Source of the DNA: Candidatus Bathyarchaeota archaeon RBG_16_48_13
GTDB lineage: Archaea; Thermoproteota; Bathyarchaeia; RBG-16-48-13
Length of the DNA stretch: 64,000 nucleotides
Direction of reading: 5' to 3'
NCBI GenBank assembly: GCA_001775995.1
Contig: MEZH01000004.1
Span: 44,456-108,455 of the forward strand
Below, in pieces: positions 1 to 64,000 of the stretch. Numbering within the stretch: the stretch's first letter is position 1; each line of letters begins with the position of its first letter. The notes under the pieces were generated by a model, which had not been told where the DNA came from, ran no database searches, and was given only the letters and a program-made list of their open reading frames with translations. Both the position numbers and the translations under genes were made by a program.

Positions 1-244
1 CTATCGCAACTCCTGAGAGCGTACGAACTGGCTTCCTTTTTAACAAGGGAAGCAGTTTCCTGCGAACATCTCCAGACGTCAAAGAGAGTAAATCCACATT
101 AGCAATGACTTTGCTCAAGCCGTGCTCTTTGGACATAGCGATCTTTACCGAATCAAGTTCACTTGAGGTCACTTTGTGATCCAGAAGGTAAGCGACCAGA
201 TCTGAGCAGGCCTTTCTGTATTTGCCGTCTCTGATTGAGCTCAA
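1..244 (-). CDS. elp3: tRNA uridine(34) acetyltransferase Elp3, N-terminal part (runs off the left edge)
   Basis: Manual translation from TTG at 244 gives MSSIRDGKYRKAC...LLPLLKRKPVRTLSGVAI; KPVRT-SGVA is the conserved N-terminal motif of archaeal Elp3. Absent from the ORF track because it is truncated. Confidence 0.75.
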   Translation of the reverse strand, partial: MSSIRDGKYRKACSDLVAYLLDHKVTSSELDSVKIAMSKEHGLSKVIANVDLLSLTSGDVRRKLLPLLKRKPVRTLSGVAI

Positions 245-381
245 TTCTCTACCGAAACCTTACCGTCTTGAAAAACCAGAACTCATGGATTAACATATCT
301 ATTCAAAGGAAATGATTGTCTTCTTATGCCAATAGAGAGTTATATTTCAGACCGTCACAGTTTGTATCTAATGATTGAGGG

Positions 382-1716
382 ATGAGATTGGGGAAAGAGA
401 TGCTTGAAGGTTATCACGGCAGATCTCTTAGTGTACTTCTGGCTTCGGGAGCCGTCATAGGAGACATCATAAAGATAACAGACGGGAAGAGAAGCCATGA
501 AGGAACATTGATGCCCAAAATCGAGTCCGGGGACGATCAACATATCATTATCAAGCTCAGCAACGGTTACAACGTTGGTGTTAAGTTAGCTCAGGATTAC
601 ATTGTTGAAAAGATAGGTGTAGGAGAGAAACCTAAACTAGCCTCACCAGTATCGAGGGAGATACGAGGCGGCCTCCCAAGCGTGACTGTTATCAGTACCG
701 GAGGGACAATAGCGAGCCGTGTCGAATATCGAACCGGCTCAGTCCACCCAGCACTTTCAGCAGACGACCTCTTGAGTGTCGTTCCCGAGCTCTCCAATAC
801 TGCCACAATCGAGACAGAGATCTTGTTCAGCATATTCAGCGAAAACGTCACCCCAAGTCATTGGAAAGAAATGGCTCAGGCATGCGACCGTCATATCAAG
901 AAGGGAACAGATGGAATCGTGTTATGCCACGGAACCGATACCATGGGGTATTCCGCGGCGGCCTTAAGTTTCGCCCTACAAAACTTACCTGTCCCGATAG
1001 TATTGGTTGGAGCTCAGCGTTCCTCTGACAGACCAAGCTCTGATGCCGCTTCGAACCTCATAGGTGCAATCAAAGCCGCAACTGATCTCAACGTAGCAGA
1101 GGTATTGATAGCCATGCATGAATCGACCTCAGACGGCGCCATAGTGCTTCATAGGGGTACGAAGGTCAGGAAATGTCATACTAGCAGAAGAGATGCATTC
1201 AAACCGATCAATTCTGGACCCATTGCCAGAGTAGTTGAGGGTAAAATGGAGGTCCTAGCAGGCAATCTTGTTCCCCGAGATACAAAAAGAGAAGTCGTCA
1301 CGCGACCAGTCTTCGAAGAGAGAGTTGCTCTCTTGAAGTATTACCCAGGCCTCAAGGCTGAGTTGATCGATTGGTTTTCTCAGCAAGATTACAGAGGGAT
1401 AGTCTTTGAAGGAACCGGGCTAGGTCATGTGAACGCCAATCTCGTCCCAAGCATCAAGAAAGCAATTAACAAGGGCATGCTTGTTTGCATGACGTCGCAA
1501 TGCATCTGGGGAAGAGTCAGCATGAATGTATATGACACTGGAAGAGATCTCCAAGCGGCCGGCGTGACACCCCTTGGGGACATCCTACCTGAGACAGCCT
1601 TGGTCAAAATGATGTGGGTTCTAGGTCAAACAAGTGATAAGAATGAAGCCGAAGAATTGCTGAAGAGGAACTTGGTTGGAGAATTCTCCGACAGGACTCT
1701 TTACATGGAGGCCTAG
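382..1716 (+). CDS. gatD: Glu-tRNA(Gln) amidotransferase subunit D
   Basis: Asparaginase-like motifs STGGTIASRVEYRTG, HGTDTM, GAQRSSDRPSSD; N-terminal GatD domain; directly upstream of gatE. Confidence 0.96.
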   Translation: MRLGKEMLEGYHGRSLSVLLASGAVIGDIIKITDGKRSHEGTLMPKIESGDDQHIIIKLSNGYNVGVKLAQDYIVEKIGVGEKPKLASPVSREIRGGLPSVTVISTGGTIASRVEYRTGSVHPALSADDLLSVVPELSNTATIETEILFSIFSENVTPSHWKEMAQACDRHIKKGTDGIVLCHGTDTMGYSAAALSFALQNLPVPIVLVGAQRSSDRPSSDAASNLIGAIKAATDLNVAEVLIAMHESTSDGAIVLHRGTKVRKCHTSRRDAFKPINSGPIARVVEGKMEVLAGNLVPRDTKREVVTRPVFEERVALLKYYPGLKAELIDWFSQQDYRGIVFEGTGLGHVNANLVPSIKKAINKGMLVCMTSQCIWGRVSMNVYDTGRDLQAAGVTPLGDILPETALVKMMWVLGQTSDKNEAEELLKRNLVGEFSDRTLYMEA

Positions 1717-1718
1717 GA

Positions 1719-3617
1719 ATGGTCAAAAGCGAGGATTATATTGGCATGGGCCTGAAGGTCGGACTGGAAGTCCACCAACAGCTCAGAACGAAACACAAAC
1801 TCTTCTGCGGCTGCCCCCCAGACTTAACAACGACAGAATCACTTTTCAATTTTTACAGGAAGCTCCGTCCAGCGCAGAGCGAATTGGGGCAATTCGACTC
1901 CGCCTCCTTCTTTGAGTTCAAGAAAGGGAGAGGTTACATTTATGACGCCGACCCGAGGTCCAGTTGTTTGGTGGAAATGGATGAAGAGCCACCGCACACC
2001 TTGAACGGCGAGGCTGTGGACACCTGTGTGACTGTTGCACTTTTGCTGGGGGCGGATGTTTTCGACGAGATTCACGTCATGAGAAAGATAGTTACTGATG
2101 GATCCAATACTTCTGGCTTCCAGAGGACAAGCATCATATCGCTGGGAGGAAAACTGGAGGCAGATGGGAGGGAATACACCCTGCAGACAATATGCCTCGA
2201 GGAGGACGCGGCCCGACTCATAGAAACAACTTCAACCACCACCCACTATAATCTGGACAGGTTGGGAGTACCACTCATAGAGATTGCAACAGAGCCGGTC
2301 ATACATTCTCCTGAAGAGGCGGAGAAGGTTGCATTGGCTCTGGGGCGATTGATCAGGGCAACGGGGAAAGCTAGGAGGGGACTTGGGACAATTAGACAAG
2401 ATGTAAATGTCTCGATAAGAAATGGCGCATTAATAGAAATCAAGGGTGTTCAAGAACTGGATCTGATCCCCAAAGTGGTCGAATATGAGGCTCTGAGACA
2501 ACTCACGCTCTTGGAGATACAAGGTGAGATGACCAGAAGATCCACGAAAGAAATCGTAGCGAAAAAATACGTCGACGTGTCTAGAATCTTCCAAGCAACA
2601 CAATGCAAGGTCCTGAAGAGCTGTCTGGAGAGAAAAGGAAAAATCCTAGCTTTGAAACTCCCGGGATTTGCGGGACTGCTTGGAAGGGAGCTAGAGCCAG
2701 GGGTTCGACTCGGAACTGAAATGGCGGATCGGGCAAAATTCTGGGGCAAGGTGGGTGGAATATTCCATACCGACGAGTTGCCTGCCTATGGCATATCCTC
2801 AGAAGAAGTGAGAAGAGTCAAAGATGAAATGGTCGCTACTGATCTCGATGCTATTATTCTGGTCGGTGACGATGTGCCAAGCGCTCGAGATGCCCTAGAC
2901 GCAGTATTTGAGAGAGCGTTAGAGGCTCTCAGAGGAGTCCCTGAAGAAACCCGTCGGGCTATGCCAGATGGCACTACAAGATATATGCGACCGCGGCCTG
3001 GCGCCGCCAGGATGTACCCGGAAACTGACATACCGATAGTCACTTTAGGAGCAGAGAAGGTCCGCACCTTGAGGGGTAATCTCCCAGAGCTACCTGAAAA
3101 GAAACTGCAACGCTTGATGAAACAATATGGACTGAATGAGAAACTCGTGAGACAACTTGTCAACTCCGATTATGTCGAAACCTTCGAGATCGTCTCCGCG
3201 ACAACGAAGGTCTCTCCCTCTGTCATAGCGGCGAACCTCACCGAAACCCTCAAGAGCCTCAAGCGAGAAGGCTACGAAGTCGAGAAAATAGATGATGATC
3301 AAATAGCGGAAGCTTTCCAGTTGGCAGACAGAGGGTTGTTGACGAAAGAGGCTCTCCCGGAAGTCTTCATGTGGCTTGCGGCAAATATGGGTAATGCGAG
3401 AGATGCTATTCAAGCCTTAGGTCTCGGGATCCTCTCCGAAACCGACTTGGAAGAGATCATAGAACATGTGCTGGAAAAGAACGTCAACCTCACAAAGAGG
3501 GAGGGAGAAGCAGCATTGAGGCCGCTGCTCGGGCTAGTGATGAAGGAAGTCAGGGGTAAAGCAGAAGCGAGTCACGTGACCGAATTATTAAAGGAGAAGT
3601 TATCGAAAAGAACGTAG
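1719..3617 (+). CDS. gatE: Glu-tRNA(Gln) amidotransferase subunit E
   Basis: GLKVGLEVHQQL, SNTSGFQRT, CLEEDAAR, RGLGTIRQDVNVSI, RPRPGAARMYPETD motifs. Confidence 0.96.
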   Translation: MVKSEDYIGMGLKVGLEVHQQLRTKHKLFCGCPPDLTTTESLFNFYRKLRPAQSELGQFDSASFFEFKKGRGYIYDADPRSSCLVEMDEEPPHTLNGEAVDTCVTVALLLGADVFDEIHVMRKIVTDGSNTSGFQRTSIISLGGKLEADGREYTLQTICLEEDAARLIETTSTTTHYNLDRLGVPLIEIATEPVIHSPEEAEKVALALGRLIRATGKARRGLGTIRQDVNVSIRNGALIEIKGVQELDLIPKVVEYEALRQLTLLEIQGEMTRRSTKEIVAKKYVDVSRIFQATQCKVLKSCLERKGKILALKLPGFAGLLGRELEPGVRLGTEMADRAKFWGKVGGIFHTDELPAYGISSEEVRRVKDEMVATDLDAIILVGDDVPSARDALDAVFERALEALRGVPEETRRAMPDGTTRYMRPRPGAARMYPETDIPIVTLGAEKVRTLRGNLPELPEKKLQRLMKQYGLNEKLVRQLVNSDYVETFEIVSATTKVSPSVIAANLTETLKSLKREGYEVEKIDDDQIAEAFQLADRGLLTKEALPEVFMWLAANMGNARDAIQALGLGILSETDLEEIIEHVLEKNVNLTKREGEAALRPLLGLVMKEVRGKAEASHVTELLKEKLSKRT

Positions 3618-3640
3618 AAACCAGTATATGGGTTGATAAC

Positions 3641-5467
3641 TTGTGCGGCATCTTTGGTTGTATTCTGGACGGCGGCGATAGGGCAGCGCCCATCATTCAC
3701 TCTGCTCTGAACCAGCTTGAATACAGGGGATACGACTCGGTCGGGGAGGCCACCATACACAGTGGGCATCTTTACGTCAAGAAAGACGTTGGGAAGATCA
3801 GTGAGGTCCACTCTAGCGTAAACTTGGATGATATGCCAGGAAGCGTAGGCATAGGTCACACCCGCTGGGCTACACACGGAGCGCCCACGCAGAAGAATGC
3901 ACACCCTCACACTGATTGCCAAGAAAAGATTGCGCTAGTCCACAACGGAATTATTCAGAACTTCGCCGAGCTGAGGAAAGAACTGGAGGGTCGGGGTCAC
4001 CTTTTCAAGTCCAATACTGACACGGAAGTCATGCCCCACTTGATAGAAGATTATTTCAAGGAAGGGCTAAGCTTCTCAGAATCCGTACGGAGAGCTCTGC
4101 TCAGGGTCAAAGGCTCCTATGCTATTGCTGCCATAAGTGTTGATGACCCAAATACCATAATATGCGCCAGGAAAGAGAGCCCACTAGTGATTGGAGTCGG
4201 GAAATCGGCTAATTATTTGGCTTCTGATATACCCGCTTTTCTTCCCATGACCAAGATGGTTCTGTTTTTGGAAGAAGAAGAGATGGCTGTGCTCAAGAGA
4301 GATGAAGTCACAATCTTCAATATCGGCTCGGGGGACCAAACAAAGCGAGATCCCATGCGAATTGAATGGACTGTGGAGATGGCCCAAAAAGGAGGAAAAC
4401 CGCATTTCATGTTGAAAGAGATCGCGGAGCAACCCCTAGCCCTCCAAAATGCCTTGAGAGGAGAACTCATATATTATAACCTCATGGCGACTATATTGGC
4501 GAAGGCTCGAAATATAATTCTCTTAGCATGTGGTACATCTTCCCATGCATGTATAGTAGCCACTTACTTGTTCTCCAAACTTGCCCATGTCAATTCATCT
4601 GTCTCTATCGCATCCGAATTTATGGAACAGTTTGGGAACAGCGTCGACGAGGGAACAGTTGTACTGGCTGTGAGCCAATCAGGAGAAACCGCTGACACGC
4701 TGAGTGCTATCAGATCAGCCAAAGACAAAGGAGCAACGATCCTGGGGATAACCAATGTCATGGGATCCTCCTTAACGAGACTGGCGAGCGTTTATATCGG
4801 GCAGAATTCAGGCCCCGAGATCGCGGTGGCCGCGACAAAGACATTCACTTCACAAGTCCTAATACTCTCAAAACTGGCGATAGCCCTAGCAGAGAAGAGG
4901 GGAACTATAAGAAGTGATGAAATTGATTCTCTTATGACTGACCTCGGAAGGATACCCTGGTACGTAAAGAAGGAACTTGAGAGCAATGATGAAAAGATCA
5001 AGAGGCTGGCAGCCAAATATCGAGATCGGTTCAGTTTCTGCTTCCTGGGAAGGGGGTTGAATGTCGCCACAGCTTTGGAGGGAAGATTGAAACTCCTGGA
5101 ACTAGCTTACACGCCAAGTCTGGCTTACTCTGCTGGAGAAAGTAAACATGGATTCATTGCCCTGGTGAATGAAAACTATCCAGTCATATTCATCGCCCCC
5201 AATGACGACTTGAAATCCAGACTTATTGGAAACATAATGGAAATGAAGGCTAGGGGAGCCGATATCATAGCGATAACGGAGGAAAAAGACAAAGAGCTGC
5301 AGACATTGGCAGACGATTGGATTGAGGTGCCAAAGGGGATCAACCCTCTGTTCACGCCGATAGTGTATGCAATCCCGTTGCAGCTGTTCGCATATCACGT
5401 CTCAGTGATGAGAGGTCACGATCCGGACAGACCTAGGAATCTGGCCAAAAGTGTAACCGTTGAGTAG
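3641..5467 (+). CDS. glmS: Glutamine--fructose-6-phosphate transaminase (isomerizing)
   Basis: N-terminal MCGIFG with catalytic Cys, GHTRWATHG, HNGII, SQSGETADT, C-terminal PRNLAKSVTVE; TTG start. Confidence 0.97.
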   Translation: MCGIFGCILDGGDRAAPIIHSALNQLEYRGYDSVGEATIHSGHLYVKKDVGKISEVHSSVNLDDMPGSVGIGHTRWATHGAPTQKNAHPHTDCQEKIALVHNGIIQNFAELRKELEGRGHLFKSNTDTEVMPHLIEDYFKEGLSFSESVRRALLRVKGSYAIAAISVDDPNTIICARKESPLVIGVGKSANYLASDIPAFLPMTKMVLFLEEEEMAVLKRDEVTIFNIGSGDQTKRDPMRIEWTVEMAQKGGKPHFMLKEIAEQPLALQNALRGELIYYNLMATILAKARNIILLACGTSSHACIVATYLFSKLAHVNSSVSIASEFMEQFGNSVDEGTVVLAVSQSGETADTLSAIRSAKDKGATILGITNVMGSSLTRLASVYIGQNSGPEIAVAATKTFTSQVLILSKLAIALAEKRGTIRSDEIDSLMTDLGRIPWYVKKELESNDEKIKRLAAKYRDRFSFCFLGRGLNVATALEGRLKLLELAYTPSLAYSAGESKHGFIALVNENYPVIFIAPNDDLKSRLIGNIMEMKARGADIIAITEEKDKELQTLADDWIEVPKGINPLFTPIVYAIPLQLFAYHVSVMRGHDPDRPRNLAKSVTVE

Positions 5468-5507
5468 AAGATTCCACTTCTTCGCTTTGACTTCAGGTAG
5501 AACTCAT

Positions 5508-5873
5508 ATGAGAGAGAAAGAGATCGGAGAGTCGCTTGGGTCGGCAGCTGGTTTCGTCGAAAATGCGATGGAAGATCTAAAGGAAGGAAGACCAGAAGAG
5601 CTTGATCTCAATATTTGGAAAGCTCTTGAATCCATTGAGTATGCAGCTTTCCTTCTTTCCCTCGAAGATATTCTCTCTCCAGAAAAGAGAACTCGACATA
5701 AGGGAGAGAAAGGGCAGGAAGACGCAGTGTCGCTGACGAATACGTTAGACCTCTTGAGAGAGGGAGTCAAGATTGCTGACCTTGGCTCGGAATCGCGAAG
5801 CCTGTCGAAATGCGTGTGGAATGCTCGGAGAATTCTACTTCGAGTCCAAAGGAATCGCTTAGGCAGATCATAG
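5508..5873 (+). CDS. Hypothetical helical protein (~121 aa)
   Basis: ORF 5460..5873; ATG at 5508 avoids overlap with glmS; charged amphipathic sequence with no recognised motif. Confidence 0.55.
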   Translation: MREKEIGESLGSAAGFVENAMEDLKEGRPEELDLNIWKALESIEYAAFLLSLEDILSPEKRTRHKGEKGQEDAVSLTNTLDLLREGVKIADLGSESRSLSKCVWNARRILLRVQRNRLGRS

Positions 5874-5879
5874 CAGGCC

Positions 5880-6482
5880 TCATTTCATTTGTTTTCGAAG
5901 ATTTCTTGTCAAGTAGCCTGAGAAGCTCTTGTTCCTTCTCAAGACATAACATATTACTGATAATATGACCAACTCTCCCCAAGCCTTGACTTCCACACTG
6001 ATCAGAAACGGAAGAGAGAACCATCCGAAGAAGAGCGGGACGAGTGTCATGAAGAATATCGCCGTGTACAAAGACTCCGGAATATAACTGAGGAGCACGG
6101 TCGGAACTACCCTAAGGAAACTGCGGTCAGATCTGAGGACGCTGAAGGCGTTGGAAAGCCAACCTGCCGTCAATCCCGTCAGGGCTTTTCCAATTGGGAT
6201 CCCGATCAAGCTCAACAGCCCAAGGTTTCCTCCGATGAAACCGAAATAGATTCCTGCGAAGACCCCGCCTAGGGCACCCGTGGCGAAACCGGTTAGTGGG
6301 CCGCCGTAGATGGCCGCAATCAGGGTTGCCAAGTGGGACAAGTCAAGGCCTATTGGACCGACATTTGCCAGAAATAGTGATAACGCAGAAAGTATGTTGC
6401 CTAGGGCGCTCATCATGCAGATTAGCGCAATCTGTTTTGTTTTGTGTGGGGAGCTATTCAAGCGTTGGCCACGACCAGACAT
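5880..6482 (-). CDS. ECF transporter S-component-like membrane protein
   Basis: About 200 aa with ~6 hydrophobic segments and the pattern DLSHLATLIAAIYGGPLTGFATGALGG typical of S components. Confidence 0.65.
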   Translation of the reverse strand: MSGRGQRLNSSPHKTKQIALICMMSALGNILSALSLFLANVGPIGLDLSHLATLIAAIYGGPLTGFATGALGGVFAGIYFGFIGGNLGLLSLIGIPIGKALTGLTAGWLSNAFSVLRSDRSFLRVVPTVLLSYIPESLYTAIFFMTLVPLFFGWFSLPFLISVEVKAWGELVILSVICYVLRRNKSFSGYLTRNLRKQMK

Positions 6483-6503
6483 GGTAGAATGGGGATCTAA
6501 AAC

Positions 6504-6511
6504 TTATAAAA
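6504..6511 (-). promoter_or_regulatory. TATA box (TTTTATAA) for a probably leaderless ECF-S transcript
   Basis: Minus strand AACGC-TTTTATAA ends 22 nt upstream of the ATG at 6482. Confidence 0.55.
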
Positions 6512-6548
6512 GCGTTCTTACCCAATAATAGGTAATTGATCGTTGAAA

Positions 6549-6821
6549 CTAAGCGGCTTTCAGTAAGGCTTCAACAAAATCCTCAGGGGTAACCCCTGGG
6601 CTGAATATCCCCATCTCTTTGTAGAAGTCATTGACCTTCGCCAATAATTCTTCCCTGATCAGTTTCATTCCAACGAGTTCCTTTTCTAAAAACCATAAGC
6701 TATCTTCTGGATAAAGGAAGAAATCACCTGAAATGACGGCTTTCTGGATTATGCCACCTTCCTCGTCAACACTGACCTTTATTAACCCTTTTCGCGCTTT
6801 GTGTTGCCCCTCGGTTCTCAT
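6549..6821 (-). CDS. Stand-alone lipoate-protein ligase A C-terminal domain (LplB-like)
   Basis: HKARKGLIKVSV..GIIQKAVISGDFFLYPEDSL..LE..LVG matches the LplA C-terminal domain; ATGA overlap with the DUF47 stop. Confidence 0.7.
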   Translation of the reverse strand: MRTEGQHKARKGLIKVSVDEEGGIIQKAVISGDFFLYPEDSLWFLEKELVGMKLIREELLAKVNDFYKEMGIFSPGVTPEDFVEALLKAA

Positions 6822-7507
6822 GGAGTCTCACTTGCCTGCCTCACAGCTATGACACGGACTTCATCGGCTGTATTCTCGCACCAGTCAGCTACGTTCTCAA
6901 GAGAATCCAAGAATTCTGAGAGCAAGATGACGGCTCCTATCTTCAAGTCTCCTTCGTCGATCTTCGCAAGGAGCCTTCTAGCCTCTTCGTATTGCTCATC
7001 CACTTTCTCTTCTATCCTCTCAACTTGGTCGCCCAGATCCAAGACCTCTTTAGAGCTCTTTCCCAGTCGATTTATGCTGTCTGCAAGCACTGAAACGCAG
7101 CTGCGAATCGCGGTGGCCATTTCCATGGAGATCTCTTTGAGTCCCTTTGGAACTTTGCTGAATTCTGGGAGCAAGATCGCCAGAAGGCGGGCAGCGTCTT
7201 TTGACCAATCGGCTATCCAATCTATCGTCCTCACGAGGCGCATCAAATCCTCCCTATCTGAAGATGGCAATTCTCCCTTTGCCAGTTCATCCGCTATCTT
7301 TCTCCTTAGGAAGTCAGCCTCCTTTTCCATCTGCGAGACTCTCTTTATGCTAGCCTCTGCCTCTTGATAATCTCCTTTGTCGGAAGAGTTGATGGCTTTA
7401 GATAGTTCATCCGCGCAACTGAGGGTCAAGGCGAGATGATCGCGCATTGACTTCAGGGCTTGCGATTCTCTTCTTTTGGTTAACCATCCTAGGAGTGCAT
7501 CGCTCAT
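6818..7507 (-). CDS. DUF47 / PhoU-like phosphate transport regulator
   Basis: Two helical repeats with EKEADFLRRKI, DREDLMRLVRTIDWIAD, EEKVD, LENVADWCENTAD; start moved to ATG 7507. Confidence 0.85.
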   Translation of the reverse strand: MSDALLGWLTKRRESQALKSMRDHLALTLSCADELSKAINSSDKGDYQEAEASIKRVSQMEKEADFLRRKIADELAKGELPSSDREDLMRLVRTIDWIADWSKDAARLLAILLPEFSKVPKGLKEISMEMATAIRSCVSVLADSINRLGKSSKEVLDLGDQVERIEEKVDEQYEEARRLLAKIDEGDLKIGAVILLSEFLDSLENVADWCENTADEVRVIAVRQASETP

Positions 7508-7611
7508 GAGGATCCTCAGACAATACATTAGCACGCAAACATATATTAATCTAGTAGAGAGTTTTCGACAAGACATTTATGTTAATAGGTTATCATGCCT
7601 CTGATTGACAA

Positions 7612-9309
7612 GTGACGGTAGAGAGATTGCCAGGAACGAACAATGCATTCAGAAGATTCCTGACTTCGAGGTGGTTCCGACGCTTCTGGTACTCTATGAT
7701 AATACTCTTTTTTCTACTCTTCGTCTTGATACCAAGCACCTTCGTCTTATCTCATCTCATCTCTGGCTGGGACAAGATCAGCGCTGAAGTGTTAGGAGAT
7801 GGCCAAATGATTAGCACAATCTCGAATGGAATCATGACCTCCTTTAAGCTGGCCGGTGCGGTCACAATCATTGATTTCATAGCGGGCCTTCCTATGGCTT
7901 GGCTCCTAAACAGAGGTCACTTCAAGGGGAGGAGATATCTAGATACGCTCATCGATCTACCTCTGGTTGTCCCTACGTCAGCCTTGGGTTTCTCTGTTGC
8001 GTTGTTCTGGGCAACCCCCGGGGGATTCGCATTCTTCTTTAATTCCCCAACAGGAGCTATCACATCCAGTTTCATCCTTCTTATGTTGGTTCACGTGGCC
8101 TTCTCTTATCCTTACATGGTGAGAACTCTCAGCGCATCTCTGGAAGAGATTGATATAACTTACGAAATAGCTGGAAGAACGTTAGGAGCATCTCCTTTAA
8201 CCGCCATTCGAACCATTACACTGCCTCTATTCCGAGGGGGAATAGTCTCTGGAACCATCTTGTCTTTTGGGAGGAGCATAAGTGAGACAGGTGCTACGGT
8301 GTTGGCACTGTCTATTGTCGGAGCGTCGCAAGCCGATGGAACCGCTCCCGTTTTGATCGCAGGTTGGCGGAAGCTCATAAATGAGGGGGGTTCAATGGCC
8401 GAGAAATACATAACGGCAAGCGCGTTCACAAGCGTATTGCTCATTATTCTTGCGCTGGTCCTATTGACGCTTGTCATGATAATCATAAAGAAGTTTAAAC
8501 TTCCCATCAAGAAAGTATGGCCAGCCCAAGAAAAAATGTTAAGCGGAAGAATCTTCAAGTATCTGAGAGATGCTTCGTCCAACATCTTTCTCATACTCGC
8601 GGTCTTGATCCCAGCATTCTTCATCTTCATCTTCTTCTTCAGGGGATTAGCCCAAGGCAATAGCCTGGCGGGGATTGATCTAGCAGGCTTTCTAAATAGT
8701 CTCTTCGCATCCTTTCTTATCGCTAGCATTGTGACTGTGGTGAATATGGGGTTAGGTATTCCAATGGCAATCTTGATCGCGCGCAAGAAAGCTGGAACAG
8801 TCACACAACCCCTAGACGTCCTCATCAACATCCCAATGATCATACCCTCAACAGCTCTGGGATTCTCTCTAGGACTGTTTTGGTCAGGTATTGGAGGAGG
8901 CTTATCATCGCTCGCGAACGCGGATTTCTTGCTGATAGTCCTTGCTCACATCGCCTTCACTTACCCGTTCATCGTTAGGACCGTCTCCAGCGCAATATCA
9001 GACATAGACATTTCTTTCGAGGAAGCTGCCAGGACTCTTGGTGCGAATCCCTTGCAAGTTTTCCGTAAAATAATATTTCCCCTAGCCAAACCCTCGATAA
9101 TGGCTGGAGCCATCATGATGTTCGCTCGCAGCCTCGGCGAGACAGGGGCAACATTGGCAGTCGCTTCGACAGCCGTAACCACCCCGGTCTATATTGTCAA
9201 ACTAGTAAACGAAAATGCCCTCTTCGAAGCAGCCTTGGCTTGTATAATACTGATCGGGATTTCCTACATAATACTCATGGGTCTTCGGCGCCTCTCATCC
9301 GGGAAGTGA
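7612..9309 (+). CDS. ABC transporter permease with two fused TMDs (FbpB/ModB/CysTW-like)
   Basis: Internally duplicated membrane protein with two EAA loops (YEIAGRTLGAS; FEEAARTLGAN) and two PLVVPT/PMIIPS motifs. Confidence 0.88.
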   Translation: MTVERLPGTNNAFRRFLTSRWFRRFWYSMIILFFLLFVLIPSTFVLSHLISGWDKISAEVLGDGQMISTISNGIMTSFKLAGAVTIIDFIAGLPMAWLLNRGHFKGRRYLDTLIDLPLVVPTSALGFSVALFWATPGGFAFFFNSPTGAITSSFILLMLVHVAFSYPYMVRTLSASLEEIDITYEIAGRTLGASPLTAIRTITLPLFRGGIVSGTILSFGRSISETGATVLALSIVGASQADGTAPVLIAGWRKLINEGGSMAEKYITASAFTSVLLIILALVLLTLVMIIIKKFKLPIKKVWPAQEKMLSGRIFKYLRDASSNIFLILAVLIPAFFIFIFFFRGLAQGNSLAGIDLAGFLNSLFASFLIASIVTVVNMGLGIPMAILIARKKAGTVTQPLDVLINIPMIIPSTALGFSLGLFWSGIGGGLSSLANADFLLIVLAHIAFTYPFIVRTVSSAISDIDISFEEAARTLGANPLQVFRKIIFPLAKPSIMAGAIMMFARSLGETGATLAVASTAVTTPVYIVKLVNENALFEAALACIILIGISYIILMGLRRLSSGK

Positions 9310-9315
9310 TGAAGA

Positions 9316-10425
9316 TTGCACGAAATATCACTCCACAATGTCAAGAAGAGATACGGGACTATTACGGCACTTGATGATGTCAGCTTTGATATTGAGAAGG
9401 GAGAATACGTTACGATATTGGGTCCTACGGGCAGTGGCAAGACAACTATTCTAAAGCTGCTGGCCGGTTTGATAGAACCCAACGAAGGGGAGGTCAGATT
9501 CAAGGGTAGAAGAGTAAATGAACTGTGTCCTGAGGAAAGAGACGTTGGATTGGTCTTTCAGAATTTCATGCTTTTTCCGCACCTTAATGTCTGGGAAAAC
9601 GTAACTTTCGGCCCACACATGAGAGGATGGGCACGTGAAAAAACCGACAAATTAGGTCGCCAGATGCTAGATCTGGTGCATCTCTTCAACAGGGCATTGT
9701 CATATCCAAATGAGTTGAGTGGAGGCATGCAACAGAGGATCGCTCTAGCTCGAACTCTGACACCAGGTTCCAAGATAATGTTGATGGACGAACCCCTTGG
9801 AGCATTGGATGCCAGATTAAGGGTAGAGTTGCGATATGAGTTGGTCAGGTTGATGAAGGGTCTAGGCATTACGACAATTCACGTCACTCATGACCAAGAG
9901 GAGGCCATGACTATCTCAGATAAGATAATGGTCCTGAGGAGAGGGAAGATTGAACAGATCGGCGCGCCGATGGAACTCTTCTTGAGACCGAGATCAATCT
10001 TCGTGGCGAATTTCGTTGGCGAATCAAACTTCATAGAGGGGATAATCAGTGAAATCAAAGATAGCTTCTTGAAAGTAGAGTTGAAGGATGGGCTGACTGT
10101 AGTAGTCCCGTCGGTCGACGGCGCAGCTTTGGGAGAGAGGATAGTCATTGCACTGAAGCCCGAAAATGTCTCAATCCAGAAGGGCGTGACAAAGGGGATC
10201 AACCACATACAGGGGGTCATTGAGAGGAGGAGTTTCTTAGGTACATTCGTAAAATACTCTGTCAGGCTGGAAACCGGAGATTTGATCAACTCAAAAGTCC
10301 TCACCCTGCAAAAGGATAAGACATTAGAAATGGGTGACAAAAGCACCGTTTCATTCAGATCCAACGAAGCAGTCGTATATCATCACCCCAAAGATGGCGT
10401 TCGGCGGGAGTTGGAGGTGGAGTAG
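9316..10425 (+). CDS. ABC transporter ATP-binding protein with TOBE domain (PotA/CysA-like)
   Basis: Walker A GPTGSGKT, signature LSGGMQQR, Walker B LLMDEP, HVTHDQEEA. Confidence 0.92.
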   Translation: MHEISLHNVKKRYGTITALDDVSFDIEKGEYVTILGPTGSGKTTILKLLAGLIEPNEGEVRFKGRRVNELCPEERDVGLVFQNFMLFPHLNVWENVTFGPHMRGWAREKTDKLGRQMLDLVHLFNRALSYPNELSGGMQQRIALARTLTPGSKIMLMDEPLGALDARLRVELRYELVRLMKGLGITTIHVTHDQEEAMTISDKIMVLRRGKIEQIGAPMELFLRPRSIFVANFVGESNFIEGIISEIKDSFLKVELKDGLTVVVPSVDGAALGERIVIALKPENVSIQKGVTKGINHIQGVIERRSFLGTFVKYSVRLETGDLINSKVLTLQKDKTLEMGDKSTVSFRSNEAVVYHHPKDGVRRELEVE

Positions 10426-11526
10426 ATGCCCGAAGTCAGTCTCGTCGGGGTCTCAAAGAGTTTTGATTCCATAATCGCGGTGGAAGACTTCACCTTGAAG
10501 ATTGAGGACGGTGAATATGTAACCTTCTTGGGACCATCAGGTTGCGGAAAGACAACAGTGCTAAAAATGGTGGCTGGACTCCATGAGCCCGATAGGGGTG
10601 AGATTTGGATCGGCAAAAACCCGGCGAGAGGAATTCCTCCGGAAGATAGAAATGTAGGCTACGTCTTCCAGAACATTCTGCTCTTCCCTCACATGGACGT
10701 TTTGGGGAACGTGACATATGGTCCGAGGGTGAAGGATTGGCCCCCTCAAAAGACCACGGAACTCGCTCACGAAATATTGGCCCTGGCTGGACTCTCAGCT
10801 AGATCTAAATCCCTACCAAAAGAGTTGAGCGGTGGCATGCAACAGAAGGCCGCCGTATCACGAGCACTAATATCTGGCGCAAGCCTCCTATTGCTGGACG
10901 AGCCGTTGGCAGCTCTTGACGCAAAGGTTAGGGCAGAACTCAGGAATGAGTTGAAGCGAATAGTCAAAGAACTGGGTCTGACAGCTATCCACGTAACGCA
11001 CGATCAAGAGGAGGCATTGGCAATCTCGGATAAGATTGTTGTAATGAAGAAGGGAAGAATAGTCGAAGTAGGAACACCGGAAGAAGTCTATCTCAATCCA
11101 AAAAACATTTTCACGGCCAATTTCATCGGTGAAGCGAATTTCCTTGAAGGAAAAGCAGTCTCTGGAGGAGACAAATGGGAAATAGAGATAGCCAGAGGCC
11201 TCAAGATCGCAACATGCAATGAAGTTCCCGCCGGCGATCGTCTTGTTATTGCTGTGAGGCCGGAGCACATTGTTATCGACAAAGGCCAACGAAAAGAAAG
11301 AAACGTGTTTGATGGAAAGATTGAAGATGTCAGGTTCTTGGGTGGCTTGGTGAGGTTCGAAATCAAGATTGAGAACAATCTGCTGCTAGCGGTTAAAGCA
11401 CCTTTTGCTTCCTTTGAAAAGTTTCCGCAAATAGATGATCAGATGACCATCAGCTTTGACCCATCCCGAGTCTTGGTCTACAAATACCCAGAACGCGGGA
11501 TGGCGAGCGAACTTGCCCTGGAGTAA
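10426..11526 (+). CDS. Second ABC transporter ATP-binding protein with TOBE domain
   Basis: GPSGCGKT, LSGGMQQK, LLLDEP, HVTHDQEEA; abuts the first ATPase. Confidence 0.92.
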   Translation: MPEVSLVGVSKSFDSIIAVEDFTLKIEDGEYVTFLGPSGCGKTTVLKMVAGLHEPDRGEIWIGKNPARGIPPEDRNVGYVFQNILLFPHMDVLGNVTYGPRVKDWPPQKTTELAHEILALAGLSARSKSLPKELSGGMQQKAAVSRALISGASLLLLDEPLAALDAKVRAELRNELKRIVKELGLTAIHVTHDQEEALAISDKIVVMKKGRIVEVGTPEEVYLNPKNIFTANFIGEANFLEGKAVSGGDKWEIEIARGLKIATCNEVPAGDRLVIAVRPEHIVIDKGQRKERNVFDGKIEDVRFLGGLVRFEIKIENNLLLAVKAPFASFEKFPQIDDQMTISFDPSRVLVYKYPERGMASELALE

Positions 11527-11533
11527 CCAGGTC

Positions 11534-12532
11534 TCAGCGCCGATCGATTATGTCAGTTGCCTCAGGACCGGTGCCTATCAAGTCCACTGGGACTCCAAGT
11601 CTCCGTTCAATCTGATCCACGAACTCTTTCGCTTCATTTGGGAGGTCATCATATCTATCAGTGTGGCTACATGTCGGGAATAACACATCAAACTTGGTGA
11701 CGGCAAGTGACGTGGCACCGTTGAGCGAAACCGCTCTCTGGGCCAGGTCAAAATTGAAGGGAGCGGCTCGTCTCTTGCGCCCTGTGACAGTCCCTGTTTC
11801 AGCCCATCCTCTTTTGATTACCTCTTTTTCAGGCAACTCACCAGGCAAATATCCAGCACCTACCCGCGTCATATACGCCTTGAATACGAGTAGAACGTTG
11901 TTAACGCTGGTTGGCCCTATGCCAACTTCACTACAAAGGGCTGAGGCAGTAGTGTCCCTGCCAGTGCAATAAGGATAAGTTCCGTGGAATAAGGATAGGA
12001 ATGTACCCTGGGTCCCCTCTACTACTACCTTTCTTCCGTCGTCCAAGGCTTTATTTAGTTCTCCAGGAACATCGGCTAGGAAAGGCTTCAACTCATCGAT
12101 GTCTTTTGCGAGTCTCGCGACTCTTTTCACCCTGTCTTCAAGAGCGGGTCCCACGCCGCTCCCTGTTGTTCCTATCTGCTTAGACAAGAATGAACTCTCT
12201 CTGTCCCGCGAAACGTGTTGGTCTTCAATTATCGAACACTGGTTGTCCAGACCCACCCTGCCTCTAACCCCCGTCTTCTCCACCTCTTCGATGAAGACCT
12301 TTGGAAAAACATTGGCACCTGGTCCAATGAGAAGCCGGCACTTTTCATAGACAAAAGCGCCGGGGATCATTCTGAGCGAGTACTTCATCTCATGAATGAC
12401 AACCGTGTGTCCCGCGTTTATTGAGCCCCCTCGAACCGCAAAATCCACTTTGTCCCTCAGAGCCAAATAGGAGACAATCTTGCCCTTGCCCTCGTCTCCC
12501 CAGAATCCTCCCACTACCACCGAACATGGCAA
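11534..12532 (-). CDS. purA: Adenylosuccinate synthetase (short archaeal type)
   Basis: GGFWGDEGKGK, NAGHT, IGTTGSGVGP, VEGTQG, GTVTGRKRR. Confidence 0.95.
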   Translation of the reverse strand: MPCSVVVGGFWGDEGKGKIVSYLALRDKVDFAVRGGSINAGHTVVIHEMKYSLRMIPGAFVYEKCRLLIGPGANVFPKVFIEEVEKTGVRGRVGLDNQCSIIEDQHVSRDRESSFLSKQIGTTGSGVGPALEDRVKRVARLAKDIDELKPFLADVPGELNKALDDGRKVVVEGTQGTFLSLFHGTYPYCTGRDTTASALCSEVGIGPTSVNNVLLVFKAYMTRVGAGYLPGELPEKEVIKRGWAETGTVTGRKRRAAPFNFDLAQRAVSLNGATSLAVTKFDVLFPTCSHTDRYDDLPNEAKEFVDQIERRLGVPVDLIGTGPEATDIIDRR

Positions 12533-12607
12533 AATTAGCTCACCGAGATTTTGTGTGTCATCAAGGGCTCCTATTAAGGATTATATTGAAAAAAGACAAG
12601 CGGTAGA

Positions 12608-13267
12608 TCATATGAGTTTTCTCTGGTAATTCAAGTCGATTATATCTCGCACCGTCTTCCAGGATTTCCTGACGGCATCTGGGAAACAACCATTATCCTC
12701 AAAATATTTTGCCAAGAAAAGTCGCACTTTCATATCATGCGGATAGCCTGACCCGAAGTCTCCATATACCAGTTTCAGGCTTTCTATGGCGGAGTCTCGC
12801 CTCACCTTGGCCAGGATCGAAGCAGCACTGACGACTGGATAGTTTATGTCTGCTTTATGTTCCGAAACTACCTTCGTCTTAGTTCTAAGCAGATCCTCGA
12901 CCTGGCAGCCATACCGATCAGCTAAGACGTCGCATGCGTCCACATAAGCAATATCCGGATTGAGTTGATCTATGACTCTGGCCATGGCTTTCGCTTCAAG
13001 AAAGTTCAGTCTTTGGAATTTCTTCCCTTTGAGAACCGCCTTGTCTATCTCGTCAGGCAGGATGTATGTATAAGATGATTTCAAGACAACTCCCTCTATC
13101 TTAGGGACAAGGAGAAGTCTCTTTCGAAAGGTCAATTGCTTGGAGTCTTTAACTCCCAAGGATTTCAGGCTTGAGATACCTTTTTCCTCTACGAGTATGC
13201 CTGCTATTACCAGGGGACCTATGACGCACCCTCGGCCGGCATCGTCGACCCCCGAAACTAGAACCAA
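12608..13267 (-). CDS. rnhB: Ribonuclease HII
   Basis: GVDDAGRGCVIGPLV, GVKDSK, YVDACD, HKAD, VSAASILAKVRRD, GSGYP; probable TTG start at 13267 (ORF maximum 13336). Confidence 0.93.
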   Translation of the reverse strand: MVLVSGVDDAGRGCVIGPLVIAGILVEEKGISSLKSLGVKDSKQLTFRKRLLLVPKIEGVVLKSSYTYILPDEIDKAVLKGKKFQRLNFLEAKAMARVIDQLNPDIAYVDACDVLADRYGCQVEDLLRTKTKVVSEHKADINYPVVSAASILAKVRRDSAIESLKLVYGDFGSGYPHDMKVRLFLAKYFEDNGCFPDAVRKSWKTVRDIIDLNYQRKLI

Positions 13268-13366
13268 CCTTTCTCTCCTGGCACTTAAACGAGGCAGTGA
13301 CTCCGTTGAATAAAACCCTTTAGGGTAATTGCTCAAGAAATGAGCTAGTTGATATGAGGTTTCAAT

Positions 13367-14569
13367 TTGGAAAACAGATTTGATTTCCCCTTGGAACGAG
13401 TCATGGAAGGAAATGCCAGGGTCTATGTACCGGTGGGCAGGGCTCTTGTCAGAAATAGGTTACGATATAGACCTTCTAGATCGACAGTCTTCTACAATCC
13501 TGTAATGAAGCTTAATCGCGATGTGGCTGTGGCCATCTTACAGGTATTTCAACGAAGTCTCAACGACCGGATCGATGTATGCGAGCCCCTAGGTGGGTCC
13601 GGCATCAGAAGTATCCGCTTTTCTTTGGAGGTCGAAGGGGTAAGGAGTATTGTTCTCAACGACATCAACCCTCTGGCAGCTAACTTGGCACGCTATAATA
13701 TAGAAAAGAACAATCTGGAGAACATAGTAGAAGTCACAAACCTTAACGCAAACTTGCTCCTCCAGGAACATTCACGCCCGAAGAGCCGTTTTGACGCTAT
13801 AGACTTGGATCCTTTCGGTTCTCCCACACCCTTTCTTGATTCGGCATTGTCAGCCCTTAAGGATGGCGGTCTCATAGCAGCGACCGCAACGGACATGGCA
13901 CCCCTCTGCGGAGTCCATCCATTGGCATGTCTTAGAAAATATGGTGCGGTACCTCTTAGAACAGAGTATTGCCATGAATTAGCCGTGCGAATACTTCTGG
14001 GATCGATTGCTGTGACAGCAGCACGTCACGATTTTGGCATAAGAGTCCTTGCATCCCACAGCACAGATCACTACGTAAGGGCTTATCTTACATGTTATTA
14101 TGGAGCCAAAAGAGCTGATCAGAGTCTCTTGAGCATGGGATTCATATCCCATTGTTTTAATTGTTTTCATAGGGAAATAGGCAGGGGATTTGCAACGAAA
14201 CTTCCTAGCGTTTGTCCAGAATGCGGAGAAATTCTGAGATTATGCGGACCTTTATGGATAGGTGCCCTCGCTGATTCAGAATTCTGCGCCCTGATTTTGG
14301 AGAAGCTGCATGAGATGGGCTCAGATACGAACGCATCTGTGAGGACCTTTGAAAGGATCTCTAAAGAAGCTGATGCACCACCCACTTACTATGTCATAGA
14401 CAGAATATGCGACAAGTTCAATCTGCCCATTCCAAGAACAGAAGTTGTCATGGAGAAAATTTTGGAGCGGGGTTACAAGGTGGTGGGAACTCATTTCAAT
14501 CCAAAAGGTTTGAAGACCGAAAGCCCCGCTCGAGTGGTCAAAGAGGCAATAACCAACGGTCAAATATGA
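13367..14569 (+). CDS. trm1: tRNA (guanine(26)-N2)-dimethyltransferase
   Basis: VFYNPVMKLNRD, GIRSIR, IDLDPFGSP, ATATDMAPLCG, CxxC..CxxC zinc finger, GPLWIG. Confidence 0.94.
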   Translation: MENRFDFPLERVMEGNARVYVPVGRALVRNRLRYRPSRSTVFYNPVMKLNRDVAVAILQVFQRSLNDRIDVCEPLGGSGIRSIRFSLEVEGVRSIVLNDINPLAANLARYNIEKNNLENIVEVTNLNANLLLQEHSRPKSRFDAIDLDPFGSPTPFLDSALSALKDGGLIAATATDMAPLCGVHPLACLRKYGAVPLRTEYCHELAVRILLGSIAVTAARHDFGIRVLASHSTDHYVRAYLTCYYGAKRADQSLLSMGFISHCFNCFHREIGRGFATKLPSVCPECGEILRLCGPLWIGALADSEFCALILEKLHEMGSDTNASVRTFERISKEADAPPTYYVIDRICDKFNLPIPRTEVVMEKILERGYKVVGTHFNPKGLKTESPARVVKEAITNGQI

Positions 14570-14629
14570 GAAATTCTGCCAGACCATTTGGTATAGATAG
14601 GATTTCCAATACATAGAGATTTCAGTAGG

Positions 14630-15253
14630 CTATGTATTCCTAACCGCAAACCTTGGGGAAAGCCCGAGTACATAGATTTCTGAGCTTTGGCTTTTGCTAG
14701 CTTTAGGCTTGATAATCTTGACGACTTGGAAAATCAGTCTCAGTTCCTTTAGAAAATCATCCAAAAGGTCTCCCTGGAAAACCTTGCAAAAGAAGGCCCC
14801 CCCGATTTCTAGAAAGTCCCTTGCTATTTGGAGGGAAGTCTGAGCAAGGTCGAGTTGGCGGGCGTGATCAACTTCCCAAATTCCTGAAAGGTTTGGTGAG
14901 ACATCGGAGAGAACGACATCCGCTCTGCCTCCAGAGATCTCCTTCAACCCAGAGACAGTCTGTGGGTTCTTTATGTCGCCCCTTAAAGATTTGACATTTT
15001 GGTCAGGGAAATCTCTTATCGGGGATACATCAACGCCTATCACTAAACCCGTATCACCAACGATCTCACGGGCGGCTTGCATCCATCCACCTGGCGCCGC
15101 CCCCAAGTCTATCACCGTATCGCCGTTCTTGATAAAATGAAGGTCTTTGTTGGCTTGTAGGAGTTTGTAAGAAGCCCTGCTTCTGTAGCCCTCTTTTTTG
15201 GCGAGCCTATAGAAAAAGTCGCGTCTCTTCTCGAGGAGCCGATTACTTGGCAA
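14630..15253 (-). CDS. rlmE: 23S rRNA U2552 2'-O-methyltransferase (RlmE/FtsJ)
   Basis: GYRSRASYKL, DLGAAPGGW, VLSDVSP, KVFQG, SSEIY (K-D-K-E tetrad). Confidence 0.93.
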   Translation of the reverse strand: MPSNRLLEKRRDFFYRLAKKEGYRSRASYKLLQANKDLHFIKNGDTVIDLGAAPGGWMQAAREIVGDTGLVIGVDVSPIRDFPDQNVKSLRGDIKNPQTVSGLKEISGGRADVVLSDVSPNLSGIWEVDHARQLDLAQTSLQIARDFLEIGGAFFCKVFQGDLLDDFLKELRLIFQVVKIIKPKASKSQSSEIYVLGLSPRFAVRNT

Positions 15254-15256
15254 TAA

Positions 15257-15622
15257 CTATGTGCCACCAGACTTGGAGGCAAGTTCCATAAGCCAGTTTC
15301 TAAGCAGCTCACATGTCGTCGGAGAAATTGAACCCCCAAATTCGCATTTTGGAACAAGCGCGCAAAGAAGACAAGGTTGAGTCAAGACTGAATCTATGGA
15401 GATTGGCTGTCTCTTTGGATATAACCGATAAGTCCATCTTCCTTCCGAGATTTCCTTTTCTCGGCGGATCAATCCTTTGCTCTCGAGTTTCAATGATACC
15501 CGCGAACCTTCGCGGGAACTGGCGTCCAGTTTTCGCCAGAGATCCGACTGAATTATGCCTTCTCTTCCGCTGTTAATGACTATCTGAAGAGCCACATGCT
15601 CCAAGTCATCTCTTCTGGGCAA
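15257..15622 (-). CDS. Archaeal RPC34/RPC39 homolog (TFE-beta-like): wHTH plus C-terminal Fe-S domain
   Basis: N-terminal winged helix (QSDLWRKL..SREGSRVSLKLE.KGLIRRE) then PCLLC-x5-C-x10-C..W; lies directly downstream of tfb. Confidence 0.8.
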   Translation of the reverse strand: MPRRDDLEHVALQIVINSGREGIIQSDLWRKLDASSREGSRVSLKLESKGLIRREKEISEGRWTYRLYPKRQPISIDSVLTQPCLLCALVPKCEFGGSISPTTCELLRNWLMELASKSGGT

Positions 15623-15737
15623 CGAAGTCCACCGTATTCGTCATATACTAGGAGTTAGCAGCAATTTAAACCCAATCATCGGGGTTTGTTCATTTCACAT
15701 TAAAGGCCATATGCTTTGTCTCATGAAACGAAGAAGG

Positions 15738-16670
15738 CTATAGGTAGACGTGGATCATCAATCGACTTATGAGTTCCTTGTAACGATTTCTGATAGTGAC
15801 TTCAGTCACATTCGCTATCTCCGCTATTTCTCGTTGGGTTCGATGTTCGGATGCTAATACCGACGCGATGTAGGTGGCTGCTGCAGCTATTCCGGTTGGG
15901 CCTCGTCCTGATGTCAACCTGATGGAGGAAGCAGTCTGGAGGATTCGAAGAGCCACATTTTCGACCTTACCGGCCAAACCTAACTGATTGGCAAAGCGAG
16001 ATACATAGTAGTTTGGCGTCAAAGGTGGAATGAAACATTCTAGCTCCTTTACTATGAAGCGATAGCTACGTCCGATCTCCTTCTTGTTTATGTGAGAAAT
16101 GGTCGAAATCTCATCAAGCGTCCTAGCCACTCCGCACTGTCTGCAAGCCATGTAGAGAGCAGCAGCAGTAACGCCCTGTATCGAGCGTCCTCGAATCAAG
16201 TGTCTTTTTACAGCCCTTCTATATATTACGGACGCGGTCTCCAAGATGTTCTTGGGCAAATTTATAGCGGAAGCCATCTTGCTCAGTTCTGACAAAGCAA
16301 AAGCCAAGTTGCGTTCAGTGGCATCTGAAACTCTTACTCGTCTCTGCCACTTCCTGAGACGGTAGACTTGAGCCCTCTGACCTGGAGTGAGATTCTTGCC
16401 GAAGGTATCTTTGTCCTGCATATCGATCATGGTTGACAAGCCCTTGTCGTGAATAGAGAAGGTCATTGGCGCACCGACACGGGCTCTTCTAGCTTTCTGC
16501 GCATCGTCAAATGCTCTCCATTCTGGTCCTGAATCGGTCAAACGGTCAGCAATGACAAAACCGCAATCTCTACAGACAACTTCGGCCCACTCGTAGTCCC
16601 TGATGACATTTGTGCTCTTGCACTCAGGGCATTCTTTGACCCTGCGCCTAGATTCTATCTCTTCTTCCAA
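15738..16670 (-). CDS. tfb: Transcription initiation factor IIB
   Basis: Zn ribbon CPEC..CRDCG, GPEWRAF, B-reader/linker, two cyclin repeats, [24 protein letters not shown]. Confidence 0.97.
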
Positions 16671-16930
16671 GCCCTTCCGCCCCGTTTCTTCTCTTGAGCC
16701 AATTTGTAGAGGATCTGTCCCACATGATAATCTGGTGTGGCCGGTCTTACAGAAATGTAGGGATTATTGATTGGACCAAACAGGTCCATGACAATACCGA
16801 TTCTCTTTAGCGACTTATCAACGACCATATCACCAGGAAAAGCGTTGTTCTCTGCTCGTAGGATTAGATTATTGCTTCCAGTTGATTTATGAAGAACAGC
16901 CCCCAGCCGAAATAAGCGATCAGGATACAA
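16655..16930 (-). CDS. gar1: H/ACA RNP component Gar1/Naf1
   Basis: [33 protein letters not shown]; conserved position upstream of tfb. Confidence 0.85.
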
Positions 16931-16997
16931 GAGAACACCGTAGCTGTAAAATAACGTTGATGACTCGTCCTATTAATATAAGGATTTCTAACGACTC

Positions 16998-17312
16998 TTA
17001 TTGCTTCAAATTGACGACTTTTTCCTTAAAAGACTTCATTTCTTTGGCTATATTTGAAATAAGAACAGATTTCTTGCTTTTTTTGTCTACCAATACGTTT
17101 CCAGCTTTTTCCCAACAAAAACGCGGATAACGCGAGTTTTTTTCTTCTACCGGGTTCAATCCAAGTCTGAGAGCGGCTCCATACATGTCCTGAACTTGGG
17201 GGTATTCCATGGCCAATGCCTTGTGTATTCTCCTACCATCTCTCCGGGTCTTAGAAGAATCGAAGTAAACGGGCCAAAGGATATACTTGTCCTTTGACTT
17301 CGTGGGAATCAA
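16998..17312 (-). CDS. srp19: Signal recognition particle protein Srp19
   Basis: ILWPVYFDSSKTRRDGRRI, YPR..W...GNVLV; downstream of rps8e. Confidence 0.92.
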   Translation of the reverse strand: MIPTKSKDKYILWPVYFDSSKTRRDGRRIHKALAMEYPQVQDMYGAALRLGLNPVEEKNSRYPRFCWEKAGNVLVDKKSKKSVLISNIAKEMKSFKEKVVNLKQ

Positions 17313-17321
17313 CCGCCTAAT

Positions 17322-17723
17322 CTATTCATGAGCCTTTCTCAGAATCGCATTAAGTACGCCGTCTACTCCTGGTTGAGAAGTTATTTCCGCTTCACCCAAT
17401 TCTGTCTCTATTAAGGCGCCTTTGGTTATTACTCCACGCCTGTTGTAATCTATGTTGGCAGGATTCCTAAGGAATCTGAGTATCGGAACCTTCGTTGTCT
17501 TCTTGGTTGCTGGGTCAGTCACGTTTGCTTGGTCAGCCGTCTTAAGTCTATATTTGACGTTTCCACCCATGGCTCGGACAACTTTGAGGTCAGTCTCACC
17601 TATGATCGTCTCGGCCGGAAGGCTGCCTATCTCGTAACTCCTCTTTCTCCTATGAGAGCGAGTTCTGCCGCCAGTTCTTTTTCTTTTTAGAAGACCGCCG
17701 TGCCATTGGGGCATCCATTTCAC
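17322..17723 (-). CDS. rps8e: 30S ribosomal protein S8e
   Basis: KRKRTGGR, RAMGGNVK, NPANIDYNRRGVITKGALIETELG, PGVDGVLNA. Confidence 0.95.
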   Translation of the reverse strand: MKWMPQWHGGLLKRKRTGGRTRSHRRKRSYEIGSLPAETIIGETDLKVVRAMGGNVKYRLKTADQANVTDPATKKTTKVPILRFLRNPANIDYNRRGVITKGALIETELGEAEITSQPGVDGVLNAILRKAHE

Positions 17724-17756
17724 CTTGAGATTTGGCTTAGCTTTCTCAAGGATGTG

Positions 17757-17770
17757 ATATAAACCTTTTC
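17757..17770 (-). promoter_or_regulatory. BRE + TATA promoter of the rps8e cluster
   Basis: Minus strand GAAAAGG-TTTATAT ending 34 nt upstream of the GTG at 17723. Confidence 0.65.
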
Positions 17771-17971
17771 TGAGATCTTAGGAGTGCCAATTCGTTCAGC
17801 TTCAAAGAGAGGGTACTAGTTTTGAACGGAGAGAAAATAGGATTGAAGCAAAATCTGTCAATTTGCTCAGAATATGAGCAATTCCGGGGGTGCTGTTGTG
17901 TCGCTCCTCTTCAAATAGGTTACTGACCCAATCAGAATCTTGCTTGCCGACAATCAATGACTTCGTGGCGG

Positions 17972-18535
17972 CTAAGGGACTTCTGTTACTTCGGGAAGCG
18001 AGGTTTCTCGGCGAAGCTGAAGCTGTCTCTTCATTTGGCGCAGATCATGGCTCAAGCCAAACAAATCAGCGAAGACGTCCGTCGTTCTTATTATTTTGGT
18101 TCTTCCCAGTTTCTCCGTTTCTATCAGCCCCATTTGGTGAAGGATTTTTACATGATCGTAGGCTTGAGGACCTCGGACGTTGGCTACGTGGATCTGAGCC
18201 ACGGGCTGCTTGAATGCGATGTAGGACAGAGTCTTCAGTGGACCAGGCGTCAGGAGAGGGCTCATCGCGAGTCTCTTGATATGATCAGTGAATTCAGGTT
18301 TAAGCTGCATCACAAACCTGCCATCAGGGAGTTCAAGGATCTCCAATGCTAGCTCTCTATTGGCATACTCTTGGAGCAAGGCTCTAGCCAAACTTTGAAC
18401 CGCTTTCTTTGAGTGGATATCCAAGATCGAGCAAAGAGTTCTCAATTCAAGCGGTCTGCCGGCCGCGTATAGTGCCGCTTCTACAATTGCCAAATTCTTT
18501 CTCGTTTGCTCAGGATCTGCCTGTTTTTCAGACAC
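17972..18535 (-). CDS. scpB: SMC-Scp complex subunit ScpB
   Basis: VEAALYAAGRPL, FVMQLKP, LKTLSYIAFKQPV, NVRG, TTDVFADLFGL; start re-assigned to GTG 18535. Confidence 0.9.
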   Translation of the reverse strand: MSEKQADPEQTRKNLAIVEAALYAAGRPLELRTLCSILDIHSKKAVQSLARALLQEYANRELALEILELPDGRFVMQLKPEFTDHIKRLAMSPLLTPGPLKTLSYIAFKQPVAQIHVANVRGPQAYDHVKILHQMGLIETEKLGRTKIIRTTDVFADLFGLSHDLRQMKRQLQLRRETSLPEVTEVP

Positions 18536-19205
18536 CAGCTTCGCCACCCTGTTTAGGCATTGATATGTATATTTCGCCGAACTCTTCATCCTGCCAAAGG
18601 GCAAGTCTTTCCCGGGTAGCCAAGAACAGAAGGATTATGAATGTCCGCACAATGTCGATTCGCTCCATGTACCTAGATAATTCCGAGAAAAGTACCATTT
18701 TCTTCTCCTGAAAGAGTGCAAGAAGCCTTTCGAAGAGACTTTCTATGTGAGAATCGATATCAACCAAAAATGGATCCAAGTCCTCAAGGATGGTTGGAGC
18801 GGGCAAGAGCGGTTTCAGCACAGGTTCTCTCAATATGGAGAGTTCCATATTAAGGGCATCGTCAAGCGCTTTGAGGAGTTCTTCGACCGAAGTCGAGGAT
18901 AAGGCGTGTCTGTAGGGAAGCTTAATCAAAGGTGGAAGATCTTCGAATATTCTCGCATCTGGCGGGTGAGGAGGGTCCTCCATCTTAAGAATATCGTCGG
19001 ATTTCATTCTATATATTGTGGCGGATGATAGAAGAGCGGTGCCCGAGGCTGTGAAGTCCATTACTCCATGCTTTCTCATCTCGTTCAGGAATGAATTCAG
19101 CAGGAAAGATAAATTCACGTCCCATGGTCTTAGTCTTTGAAGCCTTATTATGTCAAATAGAATGAGCCACGGTGGCTTGAACCAGAAAGGTTTCTCATCG
19201 CTCAA
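18528..19205 (-). CDS. scpA: Kleisin ScpA
   Basis: PWDVNL, ASGTALLSSATIYRMKS, IVRTFIILLFLA, QDEEFGEIYI; between smc and scpB; TTGA overlap with the smc stop. Confidence 0.85.
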   Translation of the reverse strand: MSDEKPFWFKPPWLILFDIIRLQRLRPWDVNLSFLLNSFLNEMRKHGVMDFTASGTALLSSATIYRMKSDDILKMEDPPHPPDARIFEDLPPLIKLPYRHALSSTSVEELLKALDDALNMELSILREPVLKPLLPAPTILEDLDPFLVDIDSHIESLFERLLALFQEKKMVLFSELSRYMERIDIVRTFIILLFLATRERLALWQDEEFGEIYISMPKQGGEAGV

Positions 19206-22200
19206 GTCCCAGTATAGCCCCCAACGATCTCCTTTTCCACAGCCGAGGGCAGATTAATGGATGCAATATGTGAGTGCCCGCTTTGGATGAAGACCCCAAA
19301 AAGCCTTTCTGCTCGGGCAACCACGACATCTTTCAGAGTTATGACCACGAACTGTGACATTGCTGATCGGTCTTTGAGAAGGTTTGCGAGCCGCTCAGCA
19401 TTAATAGGGTCTAGTGAGGCGTCAATCTCATCGAAGAAGTAGAACGGCATGGGCTTGAAGGAGTGAAGTGCGAAGATGAATGAGACTGCTACCACGGACT
19501 TCTCACCTCCGCTAGCCCCGCTGATCAAGCGTGGAGCCTTACCCGTAAACTGTGCAAATACGTCGAGGCCGCCACTAAAGGGATCCTCTGAATTCTGGAG
19601 CTGGAGCCAAGCATTTCCTCCGCCTGTAATTAGAGTGAAAAAACTCTGGAAACTTTCGCTAATCTTCAGGTAAGCGTCCATGAAGGCATTCTTCTTTTTT
19701 CTCTCTATCTCCTCTACGAAATCTAGAATTGAGCGCTTCTCTCGTTCCAGCTCGTTTATTCTGATGGAGAGCTGTTTGTAGTTGCCTATTTGTTCAACGT
19801 ATTGCCTGATAGCCAATTGGTTTACTGAACCCAACTTTTCGAGTTCGAATCGGACAAGGTTAAGAATCATATCAATGGTGTTAGCCACTTCGGGTTCAAC
19901 TTCGAGAGGTCTTTGGTAGCCAAGGGACATTAGTTGCTCTTCCATAAATCTCATCTTGGCAACCTTGCCTTGTAGGTCGAGTTCCAACTGATGGTACGTG
20001 TTGCTCAGAGGCTCATAAGTTGTGTTCGTGGATCTGAGTCTCCCGTCAATCTCGGCTAATTCCTCTTCAAAGCGATCTTTTTCCTTCCTGACTGAGGAGA
20101 GAATTGCGGTTAGTCGCTCCTGTTCTTTCTTCAGGTCTGGAAGCCGCTGCTCAGCGGTCTTCATGGAGCTTGTAGCTTCTTCGATACGCGATTGCAGGCT
20201 CATTATCTGCTTTTCAAGAGACCTGATCTCTATCTGGGCTCTCTCAAGCTCAGGTCTATACGTTATCTGGAGACTGTTCTCTAAGATGTTCAGTTCACTA
20301 TCGATTCTGGAGAGGCGTTCTTGGAACGAGCTAACTTCAGATAAATGAATGGATTTTTGGGATTCCAGCTTTGATATGAATGACCTTTTCACTCCTAGGG
20401 CTAGTCTCCTTTGCTCTTCCAGCAACTGAGCCAGACGTTTATCGAACTCAGCTTTCTTCTTCTTTATATCAGCTTCATCGGATTTTTCTTTCTCAATAGA
20501 TCTTCTGAATTTTTTGACCCTCTTATTTGCTATTGAGACGTTTCTTGCGGTCCTGGATATGCTTTCCCTAAGGGTGCTGATCTCTCGATCCAAGGCTTCG
20601 AGGAGGGCTTCTCTCCTGATTTGATCCTGGCCAAGCTTCTCCACCTCACCAGCCAAGCTCTCGGTCTCGTTCCTTCTTCTCTCCAGAAGGCTCTGGAGAA
20701 CATTCACAGTATCATCCAGGTTCGTGAGGGAGACATCGCTTGGGATAAGTGAGAGAACATCCACGGGCGTCCTGTAGTAGCCGCTGACAAGACCTCCTCC
20801 CAACTCATAGATATCGCCGCTGAGTACGACCGTTCTATATCCTAGCTTTGATGCTATCAAAGCAGCTCTCTGGTTCTGGGCTATTAGGGTGTCACCAAAA
20901 ATGAATTTTACGGCTGGTGAATATTTCTCAGGGAAATCAATAAAGTCCAGTACCTTTCCAAGTATGCCCTCCATGACAGGAGGCTCAACAATCTCAGGGT
21001 TCTTTGAAAGATCTTGGAGCGGGATCAGCTTTATCTGGCCAATCTTGATTCTCTTCAGGCTCTCAATGCACTTGGCAGCCGTCTCCAGATCCTTGACTAT
21101 GACACTGTTCATCCACCCGCCTGCAGCGGCATCCACGACCGATTCATAGCCCTTTTTGGACTTCACGAACTTTCTGAGCCGCCCGTATATGTCCGGAATT
21201 GCCCCGGCTTCTCCCATATCCTCAATTTCCTTCAGGGCTTTCTCCTCTGAAGCAATATTATCAACGAATTCTTTCTGTGCATGGAATTCCGTCATAGACG
21301 CTCTAGCTCTGGATGCGATCCGATCAGCTTCCAAGAGTTCTTGTCTTGTGGTCTCTTTCGACAGAGATTTCTGCGCTATCGAATCCGACGCTTCTTTCAA
21401 GGAGTCATCTTCCTTGTCTCTTAGGGCACCGATCTCTTGGAGATGAATCTTAAGATCCTTGAACGCTTCCTCGAATTCGGACCGTCTTAACTCCAGATTA
21501 TTCAAATTTTCTTCGAGTATCTTGTAACGGGTTGCGCTGCCTTTCAATGAGGAATTGATCTTCACTAGTCGTTGATTTATATCATTTATTTCTTCTTGCG
21601 ACTCTTCTCCCTTACCCTCTTTATTACTCAGTGATTGTTTCAGTTCCGCCTCTTTCTTGGACATTTCCTCAAGGGATGAACGTCCCTTTTCATACTCTGG
21701 AAGGAGATCATCACGCTCCTTATGCAAGACCTTTATTCGCTTAGTTTTTTCATCTATGTCAACTTTTATAGAGTTGATCTGCTCAGATCTCCCCTCTCGC
21801 ATCTTGATTAGAGCTCTTAGACTTATGCCTCCCGACTCTATCTCATTCTTTAGCGCTGTAATCTGAGAAGAGAGCTCGCCCATGGTTCTCTGAGCCATGA
21901 AGAGTTGTTCACCCCCCTTGGCCGAGACTTCCTCATCGAATTCTCTCCTTTCGGACTCCAGCTGATCCCTTCTTGACTCAAATTGTTCTCTTGCTTTTTT
22001 GAGTTCCTCGATCTTGTCTTTTCTCAAAGCGATATTTCTATTGAGTTCGTCCAGATCGCTCTGGAGAGATTTCATTTTGAGAGAGAGCTGTATGGCTTGA
22101 GACTTCTTCAACTCTGTCTGCATGAAGTTGTACCGGAGCGCATCGTTCCTCTCTCGCTCGAGGCTTTGAACCCTATTCTGAACCTCTTCTATCCTAGCAC

Positions 22201-22780
22201 CCGCGATCTTTAGGTTGAGATCGGCTTGCTGGAGTTGTATTTGAGCCTCTGTCTTTTTTGCTTCATAATCAGCTATTCCGACAAGGTCTTCTATCATTCT
22301 TCGCCTTTCTTCAGGCGTGATATCTGCCAGTCTCGTGATGGTGTTTTGCGGCACCATATTGAAGCCACTGGCTGAAATTCGCGCCATGTTCAATACATCC
22401 AAGAGTTGATTTCTGGACACTTTCTTGCCATTAAGGCGGTAGATGCTTTGACCTGTGCGATCGACCTCTCTGGAGATTGTGACGGGGTTTGTATCCACGG
22501 GTATCTGTCGGTCCGAGTTCTCAAACTGGATGGATACTGTGGCCCTTTCAGGTTTCTCTAATCCTTGGGCCCCGTCGAACAAAGCCTCAGAGAATTTTGA
22601 AGCCCGAAGTTCCCTGGGACTTGACTCACCGAGGACAAAACGTACTGAATCCAGTATGTTGGATTTTCCGGATCCATTCGGGCCAGTAATGACTGTTAGA
22701 CCTTTGTCCAAGGATACACTGATCTTTCTAGGGCCAAAAGATTTGAAGCCTCTAAGATCTATCTTCCGTATATAGACCAG
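19202..22780 (-). CDS. smc: Chromosome segregation protein SMC (~1192 aa, apparent CTG start)
   Basis: N-terminal YIRKIDLRGFKSFG lies upstream of the track start; Walker A GPNGSGKSN, hinge, signature SGGEKS, Walker B/D-loop FFDEIDASLD; an in-frame TAA precedes CTA-CTG at 22780. Confidence 0.93.
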   Translation of the reverse strand: MVYIRKIDLRGFKSFGPRKISVSLDKGLTVITGPNGSGKSNILDSVRFVLGESSPRELRASKFSEALFDGAQGLEKPERATVSIQFENSDRQIPVDTNPVTISREVDRTGQSIYRLNGKKVSRNQLLDVLNMARISASGFNMVPQNTITRLADITPEERRRMIEDLVGIADYEAKKTEAQIQLQQADLNLKIAGARIEEVQNRVQSLERERNDALRYNFMQTELKKSQAIQLSLKMKSLQSDLDELNRNIALRKDKIEELKKAREQFESRRDQLESERREFDEEVSAKGGEQLFMAQRTMGELSSQITALKNEIESGGISLRALIKMREGRSEQINSIKVDIDEKTKRIKVLHKERDDLLPEYEKGRSSLEEMSKKEAELKQSLSNKEGKGEESQEEINDINQRLVKINSSLKGSATRYKILEENLNNLELRRSEFEEAFKDLKIHLQEIGALRDKEDDSLKEASDSIAQKSLSKETTRQELLEADRIASRARASMTEFHAQKEFVDNIASEEKALKEIEDMGEAGAIPDIYGRLRKFVKSKKGYESVVDAAAGGWMNSVIVKDLETAAKCIESLKRIKIGQIKLIPLQDLSKNPEIVEPPVMEGILGKVLDFIDFPEKYSPAVKFIFGDTLIAQNQRAALIASKLGYRTVVLSGDIYELGGGLVSGYYRTPVDVLSLIPSDVSLTNLDDTVNVLQSLLERRRNETESLAGEVEKLGQDQIRREALLEALDREISTLRESISRTARNVSIANKRVKKFRRSIEKEKSDEADIKKKKAEFDKRLAQLLEEQRRLALGVKRSFISKLESQKSIHLSEVSSFQERLSRIDSELNILENSLQITYRPELERAQIEIRSLEKQIMSLQSRIEEATSSMKTAEQRLPDLKKEQERLTAILSSVRKEKDRFEEELAEIDGRLRSTNTTYEPLSNTYHQLELDLQGKVAKMRFMEEQLMSLGYQRPLEVEPEVANTIDMILNLVRFELEKLGSVNQLAIRQYVEQIGNYKQLSIRINELEREKRSILDFVEEIERKKKNAFMDAYLKISESFQSFFTLITGGGNAWLQLQNSEDPFSGGLDVFAQFTGKAPRLISGASGGEKSVVAVSFIFALHSFKPMPFYFFDEIDASLDPINAERLANLLKDRSAMSQFVVITLKDVVVARAERLFGVFIQSGHSHIASINLPSAVEKEIVGGYTGT

Positions 22781-22847
22781 TAGTTATCCACCCGCCCTAT
22801 AAATCAGGATCTCGGTCTAGCAATATTCTCCTATTCCTAGATATGTT

Positions 22848-23405
22848 TTATTTCCCTTTTTTTAATCCTAAGGCCTGAAGACCGTATTCCCGGGGCATGA
22901 GTCTAGGAGCCAAGGCCATCAGGACGGCTGCTTCCACGAGTTCTTCTCTCATGATTTTACCTCTCGAGACAAAACCTATGAGTCCCATTGATTTCCCAAC
23001 ATTCTTTATACCCACCACTTTCTCGAAGGCTGCGTCCAATTCGAGATTTTCTCCAAGCACAGTGGAAAGAACCCTCGGAGGAAGCTCAAATGCAGGACCA
23101 ACACCGAGGGTCTTGCCCCCTTCCCGGTCAATTATGATAGCGACATGCTGGTCGAGGTACCTTGAGAACCATTTTATTAGGCCCGCTTCCACTCCTACGC
23201 CCAAATCAGCATCAGGTCGTTTGATCAAAGCTCCAGAAGCTCTCTCAAGAGCTCCTTTCACAGTTTCGTTGATCCCAATGGGCTGGTCAGTAACGGACGT
23301 CTTAACATCTACTCCAATTATTTCAGCGTCGAAGTTGAACAACTGAAAAGCCTTTTGAACCGCGCTTAGCTTGATCCTGTTCTTAGATCCCACTATGACC
23401 AGCAA
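22848..23405 (-). CDS. yjjX: Non-canonical purine NTP phosphatase (inosine/xanthosine triphosphatase, YjjX/DUF84)
   Basis: VGSKNRIKLSAV, VTDQP, GVGVEAGL, GLIGFVSRG. Confidence 0.85.
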   Translation of the reverse strand: MLVIVGSKNRIKLSAVQKAFQLFNFDAEIIGVDVKTSVTDQPIGINETVKGALERASGALIKRPDADLGVGVEAGLIKWFSRYLDQHVAIIIDREGGKTLGVGPAFELPPRVLSTVLGENLELDAAFEKVVGIKNVGKSMGLIGFVSRGKIMREELVEAAVLMALAPRLMPREYGLQALGLKKGK

Positions 23406-23418
23406 GAGACGGCGCCTC

Positions 23419-24933
23419 TCATGGCAAGACTGTTCTGATCGTCGGGATCAAAACATCTGTTACTAGGGCAGGGTATATGCCAAGAATTAACGCGACTACC
23501 ATCAGAAGTATCAGGGGCACCATCATGAGAACTGGGGGATCCTTGGCTTCTTCCATGTGATCGGCGAGAGGTCCAAAGAAAATTCTCCTCACGGTCCAGA
23601 GACCGTAACCCGCGGTCAAAACACTGGAGAAAATTGCAGATATGGCCACGATCAGGCGCAGCACAGATCCAGTTGTCATAGCACTAGCCACAACGCCAGA
23701 GAATAGCAGCCACTCTGACTGGAATCCGCTAAGAGGGGGTACACCAGCAATGCCCAAGAAACCTATTAGAGCGGCTAAGGCAGTCAGAGGCATCTTCTTG
23801 GCAAGTCCCCCGAGCTTTCCTATGCTGCGAACTCCATGCGTCCGGTATATTATTATGCCCGCCACTGAGAAGAGAATACACTTGGACAAGCCATGACTCA
23901 CATAGTGAAAGATTGAACCTGAAATTCCAAGTGAGGTAAATGAGGCTAAGCCCAAAAGGAGGTAACCCATCTGACTTATGCTGGAATAAGCCAAGAGACG
24001 TTTTATGTCGTCCTGGGCAAGAGCCATCAGACCTCCGTACACCATTGTTACAAGGGCCCAGATGAATAGGATGTCAGAGAAACTGTTAAACACCCCACCG
24101 AAAGGCGTTATCACGAGCCTCACAATTGCGTAGGCCCCCAGACCTATCATAGCAGGGCTCAACAAGGCACTTATTGGCGTTGGGGCTTCCGCGTGAGCAT
24201 ATGGAAGCCACACGTGGATTCCGAAGACCGCCATCTTGACAAGGAAACCCAGAAGAAGCGCAGCCGACACCCAGGCTGCCAGTTGGGGATTGGCAGAGGC
24301 CAGGATATGCATATCAGCTATCTCGAAGCTTCCCACTACTGGAAAAATCGCCAATATGCCAGCCAGTACAGATAGGGCACCTATATGAGTCCACAGGAAG
24401 TACATAATACCTATCCGCTCTTTTTGGCCGTAGCCGAAGGTGCTAAGAAGGAGCCAAGATGGTATCAACATCAACTCATAGAATAGATAGAACTCTACAA
24501 GATTGGTGGCAAGGACTGTCCCGACCATGCCTACCGTATACAGAAGATACATGGAGAAGTAGATTGAGTATGCAGTATTATCACCACCTTGTTCGTTGAT
24601 CTTGTGCTCAATGTAAGGCATCGAAAAAAGAGTGGTTACAAGACAAAGGAAAACTATCGTCAAGGCCAGGGGTAAACTTATCCCATCAAGAAGGAAACCG
24701 AAATTGAGCCCCGCGATTGGGGCCCAGAGATATTCCTCGGTCACTCGACCTTGGCTCAGTACACTCGGGGCAGAAAAAGCCAGTAACGCAGTCGCATAGG
24801 CAAGAGGGATGAGAGCTACATAACCCACATTCTTGCCCATCCTTCTTCCAAGCAGATACACGAGTGGTACGAAAACAGCCGGGACCAAGAGAACTTGCAG
24901 AAGAGACGAAGGGATGGGATTCAGTGAACTCAT
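23419..24933 (-). CDS. nuoM: NuoM-like antiporter subunit of the complex I-like hydrogenase
   Basis: LDGISLPL, FYLFYELMLIP, VKMAVFGIHVWLPYAHAEAPTPISALL, LLAYSSISQMG. Confidence 0.88.
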   Translation of the reverse strand: MSSLNPIPSSLLQVLLVPAVFVPLVYLLGRRMGKNVGYVALIPLAYATALLAFSAPSVLSQGRVTEEYLWAPIAGLNFGFLLDGISLPLALTIVFLCLVTTLFSMPYIEHKINEQGGDNTAYSIYFSMYLLYTVGMVGTVLATNLVEFYLFYELMLIPSWLLLSTFGYGQKERIGIMYFLWTHIGALSVLAGILAIFPVVGSFEIADMHILASANPQLAAWVSAALLLGFLVKMAVFGIHVWLPYAHAEAPTPISALLSPAMIGLGAYAIVRLVITPFGGVFNSFSDILFIWALVTMVYGGLMALAQDDIKRLLAYSSISQMGYLLLGLASFTSLGISGSIFHYVSHGLSKCILFSVAGIIIYRTHGVRSIGKLGGLAKKMPLTALAALIGFLGIAGVPPLSGFQSEWLLFSGVVASAMTTGSVLRLIVAISAIFSSVLTAGYGLWTVRRIFFGPLADHMEEAKDPPVLMMVPLILLMVVALILGIYPALVTDVLIPTIRTVLP

Positions 24934-24934
24934 C

Positions 24935-26974
24935 TCAGAACCTCCCGAAATTCATTAACATTAGGATTATGAAAAGAAGAGCCAGAACGACTGCAACCAT
25001 GTTGTAGGATAGAACGCCCGTTTGAAGTCTCTTGAACCTGTTGTATAACCCGATCATGAGGCCGGGTAAAATAATGTTGAAGGCGCGGTCGATGACTCTC
25101 GTCTCAAGAGCGTCGTATGTTTTCCGGCCGAAGGCTATCACATTGTTCACGAACAATCTGTAATAGAGACTGTTGATATGCCACCTGTTCCAGAAGAAGC
25201 TGGACAGGTTCTTGAGGAGAGGGTTCTTATCTACTATGCCCTGAGAATCTGCTCTCCGTCTCACATAGAGGAGGTAGGCGGGAATGCCACCTATCATAAG
25301 CATTGCCAGAGAGAGTGATAGGGCCAAGTAGAAGGGAGGGATTATTGGCGAAGCTATGATTGACCCCGAGGATTCAACCGTAACTAATAATTTACTGAAG
25401 ATATCTTTCAGATGGTCTTCTAAGAAGGGCCCACTCAGTCCTATCACTATTGTTCCCAGAGCCAAAGCTCCATACGGAATCCACATGATCTTCGGTGACT
25501 CGTGCACATGATGACCTTCCCTCTCCATCTCTTTCAAATGCAAGCTGGGCTCCCCAAGAAATGTCCTGAAGATCATCCTTAGCGTGTAAAAGAAGGTCAT
25601 AGCCGATGTAGCCAGGGCCACGGCAAGTAGTCCATATTGACCAGCTTCAATAGCTGAGACTAATATGGCATCCTTGCTCCAGAAGCCGCTGAGAGGAGGA
25701 ACGCCAGACAGCGAGAGTGCGGTTATTAGCATGAACCAGAATGTCTTCTGCATTTTTCCTCTTAATCCACCTGTATCCGTCACATATATGGAGTGGGTTG
25801 CATGAATTATTGCGCCCGCAGCCAAGAAGAGTGAGGCTTTGAAAACAGCGTGGCTCAGCAGGTGAAAAATGCTTGACACATATCCTTCCACGCCTTCAGC
25901 CGTCAAACCCGCGATGCCCAGCGCGAGCATCATATAGCCAATTTGGCTTATGGTTGAGTAAGCGAGGATCTTCTTTAGCTCCAGTGCGACTATGGCCTGA
26001 GTGGCTGCCATAATGGCCGTGAAGGCGCCTACCCAAGCTAACACCACGAAGAAGTTCATGAACTCTGTGTAGCCTAACCAGTAGGCTGTATGGAATATGG
26101 GGAATACCCTGGCTATGAGATAGACTCCTGCGTTCACCATGGTGGCAGCGTGAATAAGGGCTGAGACAGAGGTCGGACCCGCCATAGCTTCGGGTAACCA
26201 TTCATGAAATGGAAATTGAGCCGATTTTCCAAAGGGCCCACCAAGGAAGAGTAGGGATACCAGGGTTATTAGACCAGGAGTATTACCTAGGGCGCTTATC
26301 CATTGAGTCGAGCCTTGAAGCTCCGTGAAGCTGAATGTCTTTGAGTACACATATATAATGAAGATGGCTACTAGGAGGGCCGCGTCACCAACACGAGTGA
26401 TTATGAAGGCCTTCATTCCGCAATGCGATGGGGGGTACGCTGGAGTTGGAGCGGGTCCTCCAACCCAGTGCTCACGTTCATCGCTGTACCAGAACCCAAT
26501 AAGTGCATAGCTGCAAAGTCCTACCCCCTCCCAACCTATGAGAAGCTGAATGAAGTTGTCTGACATCACAAGAAGCAGCATGTTCGCTATGAAGAAGTTC
26601 ATGAGGAACCAGTACCTGGTTAGACCTGATTCACCTTTCATGTAGCCTATGGAATACACCATAACCGCGAAACTGATTATGGAGACTACATTGGCCATGA
26701 ATATGCTCAAGGGATCCACCAATAGTCCGAACCTGAGCTCACTCAAACCCAAGGCGGAGAGGGAAGGAAGCCATTTGGCCTCTTCATGGATTGTGATACC
26801 CAACAATAGTTCAGGGATCATAGAAACTGCCATGACAACTGCCGCGAAAGAGAAAGCCAAGGCAACTCCGTCTCTCAGTTTCGATGAGAACTTGGACGCT
26901 ACAATGGAGATCAAGGCTCCTGCCAAAGGCAGAAACCAGACGAGCCACGGTGCGTAGGGAAGCATCAGAGACAC
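24935..26974 (-). CDS. nuoL: NuoL-like antiporter subunit
   Basis: GWEGVGLCSYALIGFW, GKSAQFPFHEWLPEAMAGPTSVSALIHAATMV, HAVFKASLFL, long C-terminal extension. Confidence 0.9.
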   Translation of the reverse strand: MSLMLPYAPWLVWFLPLAGALISIVASKFSSKLRDGVALAFSFAAVVMAVSMIPELLLGITIHEEAKWLPSLSALGLSELRFGLLVDPLSIFMANVVSIISFAVMVYSIGYMKGESGLTRYWFLMNFFIANMLLLVMSDNFIQLLIGWEGVGLCSYALIGFWYSDEREHWVGGPAPTPAYPPSHCGMKAFIITRVGDAALLVAIFIIYVYSKTFSFTELQGSTQWISALGNTPGLITLVSLLFLGGPFGKSAQFPFHEWLPEAMAGPTSVSALIHAATMVNAGVYLIARVFPIFHTAYWLGYTEFMNFFVVLAWVGAFTAIMAATQAIVALELKKILAYSTISQIGYMMLALGIAGLTAEGVEGYVSSIFHLLSHAVFKASLFLAAGAIIHATHSIYVTDTGGLRGKMQKTFWFMLITALSLSGVPPLSGFWSKDAILVSAIEAGQYGLLAVALATSAMTFFYTLRMIFRTFLGEPSLHLKEMEREGHHVHESPKIMWIPYGALALGTIVIGLSGPFLEDHLKDIFSKLLVTVESSGSIIASPIIPPFYLALSLSLAMLMIGGIPAYLLYVRRRADSQGIVDKNPLLKNLSSFFWNRWHINSLYYRLFVNNVIAFGRKTYDALETRVIDRAFNIILPGLMIGLYNRFKRLQTGVLSYNMVAVVLALLFIILMLMNFGRF

Positions 26975-26975
26975 C

Positions 26976-28490
26976 TTACAGAGGTATTATTCTTCTTACA
27001 TACTCTCCAATTTGCAGAAGGGAGCCCGCCGCATTCTGGCTAAATTCGAACAAGGGCCCAGGCCATAAGCCGAAGATCGTGATGAGAGCGGCCATTGCAA
27101 TCAATACCATCAACATTGAGGGGGGGACCTCTTTAATGCGCGAGATATCCTTCTCCGGTTTTGCCAGAAAGATTGTTTGTATCACTCTGAGATAGTATGC
27201 CATAGACAATCCGCTATTCAGGATGCCGGCTATTGCAAGCACGGGCATGCCTCCCTCGAAGGCTGACAAGAACAGAGTGTATTTGCTTATGAAGCCACTA
27301 AAGGATGGAACACCCCCCAAAGCTAGCAAAGATATGGATAGGGAAACAGATGTTACCGGCATTAAGCGACCTACGCCTTTTAGGTTAGTGAGCTCTCTGG
27401 ATCCGAGCTTATAAATCAGGGCGCCTGCGCTTAAGAAGGCAAGTCCCTTCATGAGAGAATGATTGAAGACATGCATGAAGAGACCTGTTAGTCCGTCAAT
27501 ATTCGCCTGTGATGACCCGGGTGTGCCAGCAACGGCGAGCCCGATGAGCATGTATCCGATCTGGGAAATACTGGAGTAGGCCAAAAGACGTTTCAAATCC
27601 TTCTGGAGAAGCGCCATGATGTTACCTGTGGTCATGGTGACTATTGCAAGGACAGCTATCAAAATATCCCAACGGAACTGAAGACTGAACATAATGATGA
27701 AGATTCTACAGAATCCGTATAGCCCGGTTTCGATGAGGACCCCTGACAGGAGAGCGCTTATTGAGCTGGGAGCCTCCGAGTGAGCGTCCGGCAGCCACGT
27801 GTGCAATGGAACTATGGCGGTTTTTATACCAAAACCTACAGTGATCATTGCAAAGACTATCATTAGCCAAGGCGTTGGCGCAGCATTGAGCAGGGATTGA
27901 GAGAGCGACGCCAAGTTGAGTGTCCCTGTAGCTCCGTAAAGAAGAGAGAGAGCGAAGAGTATGGTTCCCGCGCCGAAGGAGCTTATGATCAGATATTTGA
28001 AGCTTGCTTCCATAGCGGTTTTCTGGGTTTTCCGGAATGCCACCAAAACGTATGATGTGATACTCATGAGTTCCCAGAAAATGAACAATGTGAAGAAGTC
28101 ACCTGCCGAGACAACTCCCACCATTCCAGCTATCATTCCGAAGATCAGAACGTAATACTGGGGTAGGCCGGTTTCGTTCTCCATGTATCTTACTGAATAG
28201 ATGACCACGAATAACCCCAACAATAGGTAGATGGAAATCATGAAAATTGAAACCGAATCAACTTCTAATAAGGTGCCAAGGGTGGGAGCGATAGTTTTCA
28301 CGATAATGAAGCCATTGGCTGAGACGAGTGGCAGATCATACACCAAGAAGAAGAGGATTGTCGAAACAAAACCAATGACAGAGTAATATTGAACAAGATT
28401 CTTGACTCTAATCTTGGAGCTTAACCACCCGACGACTGCTGTCGATATCATAAAGAAAAACAGAACGTCAAGGGTCGCGGTAAACATCAT
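26976..28490 (-). CDS. nuoN: NuoN/MrpD-like antiporter subunit
   Basis: FIFWELMS, EASFKYL, IKTAIVPLHTWLPDAHSEAP, KRLLAYSSISQIGY. Confidence 0.85.
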   Translation of the reverse strand: MMFTATLDVLFFFMISTAVVGWLSSKIRVKNLVQYYSVIGFVSTILFFLVYDLPLVSANGFIIVKTIAPTLGTLLEVDSVSIFMISIYLLLGLFVVIYSVRYMENETGLPQYYVLIFGMIAGMVGVVSAGDFFTLFIFWELMSITSYVLVAFRKTQKTAMEASFKYLIISSFGAGTILFALSLLYGATGTLNLASLSQSLLNAAPTPWLMIVFAMITVGFGIKTAIVPLHTWLPDAHSEAPSSISALLSGVLIETGLYGFCRIFIIMFSLQFRWDILIAVLAIVTMTTGNIMALLQKDLKRLLAYSSISQIGYMLIGLAVAGTPGSSQANIDGLTGLFMHVFNHSLMKGLAFLSAGALIYKLGSRELTNLKGVGRLMPVTSVSLSISLLALGGVPSFSGFISKYTLFLSAFEGGMPVLAIAGILNSGLSMAYYLRVIQTIFLAKPEKDISRIKEVPPSMLMVLIAMAALITIFGLWPGPLFEFSQNAAGSLLQIGEYVRRIIPL

Positions 28491-28520
28491 TGGTTTCTCC
28501 GGTGCGGACGTGCCTTCATA

Positions 28521-28826
28521 TTACCATTTTAACTCTTTCAGTTCGCTAACATCGAGTGTCTTGTACCGTCGATATGCATAAATCGCGATAGCCAATCCCA
28601 CTGCGATCACACAGCTGCTAACGCCGATGGAGATTATGACGAAGGATTGAGCTAGGGGATCAGTGAAACCCTGAACTCGATAGGCCGCAAAGGCTATGAA
28701 ATTCAGGTCTGCAGCGTTGACGATGATTTCGATGCCAATGATCAATTTAATCAAATTCTTCTTTGTTACCAGGCAATATAGCCCTATAAAATATAGAGCC
28801 AATGAGCCTGCGAGGAAGAATTCTAT
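28521..28826 (-). CDS. nuoK: NuoK/MnhC-like subunit (start uncertain: ATA 28826 or TTG 28874)
   Basis: Three TMs, IGLYCL..KKNLIKLIIGIEIIVNA; 101 aa from 28826 matches usual NuoK length. Confidence 0.8.
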   Translation of the reverse strand: MEFFLAGSLALYFIGLYCLVTKKNLIKLIIGIEIIVNAADLNFIAFAAYRVQGFTDPLAQSFVIISIGVSSCVIAVGLAIAIYAYRRYKTLDVSELKELKW

Positions 28827-29113
28827 GGAGAGCGTAGATCTTCCTCCCTCTCTCCTCTCACCATAGCCAAGCAACAGGCCGCCGCTCCAAAGAGCACGAG
28901 GGCCAGCAGAATCAGATCAAGAGGCCGGAAACTCCAGAGAAAATTTGCTAGCATTTGACCCAGGTTGGGCACATCTATCCTTAAGAGTTCACTCGGAGCG
29001 CTCGAATATTCAAACAACGGAAACGTGTATCTTGACAACAGGGAGACTATGAAGGCCCCAAAGAGGACTAGAAATGTCAGTCCTAAGGCCAGAACTCGAT
29101 CAACTTTTGGCAT
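28823..29113 (-). CDS. NuoJ C-terminal-half-like membrane subunit
   Basis: LGQMLANFLW.FRPLDLILLALVLFGAA resembles the C-terminal half of NuoJ; between nuoJ-N and nuoK. Confidence 0.65.
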   Translation of the reverse strand: MPKVDRVLALGLTFLVLFGAFIVSLLSRYTFPLFEYSSAPSELLRIDVPNLGQMLANFLWSFRPLDLILLALVLFGAAACCLAMVRGEREEDLRSP

Positions 29114-29354
29114 GAATTCCTCCTCCGAGCATTATTGCCGCAATGAAAAGAACTATCACGGCACCAGCGTAGACCAAGATTTGGAAGAGTGCCGGATAGG
29201 GCGCACTTAGCAACCAAAAGAGGGCCCCGATCGTGATGCTCATTCCGCCAAGAGCTACAACTGAATGAAGAAGGTCAGGAAGTTCCACAACCAATATGGC
29301 CAGAACTATAGAGGCAATTATCAGAATTAGGCTAAGTAATTCTTCCACCCACAT
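29100..29354 (-). CDS. nuoJ: NuoJ N-terminal-half-like subunit
   Basis: DLLHSVVAL, LLSAPYPALFQILVYAGAVIVLF; start re-assigned to ATG 29354. Confidence 0.78.
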   Translation of the reverse strand: MWVEELLSLILIIASIVLAILVVELPDLLHSVVALGGMSITIGALFWLLSAPYPALFQILVYAGAVIVLFIAAIMLGGGIHAKS

Positions 29355-29435
29355 TAATTGAAATCTTCCCATCGAAACTTGATAGCCCACTGTTAAATTA
29401 GGAATATTAATAAACATTTTCACATACTCTTTGAC

Positions 29436-29449
29436 CAAAAAGCTTTAAG
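29436..29449 (+). promoter_or_regulatory. BRE + TATA promoter of the nuoA-hydrogenase operon
   Basis: CAAAAAGC-TTTAAG ending about 42 nt upstream of the ATG at 29492. Confidence 0.55.
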
Positions 29450-29491
29450 CGGCGTCGACATCCAAAGCTTGAATTCAAGGGTTCATGGTCA

Positions 29492-29824
29492 ATGCCCGGC
29501 GTTCTTTCGTCCCCTCCTTTCATAATACTTTTCTCAGTTTTCGTAGGAGTAGCTATTTACTGGATTGGCGGTAGGTTGGGGGCCAAAGGGGAGGCTAGTC
29601 CAGGAAAAGAGGAGGCTTATGCATGTGGGGAAGATATGCCGGCGGTCAAGACCCAAATAAACATACAGTCTTTCTTCATATACGCTTTTTACTTCATGAT
29701 TTTTGACATACTCGCATTTGTCTTAGTGACATCGTTCGGAACTGCTGGTATTTACGCAACCCTTTTCACTGGAATAGTCCTCTTGGCAGTAATTGTGCTT
29801 CCTAAGCTGGGAACTGGGGACTAA
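29492..29824 (+). CDS. nuoA: NuoA-like subunit
   Basis: Three TMs with loop K..AYACGE and FFIYAFYFMIFDI. Confidence 0.8.
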   Translation: MPGVLSSPPFIILFSVFVGVAIYWIGGRLGAKGEASPGKEEAYACGEDMPAVKTQINIQSFFIYAFYFMIFDILAFVLVTSFGTAGIYATLFTGIVLLAVIVLPKLGTGD

Positions 29825-29825
29825 G

Positions 29826-30245
29826 ATGAACGTAGTCAAGTGGGCCAGATCGAAATCGCCATGGATAATCCATTTCAACACTGGATCATGTAACGGTTGC
29901 GACATCGAAGTAGTTGCGGCCTTAACCCCCAAGTTCGATCTCGAGAGATTCGGCGTTCTTTTGAAGGGAAGCCCACGACACGCCGACGTCATTGTAGTTA
30001 CGGGCCCGGTCACTAACCAAGTGAAGGAAAGGCTGAAAAGAGTATACGAACAGATGCCCAGCCCAAAATTCGTAATGGCCATCGGCACCTGCGCATGCTC
30101 AGGCGGAGTCTTCAAAGACTGTTACAACTTATGCCAAGGGGTCGACAAAGTGATCCCGGTGGATATCTATGTTCCGGGCTGCGCGGCCAGCCCCGAAGCT
30201 ATAATAGATGGCGCAGCAAAATTGTTGAAGAAGATCAGCGGCTAA
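29826..30245 (+). CDS. Group 4 [NiFe]-hydrogenase small subunit (NuoB-like)
   Basis: HFNTGSCNGCDIE, SPRHAD, VMAIGTCACSGG, VDIYVPGC; CxxC rather than the tandem CC of NuoB. Confidence 0.9.
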   Translation: MNVVKWARSKSPWIIHFNTGSCNGCDIEVVAALTPKFDLERFGVLLKGSPRHADVIVVTGPVTNQVKERLKRVYEQMPSPKFVMAIGTCACSGGVFKDCYNLCQGVDKVIPVDIYVPGCAASPEAIIDGAAKLLKKISG

Positions 30246-30257
30246 GGAGAAGGAGCA

Positions 30258-30764
30258 ATGGTAGAAACGAAGGAGAGCAAAACGGGACTCTTAGAGAGGT
30301 TAAGAAACTCAATTCCTCAAGAATGGATATTGAGTCTCAAAGCTCCTGAGCCACGCAGGATTTTCCTATCAGTAAAAAGGGAGCATTTCAAAGAAGCTAT
30401 GACCAAGATGCTCAAAGATGAGGAGATAACACACCTTTCGACGATTACAGGTGTGGATCTTGGAGAAGAAATCGAGGTCATTTATCACCTTGATAAGTCT
30501 GGGACCATTCTATCAGTCAAGACGACGACCCCAAAGAGCCAACCCACGTTGCCGACTGTGACGGATTTGATACCAGGAGCGCCACTCTACGAGCGAGAGG
30601 TGCATGAGCTCTTAGGGGTTGCATTCGATGGTCACCCAGATCTCTCCCGTCTGGTTCTCCCAGAAGGCTGGCCTCCTGGACTGTACCCACTAAGGAGGGA
30701 GATCAGCATAGAGAACATACGTTCTGCACTTGAAAAGGCAAAGGAGGAAAAAAAAGTTGGATGA
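30258..30764 (+). CDS. NuoC-like subunit
   Basis: HLSTITGVD, PTVTDLIPGAPLYEREVHELLGVAFDGHP, YPLRR. Confidence 0.88.
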   Translation: MVETKESKTGLLERLRNSIPQEWILSLKAPEPRRIFLSVKREHFKEAMTKMLKDEEITHLSTITGVDLGEEIEVIYHLDKSGTILSVKTTTPKSQPTLPTVTDLIPGAPLYEREVHELLGVAFDGHPDLSRLVLPEGWPPGLYPLRREISIENIRSALEKAKEEKKVG

Positions 30765-31935
30765 AGAAAGAGTCATCATCCCAATAGGCCCTCAACACCC
30801 TGCCTTGAAAGAACCCATGAATTTCATGCTAAAGGTCGAAGGCGAGAAAGTCCTGGAAGCAATTCCCAACCTAGGCTATAACCATAGAGGAATAGAGAAA
30901 GCAGCCACTGTAAGAACGTACATTCAGAACCTCTATCTCGCAGAGAGAATATGCGGAATTTGCTCGATTGCCCACGTGCAATGCTACGCCCAAGGGGTGG
31001 AGAAACTTCTGGAGATGGAGATACCACCTAGAGCTCAATACGTCAGATTGATTCTCTCAGAGTTGAATCGACTCCACAGTCATCTCTTGTGGGTTGGGGT
31101 CGCGGCTCACGAGATTGGTTTTGACACGTTATTCATGTATCTGTGGAGAGACAGAGAGATAGTGATGGACACACTTGAACTCATAACTGGAAACAGAGTC
31201 TCATATGGTTTCACAATGTTGGGTGGAGTTCGAAGAGACATATCGCCCGACATGGCCGCCAGAGTGAAAAAAGAGATGAAAACGGTACGGGATAGAACTC
31301 AATACTATAAGAAGATGAGCTCTAATGAAAGAAGCATCCTGAAGAGAACACAGGGTGTGGGAATCCTAAAGCCCCAAGACGCCCTAGCCCTATGTGCATG
31401 CGGACCCACTCTGAGGGCTAGCAACATCAAATGGGATGTGAGGAGAGAGGACCCATACTTAGCATACAACGAGATACCCTTCAATGTTGTGACTTCTGAT
31501 GGATGCGACGTGCTAAGCAGAATGATCGTCCACTACGATGAGGTGATAGAGGCTACAAACATAATCGAATATGCCCTTGACCACATGCCAAGCGGCTCCT
31601 TCAGGGAAAAAGTCACCAGAAGGATTCCAGCGGGAGAGGTAGTAAGTAGAGTTGAAGCTCCCAGAGGAGAGGACATACATTACATAAAATCCAATGGAAC
31701 TGACAAGCCGGAGAGATTCAAGGTTAGGGCTCCGACTCTCGGAAACATACCCGCCGTCTGCAAAATGCTCTCTGACAGTTACATCGCGGACGTGCCAATA
31801 ATCCTGGCAGGGATAGATCCCTGTTTCAGTTGCACGGATAGGGTCACTTTCGTAAAGGGAGAGATGGGTAAGGGCTGGATCTGGACCCAAGAGGAACTCA
31901 GGAGGTACGCCAACAGGTGGTACCAGCAGAGATAA
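30757..31935 (+). CDS. Group 4 [NiFe]-hydrogenase large (catalytic) subunit, NuoD-like
   Basis: HRGIEK, ERICGICS (L1 motif), EAPRGE, DPCFSCTDR (L2 motif) plus a C-terminal extension; TTG start 30757. Confidence 0.92.
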   Translation: MDEERVIIPIGPQHPALKEPMNFMLKVEGEKVLEAIPNLGYNHRGIEKAATVRTYIQNLYLAERICGICSIAHVQCYAQGVEKLLEMEIPPRAQYVRLILSELNRLHSHLLWVGVAAHEIGFDTLFMYLWRDREIVMDTLELITGNRVSYGFTMLGGVRRDISPDMAARVKKEMKTVRDRTQYYKKMSSNERSILKRTQGVGILKPQDALALCACGPTLRASNIKWDVRREDPYLAYNEIPFNVVTSDGCDVLSRMIVHYDEVIEATNIIEYALDHMPSGSFREKVTRRIPAGEVVSRVEAPRGEDIHYIKSNGTDKPERFKVRAPTLGNIPAVCKMLSDSYIADVPIILAGIDPCFSCTDRVTFVKGEMGKGWIWTQEELRRYANRWYQQR

Positions 31936-32879
31936 TAGAATTCTTAAGCGTTCTAATATATCCGGGATTCATCTTCATCTTTACCCTGGCTTTTTTCTAT
32001 GAGTGGGTAGATAGGAAATTTGTGGCAAGATTGCAGAACAGATACGGTCCCCTTTACGCCGGACCGGGTGGTATTCTGCAGCCATTCGCAGATTTCATCA
32101 AGCTGTTGGCCAAGGAAGACATTACTCCGCGTGCTGCTGACAAGACCACCTTCCGAGTCACGCCCATACTCATGCTTGCCTTGGCTCTTTCGACACTATT
32201 CTTCATCCCTACAGCCTACACAACAGCTGTGTCGTGGTTCGAAGGGGACTTGATCTTCGTTACTTTCTTGGTCAGTATATTGGTATTGATAACCTTGATA
32301 GCAGCCTGGAGTTCTACCAGCACGTTCAGCACAGTGGGGGGTATCAGGGTAGTGCTCCAGATGCTGGGGTTTGAAATTCCTATGACAATAGTCATGGTCG
32401 GTCCGGCAATAGTGTCCAAGACGCTATCCATTACCAATATTGCTCTGTGGCAATACACCACTGGTCATTACTTCGCCATCTACCAGCCCATAGGGCTTAT
32501 AGTACTCATCATTTGCCTTTTGGCTGAAATCAAGAAAGCTCCCTTCGATATTCCCGAAGCTGAAAGTGAGTTAGCTGCCGGATGGATCACGGAGTTCTCA
32601 GGAAGGAAGTTGGCTCTGATAAGACTGACAACAGACGTCGAGCTGATACTGGCCGGGGCCTTGGTGACAGCCCTGTTCCTAGGTGGCCCAACCGGACCTT
32701 TCGGAATACCCTCCGTCATATTCTTCCTGATAAAGACCACGGGGGTCATACTCGTCATCTCAAACCTGAGAGCGCTATTTGCCCGGTTCAGGATTGATCA
32801 GATGCTTGGAGGATTCTGGAAGTATCTGGTACCCCTAGCTCTTCTTCAGATAATATTAGTCACATTAGGGGTTGGTTAG
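31917..32879 (+). CDS. nuoH: NuoH-like membrane subunit
   Basis: DRKFVARLQNRYGP, LQPFADFIKLLAKE, PFDIPEAESEL, ARFRIDQ. Confidence 0.92.
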   Translation: MVPAEIIEFLSVLIYPGFIFIFTLAFFYEWVDRKFVARLQNRYGPLYAGPGGILQPFADFIKLLAKEDITPRAADKTTFRVTPILMLALALSTLFFIPTAYTTAVSWFEGDLIFVTFLVSILVLITLIAAWSSTSTFSTVGGIRVVLQMLGFEIPMTIVMVGPAIVSKTLSITNIALWQYTTGHYFAIYQPIGLIVLIICLLAEIKKAPFDIPEAESELAAGWITEFSGRKLALIRLTTDVELILAGALVTALFLGGPTGPFGIPSVIFFLIKTTGVILVISNLRALFARFRIDQMLGGFWKYLVPLALLQIILVTLGVG

Positions 32880-32881
32880 AG

Positions 32882-33226
32882 ATGGCGATGGAACATGAAT
32901 TGCTCCGAAATCTAAGGAAGAAGGTTGCCACTGAGAAATACCCTTTTATTAAGAAGAAGCCCCCGGAAGGACTGCGCGGTAAACTGATAATAGACATGGC
33001 GAAGTGCATAGGATGCGGTCTCTGCGTCTTTGATTGCCCTGCCGGGGCCATAGAAATGATTGGCAAAGGCACTGCAGCAGATCTAAAGGTATACTTGGAC
33101 AGGTGCCACTTCTGTGGCCAATGTGCCGAGAGTTGCCCCTCAAAATGTATAGTGTACAGCACTGAGTTTGAGTTGGCGAATTTCGATAAGAAAAATCTGA
33201 CTATAGAATTTAAGAGAAAACTGTAG
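32882..33226 (+). CDS. NuoI-like 2x[4Fe-4S] subunit
   Basis: CIGCGLCVFDCP and CHFCGQCAESCP; TEKYPF and GLRGK N-terminal motifs. Confidence 0.9.
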   Translation: MAMEHELLRNLRKKVATEKYPFIKKKPPEGLRGKLIIDMAKCIGCGLCVFDCPAGAIEMIGKGTAADLKVYLDRCHFCGQCAESCPSKCIVYSTEFELANFDKKNLTIEFKRKL

Positions 33227-33254
33227 TATAACTGATTCTGGCAGCACGAGCTAT

Positions 33255-33788
33255 TTGCGATTCTTGTCAGACTCAGGTTTCGGTGGCATGACCGTCATGA
33301 AATGGGAAAAAGATTTGACATCATGGCTCAAAGATTCAAGGAGAGTATTGGTCATGGGAATTGGAAATCCTCTCGGAGGGGACGACAACCTTGGAAACTC
33401 AATGATTGAAGCAATCAAAAGGTTACCGCCAATAAAGGGAGTAACCTTACTAAGGTGTGATACGATACCCGAAAACTTCACTGGAAGGATAAGGAAACTG
33501 AAGCCAGATCACGTGATTATCATAGATGCATCAGAGATAAATGGAAGATGGGGGGAAGCGGCACTCATACCGCCCTCAGAGATCAAGGGGATACCAATAT
33601 CCAATCATTCACTGCCCATAAATCTCCTCTCGGAATATGTCCAAGAAACCATAGGTACGAAAGTTATGATGCTTGCTGTTCAACCCAAAGAGATGTCATA
33701 CAGCGACAGACTTTCTAAAGAGATAGAGAGCTCCATAACGGTTATCTCAAAGAAATTATTTGAAATCCTATCGGCCCGGCGTTCTTGA
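33255..33788 (+). CDS. hycI: Hydrogenase maturation protease (HycI family)
   Basis: VLVMGIGNPLGGDD, PENFTGRI, HVIIIDA, ISNHSLP, LAVQP; directly after the hydrogenase genes. True start may be a later ATG. Confidence 0.85.
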   Translation: MRFLSDSGFGGMTVMKWEKDLTSWLKDSRRVLVMGIGNPLGGDDNLGNSMIEAIKRLPPIKGVTLLRCDTIPENFTGRIRKLKPDHVIIIDASEINGRWGEAALIPPSEIKGIPISNHSLPINLLSEYVQETIGTKVMMLAVQPKEMSYSDRLSKEIESSITVISKKLFEILSARRS

Positions 33789-33821
33789 TCCATCAGATCA
33801 AGATGAAAATGAGAGTATTTC

Positions 33822-34922
33822 ATGAATGACCTTGGAAAACAAGCCTCTAAACACCTAGGGAGTACTGCTATGAGAATAGAAAATCTCAGGAAAGCATTCT
33901 CATCAGATTTAGATCACTTCATAGTGACAAATCCGAAAAATCTATTCTATTTGACAGGATTTCAGGGGAGTGGCGTCTTGATGATAACGCCGGACAGTGC
34001 AGTGACCCTCTATGTATATTCGATCGAATTTGAGCATGCAAAGAGCAAAGCAAGAGGATGCGAAATAGAACTCTTGGAGAATAAGATGAAGATTGAAGAG
34101 AAGGTTATGAATGATCTGAAGGTTCGGGGAGCCAAACGGGTAGGCATCGATGACCTTCCAATCTCCCAGTATCTGTTATTCAAGAGAAGAAGCAGAGGAA
34201 TGGAAATCCTGCTCAAAGTCGATCTAATATGGAAGCTACGGAAGAGAAAGGATTCTGTAGAACTCAAGAACATGAAAAAAGCTGCTGAAATAGCGACCCA
34301 TGGCTTCGAAGCTGCTCTGGAAGCAATAAGACCGGGAGCAACTGAAAAAGAAGTCGCTGCGGAAATCGAATATAGGATGAGGAGGCACGGATCGGAGGGG
34401 TTGGCTTTCGACTCAATAGTTGCATCAGGCTTCAACTCGATTCTTCCTCATGTTGGACCGACAGAAAGAAAAATCAGGGATGACGATTTCGTTATAGTTG
34501 ACATAGGGTCAATTTACGAAGGCTACTGCACAGACATAACTAGAACATACGTGGCAGGAAACCCATCGGTTCGACAAAGACGGATGTACGATGCCGTTTT
34601 GAGAGCACACGATAGGGCCATCGAATGTATCCAAGAGGGTGTAATGGCGAAGGTGGTTGATCACAGAGCTAGACAGATCCTGTCAAGAAGAGGCTATGGA
34701 GAATTCTTTGTGCATTCCTTAGGTCATGGCGTGGGTTTGGAAGTCCACGAGCCTCCAAGGCTGAGTCCTAATAGCAGTGAGGAACTTCAGAGCGGATATG
34801 TGGTCACAGTCGAGCCCGGGGTATACATTCCAGGCTATGGAGGCGTAAGGATAGAAGATACAGTTGCTGTGGTCAGAGGTGGGTCTGAAAGGTTATCCGA
34901 GGCCCCGTATGGCCTGAGCTAG
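33822..34922 (+). CDS. Xaa-Pro peptidase (M24 family)
   Basis: NLFYLTGF, VDIG..YEGYCTDITRT, HSLGHGVGLEVHE, TVEPGVY, GGVRIED. Confidence 0.92.
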   Translation: MNDLGKQASKHLGSTAMRIENLRKAFSSDLDHFIVTNPKNLFYLTGFQGSGVLMITPDSAVTLYVYSIEFEHAKSKARGCEIELLENKMKIEEKVMNDLKVRGAKRVGIDDLPISQYLLFKRRSRGMEILLKVDLIWKLRKRKDSVELKNMKKAAEIATHGFEAALEAIRPGATEKEVAAEIEYRMRRHGSEGLAFDSIVASGFNSILPHVGPTERKIRDDDFVIVDIGSIYEGYCTDITRTYVAGNPSVRQRRMYDAVLRAHDRAIECIQEGVMAKVVDHRARQILSRRGYGEFFVHSLGHGVGLEVHEPPRLSPNSSEELQSGYVVTVEPGVYIPGYGGVRIEDTVAVVRGGSERLSEAPYGLS

Positions 34923-35710
34923 TGGCCGAACCGTCTCTTCCTTTTTTGATAAATCCTGACAGCTCTCCAGAGGTCTATCTTTCTCAGGTCCGGCCAATAG
35001 ACGTCCAAGAAGTACAGTTCGCTATACGCGCTCTGCCAAAGAAGGAAGCCGCTTAGTCTCTCCTCTCCAGAAGTCCTTATAATGAGATCAGGATCGGATT
35101 TTGGCAAGTGTGATGTGTAAAGATGGTCTTCGATGAGCTTCTCATCAATGTCCTCTGGGCGAAGTCTACCTTCTGTTACCGCCTTAGTGATCCAACGCGT
35201 AGCGTCGACTATCTCGGCTCTACCGCCGTAAGCGATTGCTATGTTCAAAAAATGCTCTGCATAATTTTCAGTCGACTTCTCAGTCTCCGCAATTAGGTCT
35301 TGGAGGACTTGGGGAAGTAGATGTATCCTGCCTATAGCTTTGACACGAACCCTTTTCTGGTGGATCTTTACATCGGCCAGTAATGTTCGTATTTTTTCCT
35401 CGGCCAGCTTCATTATTGTTGTGATCTCCTCTGGAGGGCGCTGGAAATTCTCCATGGAAAAAACGTAGATGGTTATGGTTCTGACGTTAAGGTCAAGGCA
35501 CCAATCCAATAGAGTCTGTACCTTTTCAGCGCCCTTTTTATGGCCTATCCAAACTGGGAGTAGGTTCTCGCGAGCCCATCTCCTATTTCCGTCCAATATG
35601 ACACCTATGTGGCCAGGCATTTGGGAATTTCTTATCTGGCGCCACAGGTATTCTTCATAGGCTTTGTAGACTCCTAGTACTCGTAAGGTTCTCTCTAAAA
35701 TAGGCGGCAT
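34919..35710 (-). CDS. uppS: cis-prenyltransferase (polyprenyl diphosphate synthase)
   Basis: HIGVILDGNRRWA, FSMENFQRP, AYGGRAEI, DPDLIIRTSGEERLSGFLLWQ. Confidence 0.95.
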   Translation of the reverse strand: MPPILERTLRVLGVYKAYEEYLWRQIRNSQMPGHIGVILDGNRRWARENLLPVWIGHKKGAEKVQTLLDWCLDLNVRTITIYVFSMENFQRPPEEITTIMKLAEEKIRTLLADVKIHQKRVRVKAIGRIHLLPQVLQDLIAETEKSTENYAEHFLNIAIAYGGRAEIVDATRWITKAVTEGRLRPEDIDEKLIEDHLYTSHLPKSDPDLIIRTSGEERLSGFLLWQSAYSELYFLDVYWPDLRKIDLWRAVRIYQKRKRRFGH

Positions 35711-35724
35711 CTCCGGTCTTGGGA

Positions 35725-36897
35725 TTATTCTTCCTCGCTGTGCTCATCTTTCCTGAAGTGATTTGAGTATCTCCTGCTCAGAACCCGCACTATGAAAACC
35801 GAGGAAGCGGTTACCAAGATGCCAAATCCTACAGAAGCAACCAGAGTCATTGGCGACACAGATGGGTCAAGAAGGATGAGGGAAGATCTAAGAGCCACCT
35901 CTCTTGAAGGCAGTACCATGACAGCGCCAATCACGTTTCGCCAAAGCTTTGAACTCTCGATGAAAAGGTAATAGATGGACCTACCAATAAAGAACACTCC
36001 GACGCCTATGGTTATCAGGTCCAGTGAGTAGGCTATGAATTTGCCAATTATGAGTGGCAAATTTGCAAGTATTATGCCCAGATCAAAGGGAATTTGAACC
36101 TCAACCATTATTTTGGATATCGCCTGATAAGTGCCGATGAGAACTAGGACGAACCCTGCAGAGCTTGTGAAGAATCTAATCTGAGCCAAAGGAGTTGGTA
36201 TAAGGCTCGTTCGGACATAATGATTCACTCGCTTGATCCGCTGGTCCAATGCAAAGCCCTTGACAAGCAGTATGACGCCTAGAATTATCAATAGAGCTTG
36301 CCCTGTATAGATTAGTTGTTGGTAATACCAAAGGAAAAAGAAGGCTATCAGCAGTATTCCAGGTATTCCCAGGAACACCCGTGAGTACCTAGCATCCTCC
36401 GTAATCATTCTGACATATTTGAAGAAGACGGCCCAAGATTCTTCTATGGACTCACTGTGCTTCACAACTGTCCGTTTTATGGACATTATTGGAACGCGTG
36501 ATTCAACAATTGGGATGACTGATTCATCTCCGTAGCCATCGGAAACCAGAATAGCGTTGTTGGCTGGAAATCTTTCGAGAATCGATTCGAGTTCTGAGGC
36601 CAACTTCCGGTCAGCCTCTACTCCCCCAGAGTGAGAACCCGAAATAGAGGCCACTTCAATCTTCTCTTTAGGTTCAGTCAGGGTCTTCTTCATATCATCG
36701 AAAATTTTCACCGCATCGAATATGGCGTTGGCATCTGCTTCTTCCGGATCGTTCAGAGCCAATTCTATTGCAGCCTTAATGTTTTCATCTCGCCCTATGA
36801 CAGGAGTATTCACGCGCCCCTTTGCCTCGATATCCCCATCTCGGTCAACGCATAGCACCAGGATTCTGTCGGACTCGCCTTTGATCTTACTTGCCAT
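35725..36897 (-). CDS. DUF373 family membrane protein
   Basis: LVLCVDRDGDI, DPEEADANAIF, VSDGYGDE, VVKHSESIEESW; start re-assigned to ATG 36897. Confidence 0.85.
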   Translation of the reverse strand: MASKIKGESDRILVLCVDRDGDIEAKGRVNTPVIGRDENIKAAIELALNDPEEADANAIFDAVKIFDDMKKTLTEPKEKIEVASISGSHSGGVEADRKLASELESILERFPANNAILVSDGYGDESVIPIVESRVPIMSIKRTVVKHSESIEESWAVFFKYVRMITEDARYSRVFLGIPGILLIAFFFLWYYQQLIYTGQALLIILGVILLVKGFALDQRIKRVNHYVRTSLIPTPLAQIRFFTSSAGFVLVLIGTYQAISKIMVEVQIPFDLGIILANLPLIIGKFIAYSLDLITIGVGVFFIGRSIYYLFIESSKLWRNVIGAVMVLPSREVALRSSLILLDPSVSPMTLVASVGFGILVTASSVFIVRVLSRRYSNHFRKDEHSEEE

Positions 36898-36987
36898 GAG
36901 GAATCGAGCGCCTTTGGTCAATCTTGAAACAACGATTCTTGATTTCTGGGTACTGGTCAATGAAGAAAGCGTAATAGACGCTCTCTG

Positions 36988-37326
36988 TCAAATAGTGAGC
37001 CTCTTCACTGTAACGGTTCCATCCTCGGTTACCCTTATCTCGAATTCATCACCATAACTGTATTTCTTGGTGAGCCGCTCCCATTCCTGAATTGTCAAGT
37101 AAAGGACGAAACGGTTTGTGTATGCTCTTGCCTGAGGAAACATCCTCGGAAGCTGTTTGAGAATAGGCATAACAGCCATTACTTCTGGAGACGAGTTAGA
37201 GGGCATGGCGACGACACTAGTTTGTTGGGATTCTATGGCAAACTCTATGCTTATCAGCTCTCCACCCATGCCATCGAATGTTGGATGTACCGCAGTAACC
37301 TTGCAACTGATCGTCGTTTCGACCAT
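36988..37326 (-). CDS. Arcadin-1-like small protein
   Basis: 112 aa with N-terminal beta strands and the C-terminal pattern FVLYLTIQEWERL..KYSYGDEFEIRV..DG.V.VKR, resembling arcadin 1 from memory of the family; not searched. Confidence 0.55.
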   Translation of the reverse strand: MVETTISCKVTAVHPTFDGMGGELISIEFAIESQQTSVVAMPSNSSPEVMAVMPILKQLPRMFPQARAYTNRFVLYLTIQEWERLTKKYSYGDEFEIRVTEDGTVTVKRLTI

Positions 37327-37379
37327 TTTCTACAACCTTTATTTTGTTCTTTGGCTCTGCTATAAGGTGGGGATGGTCA

Positions 37380-37769
37380 CTATTGGGCATTTCTTTCCTT
37401 TTTTCTACTAAGATAGTCTTGTATGGCGGCGTGTAAGCCATCAGCCGCCAGATTTGAGCAATGCATCTTCACCGGAGGCAATCCTTCCAAGGCATCGGCG
37501 ACATCTTGCCTGGTGATCTCCATGGCTTCCTCCAGAGTTTTACCCCGGGCTAACTCCGTAATCATGCTACTGGTCGCTATTGCTGCTCCACAACCGAATG
37601 TCTTGAATTTAATGTCTTCTAGCCTGTTATCTTTGACTTTTATGTATATCCACATCAGGTCGCCGCATACAGGGTTGCCTACCTTCCCTATGCCATCTGC
37701 ATCTTTTATCTCGCCCATGTTTCGAGGGTTTCGAAAATGATCCATAACCTTCTCGGAATACATAGTCAA
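37380..37769 (-). CDS. iscU: Fe-S cluster scaffold IscU/NifU
   Basis: YSEKVMDHFRNPRN, GNPVCGD, FKTFGCGAAIATSS, KMHCSNLA. Confidence 0.93.
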   Translation of the reverse strand: MTMYSEKVMDHFRNPRNMGEIKDADGIGKVGNPVCGDLMWIYIKVKDNRLEDIKFKTFGCGAAIATSSMITELARGKTLEEAMEITRQDVADALEGLPPVKMHCSNLAADGLHAAIQDYLSRKKERNAQ

Positions 37770-37945
37770 ACTATCCTGGTCATCTTTGTGATTTGAAGAT
37801 TATTTGCCTTGCTACTTTTATGTTCATCGATGAATTGGGGGGAATATATTGAGCCCCGAGAGCATTTTGGGCGTGACCGAGAAGATGAAACAATTCTTTC
37901 TAAGCAACATGATTGTGTGTATGAATTTGTGAAAAGCGGTCGTAT

Positions 37946-39172
37946 TTATCCCTCCAAATATGATTGGGCCTCATCGGAAAAGGACAGTTGCTCGGAGATC
38001 TTGGGTTTCTGTTCGGGATGGTTGAGCATGATGACTTTCACGACGTTCAAATAATCCTCTGTAGCGGTCCTCTTTGACACATGATACCTAAAACCGATCT
38101 TCTGGGCCAACTCATCCAATAAGGATCGGGTTGCCCTTGACCTTCCTAGCATGACAAACCTGCCGTGTGGAAAGTGAAAGTGATTATTTTCTTTCGCCGA
38201 GTCTTTGGCCAAGACAATCCCTGATACCATCAGTTCTAAGGCATAGCTTAGGAGGTGCCAATCTTGGGTCTTCTTGATCTCCCCAAAACAGATGTCAGCT
38301 TTCGAGAGATAGTCGTACGCTGTAGCCAGGGCTTCTGGGTCTCGAAACCGAAAGGGTAAGTTATCATGGAGTGCCTGATATATGGATTCGTAGTCCATGT
38401 CTGATTCATCGATAACTTTCTTCGCTTCTCGCAGGGTTTGAGCTGCAAAGATTGAATTCAGTGTCTCTGAAATGTTGGCAGGCCTGTCTCGTGCAAATAA
38501 GCCAGCTATGTTCTCTCTTCTAAGTGTGACAGCGCCGGAAGAGGTGGATTGTAGATCATTTATGGCCGATCTTACATCACCCTGACTCATCTCAGTTATC
38601 ATTTCTAACGCCCCTTCTTCAGCGTTTATCCCTTCGAGGCGACATATGTTTTTGAGAAGAGCCAGTAGAACAGGGGGGCGAACCCTTTGGAACCTTACCA
38701 CCTGACAACAATGAATTAAAGGTTGAAGGGCTTCTCTCTGTGTACTGTTTGCTGCAAGGATTATTGGGACTCGGGTCACTTCCAGAATCTTCTGTATTGC
38801 TGCCATACCACCATGATCTTCTCGACCGAAAATCCCGTCAATTTCATCGACAAACAAAAGGAGACCACGGTATCCATAGAATGCTTTGTCCAAAGAGCCT
38901 TCGATTGAGGCTGGGCCCATGACGCGTGATATCTGTTTCTCGGTACGGACGTCGCTGGCGTTCATCTCGATGAGTTGATATTGAAAATCGTGGGCTGCGG
39001 CCTGGACGAGGCTAGTTTTTCCCGTTCCGGGAGGTCCCCAGAGCAGAAACCCCTCATTTCCGGGAACCCAATTCTTCAGCCATTTAACGATGGCTACTTT
39101 AGCTTCTTCATTGCCTATGATCTCACAAATGCTTTTGGGGCGGTATTTCTCCGTCCACATAACGTCCTTCAT
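37946..39172 (-). CDS. rfcL: Replication factor C large subunit
   Basis: WTEKYRP, GPPGTGKTS, EMNASD, FVDEIDG, GDVRSAINDLQ. Confidence 0.92.
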   Translation of the reverse strand: MKDVMWTEKYRPKSICEIIGNEEAKVAIVKWLKNWVPGNEGFLLWGPPGTGKTSLVQAAAHDFQYQLIEMNASDVRTEKQISRVMGPASIEGSLDKAFYGYRGLLLFVDEIDGIFGREDHGGMAAIQKILEVTRVPIILAANSTQREALQPLIHCCQVVRFQRVRPPVLLALLKNICRLEGINAEEGALEMITEMSQGDVRSAINDLQSTSSGAVTLRRENIAGLFARDRPANISETLNSIFAAQTLREAKKVIDESDMDYESIYQALHDNLPFRFRDPEALATAYDYLSKADICFGEIKKTQDWHLLSYALELMVSGIVLAKDSAKENNHFHFPHGRFVMLGRSRATRSLLDELAQKIGFRYHVSKRTATEDYLNVVKVIMLNHPEQKPKISEQLSFSDEAQSYLEG

Positions 39173-39190
39173 AATAGCTGCCAGTTCCTC

Positions 39191-40168
39191 TCAGACTCTT
39201 CTGCAGAATTTCACAACTTGAGCTAGGAAAGCGCTCAATTGGATGTCTTCGTTTGCACCTTCCAGCAATCTAAAATCATATTCTCCAAGCACCCGGATCA
39301 GTTCTATTCTGACGTCTTCAGGTACATCGAGCACGAGTATTTGGCGATGGATCTGGCGAATGATCTCGCTCCCTGAGAGGCCCTTATTGAACATGAGGCT
39401 AAACAAGGTCTCTCGGGCCCCTCGGAAGTCGCCTTCTAGGGCCTTATTGATCATTTTCTTAATGTCGCTTTTGTCGATTTCCCCTAGGAATTGATTTACG
39501 GCTCTCTCATCTACAGCTTTTTCCATCGCTGAAGCAGCCTGAAGCGTGTTTATGGCTCTTCGGAGATCACCGTTTGCGAAGGTCGTAATAGCATTCAAGC
39601 CATCATCCAAGAGCTTCACACCCTCTTTATGGGATATTTCTTGAAGATACTGTGCAACGTCATCCCTTTTCAGAGGTAAGAAACGGAAGATTGCACATCG
39701 ACTTTGAATGGGTTCTATGATTTTCCCAGAGTAGTTGGCAATGAGAATGAAACGAGAATTTCTTGAACTGACCTCCATAATCCTTCTCAACGCGGTCTGA
39801 GCGTCGGAGGTCATCTGATCACATTCATCCAAGATTACCACATTTATGGAGAGCCCTGATAACCTGCCCGTCGCCATGCGGGAGAAATTCTTCACCCTTT
39901 CTCTGATCATCTGGATGCCTCTCTCATCAGAGGCGTTCAGTTCGAGGATGTTGTTTCTCCAAGTTTGTCCCAAGATCTTTTGAGCTGCACAGAGGGCAAC
40001 AGTTGTTTTTCCTGTGCCTGGCGGGCCCGCGAACAGGAGATGTGGCATGGTGGAGGGAGAAACCAACAAGGCTCCTAACATCTTTATGATGTCTTTCTGA
40101 TTCACAACGTCGTCGAGAGAAGATGGCCGGTATTTTTCGGTCCACATTACTTCGTTCTCTTGAGCCAT
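39191..40168 (-). CDS. rfcS: Replication factor C small subunit (no intein)
   Basis: WTEKYRP, GPPGTGKT, ELNASDERG, LDECD, AQTALRR, IQSRC, GDLRRAIN. Confidence 0.95.
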   Translation of the reverse strand: MAQENEVMWTEKYRPSSLDDVVNQKDIIKMLGALLVSPSTMPHLLFAGPPGTGKTTVALCAAQKILGQTWRNNILELNASDERGIQMIRERVKNFSRMATGRLSGLSINVVILDECDQMTSDAQTALRRIMEVSSRNSRFILIANYSGKIIEPIQSRCAIFRFLPLKRDDVAQYLQEISHKEGVKLLDDGLNAITTFANGDLRRAINTLQAASAMEKAVDERAVNQFLGEIDKSDIKKMINKALEGDFRGARETLFSLMFNKGLSGSEIIRQIHRQILVLDVPEDVRIELIRVLGEYDFRLLEGANEDIQLSAFLAQVVKFCRRV

Positions 40169-40317
40169 GGCGGTATGACCTGTGGTGCGCTCGGCAACGA
40201 GTAACTATTCCACCAACACTATTATAAGTTATTAGAATCATGCGTTCATGCCAATTTGCATGGATGTCTGAAGTGACATGAAATGAAGATCGAGCAGCGG
40301 CAAAAGTGTGAGGAGAT

Positions 40318-40854
40318 TTAGGAGGTTATTCTTTGACCGGTCTCGACGCCAAATGGGACGTAGACGAAAGCCACTATGCAGCATCCATAACGATCTTTTG
40401 GAACGCGCATGCTGCTGACCACCGCTTTGGGGTTAACGAGCTTTACATCGCGGTCTGAAGCCATCCTCTTCATTCTCTTGTAGAGCTCTTCTTCAATGGT
40501 TTTTGCATCTTTGTAGCCATGATTCTCTGCGACAAAGCCATAGGTTGGACCCTTCTTGTTCATGCAATTGGAATAACCAACGCCAGCTCCTATGTTCTCC
40601 CCTTCATCACCATCCATTCTAGCCACAACGGCGAAGGTCAGAGTACCCGGAGTGATGCGGCAGGGTCTGACTTCTTTTGCGTCTTTAGGAATTATAGATG
40701 ATATGTATATTAAGTTACATTCATCTATCTTGGCCTCGCTCAGAGCGTCATCAAATGCGTTGAGCATTGATTCTGTGCTGGTTCCTTTGCCACTGGTCAC
40801 AAAGAAGGCTTGAGGCAGGAAAATGCCGTGGGTAGTACGATAATGTTTCATCAA
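40318..40854 (-). CDS. pdaD: Pyruvoyl-dependent arginine decarboxylase
   Basis: NAFDDAL...IDECNLIYISSIIP with the Ser-Ser self-cleavage site; YGFVAE. Confidence 0.85.
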   Translation of the reverse strand: MMKHYRTTHGIFLPQAFFVTSGKGTSTESMLNAFDDALSEAKIDECNLIYISSIIPKDAKEVRPCRITPGTLTFAVVARMDGDEGENIGAGVGYSNCMNKKGPTYGFVAENHGYKDAKTIEEELYKRMKRMASDRDVKLVNPKAVVSSMRVPKDRYGCCIVAFVYVPFGVETGQRITS

Positions 40855-40986
40855 ATGTCACTTAGAGAACAATGTGACATACAATCTAAAATACTTACGT
40901 TTCTGTGAATTTGGACCCTGAATCATATTTCAAGTATATAGAATTCGGCGCTAGGTTTTGCGTATAAACCGAGAAAACGAAGTTAG

Positions 40987-41101
40987 TGGGGAGGCCGGGA
41001 TTTGAACCCGGGATCACCAGCGCCCCAGGTTCCCCGCGTTTTTTGAACGCTCTGGAATCCTGTTGGCGGTCTGAACCTTGACCAAGCTAGACTACCTCCC
41101 C
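40987..41101 (-). tRNA. tRNA-Pro(GGG) with two introns (41062..41078 and 41030..41051); CCA not encoded
   Basis: Acceptor GGGGAGG/CCTCCCC-A and T arm CCGGG-TTCAAAT-CCCGG. Removing the 17-nt and 22-nt inserts gives a 76-nt cloverleaf with anticodon arm CCAGC-CTGGGGC-GCTGG. Confidence 0.9.
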
Positions 41102-41125
41102 GCAGATTCGTTAAGAATTGCGGTT

Positions 41126-41896
41126 TCAGGTTTTAACGCTTTCTAAACCGAGGGCAAAAAGGATTTCTACGAAATCTCTTTGAGCCAAGGTCATTTTGTA
41201 TTTCCGAAGTTTGTCGATCAAATAGGCTTTGTCAAAGGGTAGCAGCCTTCTGGTTGTCTGAGAGATTTCGCTTCCAATGAAGAGATATTGGCACATGGAG
41301 GTGACGTTAGAGGGGTGCCGTGTTGTGCTAGCTGATTCGAAATCCAATATAACCGGTTTTCCTCGCAGGGGTATTATGAGATGCTTGTGGGCCGTGCTCA
41401 TTTCACCGTGGTCGAGCCCGATAGAGTCGAGTTTTCTGCAGTCGCCCAGAATGGATCTGAAAACGGGCTTGAAACTGCATCTTGATTCTTCAGACTGCAG
41501 CCACTCTGCTGGTCTCAACCCATCGATGAATTCCATCAAGAGAAAGTTTGCTGATTGGGCAATTAGCTTTGGGCCCACTCCTAATTCATTTGCGTGCATC
41601 AATAACTGGGCTTCTCGATCCATGTCAGGTCGATTAGCATCTAGCCTACGTATTTTCAAAGCCACTTGTCCTAGACTAGTGTTAGCCAATAGGACTAGAC
41701 TGACGCATCCCTTTCCCAGGATTTTTATTCCGTCAAGAGTTTCCGGCCCATAAGGGATAATCGCCTTGACCCCTAGTGATTCAAGCTCTTTGATTCTTGA
41801 CCGGAGTGTGTCTATGTTAGGTCTTGGGTAGCAGAGAAGATGGGCTATTCTCTCTCCATTAAAATAGATGCTAGGTATTGCCTCGGTCGGATTCAA
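41126..41896 (-). CDS. RIO-like Ser/Thr protein kinase (cca-associated)
   Basis: Gly loop LGKGCVSLV, ALKIRR, REAQLL, LLMEFIDG, LDHGEM, ILDFESA. Confidence 0.8.
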   Translation of the reverse strand: MNPTEAIPSIYFNGERIAHLLCYPRPNIDTLRSRIKELESLGVKAIIPYGPETLDGIKILGKGCVSLVLLANTSLGQVALKIRRLDANRPDMDREAQLLMHANELGVGPKLIAQSANFLLMEFIDGLRPAEWLQSEESRCSFKPVFRSILGDCRKLDSIGLDHGEMSTAHKHLIIPLRGKPVILDFESASTTRHPSNVTSMCQYLFIGSEISQTTRRLLPFDKAYLIDKLRKYKMTLAQRDFVEILFALGLESVKT

Positions 41897-43319
41897 GCCA
41901 TCTAGGCCTCCCGTACAAGAAATCTGTCAAGAAAATTGCGAAATCTCTACTGGAAGAAAGGAAATCAAGGATTTCCTCGTTCACGAAGATCTCCAAGTCC
42001 CTCATTGCAGCTTCTGCAATAAAACTACCGACACCGATATCTCGCCCTCCATTCTTCACTTTTCTCTCCAGTAGTACCCGTGCATCCATGGATCTTCTGC
42101 GGATTTGGGCGACCCATCGGTTATCCTCTATCCAAGGCCCGGCCACCAATTCTTTTGAGCCTAGATATTTTTCAAGGAAATCCGCGGATTCCTTGATCTT
42201 AGAGATAGGAGGTCCAAGATGTTTCTTTGTCATTGACAGAAGGTTTCTCTCAAGCTCGAATACTAGAAGGCTACAATTTGCTTCGTCGCTCCATGCAGAA
42301 GATCTTAGAACTTGGAAATCGTTTTGTCTAAGGTACCTCTCGATCGATCGGAGAGTCTTGTAAAGTTGACCCCAAAGGATGTCGGATACGACGCCCGCAC
42401 CACCAATCTTTATGAATATGATATCTGTGCCTTTCCCATCCATCGTCGATATTACGCCATCGGGCCCAAATGGCTGAGTTATTCCTGGGAAAAAGAAGCG
42501 TTCACGTGGGGATTTCAGGAATATCCTCGAAGCTGCTCTGAACTCATTTAGCTTCCTTGAAGACACTGATGAGGCGACGTTTCTACGTCTATCGACCGGA
42601 TCCACCACAATAAAATTAGAGGAAAAAAACTTCTGCAGTTCATCTCCATTTCGGTAGGACTTCATGTAGTCGAGAGTAATCATCTCGCCACTTGCAGCAA
42701 TGGCTTCCAGAACTTTGATGAAAGACCCATAATGGATAGTCAGAAGTTCACACAGATAACCGCTGAATCCACCCACTCTGATCTCAGCGCCATACACTCC
42801 GATGCCCTTCATGAACCTCTTTAGGAGTCGCACATCTCCCTTCAGGCTGTCTCCAAGGTTCTTCTTTATGAATTCCGTGTGGTATGGTGTCCGATCAGTA
42901 GCGCTCATCCAATCGCTTCTCTTCGCTCTGTCGGAGGAAATTTTGTAGAAAGGAACAAGATTTATTCTCGTACCTTCAATCCGTGCTTCCAGATACGGGT
43001 GCTCCGCAAATCTCTCTTTCTGTTCATGGCCTTCTGCCACTTTTCGAGCTATCTCCAGGGCAACCTTTTCGAATCTCTTCCTTCCCACTTCAGGAGAAAA
43101 ACCTATGAAAAGGTCTATGTCCACGTCACTACTCAACCATGTGTCTTTTGCCAAGGAACCTTCTAGCCGAACTGATACCTCGAGGTTGTTCTCTCTTGCC
43201 GAAGTCTCCGTCCTCTTGATCAATCTCAAGGTCAGGTCTTGAAGTCTCTGCCTCTCACCAGGCTCTGGCGTTACTTCTTTCAGGACATGTGTGCAGATCT
43301 CTTCAAGAATGGAACTCAA
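41871..43319 (-). CDS. cca: CCA-adding enzyme (class I)
   Basis: EGSLAKDTWL..DVDIDLF, FAEHPY, ATDRTPYHT, GVYGAEIRVGGFSGYLCELL, DPVDRRRNVAS. Confidence 0.95.
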   Translation of the reverse strand: MSSILEEICTHVLKEVTPEPGERQRLQDLTLRLIKRTETSARENNLEVSVRLEGSLAKDTWLSSDVDIDLFIGFSPEVGRKRFEKVALEIARKVAEGHEQKERFAEHPYLEARIEGTRINLVPFYKISSDRAKRSDWMSATDRTPYHTEFIKKNLGDSLKGDVRLLKRFMKGIGVYGAEIRVGGFSGYLCELLTIHYGSFIKVLEAIAASGEMITLDYMKSYRNGDELQKFFSSNFIVVDPVDRRRNVASSVSSRKLNEFRAASRIFLKSPRERFFFPGITQPFGPDGVISTMDGKGTDIIFIKIGGAGVVSDILWGQLYKTLRSIERYLRQNDFQVLRSSAWSDEANCSLLVFELERNLLSMTKKHLGPPISKIKESADFLEKYLGSKELVAGPWIEDNRWVAQIRRRSMDARVLLERKVKNGGRDIGVGSFIAEAAMRDLEIFVNEEILDFLSSSRDFAIFLTDFLYGRPRWLESDRGNT

Positions 43320-43882
43320 ACAGCTACCTCGCGTAGGGTGCTGTAGATGGGACCGCTTGGAGTCAGAACACTCTTTTTCAGCTTTAAGCTATTCACCCTA
43401 ATGGATCCGAATTCGAGACCAACAAGATCGTCTATCTTGTGAACTAATACGTCTTTGTTCTTCGCCGATTTGACTCTAATTATTGTAAGGTGAGCGCTAA
43501 ATTTCCTATTCTCAGGCGGAAAGCCGAGGTTCTTCAATCCAGTTTCAAGACTCTCTGCGATTCTGGATAATTCTTCAAAGCCATTCGTTATTCCAATCCA
43601 TACAACATTCATCCTCGAGAGGCTTGGAAAGACTCCTACATTTTTGAGCCCCACGTCGAACGCTTTGACATAAACGTTCTTCATCACATCGTGAACATCA
43701 TCTATCATAGAGGATCGAATGTCGCCAAGGAATTTCATCGTGATATGGATATTCTGAGGTTCCACTATTTTGAGGTCAGCACCAGTGGCTTGGAGTAACC
43801 CTTGAACCTCGGTGATTCCTCGGAGAATGTTGGGCTCCGAGATGTCGAAGGCTATGAAGCTTCTATTGATCTCGCTGGCCAA
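43316..43882 (-). CDS. thpR: RNA 2',3'-cyclic phosphodiesterase (2H phosphoesterase)
   Basis: RSFIAF, two HxT motifs (HITM, HLTI), SVLTPSGPIY; start re-assigned to TTG 43882. Confidence 0.92.
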   Translation of the reverse strand: MASEINRSFIAFDISEPNILRGITEVQGLLQATGADLKIVEPQNIHITMKFLGDIRSSMIDDVHDVMKNVYVKAFDVGLKNVGVFPSLSRMNVVWIGITNGFEELSRIAESLETGLKNLGFPPENRKFSAHLTIIRVKSAKNKDVLVHKIDDLVGLEFGSIRVNSLKLKKSVLTPSGPIYSTLREVAV

Positions 43883-44053
43883 TATTTCCACTTCCAAAAG
43901 GATGACCAAATATACGAACAATTAGCTGAGATGAAGCTGGATAAATACCATTATAAACATATTTTGTGTTTTATATGGAGACAAGCTCCAATTAGGGATT
44001 TCTCACAGCCACGAAATAGAGCACATTAGGATGGAGATGAATAGGAAGAGCTG

Positions 44054-44647
44054 ATGACAAGTAAGAAAAGGACGGACACATCAATGGAAGAGAAAAAGAT
44101 CATCGGTATCACCGGCATGCCAGGTGCAGGTAAGGGATCTGCAATGGAGACAGCAAAGAAAGCGGGCTACCCTGTCGTTGTGATGGGGGACCTCATAAGA
44201 GAGGAAACTGAAAAGAGAGGCCTAAGTCAGACGCCTGACAATTTGGGCAGAATCATGCTAAAGATCAGAGAAGAAGGAGGACCGGGCGTTGTGGCAAAGA
44301 GATGCCTCCTCAAGATAAGAGATTCGATCGGACAGACGGTAATAGTAGAAGGTATTAGAGGTCTAGCAGAAGTTAATGAGCTGAAAGAGCACTTTCCAGA
44401 TATGTTTTTAGTTGCCATTCATGCGTCGCCCAAGAAAAGGGCTCAGCGTTTACGTCGTCGCGGCAGAAGCGATGATCCGAAAACATGGGAAGAATTCCAG
44501 AAAAGGGACTTGAGGGAACTTGTAGTGGGAGTGGGTTCCGCAGTAGCCATATCTGACCATATCATTATCAACGAAGGAACACCTAAGCAGCTAGATCGTA
44601 ATGTGTCGAAAATGTTAAAGAAGGTAGAAAAGCGCTGGAAGATGTAA
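44054..44647 (+). CDS. UPF0200 P-loop kinase (dephospho-CoA/NMP-kinase-like)
   Basis: IIGITGMPGAGKG, VVVMGDLIREE, VEGIRG, AIHASP, RGRSDD, RDLREL..GVG. Confidence 0.8.
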   Translation: MTSKKRTDTSMEEKKIIGITGMPGAGKGSAMETAKKAGYPVVVMGDLIREETEKRGLSQTPDNLGRIMLKIREEGGPGVVAKRCLLKIRDSIGQTVIVEGIRGLAEVNELKEHFPDMFLVAIHASPKKRAQRLRRRGRSDDPKTWEEFQKRDLRELVVGVGSAVAISDHIIINEGTPKQLDRNVSKMLKKVEKRWKM

Positions 44648-45045
44648 TTGTCAGGATAGAAACAGACGTAAATCCCACAGAAGACCTCGAAAAGGTGAAG
44701 AAAGCTCTCTCAATTATCACGCCTGACCAAAACCTCGAGGAAGTGAAAAAGGGCTATAAATCATTCATAGGACTTGAGAAGAAGGGGATTGCAGCATTAG
44801 CCCAGCTGTTTAGTAGGCTCCGGGATGAGATGATTCTCGATGCAGCCAGGAAAGCCTTGTTCTCTTCGACAAAGGAGAATGTCATTAGTTTTCACTTGAA
44901 TAAGCAAGCTGCCTTTGCAGGACGCATCTCTTTCTGTAAACCGACTGGCGAGTCGCCCCTAGGTCCCATAAGTGTTCATATAAGATGCACGGATCCAGAG
45001 GCATTAATAGAATGGCTAGCGCCAAGCACATCCAGGAAGCAATAA
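44635..45045 (+). CDS. UPF0201 RNA-binding protein (apparent CTG start)
   Basis: VRIETDVNPTEDLEKVKKAL lies upstream of the track start; ILDAARK, LNKQAAFAG, ESPLGPI, LIEWLAP. Confidence 0.85.
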   Translation: MEDVIVRIETDVNPTEDLEKVKKALSIITPDQNLEEVKKGYKSFIGLEKKGIAALAQLFSRLRDEMILDAARKALFSSTKENVISFHLNKQAAFAGRISFCKPTGESPLGPISVHIRCTDPEALIEWLAPSTSRKQ

Positions 45046-45050
45046 AGTTG

Positions 45051-45968
45051 TTACGTCTTTTTGTAGGATATATTTAAGGTCATGAAATCTTCAGCGACAA
45101 AGACGTTAGTAAAGAATTGTTTAGCTTCTTCTAAGAGAATCTTAGGATTAACATAGCGGGCGCTTAGATGAAAAAGGGCCAAAAAACTGACTTTCGACTG
45201 TTCTGCAATTTGGGCTGCTTGGCTGGCCGTTGAGTGACCTTCTTCGGATGCTTTTTCTTGCAGATCGTCGCCAAAGGTGGAGTCGTGAACAAGAAGATCA
45301 GCCCCTTGGGCAAATTTCGCGAGCCTTGCGGAAGGCTTTGTGTCTCCTGAGTAGACGATTTTTCGCCCCGGTCTTCTTGGATCTGTCACCTCTTTAGGGG
45401 TCACTATTCTGCCTCCTTCGAGGGCTATCGGCTCATTGTATTGAAGTTGAGACCATTTAGGTCCCTTTGGAATACCCAAAGCCATGGCTTTCTCGGGATG
45501 AAACCTGCCTGGCCTTTCTTTTTCAAAAAGTCCATACGCGAGGGCAGGTATTGAATGCTCCGCCTGTGCACATCTAATAGAATAATCTCGTGTCTCGTAG
45601 AGTGATCGACCATCCCTGATTTCTTCTACTATTACAGGAAAGGTCAGACCGAATTGGACTGTCTTCTTGAATGCTTCTATGAATTTTTGGAGACCTGGGG
45701 GGCCAAAAACCTCCAAGGGTTCTTCCCGCCCCAATAGTGACATTGTTTGAAAGAGACCGGGGAGACCAAGGACGTGGTCACCATGCATATGAGTAATGAA
45801 GATCTTAGTTTTTCTACCGAACCCGACCCTAGCTATGAACATCTGCCTCTGGGTCCCTTCGCCACAATCGAAAAGGAAAAGCTCAGATTGACGTAGGATG
45901 GCCATGCTTGGCAAATTTCTATTGGCCGTCGGGATGCTCCCCGAGGTTCCTAAGAAGGTGACCAACAT
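45051..45968 (-). CDS. rnz: Ribonuclease Z
   Basis: FLGTSGSIPT..RN, FDCGEGTQ, THMHGDH, YSGDT, HDSTF, GHST, FHLSARY, exosite GIPKGP. Confidence 0.96.
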   Translation of the reverse strand: MLVTFLGTSGSIPTANRNLPSMAILRQSELFLFDCGEGTQRQMFIARVGFGRKTKIFITHMHGDHVLGLPGLFQTMSLLGREEPLEVFGPPGLQKFIEAFKKTVQFGLTFPVIVEEIRDGRSLYETRDYSIRCAQAEHSIPALAYGLFEKERPGRFHPEKAMALGIPKGPKWSQLQYNEPIALEGGRIVTPKEVTDPRRPGRKIVYSGDTKPSARLAKFAQGADLLVHDSTFGDDLQEKASEEGHSTASQAAQIAEQSKVSFLALFHLSARYVNPKILLEEAKQFFTNVFVAEDFMTLNISYKKT

Positions 45969-46007
45969 TGTTCATGACACCGAATACATTTTGTCGAGTT
46001 TCTCTAA

Positions 46008-47039
46008 TTATCCTTTGCAGAACACGGCTATCTCTCGTGTTAGACTGCTATGAACGTAGAGAAGATGGCTCTCAATCAATGCAAAGCCTGATTCTAGGCC
46101 TATCTCCTTCAATTTCGATCCTTGGGGATACGCCAAACAAATATGGCGCCCCTTCATGAGAAGACGGCTTGCCTCCTGAAAGAAAGCTCTCAGAATCTCA
46201 CAAGAGGCTAATCCCATAGTTGTCGCTGCTCTACCATAAGGCGGATCGGTGACAATGACATCAGCAATCCTGAATGGCGTCTGCCGAGCATCGTGTAATA
46301 CCAATGCTGGATCCAAGTCAAAATGCCTTAGGTTTTCAGCACAACCCACCACCATTCGTCGCTTCACATCACCCCCCGCGACTCTGAAGCCCATCAAACC
46401 AGCCTCCAATAGAATGCTACCAGTACCACAGAAAGGGTCCAAGACCAGGTCATCATCTCGGGGTCTGGCCAAGTTGACCATACATCTTGACAATTTGACC
46501 GACATTACGGTAGCGTGAAAGAAGGGTCTCTTCCTAGGCCGTCTCTCGAAAAATCCTTTTTTTGGTAATGGCCCTTTCCGAGCTCCCAGAATGAAGAACT
46601 CCTCTGCCAAGACACCTATCAGAAGCACCTGAGGCTTCCTGAGATCGACATTCAGACCGGGAATGTTCGAAACGGCTGCTGTGCCAATCTCCTCTTCCAA
46701 TCGCTCAATTTTCTCTCCAGAAACCCGGCCGAGTCTGATGACTCTTGCCGCGATTCGGTCGCCCTTTCTAAGAACCGAGTCGAAGCTCAGTCTGCGCAAA
46801 GTCCTAGAGATTCTTTCGAGATTAGGTTCCATAAGGGCTATTTCCAGACAGCCGGCTCGGGTCAACCCACAGCGAGCATCAATCACGGGCAGGGCACTCT
46901 CGTCAACCCTTAGACGAACCACTTGGTGCATCTTATCCAATAGCGTGTAGTTGAAGGATTCTGCATCCAGTACTGATCTGAGCTCAGCGCAGGGCAATGT
47001 CGGATGCTCGCCTGAGAGGACGAAGAAAATGTTGTCCAC
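46008..47039 (-). CDS. trm11: THUMP-domain tRNA (guanine(10)-N2) methyltransferase (Trm11/TrmG10)
   Basis: LSGEHPTLP, LARCMVNL-like segment, DPFCGTGSILLE, TDPPYGR, VHSSLTR. Confidence 0.85.
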   Translation of the reverse strand: MDNIFFVLSGEHPTLPCAELRSVLDAESFNYTLLDKMHQVVRLRVDESALPVIDARCGLTRAGCLEIALMEPNLERISRTLRRLSFDSVLRKGDRIAARVIRLGRVSGEKIERLEEEIGTAAVSNIPGLNVDLRKPQVLLIGVLAEEFFILGARKGPLPKKGFFERRPRKRPFFHATVMSVKLSRCMVNLARPRDDDLVLDPFCGTGSILLEAGLMGFRVAGGDVKRRMVVGCAENLRHFDLDPALVLHDARQTPFRIADVIVTDPPYGRAATTMGLASCEILRAFFQEASRLLMKGRHICLAYPQGSKLKEIGLESGFALIESHLLYVHSSLTREIAVFCKG

Positions 47040-47048
47040 TCGCGAACC

Positions 47049-47921
47049 TCATCTAAGAATGGAAGCTATGGCGGGGGCGACTGACACAATGCTGGTTTCA
47101 TTCTCCACAGTGTCAGTGCTGATAATGCTCGTGACCCCACTTTGCTTTATTCTTTCTTTGGCGTCTCCCATGAGGAGGGCGTGCGTGCACGCTACATAGA
47201 TGGACTTGGCCATCCGTTTCGAAGCCATCTCCGCAGCCTTGACTATGGTCACTCCAGTAGAGACTATGTCATCAACGACCACAACTTCCCTTCCAGCTAG
47301 ATCTATGGTTCTTTCATCAATATCCACCTGACCTGTAACGCGGTCTCTATGTTTGTCGAGGACAATGCAATCTGTTACCCCTAATGTCTCAGCTACTAGT
47401 TCGGCATGATGCTTGGCACCTTTGTCTGGAGCCAATATCAAGGGTCTTTTCATAGGGAGCATTCTCAGATACTCTGCTAGAGCCGGCATGGCTGAAACAT
47501 TCTTAATGGGGATTTTGAAAGGGGCCAGAGATTCCTGAGAGTGAACATCAACTGTCACAACCTCCTCGATCCCGACGGCCTGGACCAATCTTGCTACTGC
47601 CTCAACGCTCACGACATCGCCAACTCTGAAGGCCTTGTCTTGTCTCATATAAGCCAAGTAGGGGATAACAGCTGAAACATTATCCGCGCCCATTTTTCTC
47701 GCTCCTTCAGCCATTAGGAATAATTGAATTAGATTTCTGTCAGTTGGAGGGGGACAAGATTGAACGAGAACAACGCTTTCGCCCTCGATCGGTCGGGGGT
47801 ACCTAATGTAGGATTCTCCGTCTGGAAAGATTCGCCACTCCAACGGATATGGTTCAACACCCAATTCAACTGCAATTGATCTTCCCAGTCTTTGAGAAGC
47901 TGGTCCAGGGACGACTATCAT
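47049..47921 (-). CDS. prs: Ribose-phosphate pyrophosphokinase
   Basis: FPDGESY, PYLAYMRQDK, DVHS, APDKGA, VDDIVSTG, ACTH. Confidence 0.95.
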   Translation of the reverse strand: MIVVPGPASQRLGRSIAVELGVEPYPLEWRIFPDGESYIRYPRPIEGESVVLVQSCPPPTDRNLIQLFLMAEGARKMGADNVSAVIPYLAYMRQDKAFRVGDVVSVEAVARLVQAVGIEEVVTVDVHSQESLAPFKIPIKNVSAMPALAEYLRMLPMKRPLILAPDKGAKHHAELVAETLGVTDCIVLDKHRDRVTGQVDIDERTIDLAGREVVVVDDIVSTGVTIVKAAEMASKRMAKSIYVACTHALLMGDAKERIKQSGVTSIISTDTVENETSIVSVAPAIASILR

Positions 47922-48057
47922 TTAAGTATACAACTCTCGAGAATATCAAGAGGATAAGACACTATATATGATTTAGTTGGTGTCTGAAAGAAGTTAATTA
48001 GGAGGAAAATGCACCTCAACTATTCGTTTAGGATTTCTTTTTGAGTGGGTACTTGTC

Positions 48058-49110
48058 ATGCCAAGGAAAGAGGCCTTAATGTACGAGGTGTTGGCCAAGG
48101 ATATAATTCACTGCAAACTATGTCCAAAGAGTTGTTACATCGCACCCAATAAAAGAGGTTTCTGCAAGGTCAGAGAGAATGATAGAGGAAGACTATTCAC
48201 ATTAGCATACGGTGAAACGACTGCTCAAGCCATAGATCCGATTGAGAAGAAACCACTCTTCAACTTCTGGCCAGGTAGTCTATCATTCTCAATAAGCACC
48301 ATTTCATGCACCTTCTCCTGCGTCTGGTGTCAGAACTGGAATATTTCACAGGTTGCTCCGGGAGAGATTCGAACAGAAGAGATAAGTCCGGAAGATGCTG
48401 TGAAACTGGCGAAGAAATACGGATGTCGATCAATCTCATACACATACAACGAACCATTCGTCTGGTATGAATTCATCATGGACACAGCGAAGATCGCTCA
48501 GAAAGAGAACATATTAAATGTGATGGTAACAAATGGATACGTAACTCTAGAGGCACTAGACCAGATTGCTCCATTCATAGACGCGGCTAACGTTGATATC
48601 AAAGGATTCACAGAAGGATTCTATCGCAAGTATTGCGCTGCTGAGCTCAAACCCGTTTTGAATGCGACAACGGCGATGAAAGACAAAGGGATCCACGTTG
48701 AGGTCACAAATCTCATAATCCCGGATCTGAACGATAACTCGGAAGAAATCAGGGAAATGTGCAAGTGGCATGTTGAAAATCTCGGAGAAGAGACACCGCT
48801 CCACCTTAGCAGATTTTATCCCCATTACAGACTTGCTTCCACTCCTGAGACCCCGGTGAGTACTCTGGAAAAGGCTCAAAAGATAGCTTTGGAAATGGGA
48901 TTGCATTATGTGTACGTCGGAAATGTGCCTGGACATGGCGGAGAAAACACGTATTGCCCGAAATGCAAGGCTCTTCTCATCGAAAGGAACGGCTTTGACA
49001 TTACAGAGTGGCGGCTTGCGCCAGGGAAGAGCTGCCCAGAATGCGGTTTCAAGCCAAACATCATAGGGGAATACGAGGCACGATCACGAGTACCGCATTC
49101 GACGATTTAG
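48058..49110 (+). CDS. AmmeMemoRadiSam-system radical SAM enzyme (PflA-like)
   Basis: CKLCPKSC, DPIEKKPLFNF, CxxxCxxC (CTFSCVWC) QNW, YTYNEP, PLHLSRFYP, TYCPKC. Confidence 0.88.
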   Translation: MPRKEALMYEVLAKDIIHCKLCPKSCYIAPNKRGFCKVRENDRGRLFTLAYGETTAQAIDPIEKKPLFNFWPGSLSFSISTISCTFSCVWCQNWNISQVAPGEIRTEEISPEDAVKLAKKYGCRSISYTYNEPFVWYEFIMDTAKIAQKENILNVMVTNGYVTLEALDQIAPFIDAANVDIKGFTEGFYRKYCAAELKPVLNATTAMKDKGIHVEVTNLIIPDLNDNSEEIREMCKWHVENLGEETPLHLSRFYPHYRLASTPETPVSTLEKAQKIALEMGLHYVYVGNVPGHGGENTYCPKCKALLIERNGFDITEWRLAPGKSCPECGFKPNIIGEYEARSRVPHSTI

Positions 49111-49114
49111 GGAT

Positions 49115-49540
49115 GTGAAAATTTTGAGCAGAGAAGTCCAAACTAGGTTCAGCATAACCATATCTCCACCCATCTTGGAGGAGTTCGACCGAGTTGTCCA
49201 TGATGTAGGATACAGGAGCAGGTCAAAGGCTGTGCGTGACGCCCTTCTCAATTTCATTGCCCACCAGAAGATGCTCAGAGGAAAAGGAACCAGGGCAGGA
49301 AGCATAACGATAGTGTATGATTACAGGGACCCAACAAACGAATTGACTTCTCTCAAACATAGATATGCTGGCATAATTGAAGCGACCCTTGATGTGAATC
49401 TTGGAGAACACCATAATCTGGCGATTATGGCTGTAAATGGTGATCTTGGCGATATAAGTAAGCTCACCAAGGCACTTCAGACTCAAAAAAACATAAAACA
49501 CACCGAAACCGTGATACTGACATCATCCAAAATCGACTAG
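49115..49540 (+). CDS. NikR-family RHH-ACT regulator with a degenerate metal site
   Basis: RFSITI, GYRSRSKAVRDA ribbon-helix-helix plus C-terminal ACT fold; TLDVNL..NLA in place of TLHVH..CLE. Confidence 0.8.
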   Translation: MKILSREVQTRFSITISPPILEEFDRVVHDVGYRSRSKAVRDALLNFIAHQKMLRGKGTRAGSITIVYDYRDPTNELTSLKHRYAGIIEATLDVNLGEHHNLAIMAVNGDLGDISKLTKALQTQKNIKHTETVILTSSKID

Positions 49541-49636
49541 TACCAACCTTTGAGAAGTGCCGCCATGTTGGAGTCCAAAGTAGAAAGTGGTTTCTGAAGG
49601 CATCTCAGCTGGAAGATTGGCAGATACATTGAAAGA

Positions 49637-49686
49637 AGTTTCAAGTGACGATGGTCATAGAAACATGACCAATGTGACTTTGAACT
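49637..49686. repeat. Imperfect inverted repeat (22-position stem, 6-nt loop)
   Basis: AGTTTCAAGTGACGATGGTCAT-AGAAAC-ATGACCAATGTGACTTTGAACT: 17 Watson-Crick pairs, 2 G-T, 3 mismatches. Confidence 0.8.
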
Positions 49687-49831
49687 AGCCTTCCAGAACA
49701 TTTCGCCTTTACTATCATTCCCCTTTCCGAAAGCGGAAGTGTAATCTCCGATTCGTAGATAAAAAACTTTTTAAGGCGACAGACTCAATTCGCTTAACCC
49801 TTCGAGCGCGAGATGGAGGACCCAAAGATTA

Positions 49832-50035
49832 ATGGTTTCATGCACTGATTGCCACGCGGAGATGTCATACGATCCCAAATTCAAGAAGTTTGTATGCAAG
49901 CATTGCGGACTTACGCTGACTTATCAAGAGTACATGGAGCTCAGAGACAAGAATCGCTCCGATGATGAGTCAGACGCAGATAAGAAGAAGAGAAAACACG
50001 ACGAATACCTGAAATGGTGGCTATCCAAGAAATAA
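49832..50035 (+). CDS. Small zinc-ribbon protein
   Basis: CTDC-x14-CKHC plus charged tail ending EYLKWWLSKK; upstream BRE/TATA-like AAAAAACTTTTTAAG (49761..49775) and SD-like GGAGG. Confidence 0.75.
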   Translation: MVSCTDCHAEMSYDPKFKKFVCKHCGLTLTYQEYMELRDKNRSDDESDADKKKRKHDEYLKWWLSKK

Positions 50036-50053
50036 TGAAGGGAGCGCCACTAT

Positions 50054-50866
50054 TTGGTCTGTCAGGTGGAGTTAATATGCATAGGTAACGAACTTCTCAT
50101 AGGCAAGACCCTAAATACCAATGCGCATTGGCTTTCCAAGAGGATCACGAGCCTAGGCTGCATAGTTAGGAGAACAACGGTCGTCAGGGACGAAATCAGC
50201 GAGATTGTCGCCTCAACCAGAGAAGCCATTGCACGAAAACCGGATTTTATAATAATCACGGGAGGGCTTGGACCAACCTTCGACGATATGACCTTGGAAG
50301 GAGTGGCCAAAGCTTTGAGTAGAAAGTTGGAGATGAACGATGAAGCCCTTGAAATGTTGAGGGAAAGGTACGCAGAATTCACCAAGATGGGGCGTATTAA
50401 GGATTCAAATCTGACAGAATATAGACTAAAAATGGCTCGCCTTCCCCAAGGTGCGAGACCGATTCACAATCCTGTTGGGACTGCACCAGGAGTAACGATC
50501 CATGAAAACTCAACGACCATTCTCGTACTTCCAGGAGTGCCACAAGAGATGGAAGCGATCTTCGAGGCAAGTATCATTCATCTATTGCGAGACAAGTCAG
50601 ATGGACTATTCTATGTGGAAAGGAGCCTTCAGGTCCTTGGGGTTGTTGAGTCATCGCTAGCTGCTCTGATAGATCGAGTGATGTTGGAATATCCCGCAAT
50701 CTACATAAAATCTCATCCAATTGGATCCGAACCAGAGGTTCACATTGAACTTCACCTCACAACCAGCTCCAGAAATAAAGAAGGGGCGGAGGAGGAGATC
50801 AGCAAGGCAATGGAGAAAATCCAGGTCTTAATCTCGCAAAAAGGCGGGAGAACAGGGTTCGTTTAG
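50054..50866 (+). CDS. CinA-like molybdopterin-binding-domain protein (COG1058-type, no PncC domain)
   Basis: IGNELLIG..LNTNAHWL, TGGLGPTFDDMT, GTAPG, LPGVPQEM. Confidence 0.85.
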   Translation: MVCQVELICIGNELLIGKTLNTNAHWLSKRITSLGCIVRRTTVVRDEISEIVASTREAIARKPDFIIITGGLGPTFDDMTLEGVAKALSRKLEMNDEALEMLRERYAEFTKMGRIKDSNLTEYRLKMARLPQGARPIHNPVGTAPGVTIHENSTTILVLPGVPQEMEAIFEASIIHLLRDKSDGLFYVERSLQVLGVVESSLAALIDRVMLEYPAIYIKSHPIGSEPEVHIELHLTTSSRNKEGAEEEISKAMEKIQVLISQKGGRTGFV

Positions 50867-50873
50867 AAAGAGA

Positions 50874-51647
50874 ATGATACAATTGTTCGCGATATTCGTT
50901 GTTGGAACGGCGGGTTCTGGGAAATCGCTGTTTACGGGGTCATTCCTAGAATGGCTCAAAGCAAAAGATCAAAATGCTATAACGGTTAATCTCGATCCAG
51001 GGGCCTCGTATACTCCGTACAATCCCGATGTAGACGTTAGAACCAACATAGACGTCTTGGAGATCATGAATGAATATAGGCTGGGCCCTAACGGAGCTTT
51101 GGTGATGGCTGCCGACCAAGTTGCTTCGGAGCTGGACAGTATTCAGGAACAGATTGATGAGTTGAACCCTGACTATACGATAATTGATACCTCTGGACAG
51201 ATGGAGCTTTTCGCCTTCAGGGCTAGCGGCCCATATATAGCCAAAGAAATCGTTGCTGATAATAAGATCGTACTATACATGTTTGACAGCATCTTCTCCA
51301 ACAACCCCTTCAACTACGTTTCAAACATGTTTTTGGCTGCCGCAGTCAATAATCGCTTCAATCTGCCTCAGGTTCACGTCTTGTCCAAGACAGATATACT
51401 TCCTCCAAGCAAGGTGAAAGAGATTCTGGATTGGTCGTCGAGGTCAGGTAAGCTGGAAATGGCATTGGAAAGCAGTGGTGAAGCAACCAGGATGCTGCTA
51501 AATAGAGATGTTCTTAGAGCATTGGGGAGACTCAATCTAACCTTCTCTTTATTGCCTATTTCCTCCACGAATAATGGTGGATTTACGAATTTGTTTGCTG
51601 TGCTTCAGAGAATCTTCATGGGCGGAGAAGAAATAATCAAGGGATAA
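50874..51647 (+). CDS. GPN-loop GTPase
   Basis: GTAGSGKS, NLDPG, LGPNGA, IDTSGQMELF, VLSKTD. Confidence 0.92.
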   Translation: MIQLFAIFVVGTAGSGKSLFTGSFLEWLKAKDQNAITVNLDPGASYTPYNPDVDVRTNIDVLEIMNEYRLGPNGALVMAADQVASELDSIQEQIDELNPDYTIIDTSGQMELFAFRASGPYIAKEIVADNKIVLYMFDSIFSNNPFNYVSNMFLAAAVNNRFNLPQVHVLSKTDILPPSKVKEILDWSSRSGKLEMALESSGEATRMLLNRDVLRALGRLNLTFSLLPISSTNNGGFTNLFAVLQRIFMGGEEIIKG

Positions 51648-51706
51648 TACAAGCATAAAGATTGCATCAGGCCTTATGGCGGGCGCGGCGTTCAGCATAG
51701 TTCCGC

Positions 51707-54118
51707 TTAGGATTCGTCTTCTTTCTGAATGTCATCTGAGGTTGGATCTTTTCGTTTGCCACGAATTACCGCATATGCTACTGCAACTAAGGATATTCCG
51801 CTGATTGCGTATGCAACCAATTGCATTAGGCCACCTTGCTTGCTTACTAGTATTAGCAGCGGAGCAATAAGCAGTGAGATCAGGTTGACTACTTTAATCA
51901 TCGGATTCAAAGCCGGACCTGCCGTGTCTTTAAGCGGGTCACCAACGGTGTCACCAATAATGCTTGCTTTATGGCGAAGCGAGCCTTTGCCAAGATTCTC
52001 ATCCGGTGCACTTCTTTCGCTTTCAATCTCTTTCTTAGCATTGTCCCAGGCGCCGCCCGCGTTTGCCATGAAGACAGCTAATAATTGACCAGTTATTATC
52101 ACACCCGCTAAGAATCCGCCTAGAGCAAGTTCGCCTATTAGAAAACCTATGATTATCGGCATCAAAACAGCCAACAACGCCACGCTAATCAGTTCGCTCT
52201 GGGCAGCATTCGTGCATATGCGCACGACCTTTGCATAGTCTGGTTTTGTTGTGCCTTCCATCACACCTGGAATTCTGAATTGTTTGCGCACTTCCTCTAC
52301 GATTAGTGAAGCTGCTCTTTGAACGGCGCGCAATAGAATTGAACTGAACAAGAACGGCATGGCTCCGCCAATCAGCATCCCGATGAAGACGAGGGGCTGT
52401 GCGATGTCCAGTACTATGTTCAGGCCGAGTGCTTCAACAAATGAGCCAAACAAGCTGACGGCGGCAATGACGGCAGAGGCAATAGCAATGCCTTTCGTAA
52501 TTGCCTTGGTCGTATTGCCCGTCGCATCCAAATCGGCAAGAGTAGCTTGGCCTTCCGTGCTCTGGAAGTCTTCCTTGCACATCTCTGCGATACCGCCCGC
52601 GTTGTCCGAGATCGGTCCGAATGCATCCATAGCCAAGTTGTTGCCAGTATGCGAAAGCATTCCTATTCCGGTAAGAGCTACAGAGTAGAATATGAACAGC
52701 ACTTGGTTTGTTGGCGGGATTTTAAAACTACTGATGATCAATCCGAGCACTATAACGGCCATTGCTCCGAAAACACCAATTTCTATCTTCTTGCTTCGCC
52801 TAGCCAAGAGAATTCCCACTATGACGGCTGCTATAACTGCTCCCGCTATTATCATGGGTGCTAGTGCCACTGGGGTCGTGAAAGAGTATATGGAAACTGC
52901 TCCCAGAATTGATAATGCGATTATCAGAATAGCCCATACACTGCTTTCGTAGCCTATGGTAATTCCAGATAATATTACGATGGCTGCGCCAAATTTAGTG
53001 GACCTAACTATGTCTTTAACTGAACCTGTATCTCGTTGAGTGAATGCCCCAGTGTATTTGTTAAATGCTATTGCCAGCAAGATTCCTGTTGCTGTTGCTG
53101 CAAAAAGGCGTAAATCTTGGACATAGAAGTAGGCGATGAAGAAAAAGGCAGTTGTGGAAATAACCGAAGACAGGTCGTAGGAAAGATCCATCGCCCGAAA
53201 AGCATCACCTTTCGTCGGCCACCAATTAACCGCGTAGGTCCCAATGATGGAGCTAAATACACCTATAGCGCGCACCAGCAGGGGGAATATGATATACTTG
53301 AGACTGTGGGTTGGGTCGATCGCTGATACAGCTAACCCCAAGATCAACGCAGAAACCATCGTGACTTCATAAGACTCAAAAACATCCTCAGCCATCCCGC
53401 TGAAGTCACCCACGTTGTCACCGACTAGGTCGGCAATGGCAGCCGCATTGCGCGGATCATCCTCAGGAATGTCATGTTCAACCTTACCAACTAGGTCAGC
53501 TCCTACATCAGCCGCCTTAGTGTAAATGCCACCTCCGACTCTCATGAACATGGCTAGCAAAGTGCCTCCAAAGCCGAAGCCCAATAGCACATCTGGGGCG
53601 TGAACACCATACAGAATGAATATGACTGTGCCTCCAAGCAACCCGAGCCCATCTGCTAACATTCCAGCAATTGTACCAGCTCTATAAGCGACCCGCAATG
53701 CTCCTTGAAAAGATCCGGCTCGAGCTTGTTGGGCGACTCTGACGTTGGCTCGCGTCCCAATTACTCTAAGTCCAATTTGCCCAATCGCCAGCGAGCAGGC
53801 TGCTCCAAACAGTAGGGCAATTCCGCGTCCAATGTAGATCTGCCAAGGATACTGCGAAAAATATGCTGATACCGCTAAGGCTAACGCGAGAAGAAAGGCA
53901 ATTGGTATAACTACTTCCATCTGACGATTCAGATAGGCAATTGCGCCCTCACGGATAGAGTTCGAGAGGTCCTGCATCTTCTTGGTGCCTGGGTCTTCTT
54001 TCAGCACCCTTCGAGCCAGCCAAAAGGCGTATAAAAGCGCTGCGACACCCGTGCTGATCACAAGTAGCAGAGCTATTTGCTCAAACTGGGATAGGCCGCT
54101 CGTCAGAATTGAACTCAT
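51707..54118 (-). CDS. hppA: Membrane-integral pyrophosphatase, K+-independent type
   Basis: RVGGGIYTKAADVGADLVGKVE, EDDPRN, DNVGD, GPISDNAGGIAEM, GNTTKA, GGAWDNAKK, GDTVGDPLKDTAGP. Confidence 0.95.
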   Translation of the reverse strand: MSSILTSGLSQFEQIALLLVISTGVAALLYAFWLARRVLKEDPGTKKMQDLSNSIREGAIAYLNRQMEVVIPIAFLLALALAVSAYFSQYPWQIYIGRGIALLFGAACSLAIGQIGLRVIGTRANVRVAQQARAGSFQGALRVAYRAGTIAGMLADGLGLLGGTVIFILYGVHAPDVLLGFGFGGTLLAMFMRVGGGIYTKAADVGADLVGKVEHDIPEDDPRNAAAIADLVGDNVGDFSGMAEDVFESYEVTMVSALILGLAVSAIDPTHSLKYIIFPLLVRAIGVFSSIIGTYAVNWWPTKGDAFRAMDLSYDLSSVISTTAFFFIAYFYVQDLRLFAATATGILLAIAFNKYTGAFTQRDTGSVKDIVRSTKFGAAIVILSGITIGYESSVWAILIIALSILGAVSIYSFTTPVALAPMIIAGAVIAAVIVGILLARRSKKIEIGVFGAMAVIVLGLIISSFKIPPTNQVLFIFYSVALTGIGMLSHTGNNLAMDAFGPISDNAGGIAEMCKEDFQSTEGQATLADLDATGNTTKAITKGIAIASAVIAAVSLFGSFVEALGLNIVLDIAQPLVFIGMLIGGAMPFLFSSILLRAVQRAASLIVEEVRKQFRIPGVMEGTTKPDYAKVVRICTNAAQSELISVALLAVLMPIIIGFLIGELALGGFLAGVIITGQLLAVFMANAGGAWDNAKKEIESERSAPDENLGKGSLRHKASIIGDTVGDPLKDTAGPALNPMIKVVNLISLLIAPLLILVSKQGGLMQLVAYAISGISLVAVAYAVIRGKRKDPTSDDIQKEDES

Positions 54119-54209
54119 ACGATAGAACCTCCTAGTGCGCGCGCGGCGGTTTCCACGATGGCATGACCCTCAATCATTACAGTTAAGAGTCTTAAAATTT
54201 CAAGGGCGC

Positions 54210-54224
54210 ATATAAAACCTTTTC
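54210..54224 (-). promoter_or_regulatory. BRE + TATA promoter of hppA
   Basis: Minus strand GAAAAGG-TTTTATAT, nearly identical to the rps8e promoter element. Confidence 0.6.
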
Positions 54225-54453
54225 CCATCATGATCTAATCAAGAAAGAAACTATAGCGTTCAGGAAATTGAAAATTCATGGACAAGAAACGCTCAATTGT
54301 GCCCTCGTAGAGGGAGTATGAACATGGGAAAAGTTAGGGCCAAATATCGACAATCTTGTTATTCGATACAGCATAAGGAAGAGATGCTTTTTAATAACAA
54401 AAGAAAGGGTTACGAGAATTCAAAGCCGTTCAAGGATTCATGATTGTGAAAGA

Positions 54454-55329
54454 TTAGATCATTCCGCGCTCAACCAGAAGTTTGAATTCATCGAAGGTCA
54501 ACTTGTCGCCTTTCTTCAATTTCTCTGAGGCCTCTTTGGCAGTGACCTCTCTGGCTTGCAGGACTCTCTGAACCTGATCCATCTTTAGATTCTTCTCATT
54601 CTGATGGATCTGCCTTTCCAATTCCTTGATCTCTATTATGAAGTTGATGTAGCTATGGTGAGATTCGTCCGCTTTCTTCTTTGAGTCCAGGAACGTTTGG
54701 TGAGCGGAATCAGCTTCGGATTTCACGGCGTCCAACTCTTTAAGGGATTCCAGCATTCCGATGTGATTCTCCTGACTGGCCTGAGCCAGATCCCTGATCT
54801 GGGAATACACATCGTTGTTCTTGATTTTTTCAGATCTGACCTTGGCATTGATTTCTATGAGTTGAGCTCGCAGTTTGTCGATCTGCTCAACATTCTTAAT
54901 TTGACCCTCCAGACCCTTCAACTGCCTTATGATTCTCGCCTCGTCCTGGAGGTTCGTTGGATCCGTCTGAAGTTTCCACTCAAGTTTCTTGAACATGCTC
55001 TTCGCCCTCCTTTCCTTTCCAGTCATTTGTTTCTGGAGGGCTTTGAGTTCCTCTTTTATCCGATCACTCTGTTCTCTTAACCCCGAGAAGTCTGTCTTAG
55101 TACTTTCCCTGAATTTCTTTAATTCTTGGATCTGGCTGTTGAGCTCATCACGTTTAGCCCTTTGGTCCATAGCTTTGTTCTTCAGCTCTCGAGCCCGCTC
55201 GTTTAGCTTATCCCTCTTCTCCGCAGACTTTCTGACCTCATCGTTCATGTTATCGCGCAATTCCTTCAGCGGTAGAGCCTTTGCTTCGAGGTCACCGAGC
55301 TTCCTCAACATCTCTTCTGTGGACGCCAT
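54454..55329 (-). CDS. Archaeal coiled-coil protein (COG1340-like)
   Basis: Heptad K/E/L-rich sequence with RDELN repeats, LEWKLQT, C-terminal KLKKGDKLTFDEFKLL. Confidence 0.75.
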   Translation of the reverse strand: MASTEEMLRKLGDLEAKALPLKELRDNMNDEVRKSAEKRDKLNERARELKNKAMDQRAKRDELNSQIQELKKFRESTKTDFSGLREQSDRIKEELKALQKQMTGKERRAKSMFKKLEWKLQTDPTNLQDEARIIRQLKGLEGQIKNVEQIDKLRAQLIEINAKVRSEKIKNNDVYSQIRDLAQASQENHIGMLESLKELDAVKSEADSAHQTFLDSKKKADESHHSYINFIIEIKELERQIHQNEKNLKMDQVQRVLQAREVTAKEASEKLKKGDKLTFDEFKLLVERGMI

Positions 55330-55419
55330 TCAAGTCGACCTAAAACTTCGAGATAATGTGGGTAGAGATCATGATGTAATTAAGTTTTTGTCTTTCTCGT
55401 GATGAAAAAGTGTGAAAGT

Positions 55420-56151
55420 CTACTTTGTGAGTATGATTCTGGCATCCACCACTTGAAGACCATCAGAATAGAGTATAGTGGGATTAAGATCCAACTCACT
55501 TATTTCTTGGTGTTCCGTGACAAGCCTTGATACCTTCAATAAGAGATCTGAAAGCGCCTTCAAATCCACTGCAGGATAGTTCCTGTAGCCCTTCAATATG
55601 GGGAAGGCCTTAATCTCGGTAATCATTTCCATGGCATCGTTTTCGGTTATTGGAGCGACCCTGAAAGAGACATCCTTTAATAGCTCAACGAAGATTCCTC
55701 CCAAACCAAACATGAGTGCGGGACCAAATTGAGGGTCTTTTATGGAGCCAACTATTACCTCAGTGGATGAAGGCGCCATAGCCGAAACCAGTATCCCGTC
55801 AATCCTAGCATCAGGTTTGTTCTTTTTTACGTTTGCCATGATCAATTCAAAGGCGGCTTTCACCTCATCAATAGTCTTGGGCCCAACGACTACACCTCCA
55901 ACGTCCGATTTGTGAATTACATCTTGTGAGACTATCTTTAGGACCACCGGGAAACCGAGTTCTTTGGCAGCTGAGGTGGCCTCGCTCTCGCTCTTTGCCA
56001 CTCTGAAGCCGGGTACAGGGATTCCGTACTCGATGCATATCATCTTGGCCTCAGGTTCCAGGAGGTATGTTCGGTTCTCATTCAACGCATTTCGTATTAG
56101 GTTATTTGTTATCGAATCCATTTCTTGAGACCTCATTTCTTCTTTAGCCAA
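55420..56151 (-). CDS. acdB: Acetate/acyl-CoA ligase (ADP-forming) beta subunit
   Basis: LLEPEAK, GFPVVLKIVS.DVIHKSDVGGV, DPQFGPALMFGLGGIFVE, ELDLNP, VVDARI. Confidence 0.92.
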   Translation of the reverse strand: MAKEEMRSQEMDSITNNLIRNALNENRTYLLEPEAKMICIEYGIPVPGFRVAKSESEATSAAKELGFPVVLKIVSQDVIHKSDVGGVVVGPKTIDEVKAAFELIMANVKKNKPDARIDGILVSAMAPSSTEVIVGSIKDPQFGPALMFGLGGIFVELLKDVSFRVAPITENDAMEMITEIKAFPILKGYRNYPAVDLKALSDLLLKVSRLVTEHQEISELDLNPTILYSDGLQVVDARIILTK

Positions 56152-57536
56152 TCACCATAGCTCTTGAGTGCTCCCATGGCCTTTACCGCCCTTTCAGGGA
56201 TAGGATAGGTCGGGATCCCTCTTTTCTCAAGCTGATTGACAACTTTTGCGGTGTATTCACCGCCAATACAACATAAGACTATCGGTTTCTTGCTTCTAGA
56301 GCAAATATCGTCTAAAACGTCCACAATGTCGGTCGATAGGAGAGGCGCCTGCAAAAGAACATTGACCACGGCTCCATCAATCTCATCGTTCTCCAGAAAG
56401 GCCTTCTCCAAAGCCACCTTGTATCGCCCGATATCAGTATCACCAGTCACATCTATGGGATTATGGGTTATGCAATGAGATGGGAAAACCTTCTTCAATT
56501 CCTCTTGAATTGTAGGTGAAAGCTCTTGGACTATAAGTCCGGATTTCTCGCAAGCATCAACGGCCATGACGCCGCAACCGCCTCCGTTAGTGAGGATTAG
56601 GACTCGGTTATTCTTCAACGCAGGCTGAGAAGACAGAGCCTTGGCCATGTCGAACATGTCCTCGAAATCGTTAGCTTCAATTATACCGCTCTGTTTCATC
56701 GCCGCCTCATAAATCTTATAGGTTCCAGCCAGAGAGCCCGTATGAGATTTTGCGGCAGCAGCGCCCCGCATGGTCTTCCCCGCTTTTATTAGGATTACGG
56801 GTTTTGTGGCGGACGCCTTCGCCGCAGCCCTCATGAAATCATGCCCCTCGCCCTCATCTATGCCCTCAATGTAGGCGGCGATGACCTTGGTCGATGAGTC
56901 ACCCGCCAAATATTCTAGAAGATCAGAATCATCAACGTCGCTCATGTTCCCATAGCTGATACATTTGCTCATGCCCATCCCCGCGTAGGATGCCCAGTCA
57001 AGGATGGCTGCCCCGAAAGCGCCACTCTGGGTCATAAAGGTTATAGAACCGGGTTTGGGTCGACCCATCTTCTCAGGCGTAAAGAAGAAAGTATCCACTT
57101 TGGACGTTCCGTCGAATATTCCTATGCAATTTGGTCCTATTATTCTGACTCCGCTCTTCTTTGACATTTCAGTCAGAATTCGCTCTCGATCAGCACCTTC
57201 AGGCCCGATCTCCTTGAAGCCACCGCTAATTATGACAACTGTTTTGACGCCCTTCTCGATGCACTCTCCCATAATATTTGGGACGATAGCGGCAGGAACC
57301 AGAACAACCGCCAAGTCCACCTCTGAAGGGATATCTTTGACAGTAGGGTAGCAAGGGTGCCCAAACAGCTGCGAATACTTGGGGTTCACGGCAAAGATCT
57401 TTCCAGCAAAACCATTATGAAGGAAATTCTCATAGACTACTGTACCGATCTTGTTATGAATATCTGAGGCCCCAATTATCGCCACCGCCTTCGGGTGAAA
57501 AAAGGGCTTCAGAGAAGACGATCCAACTCTTCCCAT
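56133..57536 (-). CDS. acdA: Acetate/acyl-CoA ligase (ADP-forming) alpha subunit
   Basis: VAIIGAS, IISGGFKE, IIGPNCIG, SQS/TQSGAFG, KSHTGSLAG with phospho-His, TNGGG.GVMAVD, NPIDVTGD; start re-assigned to ATG 57536. Confidence 0.93.
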   Translation of the reverse strand: MGRVGSSSLKPFFHPKAVAIIGASDIHNKIGTVVYENFLHNGFAGKIFAVNPKYSQLFGHPCYPTVKDIPSEVDLAVVLVPAAIVPNIMGECIEKGVKTVVIISGGFKEIGPEGADRERILTEMSKKSGVRIIGPNCIGIFDGTSKVDTFFFTPEKMGRPKPGSITFMTQSGAFGAAILDWASYAGMGMSKCISYGNMSDVDDSDLLEYLAGDSSTKVIAAYIEGIDEGEGHDFMRAAAKASATKPVILIKAGKTMRGAAAAKSHTGSLAGTYKIYEAAMKQSGIIEANDFEDMFDMAKALSSQPALKNNRVLILTNGGGCGVMAVDACEKSGLIVQELSPTIQEELKKVFPSHCITHNPIDVTGDTDIGRYKVALEKAFLENDEIDGAVVNVLLQAPLLSTDIVDVLDDICSRSKKPIVLCCIGGEYTAKVVNQLEKRGIPTYPIPERAVKAMGALKSYGDWLKKK

Positions 57537-57688
57537 TAAGATGGCACCGAACACTCGCCAAGATAATGTAGGTAGTATAAGTGTTTATGGAATCGCGTTG
57601 TCAAGATCAAGGCCGAGAGATGCCCACGATCATCTGGAGCATAGACGATATATGACAGGAGCAAGACTTGTTTGGTAGGTGACATCCC

Positions 57689-58036
57689 ATGAAGATCATA
57701 GCCGGAGGCCGTTTCAAGCTTCCATTCGTAGGGAAAGAAACATATATTGAATTGATGAGGGCGGGACTAGGTTACAATAGGAAAGACGGAACATTCTTCC
57801 TGAAGGAAACAGAAAATGTAGACACCGCAAAGGTTCTACTTCAAAGAATCCTTAGGGAGGAAGTGGTCTTTGCACAACGCTGCTTCATTTGCGAATCGCA
57901 CTTTACGTGTTCTATTTGCGCTTATAAAGAGAAGTGCAGAACACCTGATCTGCCTCTTTGTTGTATCTGTTATCAGTGCAGGACAAGAACGAATCTATAC
58001 GATCTCTATCTCGAAAAGAGTAGGAGAATGATTTGA
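57689..58036 (+). CDS. Cys-rich hypothetical protein (putative Zn or Fe-S binding)
   Basis: Nine Cys in CxxC-x5-CxxC-x5-C-x7-CCxCxxC; SD-like GGTGA before the ATG. Confidence 0.7.
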   Translation: MKIIAGGRFKLPFVGKETYIELMRAGLGYNRKDGTFFLKETENVDTAKVLLQRILREEVVFAQRCFICESHFTCSICAYKEKCRTPDLPLCCICYQCRTRTNLYDLYLEKSRRMI

Positions 58037-58081
58037 AGGACTCTTCAGAGATCAATGCTATGACATGTGGAGGATAGAAGG

Positions 58082-58615
58082 TCAGTTTTCTCTGACATGT
58101 TTCACGACGTGCCCGATTTCAGGTATTATAAGTTTTCCCAAGGCAACCTCAACGGCTTGAGTGGAGCCAGGGATGCAGAAAACTACCTTGTCTCCTATTG
58201 TACCAGCGATGGCCCGAGTTAACATGGCTGCAGAACCAATAGTTGAATAGCTGATCTTTCTCATAAGCTCACCAAAACCGGGCAATGTCTTAGCAAACAT
58301 GGGTTCAATTGTCTCGATGGTCACATCGCTTCGTGTTATGCCGGTTCCGCCGCAAGTAATAATGGCATCCACTTCTTCTGCAGCGACAAGAGCCTTCAAG
58401 GCGTTGATTATTGAGGATTTGTCATCGGGGATAATTCTCCTGAAACTCACTTTGTGCCCTGCATCCTCAAGGAGCTTCATGGCTGCGTCACCCGACTGAT
58501 CTTTGACAGCGACCCCATTGGTCAGTTGTTTCATCCTGGATGTGCTTATGGTCAAGATCGCAAATGTCAGTTTTTTTGGAGCAGAAGCTCTGTGTTCTTC
58601 CACAGTCTTACTCAT
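58082..58615 (-). CDS. moaB: Molybdopterin adenylyltransferase MoaB/MogA
   Basis: ILTISTSR, DQSG, IIPDD, TCGGTGITRSDVTIE, LPGFGELMR, AMLTRA, IPGS. Confidence 0.9.
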   Translation of the reverse strand: MSKTVEEHRASAPKKLTFAILTISTSRMKQLTNGVAVKDQSGDAAMKLLEDAGHKVSFRRIIPDDKSSIINALKALVAAEEVDAIITCGGTGITRSDVTIETIEPMFAKTLPGFGELMRKISYSTIGSAAMLTRAIAGTIGDKVVFCIPGSTQAVEVALGKLIIPEIGHVVKHVREN

Positions 58616-58744
58616 TGGAATTGCACCTATCTTGATGATAGTGGATCACTAATTTCGCTGCCAAGGGATAATCAATTTGTTCTTTTTCAAACATCAACCT
58701 TCACCCCTGCTTTCACCGGGCATACGAATTCCTTACTTGAGATT

Positions 58745-59260
58745 CTAAGAGTGATTTTTCTTTGAATTGACCTCGTCTTTCTCGTACGGCCCAGACAATT
58801 GGGAAGGAGAGGGCCCTCCGAGAGTTGATTCTTGAACAGCCTTCTGTCTCATCTTGAGATCGAGTATGGCTTTTATGATTGGGTTGGGGTTTGCCCTGGC
58901 TTCTTTTAGAATATGGAGAAAATCGGATGCCTCCACGAGGGCTTGACGGAGTTGTTCTAGCCCCAAGCGAGAGTTTGTCAACGGCTCGGTAGTCCTTTGA
59001 AACAATATTTCCCTAAAAGTGTTGAGTCTTTGAACCATGGCTTCATAATGGTGATTTATGGTATGAAACCTCTCGGGCTTTAGTGAAACTGCTTCTTCCC
59101 TCAAAGCAACCGCTGACTCCAATAGGACCGCAACCGGTTTCTCAACCCTTTCCCAGACCACGTTTGGAGCCATTCTCTCAAAGAAGATTCCGCCAGTCAG
59201 GTCTATCGCTATTTTTCTCAATAATAGCTCGAAGTCTGTGGAAGCCTTATCCTCAGTCAT
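58745..59260 (-). CDS. Hypothetical helical protein
   Basis: 171-aa ORF with ATG start, co-oriented with the cdc6-wHTH pair; no motif recognised. Confidence 0.65.
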   Translation of the reverse strand: MTEDKASTDFELLLRKIAIDLTGGIFFERMAPNVVWERVEKPVAVLLESAVALREEAVSLKPERFHTINHHYEAMVQRLNTFREILFQRTTEPLTNSRLGLEQLRQALVEASDFLHILKEARANPNPIIKAILDLKMRQKAVQESTLGGPSPSQLSGPYEKDEVNSKKNHS

Positions 59261-59335
59261 CGGTAATTCCTGGGCATGTCTAAAGAAGATTATTCTAGAT
59301 TTATGTGCTTTGTTGCAGGTACCGGAACGGCTACT

Positions 59336-59650
59336 CTAGACGTACTTGATTCTTGTAAAGAAATCTATTAGATGGGGGATGTTGGGGTTTCTTGAATTCA
59401 CTCGGTATTTTTTCAAGTCGTTTATCTGGGTGGATTGAACCCATCCTGTTTCAACTAGTTTGCTCAGATGCTCCTCTACGGCCTTGCCCTTGAGTCCCGT
59501 CAAGACGGCGATCTTGTACTTTGTTAGAGACTCTTCTCGAGAAGGATTCTTGATCAAAAACTTTAGGATTCGAAGTCGTGCTTCTCTGCCGAGTCCTTTT
59601 TCTATCAGTTCATCAACTTCAGCATGATTTTCTTTTCTTATACTACGCAT
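59336..59650 (-). CDS. Small winged-helix (ArsR-like) DNA-binding protein
   Basis: ARLRILKFL, LTKYKIAVLTGL...VEEHLSKLVETGWV, KKYRVN; start overlaps the cdc6 stop. Confidence 0.8.
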   Translation of the reverse strand: MRSIRKENHAEVDELIEKGLGREARLRILKFLIKNPSREESLTKYKIAVLTGLKGKAVEEHLSKLVETGWVQSTQINDLKKYRVNSRNPNIPHLIDFFTRIKYV

Positions 59651-60824
59651 TCTTGGCCCTTCTCTCTAGAGTTAAAATCACCCTATCGAAATCTTCCATC
59701 GTGGCACCAGTTATGGTTATTCCTTTATCCAATCTGTATTCTATGAAACTTCTAAGGCTCAAATCCTGAATGTGATTCCTAAAAGTTCTATATGAGTCAG
59801 GAGAGATGTTTTCCTCCTCACACACGAGAAGATAGTCTTGCCAACACTCCTGGATTGACACATAAGGTCTTTGGCGGGTCTTGAGAGCTCTGACCGTCGC
59901 CTTGAGAACTGGCAATTCTCGGTCGCTAAGCGTCATGAGGTCCTCTGTCCTCATGCCCGGGAAACTATCTTTCGCAACCAACCTGACGTATTCTGGGATG
60001 ATTTTCCTAGAACCTTTGGTGTCGGCAACCAAGCCGCTGTAAAAGAGTATGTCCAAGGCAAACCGGCAATCACCAGGATTCAAAGATTTGTTGGCAGCAA
60101 TATCAGCTATGTATGCGATGGTTTCTTCTGACAAGGCGCCTTCCTTGAAGGCTTCTTCAGCTCTCTTTGTCAAGATGGCATTCAGTTGCTCGGCTTTGTA
60201 GCTTGAGAGTTGCAACTTCAAATCGCCTAGAGTGCTCTTTTCTGATGGGTCTAGGAGGTTGCACCAAGTGAAGTCTCTAGAGATGAAAATGGCACCCACT
60301 ACTGGCCCGAATGGACTCAGCATTATTTCATTGATCCTGGTGAGGTCGTATATTACCGAGCCTATGTCTTTCTGCTCCTTCATTCTTCTAATTAGGTAGT
60401 CAATCTCATCTAGAGCTAATATGACGAATAACCCCTCACCATGAAGATAGTTTACAAGTTGAGTTAACATCTCCTCGGGAGAGAGACCGCGTGAGAGGAG
60501 ATCAGGTGAGATTTTCTCCAAAAGCTTCCGATACAAGAGAAAACGGGAACCCGCTTCGAGCTTGCAATTTGTGTAGACAAACTTCAAGGGGATCTTTAGA
60601 GCATTTGCCTCTTTTTCGAATTCTCTTCCAAAGCTCAGGACTGTACAGGTCTTTCCTGAGCCTACCTCACCGTGCATGCGCAGGATCTTCTCAGAGGTTC
60701 TTCCGGACTTCTCCAAGAAATCCCCGAAGATCCCGTGGAGGAGGCCTATCTGCTCCCTCCTGTAGGGCAAATCTGCAGGTATGTATTGTGGAGAAAGTCT
60801 CTCCTTGTCGGCAAAGACGGTCAA
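59643..60824 (-). CDS. cdc6: Orc1/Cdc6-family AAA+ ATPase (paralog)
   Basis: LSPQYIPADLPYR, Walker A GEVGSGKT, YTNC, Walker B LALDEID, sensor GDCRFALDIL, C-terminal winged helix. Confidence 0.85.
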   Translation of the reverse strand: MTVFADKERLSPQYIPADLPYRREQIGLLHGIFGDFLEKSGRTSEKILRMHGEVGSGKTCTVLSFGREFEKEANALKIPLKFVYTNCKLEAGSRFLLYRKLLEKISPDLLSRGLSPEEMLTQLVNYLHGEGLFVILALDEIDYLIRRMKEQKDIGSVIYDLTRINEIMLSPFGPVVGAIFISRDFTWCNLLDPSEKSTLGDLKLQLSSYKAEQLNAILTKRAEEAFKEGALSEETIAYIADIAANKSLNPGDCRFALDILFYSGLVADTKGSRKIIPEYVRLVAKDSFPGMRTEDLMTLSDRELPVLKATVRALKTRQRPYVSIQECWQDYLLVCEEENISPDSYRTFRNHIQDLSLRSFIEYRLDKGITITGATMEDFDRVILTLERRAKNA

Positions 60825-60859
60825 CTTGAGATTACCACCCGAAATTGTATGATCAGTTC

Positions 60860-61888
60860 TTAGAATTGCCTACTCAAAGCCACCCATAGATGGTCAGAGA
60901 TGGGTCTCGTCAAATCCCTTGCTGAGGAATTGCGTGACACAATCTTTCTTCCTTCAGATTTCTTGACAATCTCACCCACTATGGCTGCTGGTATGCCTTT
61001 CTTTCTTATTCCTTCAAGTATTCTCTCAGCTTTCCTTCTCTGTGCTGTGATCAGAAGGCAACCGGAGCTGATCAGTTGTAGCGGATCTATGCCGAAGAGA
61101 TGGCATATCTTGATTGTTTCTGGAAGGATTAGCAGGGAGTCTTCATGGACTCGGAAGCCGGTCTCGGCCGCATCCGCGACTTCGTGGAGTCCTCCCGCCA
61201 GGCCGCCTTCGGTTGGATCATGCATGGCGGTCACCCCACCGCTTTCCACTGCAGTCATAGCTTCATCCACAATGCTGATCTTCTCGAAGAAAAGTTCGGC
61301 CCTTTTCGCAAAATCGGACCCATATTTCTTGGTGACAACCATACGTCTATCGGAGGCCAGAATGGCTGTACCTTCGATCCCTACACCTTTCGTAATGATT
61401 ATTTCGTCTCCCGGTTTGGCTCCACCAGATGTTACGTATGATCCCCCATCGGTGATGCCGAACATACAGCCAACCACGATGGGATGGACTAGAGTCGGTG
61501 TAGCCTCGGAGTGACCACCCACTATTGCTATTCTGAGTCCTTTGGCGGCTTTGTCTATCTGAGAACAGATGTTCTCGAGAGCAAATCTATCTGAGTTTTC
61601 GGGCATAAGGATGGTTGATACGAACCATCTCGGTTTCACTCCACGAACTGCTATATCGTTGGCGCACACTTGAAGCGCCAACCATCCGACCTTTTCCACC
61701 GCGCCCGTCACCGGATCTGATGAGATTACGAGATACTCCTTGCCCAACTTGATGATGGCGGCATCCTCTCCAACAGCCGGACCCATCATTACTTCTGGGA
61801 GTTTTGCCCCTAGATGCTTGAGGACAACCTCTCGAAATATCTGAAGAGGTATCTTGCCAAGGGGAAGAGACAAGGTGTTCATATCCAA
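60860..61888 (-). CDS. AIR synthase-related (PurM/HypE/ThiL superfamily) protein
   Basis: GEDAAII, SSDPVTG, ANDIAV, IVGGHSE, GAKPGD, AMHDPTEGG, LISSG. Confidence 0.8.
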   Translation of the reverse strand: MDMNTLSLPLGKIPLQIFREVVLKHLGAKLPEVMMGPAVGEDAAIIKLGKEYLVISSDPVTGAVEKVGWLALQVCANDIAVRGVKPRWFVSTILMPENSDRFALENICSQIDKAAKGLRIAIVGGHSEATPTLVHPIVVGCMFGITDGGSYVTSGGAKPGDEIIITKGVGIEGTAILASDRRMVVTKKYGSDFAKRAELFFEKISIVDEAMTAVESGGVTAMHDPTEGGLAGGLHEVADAAETGFRVHEDSLLILPETIKICHLFGIDPLQLISSGCLLITAQRRKAERILEGIRKKGIPAAIVGEIVKKSEGRKIVSRNSSARDLTRPISDHLWVALSRQF

Positions 61889-62140
61889 GTCTGAAATAGA
61901 GCATTTAGGCTATAATAAGAATATTTGCCAGTTGCATTATCAGGTCATGGACTTTTGTAGGACGTAAGAGAATGAGAGGTTCTTGTACAATCAAAGTGGC
62001 AACATGATGGCCCCTATTAGAATCAAAGGAACACTTGAAAGCAATAAATCTCTCATAACGCCCCTAAGAGATGCGATCTATTTAATACAATGCCGTCAAA
62101 AATAATATTTTACACCACCTATAAGCATAGGTAGTTCGAA

Positions 62141-62884
62141 TTGCCCCCACCCAGAGACGAATTGTTATACTTTGTGGGTTGCACCACATCCTATCGAAAT
62201 GATGAAATAGCCAAGGCAACAGTGCAAATCTTGGAGAAAGCTAAGATATCTTTCTCAATCTTGGGGCTCGAAGAGAAGTGCTGCGGGGTTCCTCTCGCTA
62301 GTGCTGGTTTCGACGGTACGTTTGAATCGCTAGCACGTCACAACACTGGGGTCATTGAGGGAAGAAGAACAAACTTGGTACTAACTACTTGTCCATCATG
62401 TTGCAGGGCGCTGAGAATAGACTATCCAAGGCTTCTAGGAAAGGTCAATTTCAGAACCGTTCACATAAGTGAGTTACTTTTGGATTTGATGAATGATGGA
62501 CGCCTGAAGTTTATACATCCCGGAAATAACCGAACTATTGTCACATACCACGATCCATGCCATCTAGGACTTCATATGGGCATCTACGACCAACCCCGAA
62601 GGGTTCTGAAGGGTATTCCAGGGATAGTGCTAGTGGAAATGGATCGCATCCGAGAGAGAAGCTATTGCTGTGGATCAGGAAGTGGCCCCTTGAGGGCGGC
62701 ATTCCCAGAACTTGCCATGAGCATGAGTGAAGAAAGGGTGAAAGAAGCCAAGGCCACTGGTGCAGAGATTCTGGTCACCAGTTGCCCGGACTGCCTATTT
62801 AATCTGGAACAGGCCTCAAAGCGCATCAGGTCGGGTCTAACTGTCATGGACCTTTGTGTAATGATTGCTAGTCGATTGGCTTAA
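62141..62884 (+). CDS. CCG-domain Fe-S oxidoreductase (HdrD/GlcF/LutA-like)
   Basis: YFVGCTTSY, EKCCG, TTCPSC, YHDPCHLG, YCCGSG, TSCPDC; two CCG domains. Confidence 0.88.
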   Translation: MPPPRDELLYFVGCTTSYRNDEIAKATVQILEKAKISFSILGLEEKCCGVPLASAGFDGTFESLARHNTGVIEGRRTNLVLTTCPSCCRALRIDYPRLLGKVNFRTVHISELLLDLMNDGRLKFIHPGNNRTIVTYHDPCHLGLHMGIYDQPRRVLKGIPGIVLVEMDRIRERSYCCGSGSGPLRAAFPELAMSMSEERVKEAKATGAEILVTSCPDCLFNLEQASKRIRSGLTVMDLCVMIASRLA

Positions 62885-62899
62885 ACCGGGGGACTGAAG

Positions 62900-64000
62900 G
62901 TGAGTGAAACCTACTTTCAAGAAAAACGAAGAGAGATAAAGAAGAGGGTCCGAGACGAGAGACTGGATGCAATAAGGAAGTCTGACAAAGAAGGCTGGAA
63001 GCGGAGAACCTCTGTTGAAAAAAGAATAAACCTCATCGAGTTGGCGAGACAGGTCAGAGCCGTCAAAGAAGATTCCTTGAAAAGGCTAGATGAACTCGTG
63101 AAAATAGCGAGGGAAAGCTTAGAGAGAAATGGAATCCAGACGTATTACGCGCGGACTGCAAAAGAAGCGGCCGACATATTTCTCGAGGTAATAGGGGATG
63201 CAAAATTCGTTGCAAAATCAGCAGCTGACGTTCCCAATGAGATAGGTCTCCCCAGAATTCTCGAAAAGAAAGGTATAGAACTACTCAATACGGATTTCGG
63301 ATACTTGCTGTGGAACTTCGTTCCCGAGGAATATGGTTCCACAAAGGGTATACCCATGGTGCACATTTCCTTGGAGACCATGGCGAAGGCCATCTCGAAG
63401 AAGACTGGTACTCATGTCAAGCCTGAACGCGAAGACATTCTGAGAAATGTGAAGAAGGTAGCTGAAAGATTCTTGGGAAAAGCAGAGGTTGGTCTCACGG
63501 GCGCCAACGCCATCGCAGCCAATGAGGGTTCCATAGTGTTGATTCATGAGCAGGGCAACATCAACCGGGTCATCAGTCTGCCTCAACATGTGGTAATGGC
63601 GGGGATCGACAAGGTTGTGCCGACGCTTCTGGACTCAGTAGCTATTGCCGAGCTGACTTCCGTCTATCAGCTTGGTCGACCCCCCAGTAACATGAACATA
63701 GTGAGCGCGCCTACGGAAGATTGGAACATGGAACTCAAGCCGACCAGAGGCATATTTGGCTCCAGAGAGATCCACGTCATAATGGTCGACAACGGGAGGA
63801 CAAAGGCGATAGAAAAGGGGTTCGCTGAATGTCTCTACTGCACCAGATGCTTCGCGTGCCACAACGTTTGTCCCGCTCAAGAACGAGTTCGGAACCTCTT
63901 CGGATATAATAATTCGTACATTTCTGGAAGAGGAATAATTCTCTCTGCCTTCGTCGCTGGACTGAAGGAGGCCGTGGAGAGCGGGCTGTTCCTATGTACC
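62900..64000 (+). CDS. LutB-like LUD plus 4Fe-4S protein (runs off the right edge)
   Basis: Manual translation from GTG 62900 stays open to 64000: GLTGANAIAANEG, GIDKVVP, IHVIMVDNGR, CLYCTRCFACHNVCP, ..LFLCT. Confidence 0.82.
   Translation, partial: MSETYFQEKRREIKKRVRDERLDAIRKSDKEGWKRRTSVEKRINLIELARQVRAVKEDSLKRLDELVKIARESLERNGIQTYYARTAKEAADIFLEVIGDAKFVAKSAADVPNEIGLPRILEKKGIELLNTDFGYLLWNFVPEEYGSTKGIPMVHISLETMAKAISKKTGTHVKPEREDILRNVKKVAERFLGKAEVGLTGANAIAANEGSIVLIHEQGNINRVISLPQHVVMAGIDKVVPTLLDSVAIAELTSVYQLGRPPSNMNIVSAPTEDWNMELKPTRGIFGSREIHVIMVDNGRTKAIEKGFAECLYCTRCFACHNVCPAQERVRNLFGYNNSYISGRGIILSAFVAGLKEAVESGLFLCT

Follow-up and report, generated by a model that had tools for sequence, protein, structure and literature searches.

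[quoted passage not shown] The enzyme is most likely a reversible ferredoxin:H+ oxidoreductase coupled to ion translocation. An earlier note on this DNA had proposed a [NiFe]-hydrogenase that is linked to ferredoxin, pumps ions, and has a full complex-I-type membrane arm, and every sequence test that we ran supports that proposal.

Gene content and organization of the cluster

An ORF check of the window identified 13 ORFs in the cluster, all at the coordinates listed in Table 1. They form two divergent operons, one on the minus strand (23419-29438) and one on the plus strand (29492-33788), which together encode homologues of NuoA, B, C, D, H, I, J (split), K, L, M, and N, along with a HycI-type protease. 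The ORF check and the family matches thus bear out the description in the earlier note of two divergent operons with all 11 core complex I subunits. All ORFs in the cluster are accounted for, and none is MbhA-C/F-like.

Table 1. Features of the hydrogenase gene cluster, with positions in the window
Feature	Coordinates	Strand	Evidence
M: NuoM-like antiporter subunit, 504 aa	23419..24933	-	Proton_antipo_M 1e-66; TIGR01972 NDH_I_M 310 bits, above cut-off of 263.8
L: NuoL-like antiporter subunit, 679 aa, C-terminal lateral-helix region	24935..26974	-	TIGR01974 NDH_I_L 503 bits, above cut-off
N: NuoN-like antiporter subunit, 504 aa	26976..28490	-	Proton_antipo_M 1.6e-71; TIGR01770 NDH_I_N 276 bits, below cut-off of 332.6
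K: NuoK-like subunit, 117 aa	28521..28874	-	Oxidored_q2 1.2e-24
J2: C-terminal half of NuoJ, 96 aa, two predicted TM helices	28823..29113	-	
J1: N-terminal half of NuoJ (TM1-3)	29100..29438	-	Oxidored_q3 1.3e-12
Divergent intergenic region, presumed bidirectional promoter	29439..29491		Sequence read
A: NuoA-like subunit, 110 aa	29492..29824	+	Oxidored_q4 3.3e-6, 27.7 bits, above gathering cut-off of 23.3
B: hydrogenase small subunit, NuoB-like	29793..30245	+	Oxidored_q6 2.7e-33
C: NuoC-like subunit, 168 aa	30258..30764	+	Complex1_30kDa 1.6e-30
D: [NiFe]-hydrogenase large subunit, NuoD-like	30730..31935	+	Complex1_49kDa 3.2e-68; NiFeSe_Hases 3.2e-12
H: NuoH-like membrane subunit, 320 aa	31917..32879	+	NADHdh 1.7e-88
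I: NuoI-like 2x[4Fe-4S] subunit, 114 aa	32882..33226	+	Fer4 2.5e-14, two stretches
HycI-type maturation endopeptidase	33255..33788	+	HycI 5e-9; TBLASTN with E. coli HycI 5.9e-13

The match of the L-like protein to TIGR01974 spans positions 5-629 of the 630 in the model, and the match of J1 to Oxidored_q3 covers only the N-terminal half of that model (positions 2-59 of 146). The true start of J1 is probably the ATG at 29354, which would give a protein of 84 aa, the length of the J1 orthologue in the closest relative; with this start, the divergent intergenic region would be 137 bp long (29355-29491). The start of B is probably the ATG at 29826. Searches of J2 against Pfam and NCBIfam profiles gave no match, and a BLASTP alignment of J2 alone with the unsplit J of a paralogous complex (see below) was not significant (E 0.22). 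In relatives, J2 always lies between J1 and K, and because two of these loci (L004 and L020) have a single fused ORF of 168-171 aa that spans J1 and J2, we assigned J2 as the C-terminal half of J.

Catalytic subunits and maturation protease

The L1 motif of D (ERICGICSIAH) matches RxCGxCxxxH and the L2 motif (DPCFSCTDR) matches DPCxxCxxR/H; all four Ni ligands are retained, Cys75 and Cys78 in the former and Cys365 and Cys368 in the latter. Both motifs are conserved in every D homologue examined. D also retains the Glu of the HPxxxEP motif (Glu28, aligned with Glu21 of MbhL) and has a HycE-like C-terminal tail of 30 aa (residues 372-401), with the cleavage site predicted to follow Arg371. The earlier note was therefore right that D keeps both Ni-ligating motifs and a C-terminal tail; it had also placed a HycI-type protease after D, and the protease is present, but its gene follows I rather than D. 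The metal ligands of this protease (Asp16, Asp62, and His90) are conserved, and a HycI-type gene occupies the identical place in the closest relative.

Among proteins of solved structure, the best relative of D is HycE (7z0s_E; 2.4e-86, 293 bits), in an alignment that reaches into the tail, followed by MbhL (6cfw_L; 5.6e-82, 279 bits); both align over the full length. MbsL scored below both (194 bits). Complex I proteins gave a good alignment with D over residues 1-296 only, and the 239-bit match to Nqo4 falls mostly within residues 7-296. Against the FpoD and NuoD models, D reached 333-343 bits, under both NCBIfam cut-offs. The quinone-site residues His38 and Tyr87 of Nqo4 align with Lys27 and Gly76 of D.

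The first motif of B is of the CxxC form (GSCNGCDIE), which it shares with HycG and HyfI of E. coli, and in the alignment with these two proteins B further shows GTCACSGG and PGC. In NuoB of E. coli, and in the paralogue of B from this genome, a tandem CC takes the place of CxxC. Judged by their sequences, D and B are of the hydrogenase type, not the complex I type.

Conserved residues in the membrane arm

L, M, and N each retain the TM5 Glu and the TM7 Lys, and the TM12 residues specific to L/M/N (Lys/Glu/Lys) are kept as well; the TM12 Glu of M is the NuoM signature, and N has the TM12 Lys. L keeps the equivalents of Glu144, Lys229, Lys399-Asp400, and His334/His338, and its C-terminus consists of a TM helix at about 539-571, an amphipathic stretch of ~78 aa, and a terminal TM helix at 650-679. 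The equivalents of NuoK Glu36, NuoA Asp79, and NuoJ Tyr59 (VYAGA) are kept in K, A, and J1, respectively. The equivalent of NuoK Glu72 is Val, the NuoA Glu81 equivalent is not conserved, and in M and N the TM8 Lys is not conserved either.

Relatives, synteny, and phylogeny

We identified D homologues in 162 of the 201 genomes sampled from the class. MAGs of both Methanomethylicia and Bathyarchaeia show the divergent layout again, as does the closest relative (P0005, 76% identical), and at least eight related loci have kept the head-to-head junction. Three relatives (L004, L005, and L009) carry the same genes as one co-linear operon, in the order ABCDHIJK and then the antiporter genes. A related locus (L052) has a similar divergent layout, and a D labelled Hodarchaeota is 66% identical to the D of the window. 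The synteny survey found both gene sets together in relatives, head-to-head or co-linear.

In a tree of D sequences that took in neither HydDB nor Loh et al. reference sequences, D groups with tail-bearing sequences from Methanomethylicia, Bathyarchaeia, and Hodarchaeota (93/87 support), and it falls, with P0005, outside the clade of the Bathy-6-labelled locus L029. Grouping of D with Nuo-type D was marginally rejected (AU p = 0.05), and the deep placement is weakly resolved. On the placement of the large subunit, which the earlier note had named as a check, the scores put D nearer to HycE and MbhL than to Nqo4 and MbsL; the tree is only weakly decisive.

Genome context

The genome searched is a MAG that is 75% complete. 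TBLASTN found no NuoE/F/G homologues in the assembled genome, and no FrhB/FpoF homologues (FrhB_FdhB_C) were found there either, so that the absence of a NuoEFG or FpoF input module, which the earlier note had reported for the window, extends to the whole assembled genome. A second Nuo-like complex, co-linear and "headless," is encoded on contig C13. Its D contains ERTSLPDTANH and DYFPPEADR, with every Ni ligand absent and no tail, and its genes adjoin ETF-QO-like, polyprenyl synthase, and UbiA genes, which are quinone-related. At the level of sequence, this complex serves as an internal contrast to the hydrogenase cluster of the window.

Three [NiFe] large subunits are encoded in the genome, which also contains an H2-consuming MvhADG-HdrABC cluster. 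HypE is present, and RACo, a corrinoid-protein activator, is encoded near it. Searches of the assembly did not turn up HypC, HypD, or HypF; as it is only 75% complete and encodes two other [NiFe]-hydrogenases, the genes for these three proteins probably sit in the missing part. Neither CdhC (acetyl-CoA synthase) nor McrA was found in the 75%-complete genome.

Proposed mechanism and alternative explanations

Reduced ferredoxin would be made by the 2-oxoacid:ferredoxin oxidoreductases of the organism and, by likeness to Mbh, Ech, and photosynthetic complex I, its electrons would enter at I. From the two [4Fe-4S] clusters of I, and by way of the one [4Fe-4S] cluster in B, they would reach the Ni-Fe site of D, where protons would be reduced to H2. 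If the products of the two operons assemble together, the released energy would be relayed through H, A, J, and K to the antiporter-like N, M, and L, which the lateral helix of L would tie together, and H+ (or Na+) would be moved across the membrane. In the expected reverse mode, the ion gradient would drive ferredoxin reduction by H2. Maturation of the D precursor would involve metal insertion by Hyp proteins, after which the HycI-type protease would cut off the 30-residue tail. We estimate that electron transfer from ferredoxin to H+ gives roughly 20-40 kJ per 2 e-, which would be too little for four channels that work against a normal ion gradient with the stoichiometry of complex I; the enzyme must therefore depart from complex I in its gearing, its ion, or its physiological direction.

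It is possible, if somewhat unlikely, that the same enzyme has the opposite role and spends the ion gradient to push H2 electrons uphill to ferredoxin, as an H2:ferredoxin oxidoreductase. The four putative ion paths suggest a high ion/2e- ratio, which would favor this direction; the presence of MvhADG-HdrABC indicates that H2 metabolism is not purely evolving, and the location of RACo near HypE also speaks for the uphill role, as does its proposal by Loh et al. for Hfo in acetogenic Bathyarchaeia (PMC7886697). However, with neither CdhC nor McrA found in the 75%-complete genome, there is no obvious sink for the extra reduced ferredoxin. We give very little credence to a cluster that is intact but inactive because the host cannot mature its product. 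HypC, HypD, and HypF were indeed not found in the assembly, but that assembly is 75% complete and includes HypE, the genome encodes three [NiFe] large subunits, and in the cluster every ORF is open and the conserved residues are in place.

Two further explanations concern the identity of the complex. The cluster has the gene content and gene order of a headless complex I, D scores 333-343 bits against the FpoD and NuoD models, and the AU rejection is marginal (p = 0.05), all of which would fit a respiratory Fpo/Nuo-like oxidoreductase that passes electrons from ferredoxin to quinone (or another acceptor) and, in the manner of Ehr or Mbs-type derivatives, has leftover ancestral cysteines. This is nevertheless highly improbable, given that selection in many lineages has kept all four Ni ligands together with Glu28, the HycE-like tail, and a dedicated protease; moreover, those D scores lie below the cut-offs, B has CxxC and not CC, Lys and Gly occupy the quinone-binding His and Tyr positions, and a separate complex with a quinone context is available in the genome for that job. 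The division into two transcription units, together with matches of L, M, and N to Mrp A/D models, might instead suggest two machines: a small hydrogenase similar to Ech (A, B, C, D, H, and I) and, independent of it, a cation/proton antiporter similar to Mrp (J, K, N, L, and M). To our knowledge, no group 4 hydrogenase is without an antiporter-like subunit, and the operon on the plus strand encodes none. J and K are of the complex I type rather than the MrpC/E/F/G type, other Mrp subunits are absent, different classes share the head-to-head pairing, and other relatives join both gene sets in one co-linear operon, so we consider a pair of separate machines a very remote prospect.

Comparison with known systems

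A single Hfo-like hydrogenase complex, which we favor, has published counterparts. Loh, Hervé & Brune (2021) described an 11-subunit Fpo-like [NiFe]-hydrogenase, "Hfo," from Bathyarchaeia subgroup 6, which belongs to HydDB group 4g, subclade 4g-6, and noted Hfo-like clusters in Ca. Methanomethylicus mesodigestum and Pyrodictium delaneyi (PMC7886697); the label was later given to the cultivated Bathyarchaeum tardum (PMC10477458). Hfo and the cluster in the window have the same 11 subunit families with intact L1 and L2, both are without FpoFO or NuoEFG and without an Mrp Na+ module, and the functional proposal is the same. The architecture is common among relatives of the organism and is not new. 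The novelty implied by the earlier note thus falls to that note's own caveat, as the A-through-N layout with intact L1/L2 had already been published as Hfo, 4g (PMC7886697). The Hfo group is known, in all its members, from genomes alone.

Within this group, the Bathy-6-type D ends exactly at DPCFSCTDR and its locus contains no protease, whereas the D of the window has the 30-aa tail and an in-operon HycI. The Bathy-6 type is also co-linear, whereas the window has two divergent operons, with the order J-K-N-L-M and a split J; this exact divergent layout is that of the Methanomethylicia MAGs. The complex-I-like group 4 hydrogenases of Asgard archaea (Heimdallarchaeia), for which subgroups 4j-4q were proposed (Appler et al. 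2024, bioRxiv 10.1101/2024.07.04.601786), likewise combine a hydrogenase-type D with a Nuo-like architecture that is without NuoEFG; we counted the NuoA of the window cluster as a difference from them.

The closest solved catalytic subunits come from the Mbh complex of Pyrococcus furiosus (group 4d, PDB 6CFW) and from Hyc/Hyf (group 4a, PDB 7Z0S), and D has in common with them its Ni ligands as well as the Glu of the proton relay; with HycE of E. coli formate hydrogenlyase, D also has in common the tail and the HycI-type processing predicted for it. The membrane arms differ. Mbh has one antiporter-like subunit and an Mrp-type Na+ module, with no separate NuoA/L/M/N set, and Hyc has one antiporter-like subunit as opposed to three in the window; Hyf has three but is without NuoA or NuoJ and is tied to formate dehydrogenase. 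The Mrp-derived module of Mbh and Mbs (MbhA-G, with a single MrpD-like subunit) is absent from the window, which has three NuoL/M/N-type subunits and NuoA instead, and Mbs has lost Ni ligands, whereas D has all four Cys. Headless complex I, the Fpo-like complexes of Methanothrix and Methanomassiliicoccales, and the C13 paralogue resemble the window cluster in having 11 subunits and no NADH/F420 module, and ferredoxin is the likely donor in both cases. However, the Ni ligands and the tail are gone from their D, their B has a tandem CC, and headless complex I and the Fpo-like complexes reduce quinone or methanophenazine, whereas the enzyme encoded in the window is predicted to reduce protons.

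Organization of the divergent gene cluster

The window (contig C4:44456-108455, from a 0.85-Mb assembly of 16 contigs that is 75% complete) contains 13 tightly packed ORFs within 23419-33788, arranged as two head-to-head transcription units. The earlier note had described this region as a divergent cluster encoding homologs of 11 complex I subunits; the Pfam and NCBIfam assignments bear out this observation, which is therefore correct, far beyond chance. Based on NCBIfam models, the 679-aa protein is NuoL (503 bits, exceeding the cut-off, with the whole model covered) and the M-like protein is NuoM (310 bits, also exceeding the cut-off); the third antiporter-like protein matched NuoN with 276 bits, which is under the cut-off of that model. 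The most likely start of J1 is the ATG at 29354, yielding a product of 84 aa that matches J1 of the closest relative, and with this start the divergent intergenic region is 137 bp long. The start of B is probably the ATG at 29826. A gene for a HycI-type protease is present as previously described; however, it follows I rather than coming directly after D.

Features of the cluster and of other loci. Positions without a prefix refer to the window; antiporter-like subunits are in order of transcription
Feature	Coordinates	Strand	Length (aa)	Basis
J1 (N-terminal half of NuoJ)	29438-29100	minus		Oxidored_q3, 1.3e-12, model positions 2-59 of 146
J2	29113-28823	minus		no family match
K		minus		Oxidored_q2, 1.2e-24
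N-like		minus	504	Proton_antipo_M, 1.6e-71
L-like		minus	679	Proton_antipo_M, 1.4e-66
M-like	23419-24933	minus	504	Proton_antipo_M, 1e-66
A		plus		Oxidored_q4, 27.7 bits, exceeds gathering score
B		plus		Oxidored_q6, 2.7e-33
C		plus		Complex1_30kDa, 1.6e-30
D (large subunit)		plus		Complex1_49kDa, 3.2e-68; NiFeSe_Hases, 3.2e-12
H		plus		NADHdh, 1.7e-88
I		plus		two Fer4 stretches
HycI-family protein		plus		5e-9
Downstream genes	33822-37326			M24 peptidase, undecaprenyl-diphosphate synthase, DUF373 membrane protein, small ORF
Fused J, locus L004	L004:12623-13129			covers J1 and J2
Fused J, locus L020	L020:2366-2881			covers J1 and J2
HypE homolog	contig C4:20859-21893 (L055:6857-7903)			37% identical to E. 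coli HypE
Nuo-like paralogous cluster	contig C13, L043:2655-12749	minus		11 subunits
HdrC-HdrB-HdrA-MvhD-MvhG-MvhA	contig C7, L053:7219-13581	minus		group 3c-type [NiFe]-hydrogenase and heterodisulfide reductase
Third [NiFe]-hydrogenase	contig C6, L054:4221-8227	plus	296 (small), 434 (large)

Hydrogenase signatures of the catalytic module

The large subunit D retains both Ni-ligating motifs (ERICGICSIAH and DPCFSCTDR) and continues for 30 more residues, in agreement with the C-terminal tail noted earlier. The solved structures that match it best are those of HycE from E. coli formate hydrogenlyase (7z0s_E, 2.4e-86) and Pyrococcus MbhL (6cfw_L, 5.6e-82); both alignments span the whole of D, and the HycE alignment enters the tail, reaching HycE residue 572. 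Complex I subunits, by contrast, align well over residues 1-296 only, and MbsL aligns with a lower score (194 bits). Against the NuoD and FpoD models, D scores under the curated cut-offs. Based on residue-by-residue alignment, Glu28 of D corresponds to MbhL Glu21, which Yu et al. reportedly proposed in 2018 as a proton relay, whereas the quinone head-group ligands of Thermus Nqo4, His38 and Tyr87, are replaced by Lys27 and Gly76. The B subunit carries a CxxC motif (GSCNGCDIE) exactly as E. coli HycG and HyfI do, whereas E. coli NuoB has a tandem Cys-Cys. The HycI-like protein keeps all three residues that bind metal in E. coli HycI (Asp16, Asp62 and His90).

A second 11-subunit cluster, a headless Nuo-like complex on contig C13, is co-linear, with J unsplit. 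Its D protein has ERTSLPDTANH and DYFPPEADR at the motif positions and ends there without a tail, so that all Ni ligands are lost; its N-terminal motif, HPGSGH, is of the complex I type, and its B protein has the tandem CC. The flanking genes encode an ETF-QO-like flavoprotein with a ubiquinone-binding domain, DUF981, a polyprenyl synthase, and a UbiA prenyltransferase. The organism thus keeps a quinone-context “headless complex I” alongside the version that bears Ni ligands, and the presence of both in one genome argues that the hydrogenase features of the window copy are no accident of annotation or slow decay. The functional reading in the earlier note, a ferredoxin-linked ion pump that evolves or oxidizes H2, is supported, with added evidence from Glu28, the CxxC motif, the protease ligands, the contrast with the paralog, the membrane-arm residues, and the synteny survey.

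Membrane arm and split NuoJ

We aligned the window subunits with E. coli NuoL, M, N, K, A, and J. The Glu of TM5 and the Lys of TM7 are kept in all three antiporter-like subunits, as are the subunit-specific residue of TM12 (Lys-Asp in L, Glu in M, Lys in N) and the equivalents of NuoL His334/His338, NuoK Glu36, NuoA Asp79, and NuoJ Tyr59. In the same alignments, the equivalents of NuoK Glu72 (Val here) and NuoA Glu81 are not kept, nor is the Lys of TM8, which is Gly in M and Glu in N. The paralog’s M-like subunit likewise has Gly at the TM8 position. At its C-terminus, L has a transmembrane helix (~539-571), an amphipathic stretch of ~78 residues, and a terminal transmembrane helix (650-679), an arrangement that is the same as that of the NuoL lateral helix.

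Pairwise BLASTP of J2 against NuoJ identified no significant similarity, and the identity of J2 rests instead on fused orthologs. In relatives, J2 is invariably located between J1 and K, and in two Bathyarchaeia loci (L004 and L020) both parts lie in a single ORF (168-171 aa); the split of J in the window is therefore real. The same split into J1 and J2 occurs in Methanomethylicia and in loci L001 and L003.

Distribution and phylogeny of the large subunit

Homologs of D number in the thousands, the closest being 76% identical and the next 60-66% identical, with labels of Bathyarchaeota, Thermoproteota, or Hodarchaeota. Within the class, 162 of 201 sampled genomes encode a D homolog (E <= 1e-40; Nuo-type paralogs counted in), many at 50-65% identity. 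Apparent selenocysteine variants in class relatives G123 and G008 (“1 TGA inside”) were rejected, as on translation the TGA proved to be the normal stop codon, at the end of a tail that is slightly shorter.

The synteny survey proposed in the earlier note covered 39 loci recovered from one-genome-per-species collections, with layouts determined by TBLASTN using all 13 window proteins, and it revealed that the pairing of the two operons is conserved in related loci. Six loci, which form one group in the D tree, share exactly the window’s divergent layout, [M L N K J2 J1]<->[A B C D H I]: L008, L011, L027, and L034 (labelled Methanomethylicia or Methanomethylicota), L007 (labelled only Thermoproteota), and L010 (labelled Nitrososphaerota). 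The head-to-head junction also occurs in Bathyarchaeota locus L003 and in L001, on contigs that both stop inside N, and a related locus, L052, has the divergent layout in rearranged form. The closest relative, on a JGI metagenome contig, shares the divergent layout, the HycI gene, and flanking genes for an M24 peptidase, UppS, DUF373, arcadin-1, and NifU. The counterpart of the window’s small downstream ORF on that contig matches Pfam Arcadin_1, and the whole neighborhood is syntenic. Other Bathyarchaeia have ABCDHIJK followed by N (L004, L009, and L020) or ABCDHIJK-N-L-M (L005), and in a large clade the operon is co-linear, ABCDHI(J)K-L-M-N (L018-L026 and L038). The D clade of these co-linear loci includes L029, labelled Bathy-6 (Bathyarchaeia subgroup 6), in which the cluster is rearranged.

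All D proteins of the surveyed loci keep the four Cys. The tail-bearing type, which includes the window D, mostly has 25-37 residues beyond DPCFSCTDR with the conserved pattern W-[IV]-W...EL[RK]RY; most Methanomethylicia D proteins have just 8-10 residues past this motif (29 in L034). The Bathy-6-type D (L018-L026, L029, L033, and L038) ends exactly at the motif, and no HycI gene was found in those loci. Tail length and protease presence appear to co-vary across the family.

In maximum-likelihood trees, the window D pairs with its 76% relative (support 100/100), and the pair falls with moderate support (93/87) within a clade of tail-bearing Bathyarchaeia, Methanomethylicia, and Hodarchaeota, separate from the Bathy-6-type clade (100/100). 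Forcing the window D with Nuo-type D cost 16.4 log-likelihood units (AU p = 0.05), where Nuo-type D consisted of two sequences on long branches, which limits deep placement relative to Nuo/Fpo-type D. Given this p value, the tree by itself is no more than marginally decisive, and the case for a hydrogenase is made by the motifs. The clusters of L033 (MAG label Methanocella sp.) and L001 (label Krumholzibacteriaceae bacterium) nest tightly among Bathyarchaeia in the D tree, which suggests mis-binned contigs or recent transfer.

Relation to described enzymes and proposed function

The earlier note implied that this layout was new; however, as its own caveat allowed, both the architecture and the inference coincide with published work. 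Loh, Hervé & Brune (2021) named this enzyme type Hfo, noted near-identical clusters in Ca. Methanomethylicus mesodigestum and Pyrodictium delaneyi, argued that Hfo bridges hydrogenases and complex I, and pointed out that none of the group 4g enzymes had been characterized (PMC7886697). Khomyakova et al. (2023) arrived at the same reading for cultivated Bathyarchaeum tardum (PMC10477458), and a 2024 preprint by Appler et al. modelled complex-I-like group 4 hydrogenases of Heimdallarchaeia and proposed subgroups 4j-4q (10.1101/2024.07.04.601786). A 2026 survey found group 4g to be polyphyletic (PMC13582414). The window cluster is most likely a somewhat divergent new example of the published Hfo-like, group 4g type (closest homolog, 76%) and belongs to its tail-plus-protease, divergent-operon variant, which is also found in Methanomethylicia. 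Bathyarchaeia and related archaea commonly encode this family, and the locus leaves the proposals in the literature unchanged.

No living system models the passage from a proton-reducing enzyme to the respiratory NADH:quinone pump more closely than the complex-I-shaped hydrogenases. To our knowledge, none of these hydrogenases has been purified or solved. The locus is a clean and complete example: it encodes 11 subunits, a tail for processing, and the protease in cis, and the Ni-free paralog in the same genome serves as a built-in control. Expressing the complex in a heterologous host or predicting its structure would therefore be reasonable.

What was established here is the set of parts, with their ligands and conserved charged residues, and the conserved pairing of the operons. 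From its homology to Mbh, Ech, FHL, and complex I, the enzyme would be expected to work in three steps. Electrons from reduced ferredoxin would enter the two clusters of I and pass via the cluster of B to the Ni-Fe site in D, where H2 would be formed; coupling through H, A, J, and K into N, M, and L would then translocate H+ or Na+. The genome context favors H2 evolution as the main direction, based on at least three 2-oxoacid:ferredoxin oxidoreductases of the POR_N type, an ADP-forming acetyl-CoA synthetase, and the failure to find CdhC and McrA in the incomplete genome (75%), which falls short of proving that they are absent. The ferredoxin/H+ couple would yield only ~20-40 kJ per electron pair, which seems insufficient to pump four ions up a normal gradient in the manner of complex I; this shortfall would call for lower gearing, Na+-for-H+ exchange in part of the arm (as in Mbh), or frequent operation in reverse, the gradient-driven reduction of ferredoxin by H2 that Loh et al. 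proposed (PMC7886697).

We consider it quite unlikely that the tail-bearing, protease-dependent clade, which has the full complex I membrane arm with four channels, is a functionally distinct subgroup with an ion/electron gearing unlike that of both Mbh and complex I. In such a subgroup, part of the arm might exchange Na+ for H+, for instance, or the gradient might obligately drive the enzyme as an H2:ferredoxin reductase. If it were, the coexistence of the hydrogenase and the quinone-type paralog in one small genome would make them a natural pair for tracing how coupling changed from Ni-Fe to quinone.

Maturation genes and other hydrogenases

A HypE homolog is encoded ~23 kb upstream of the window and stands alone, without adjacent hyp genes. 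TBLASTN of the 75%-complete assembly with E. coli HypA, HypB, HypC, HypD, and HypF identified nothing, as did Pfam searches of the same assembly for HypC, HypD, and HypF_C. Given that three [NiFe] large subunits are encoded and that the assembly is 75% complete, HypC, HypD, and HypF are probably located in the unassembled part of the genome.

The HdrCBA-MvhDGA cluster on contig C7 and the third [NiFe]-hydrogenase on contig C6, a probable cytosolic enzyme of group 3, suggest that H2 may be recycled. A Fer4_22 protein is encoded ~0.7 kb upstream of the contig C6 hydrogenase on the same strand.
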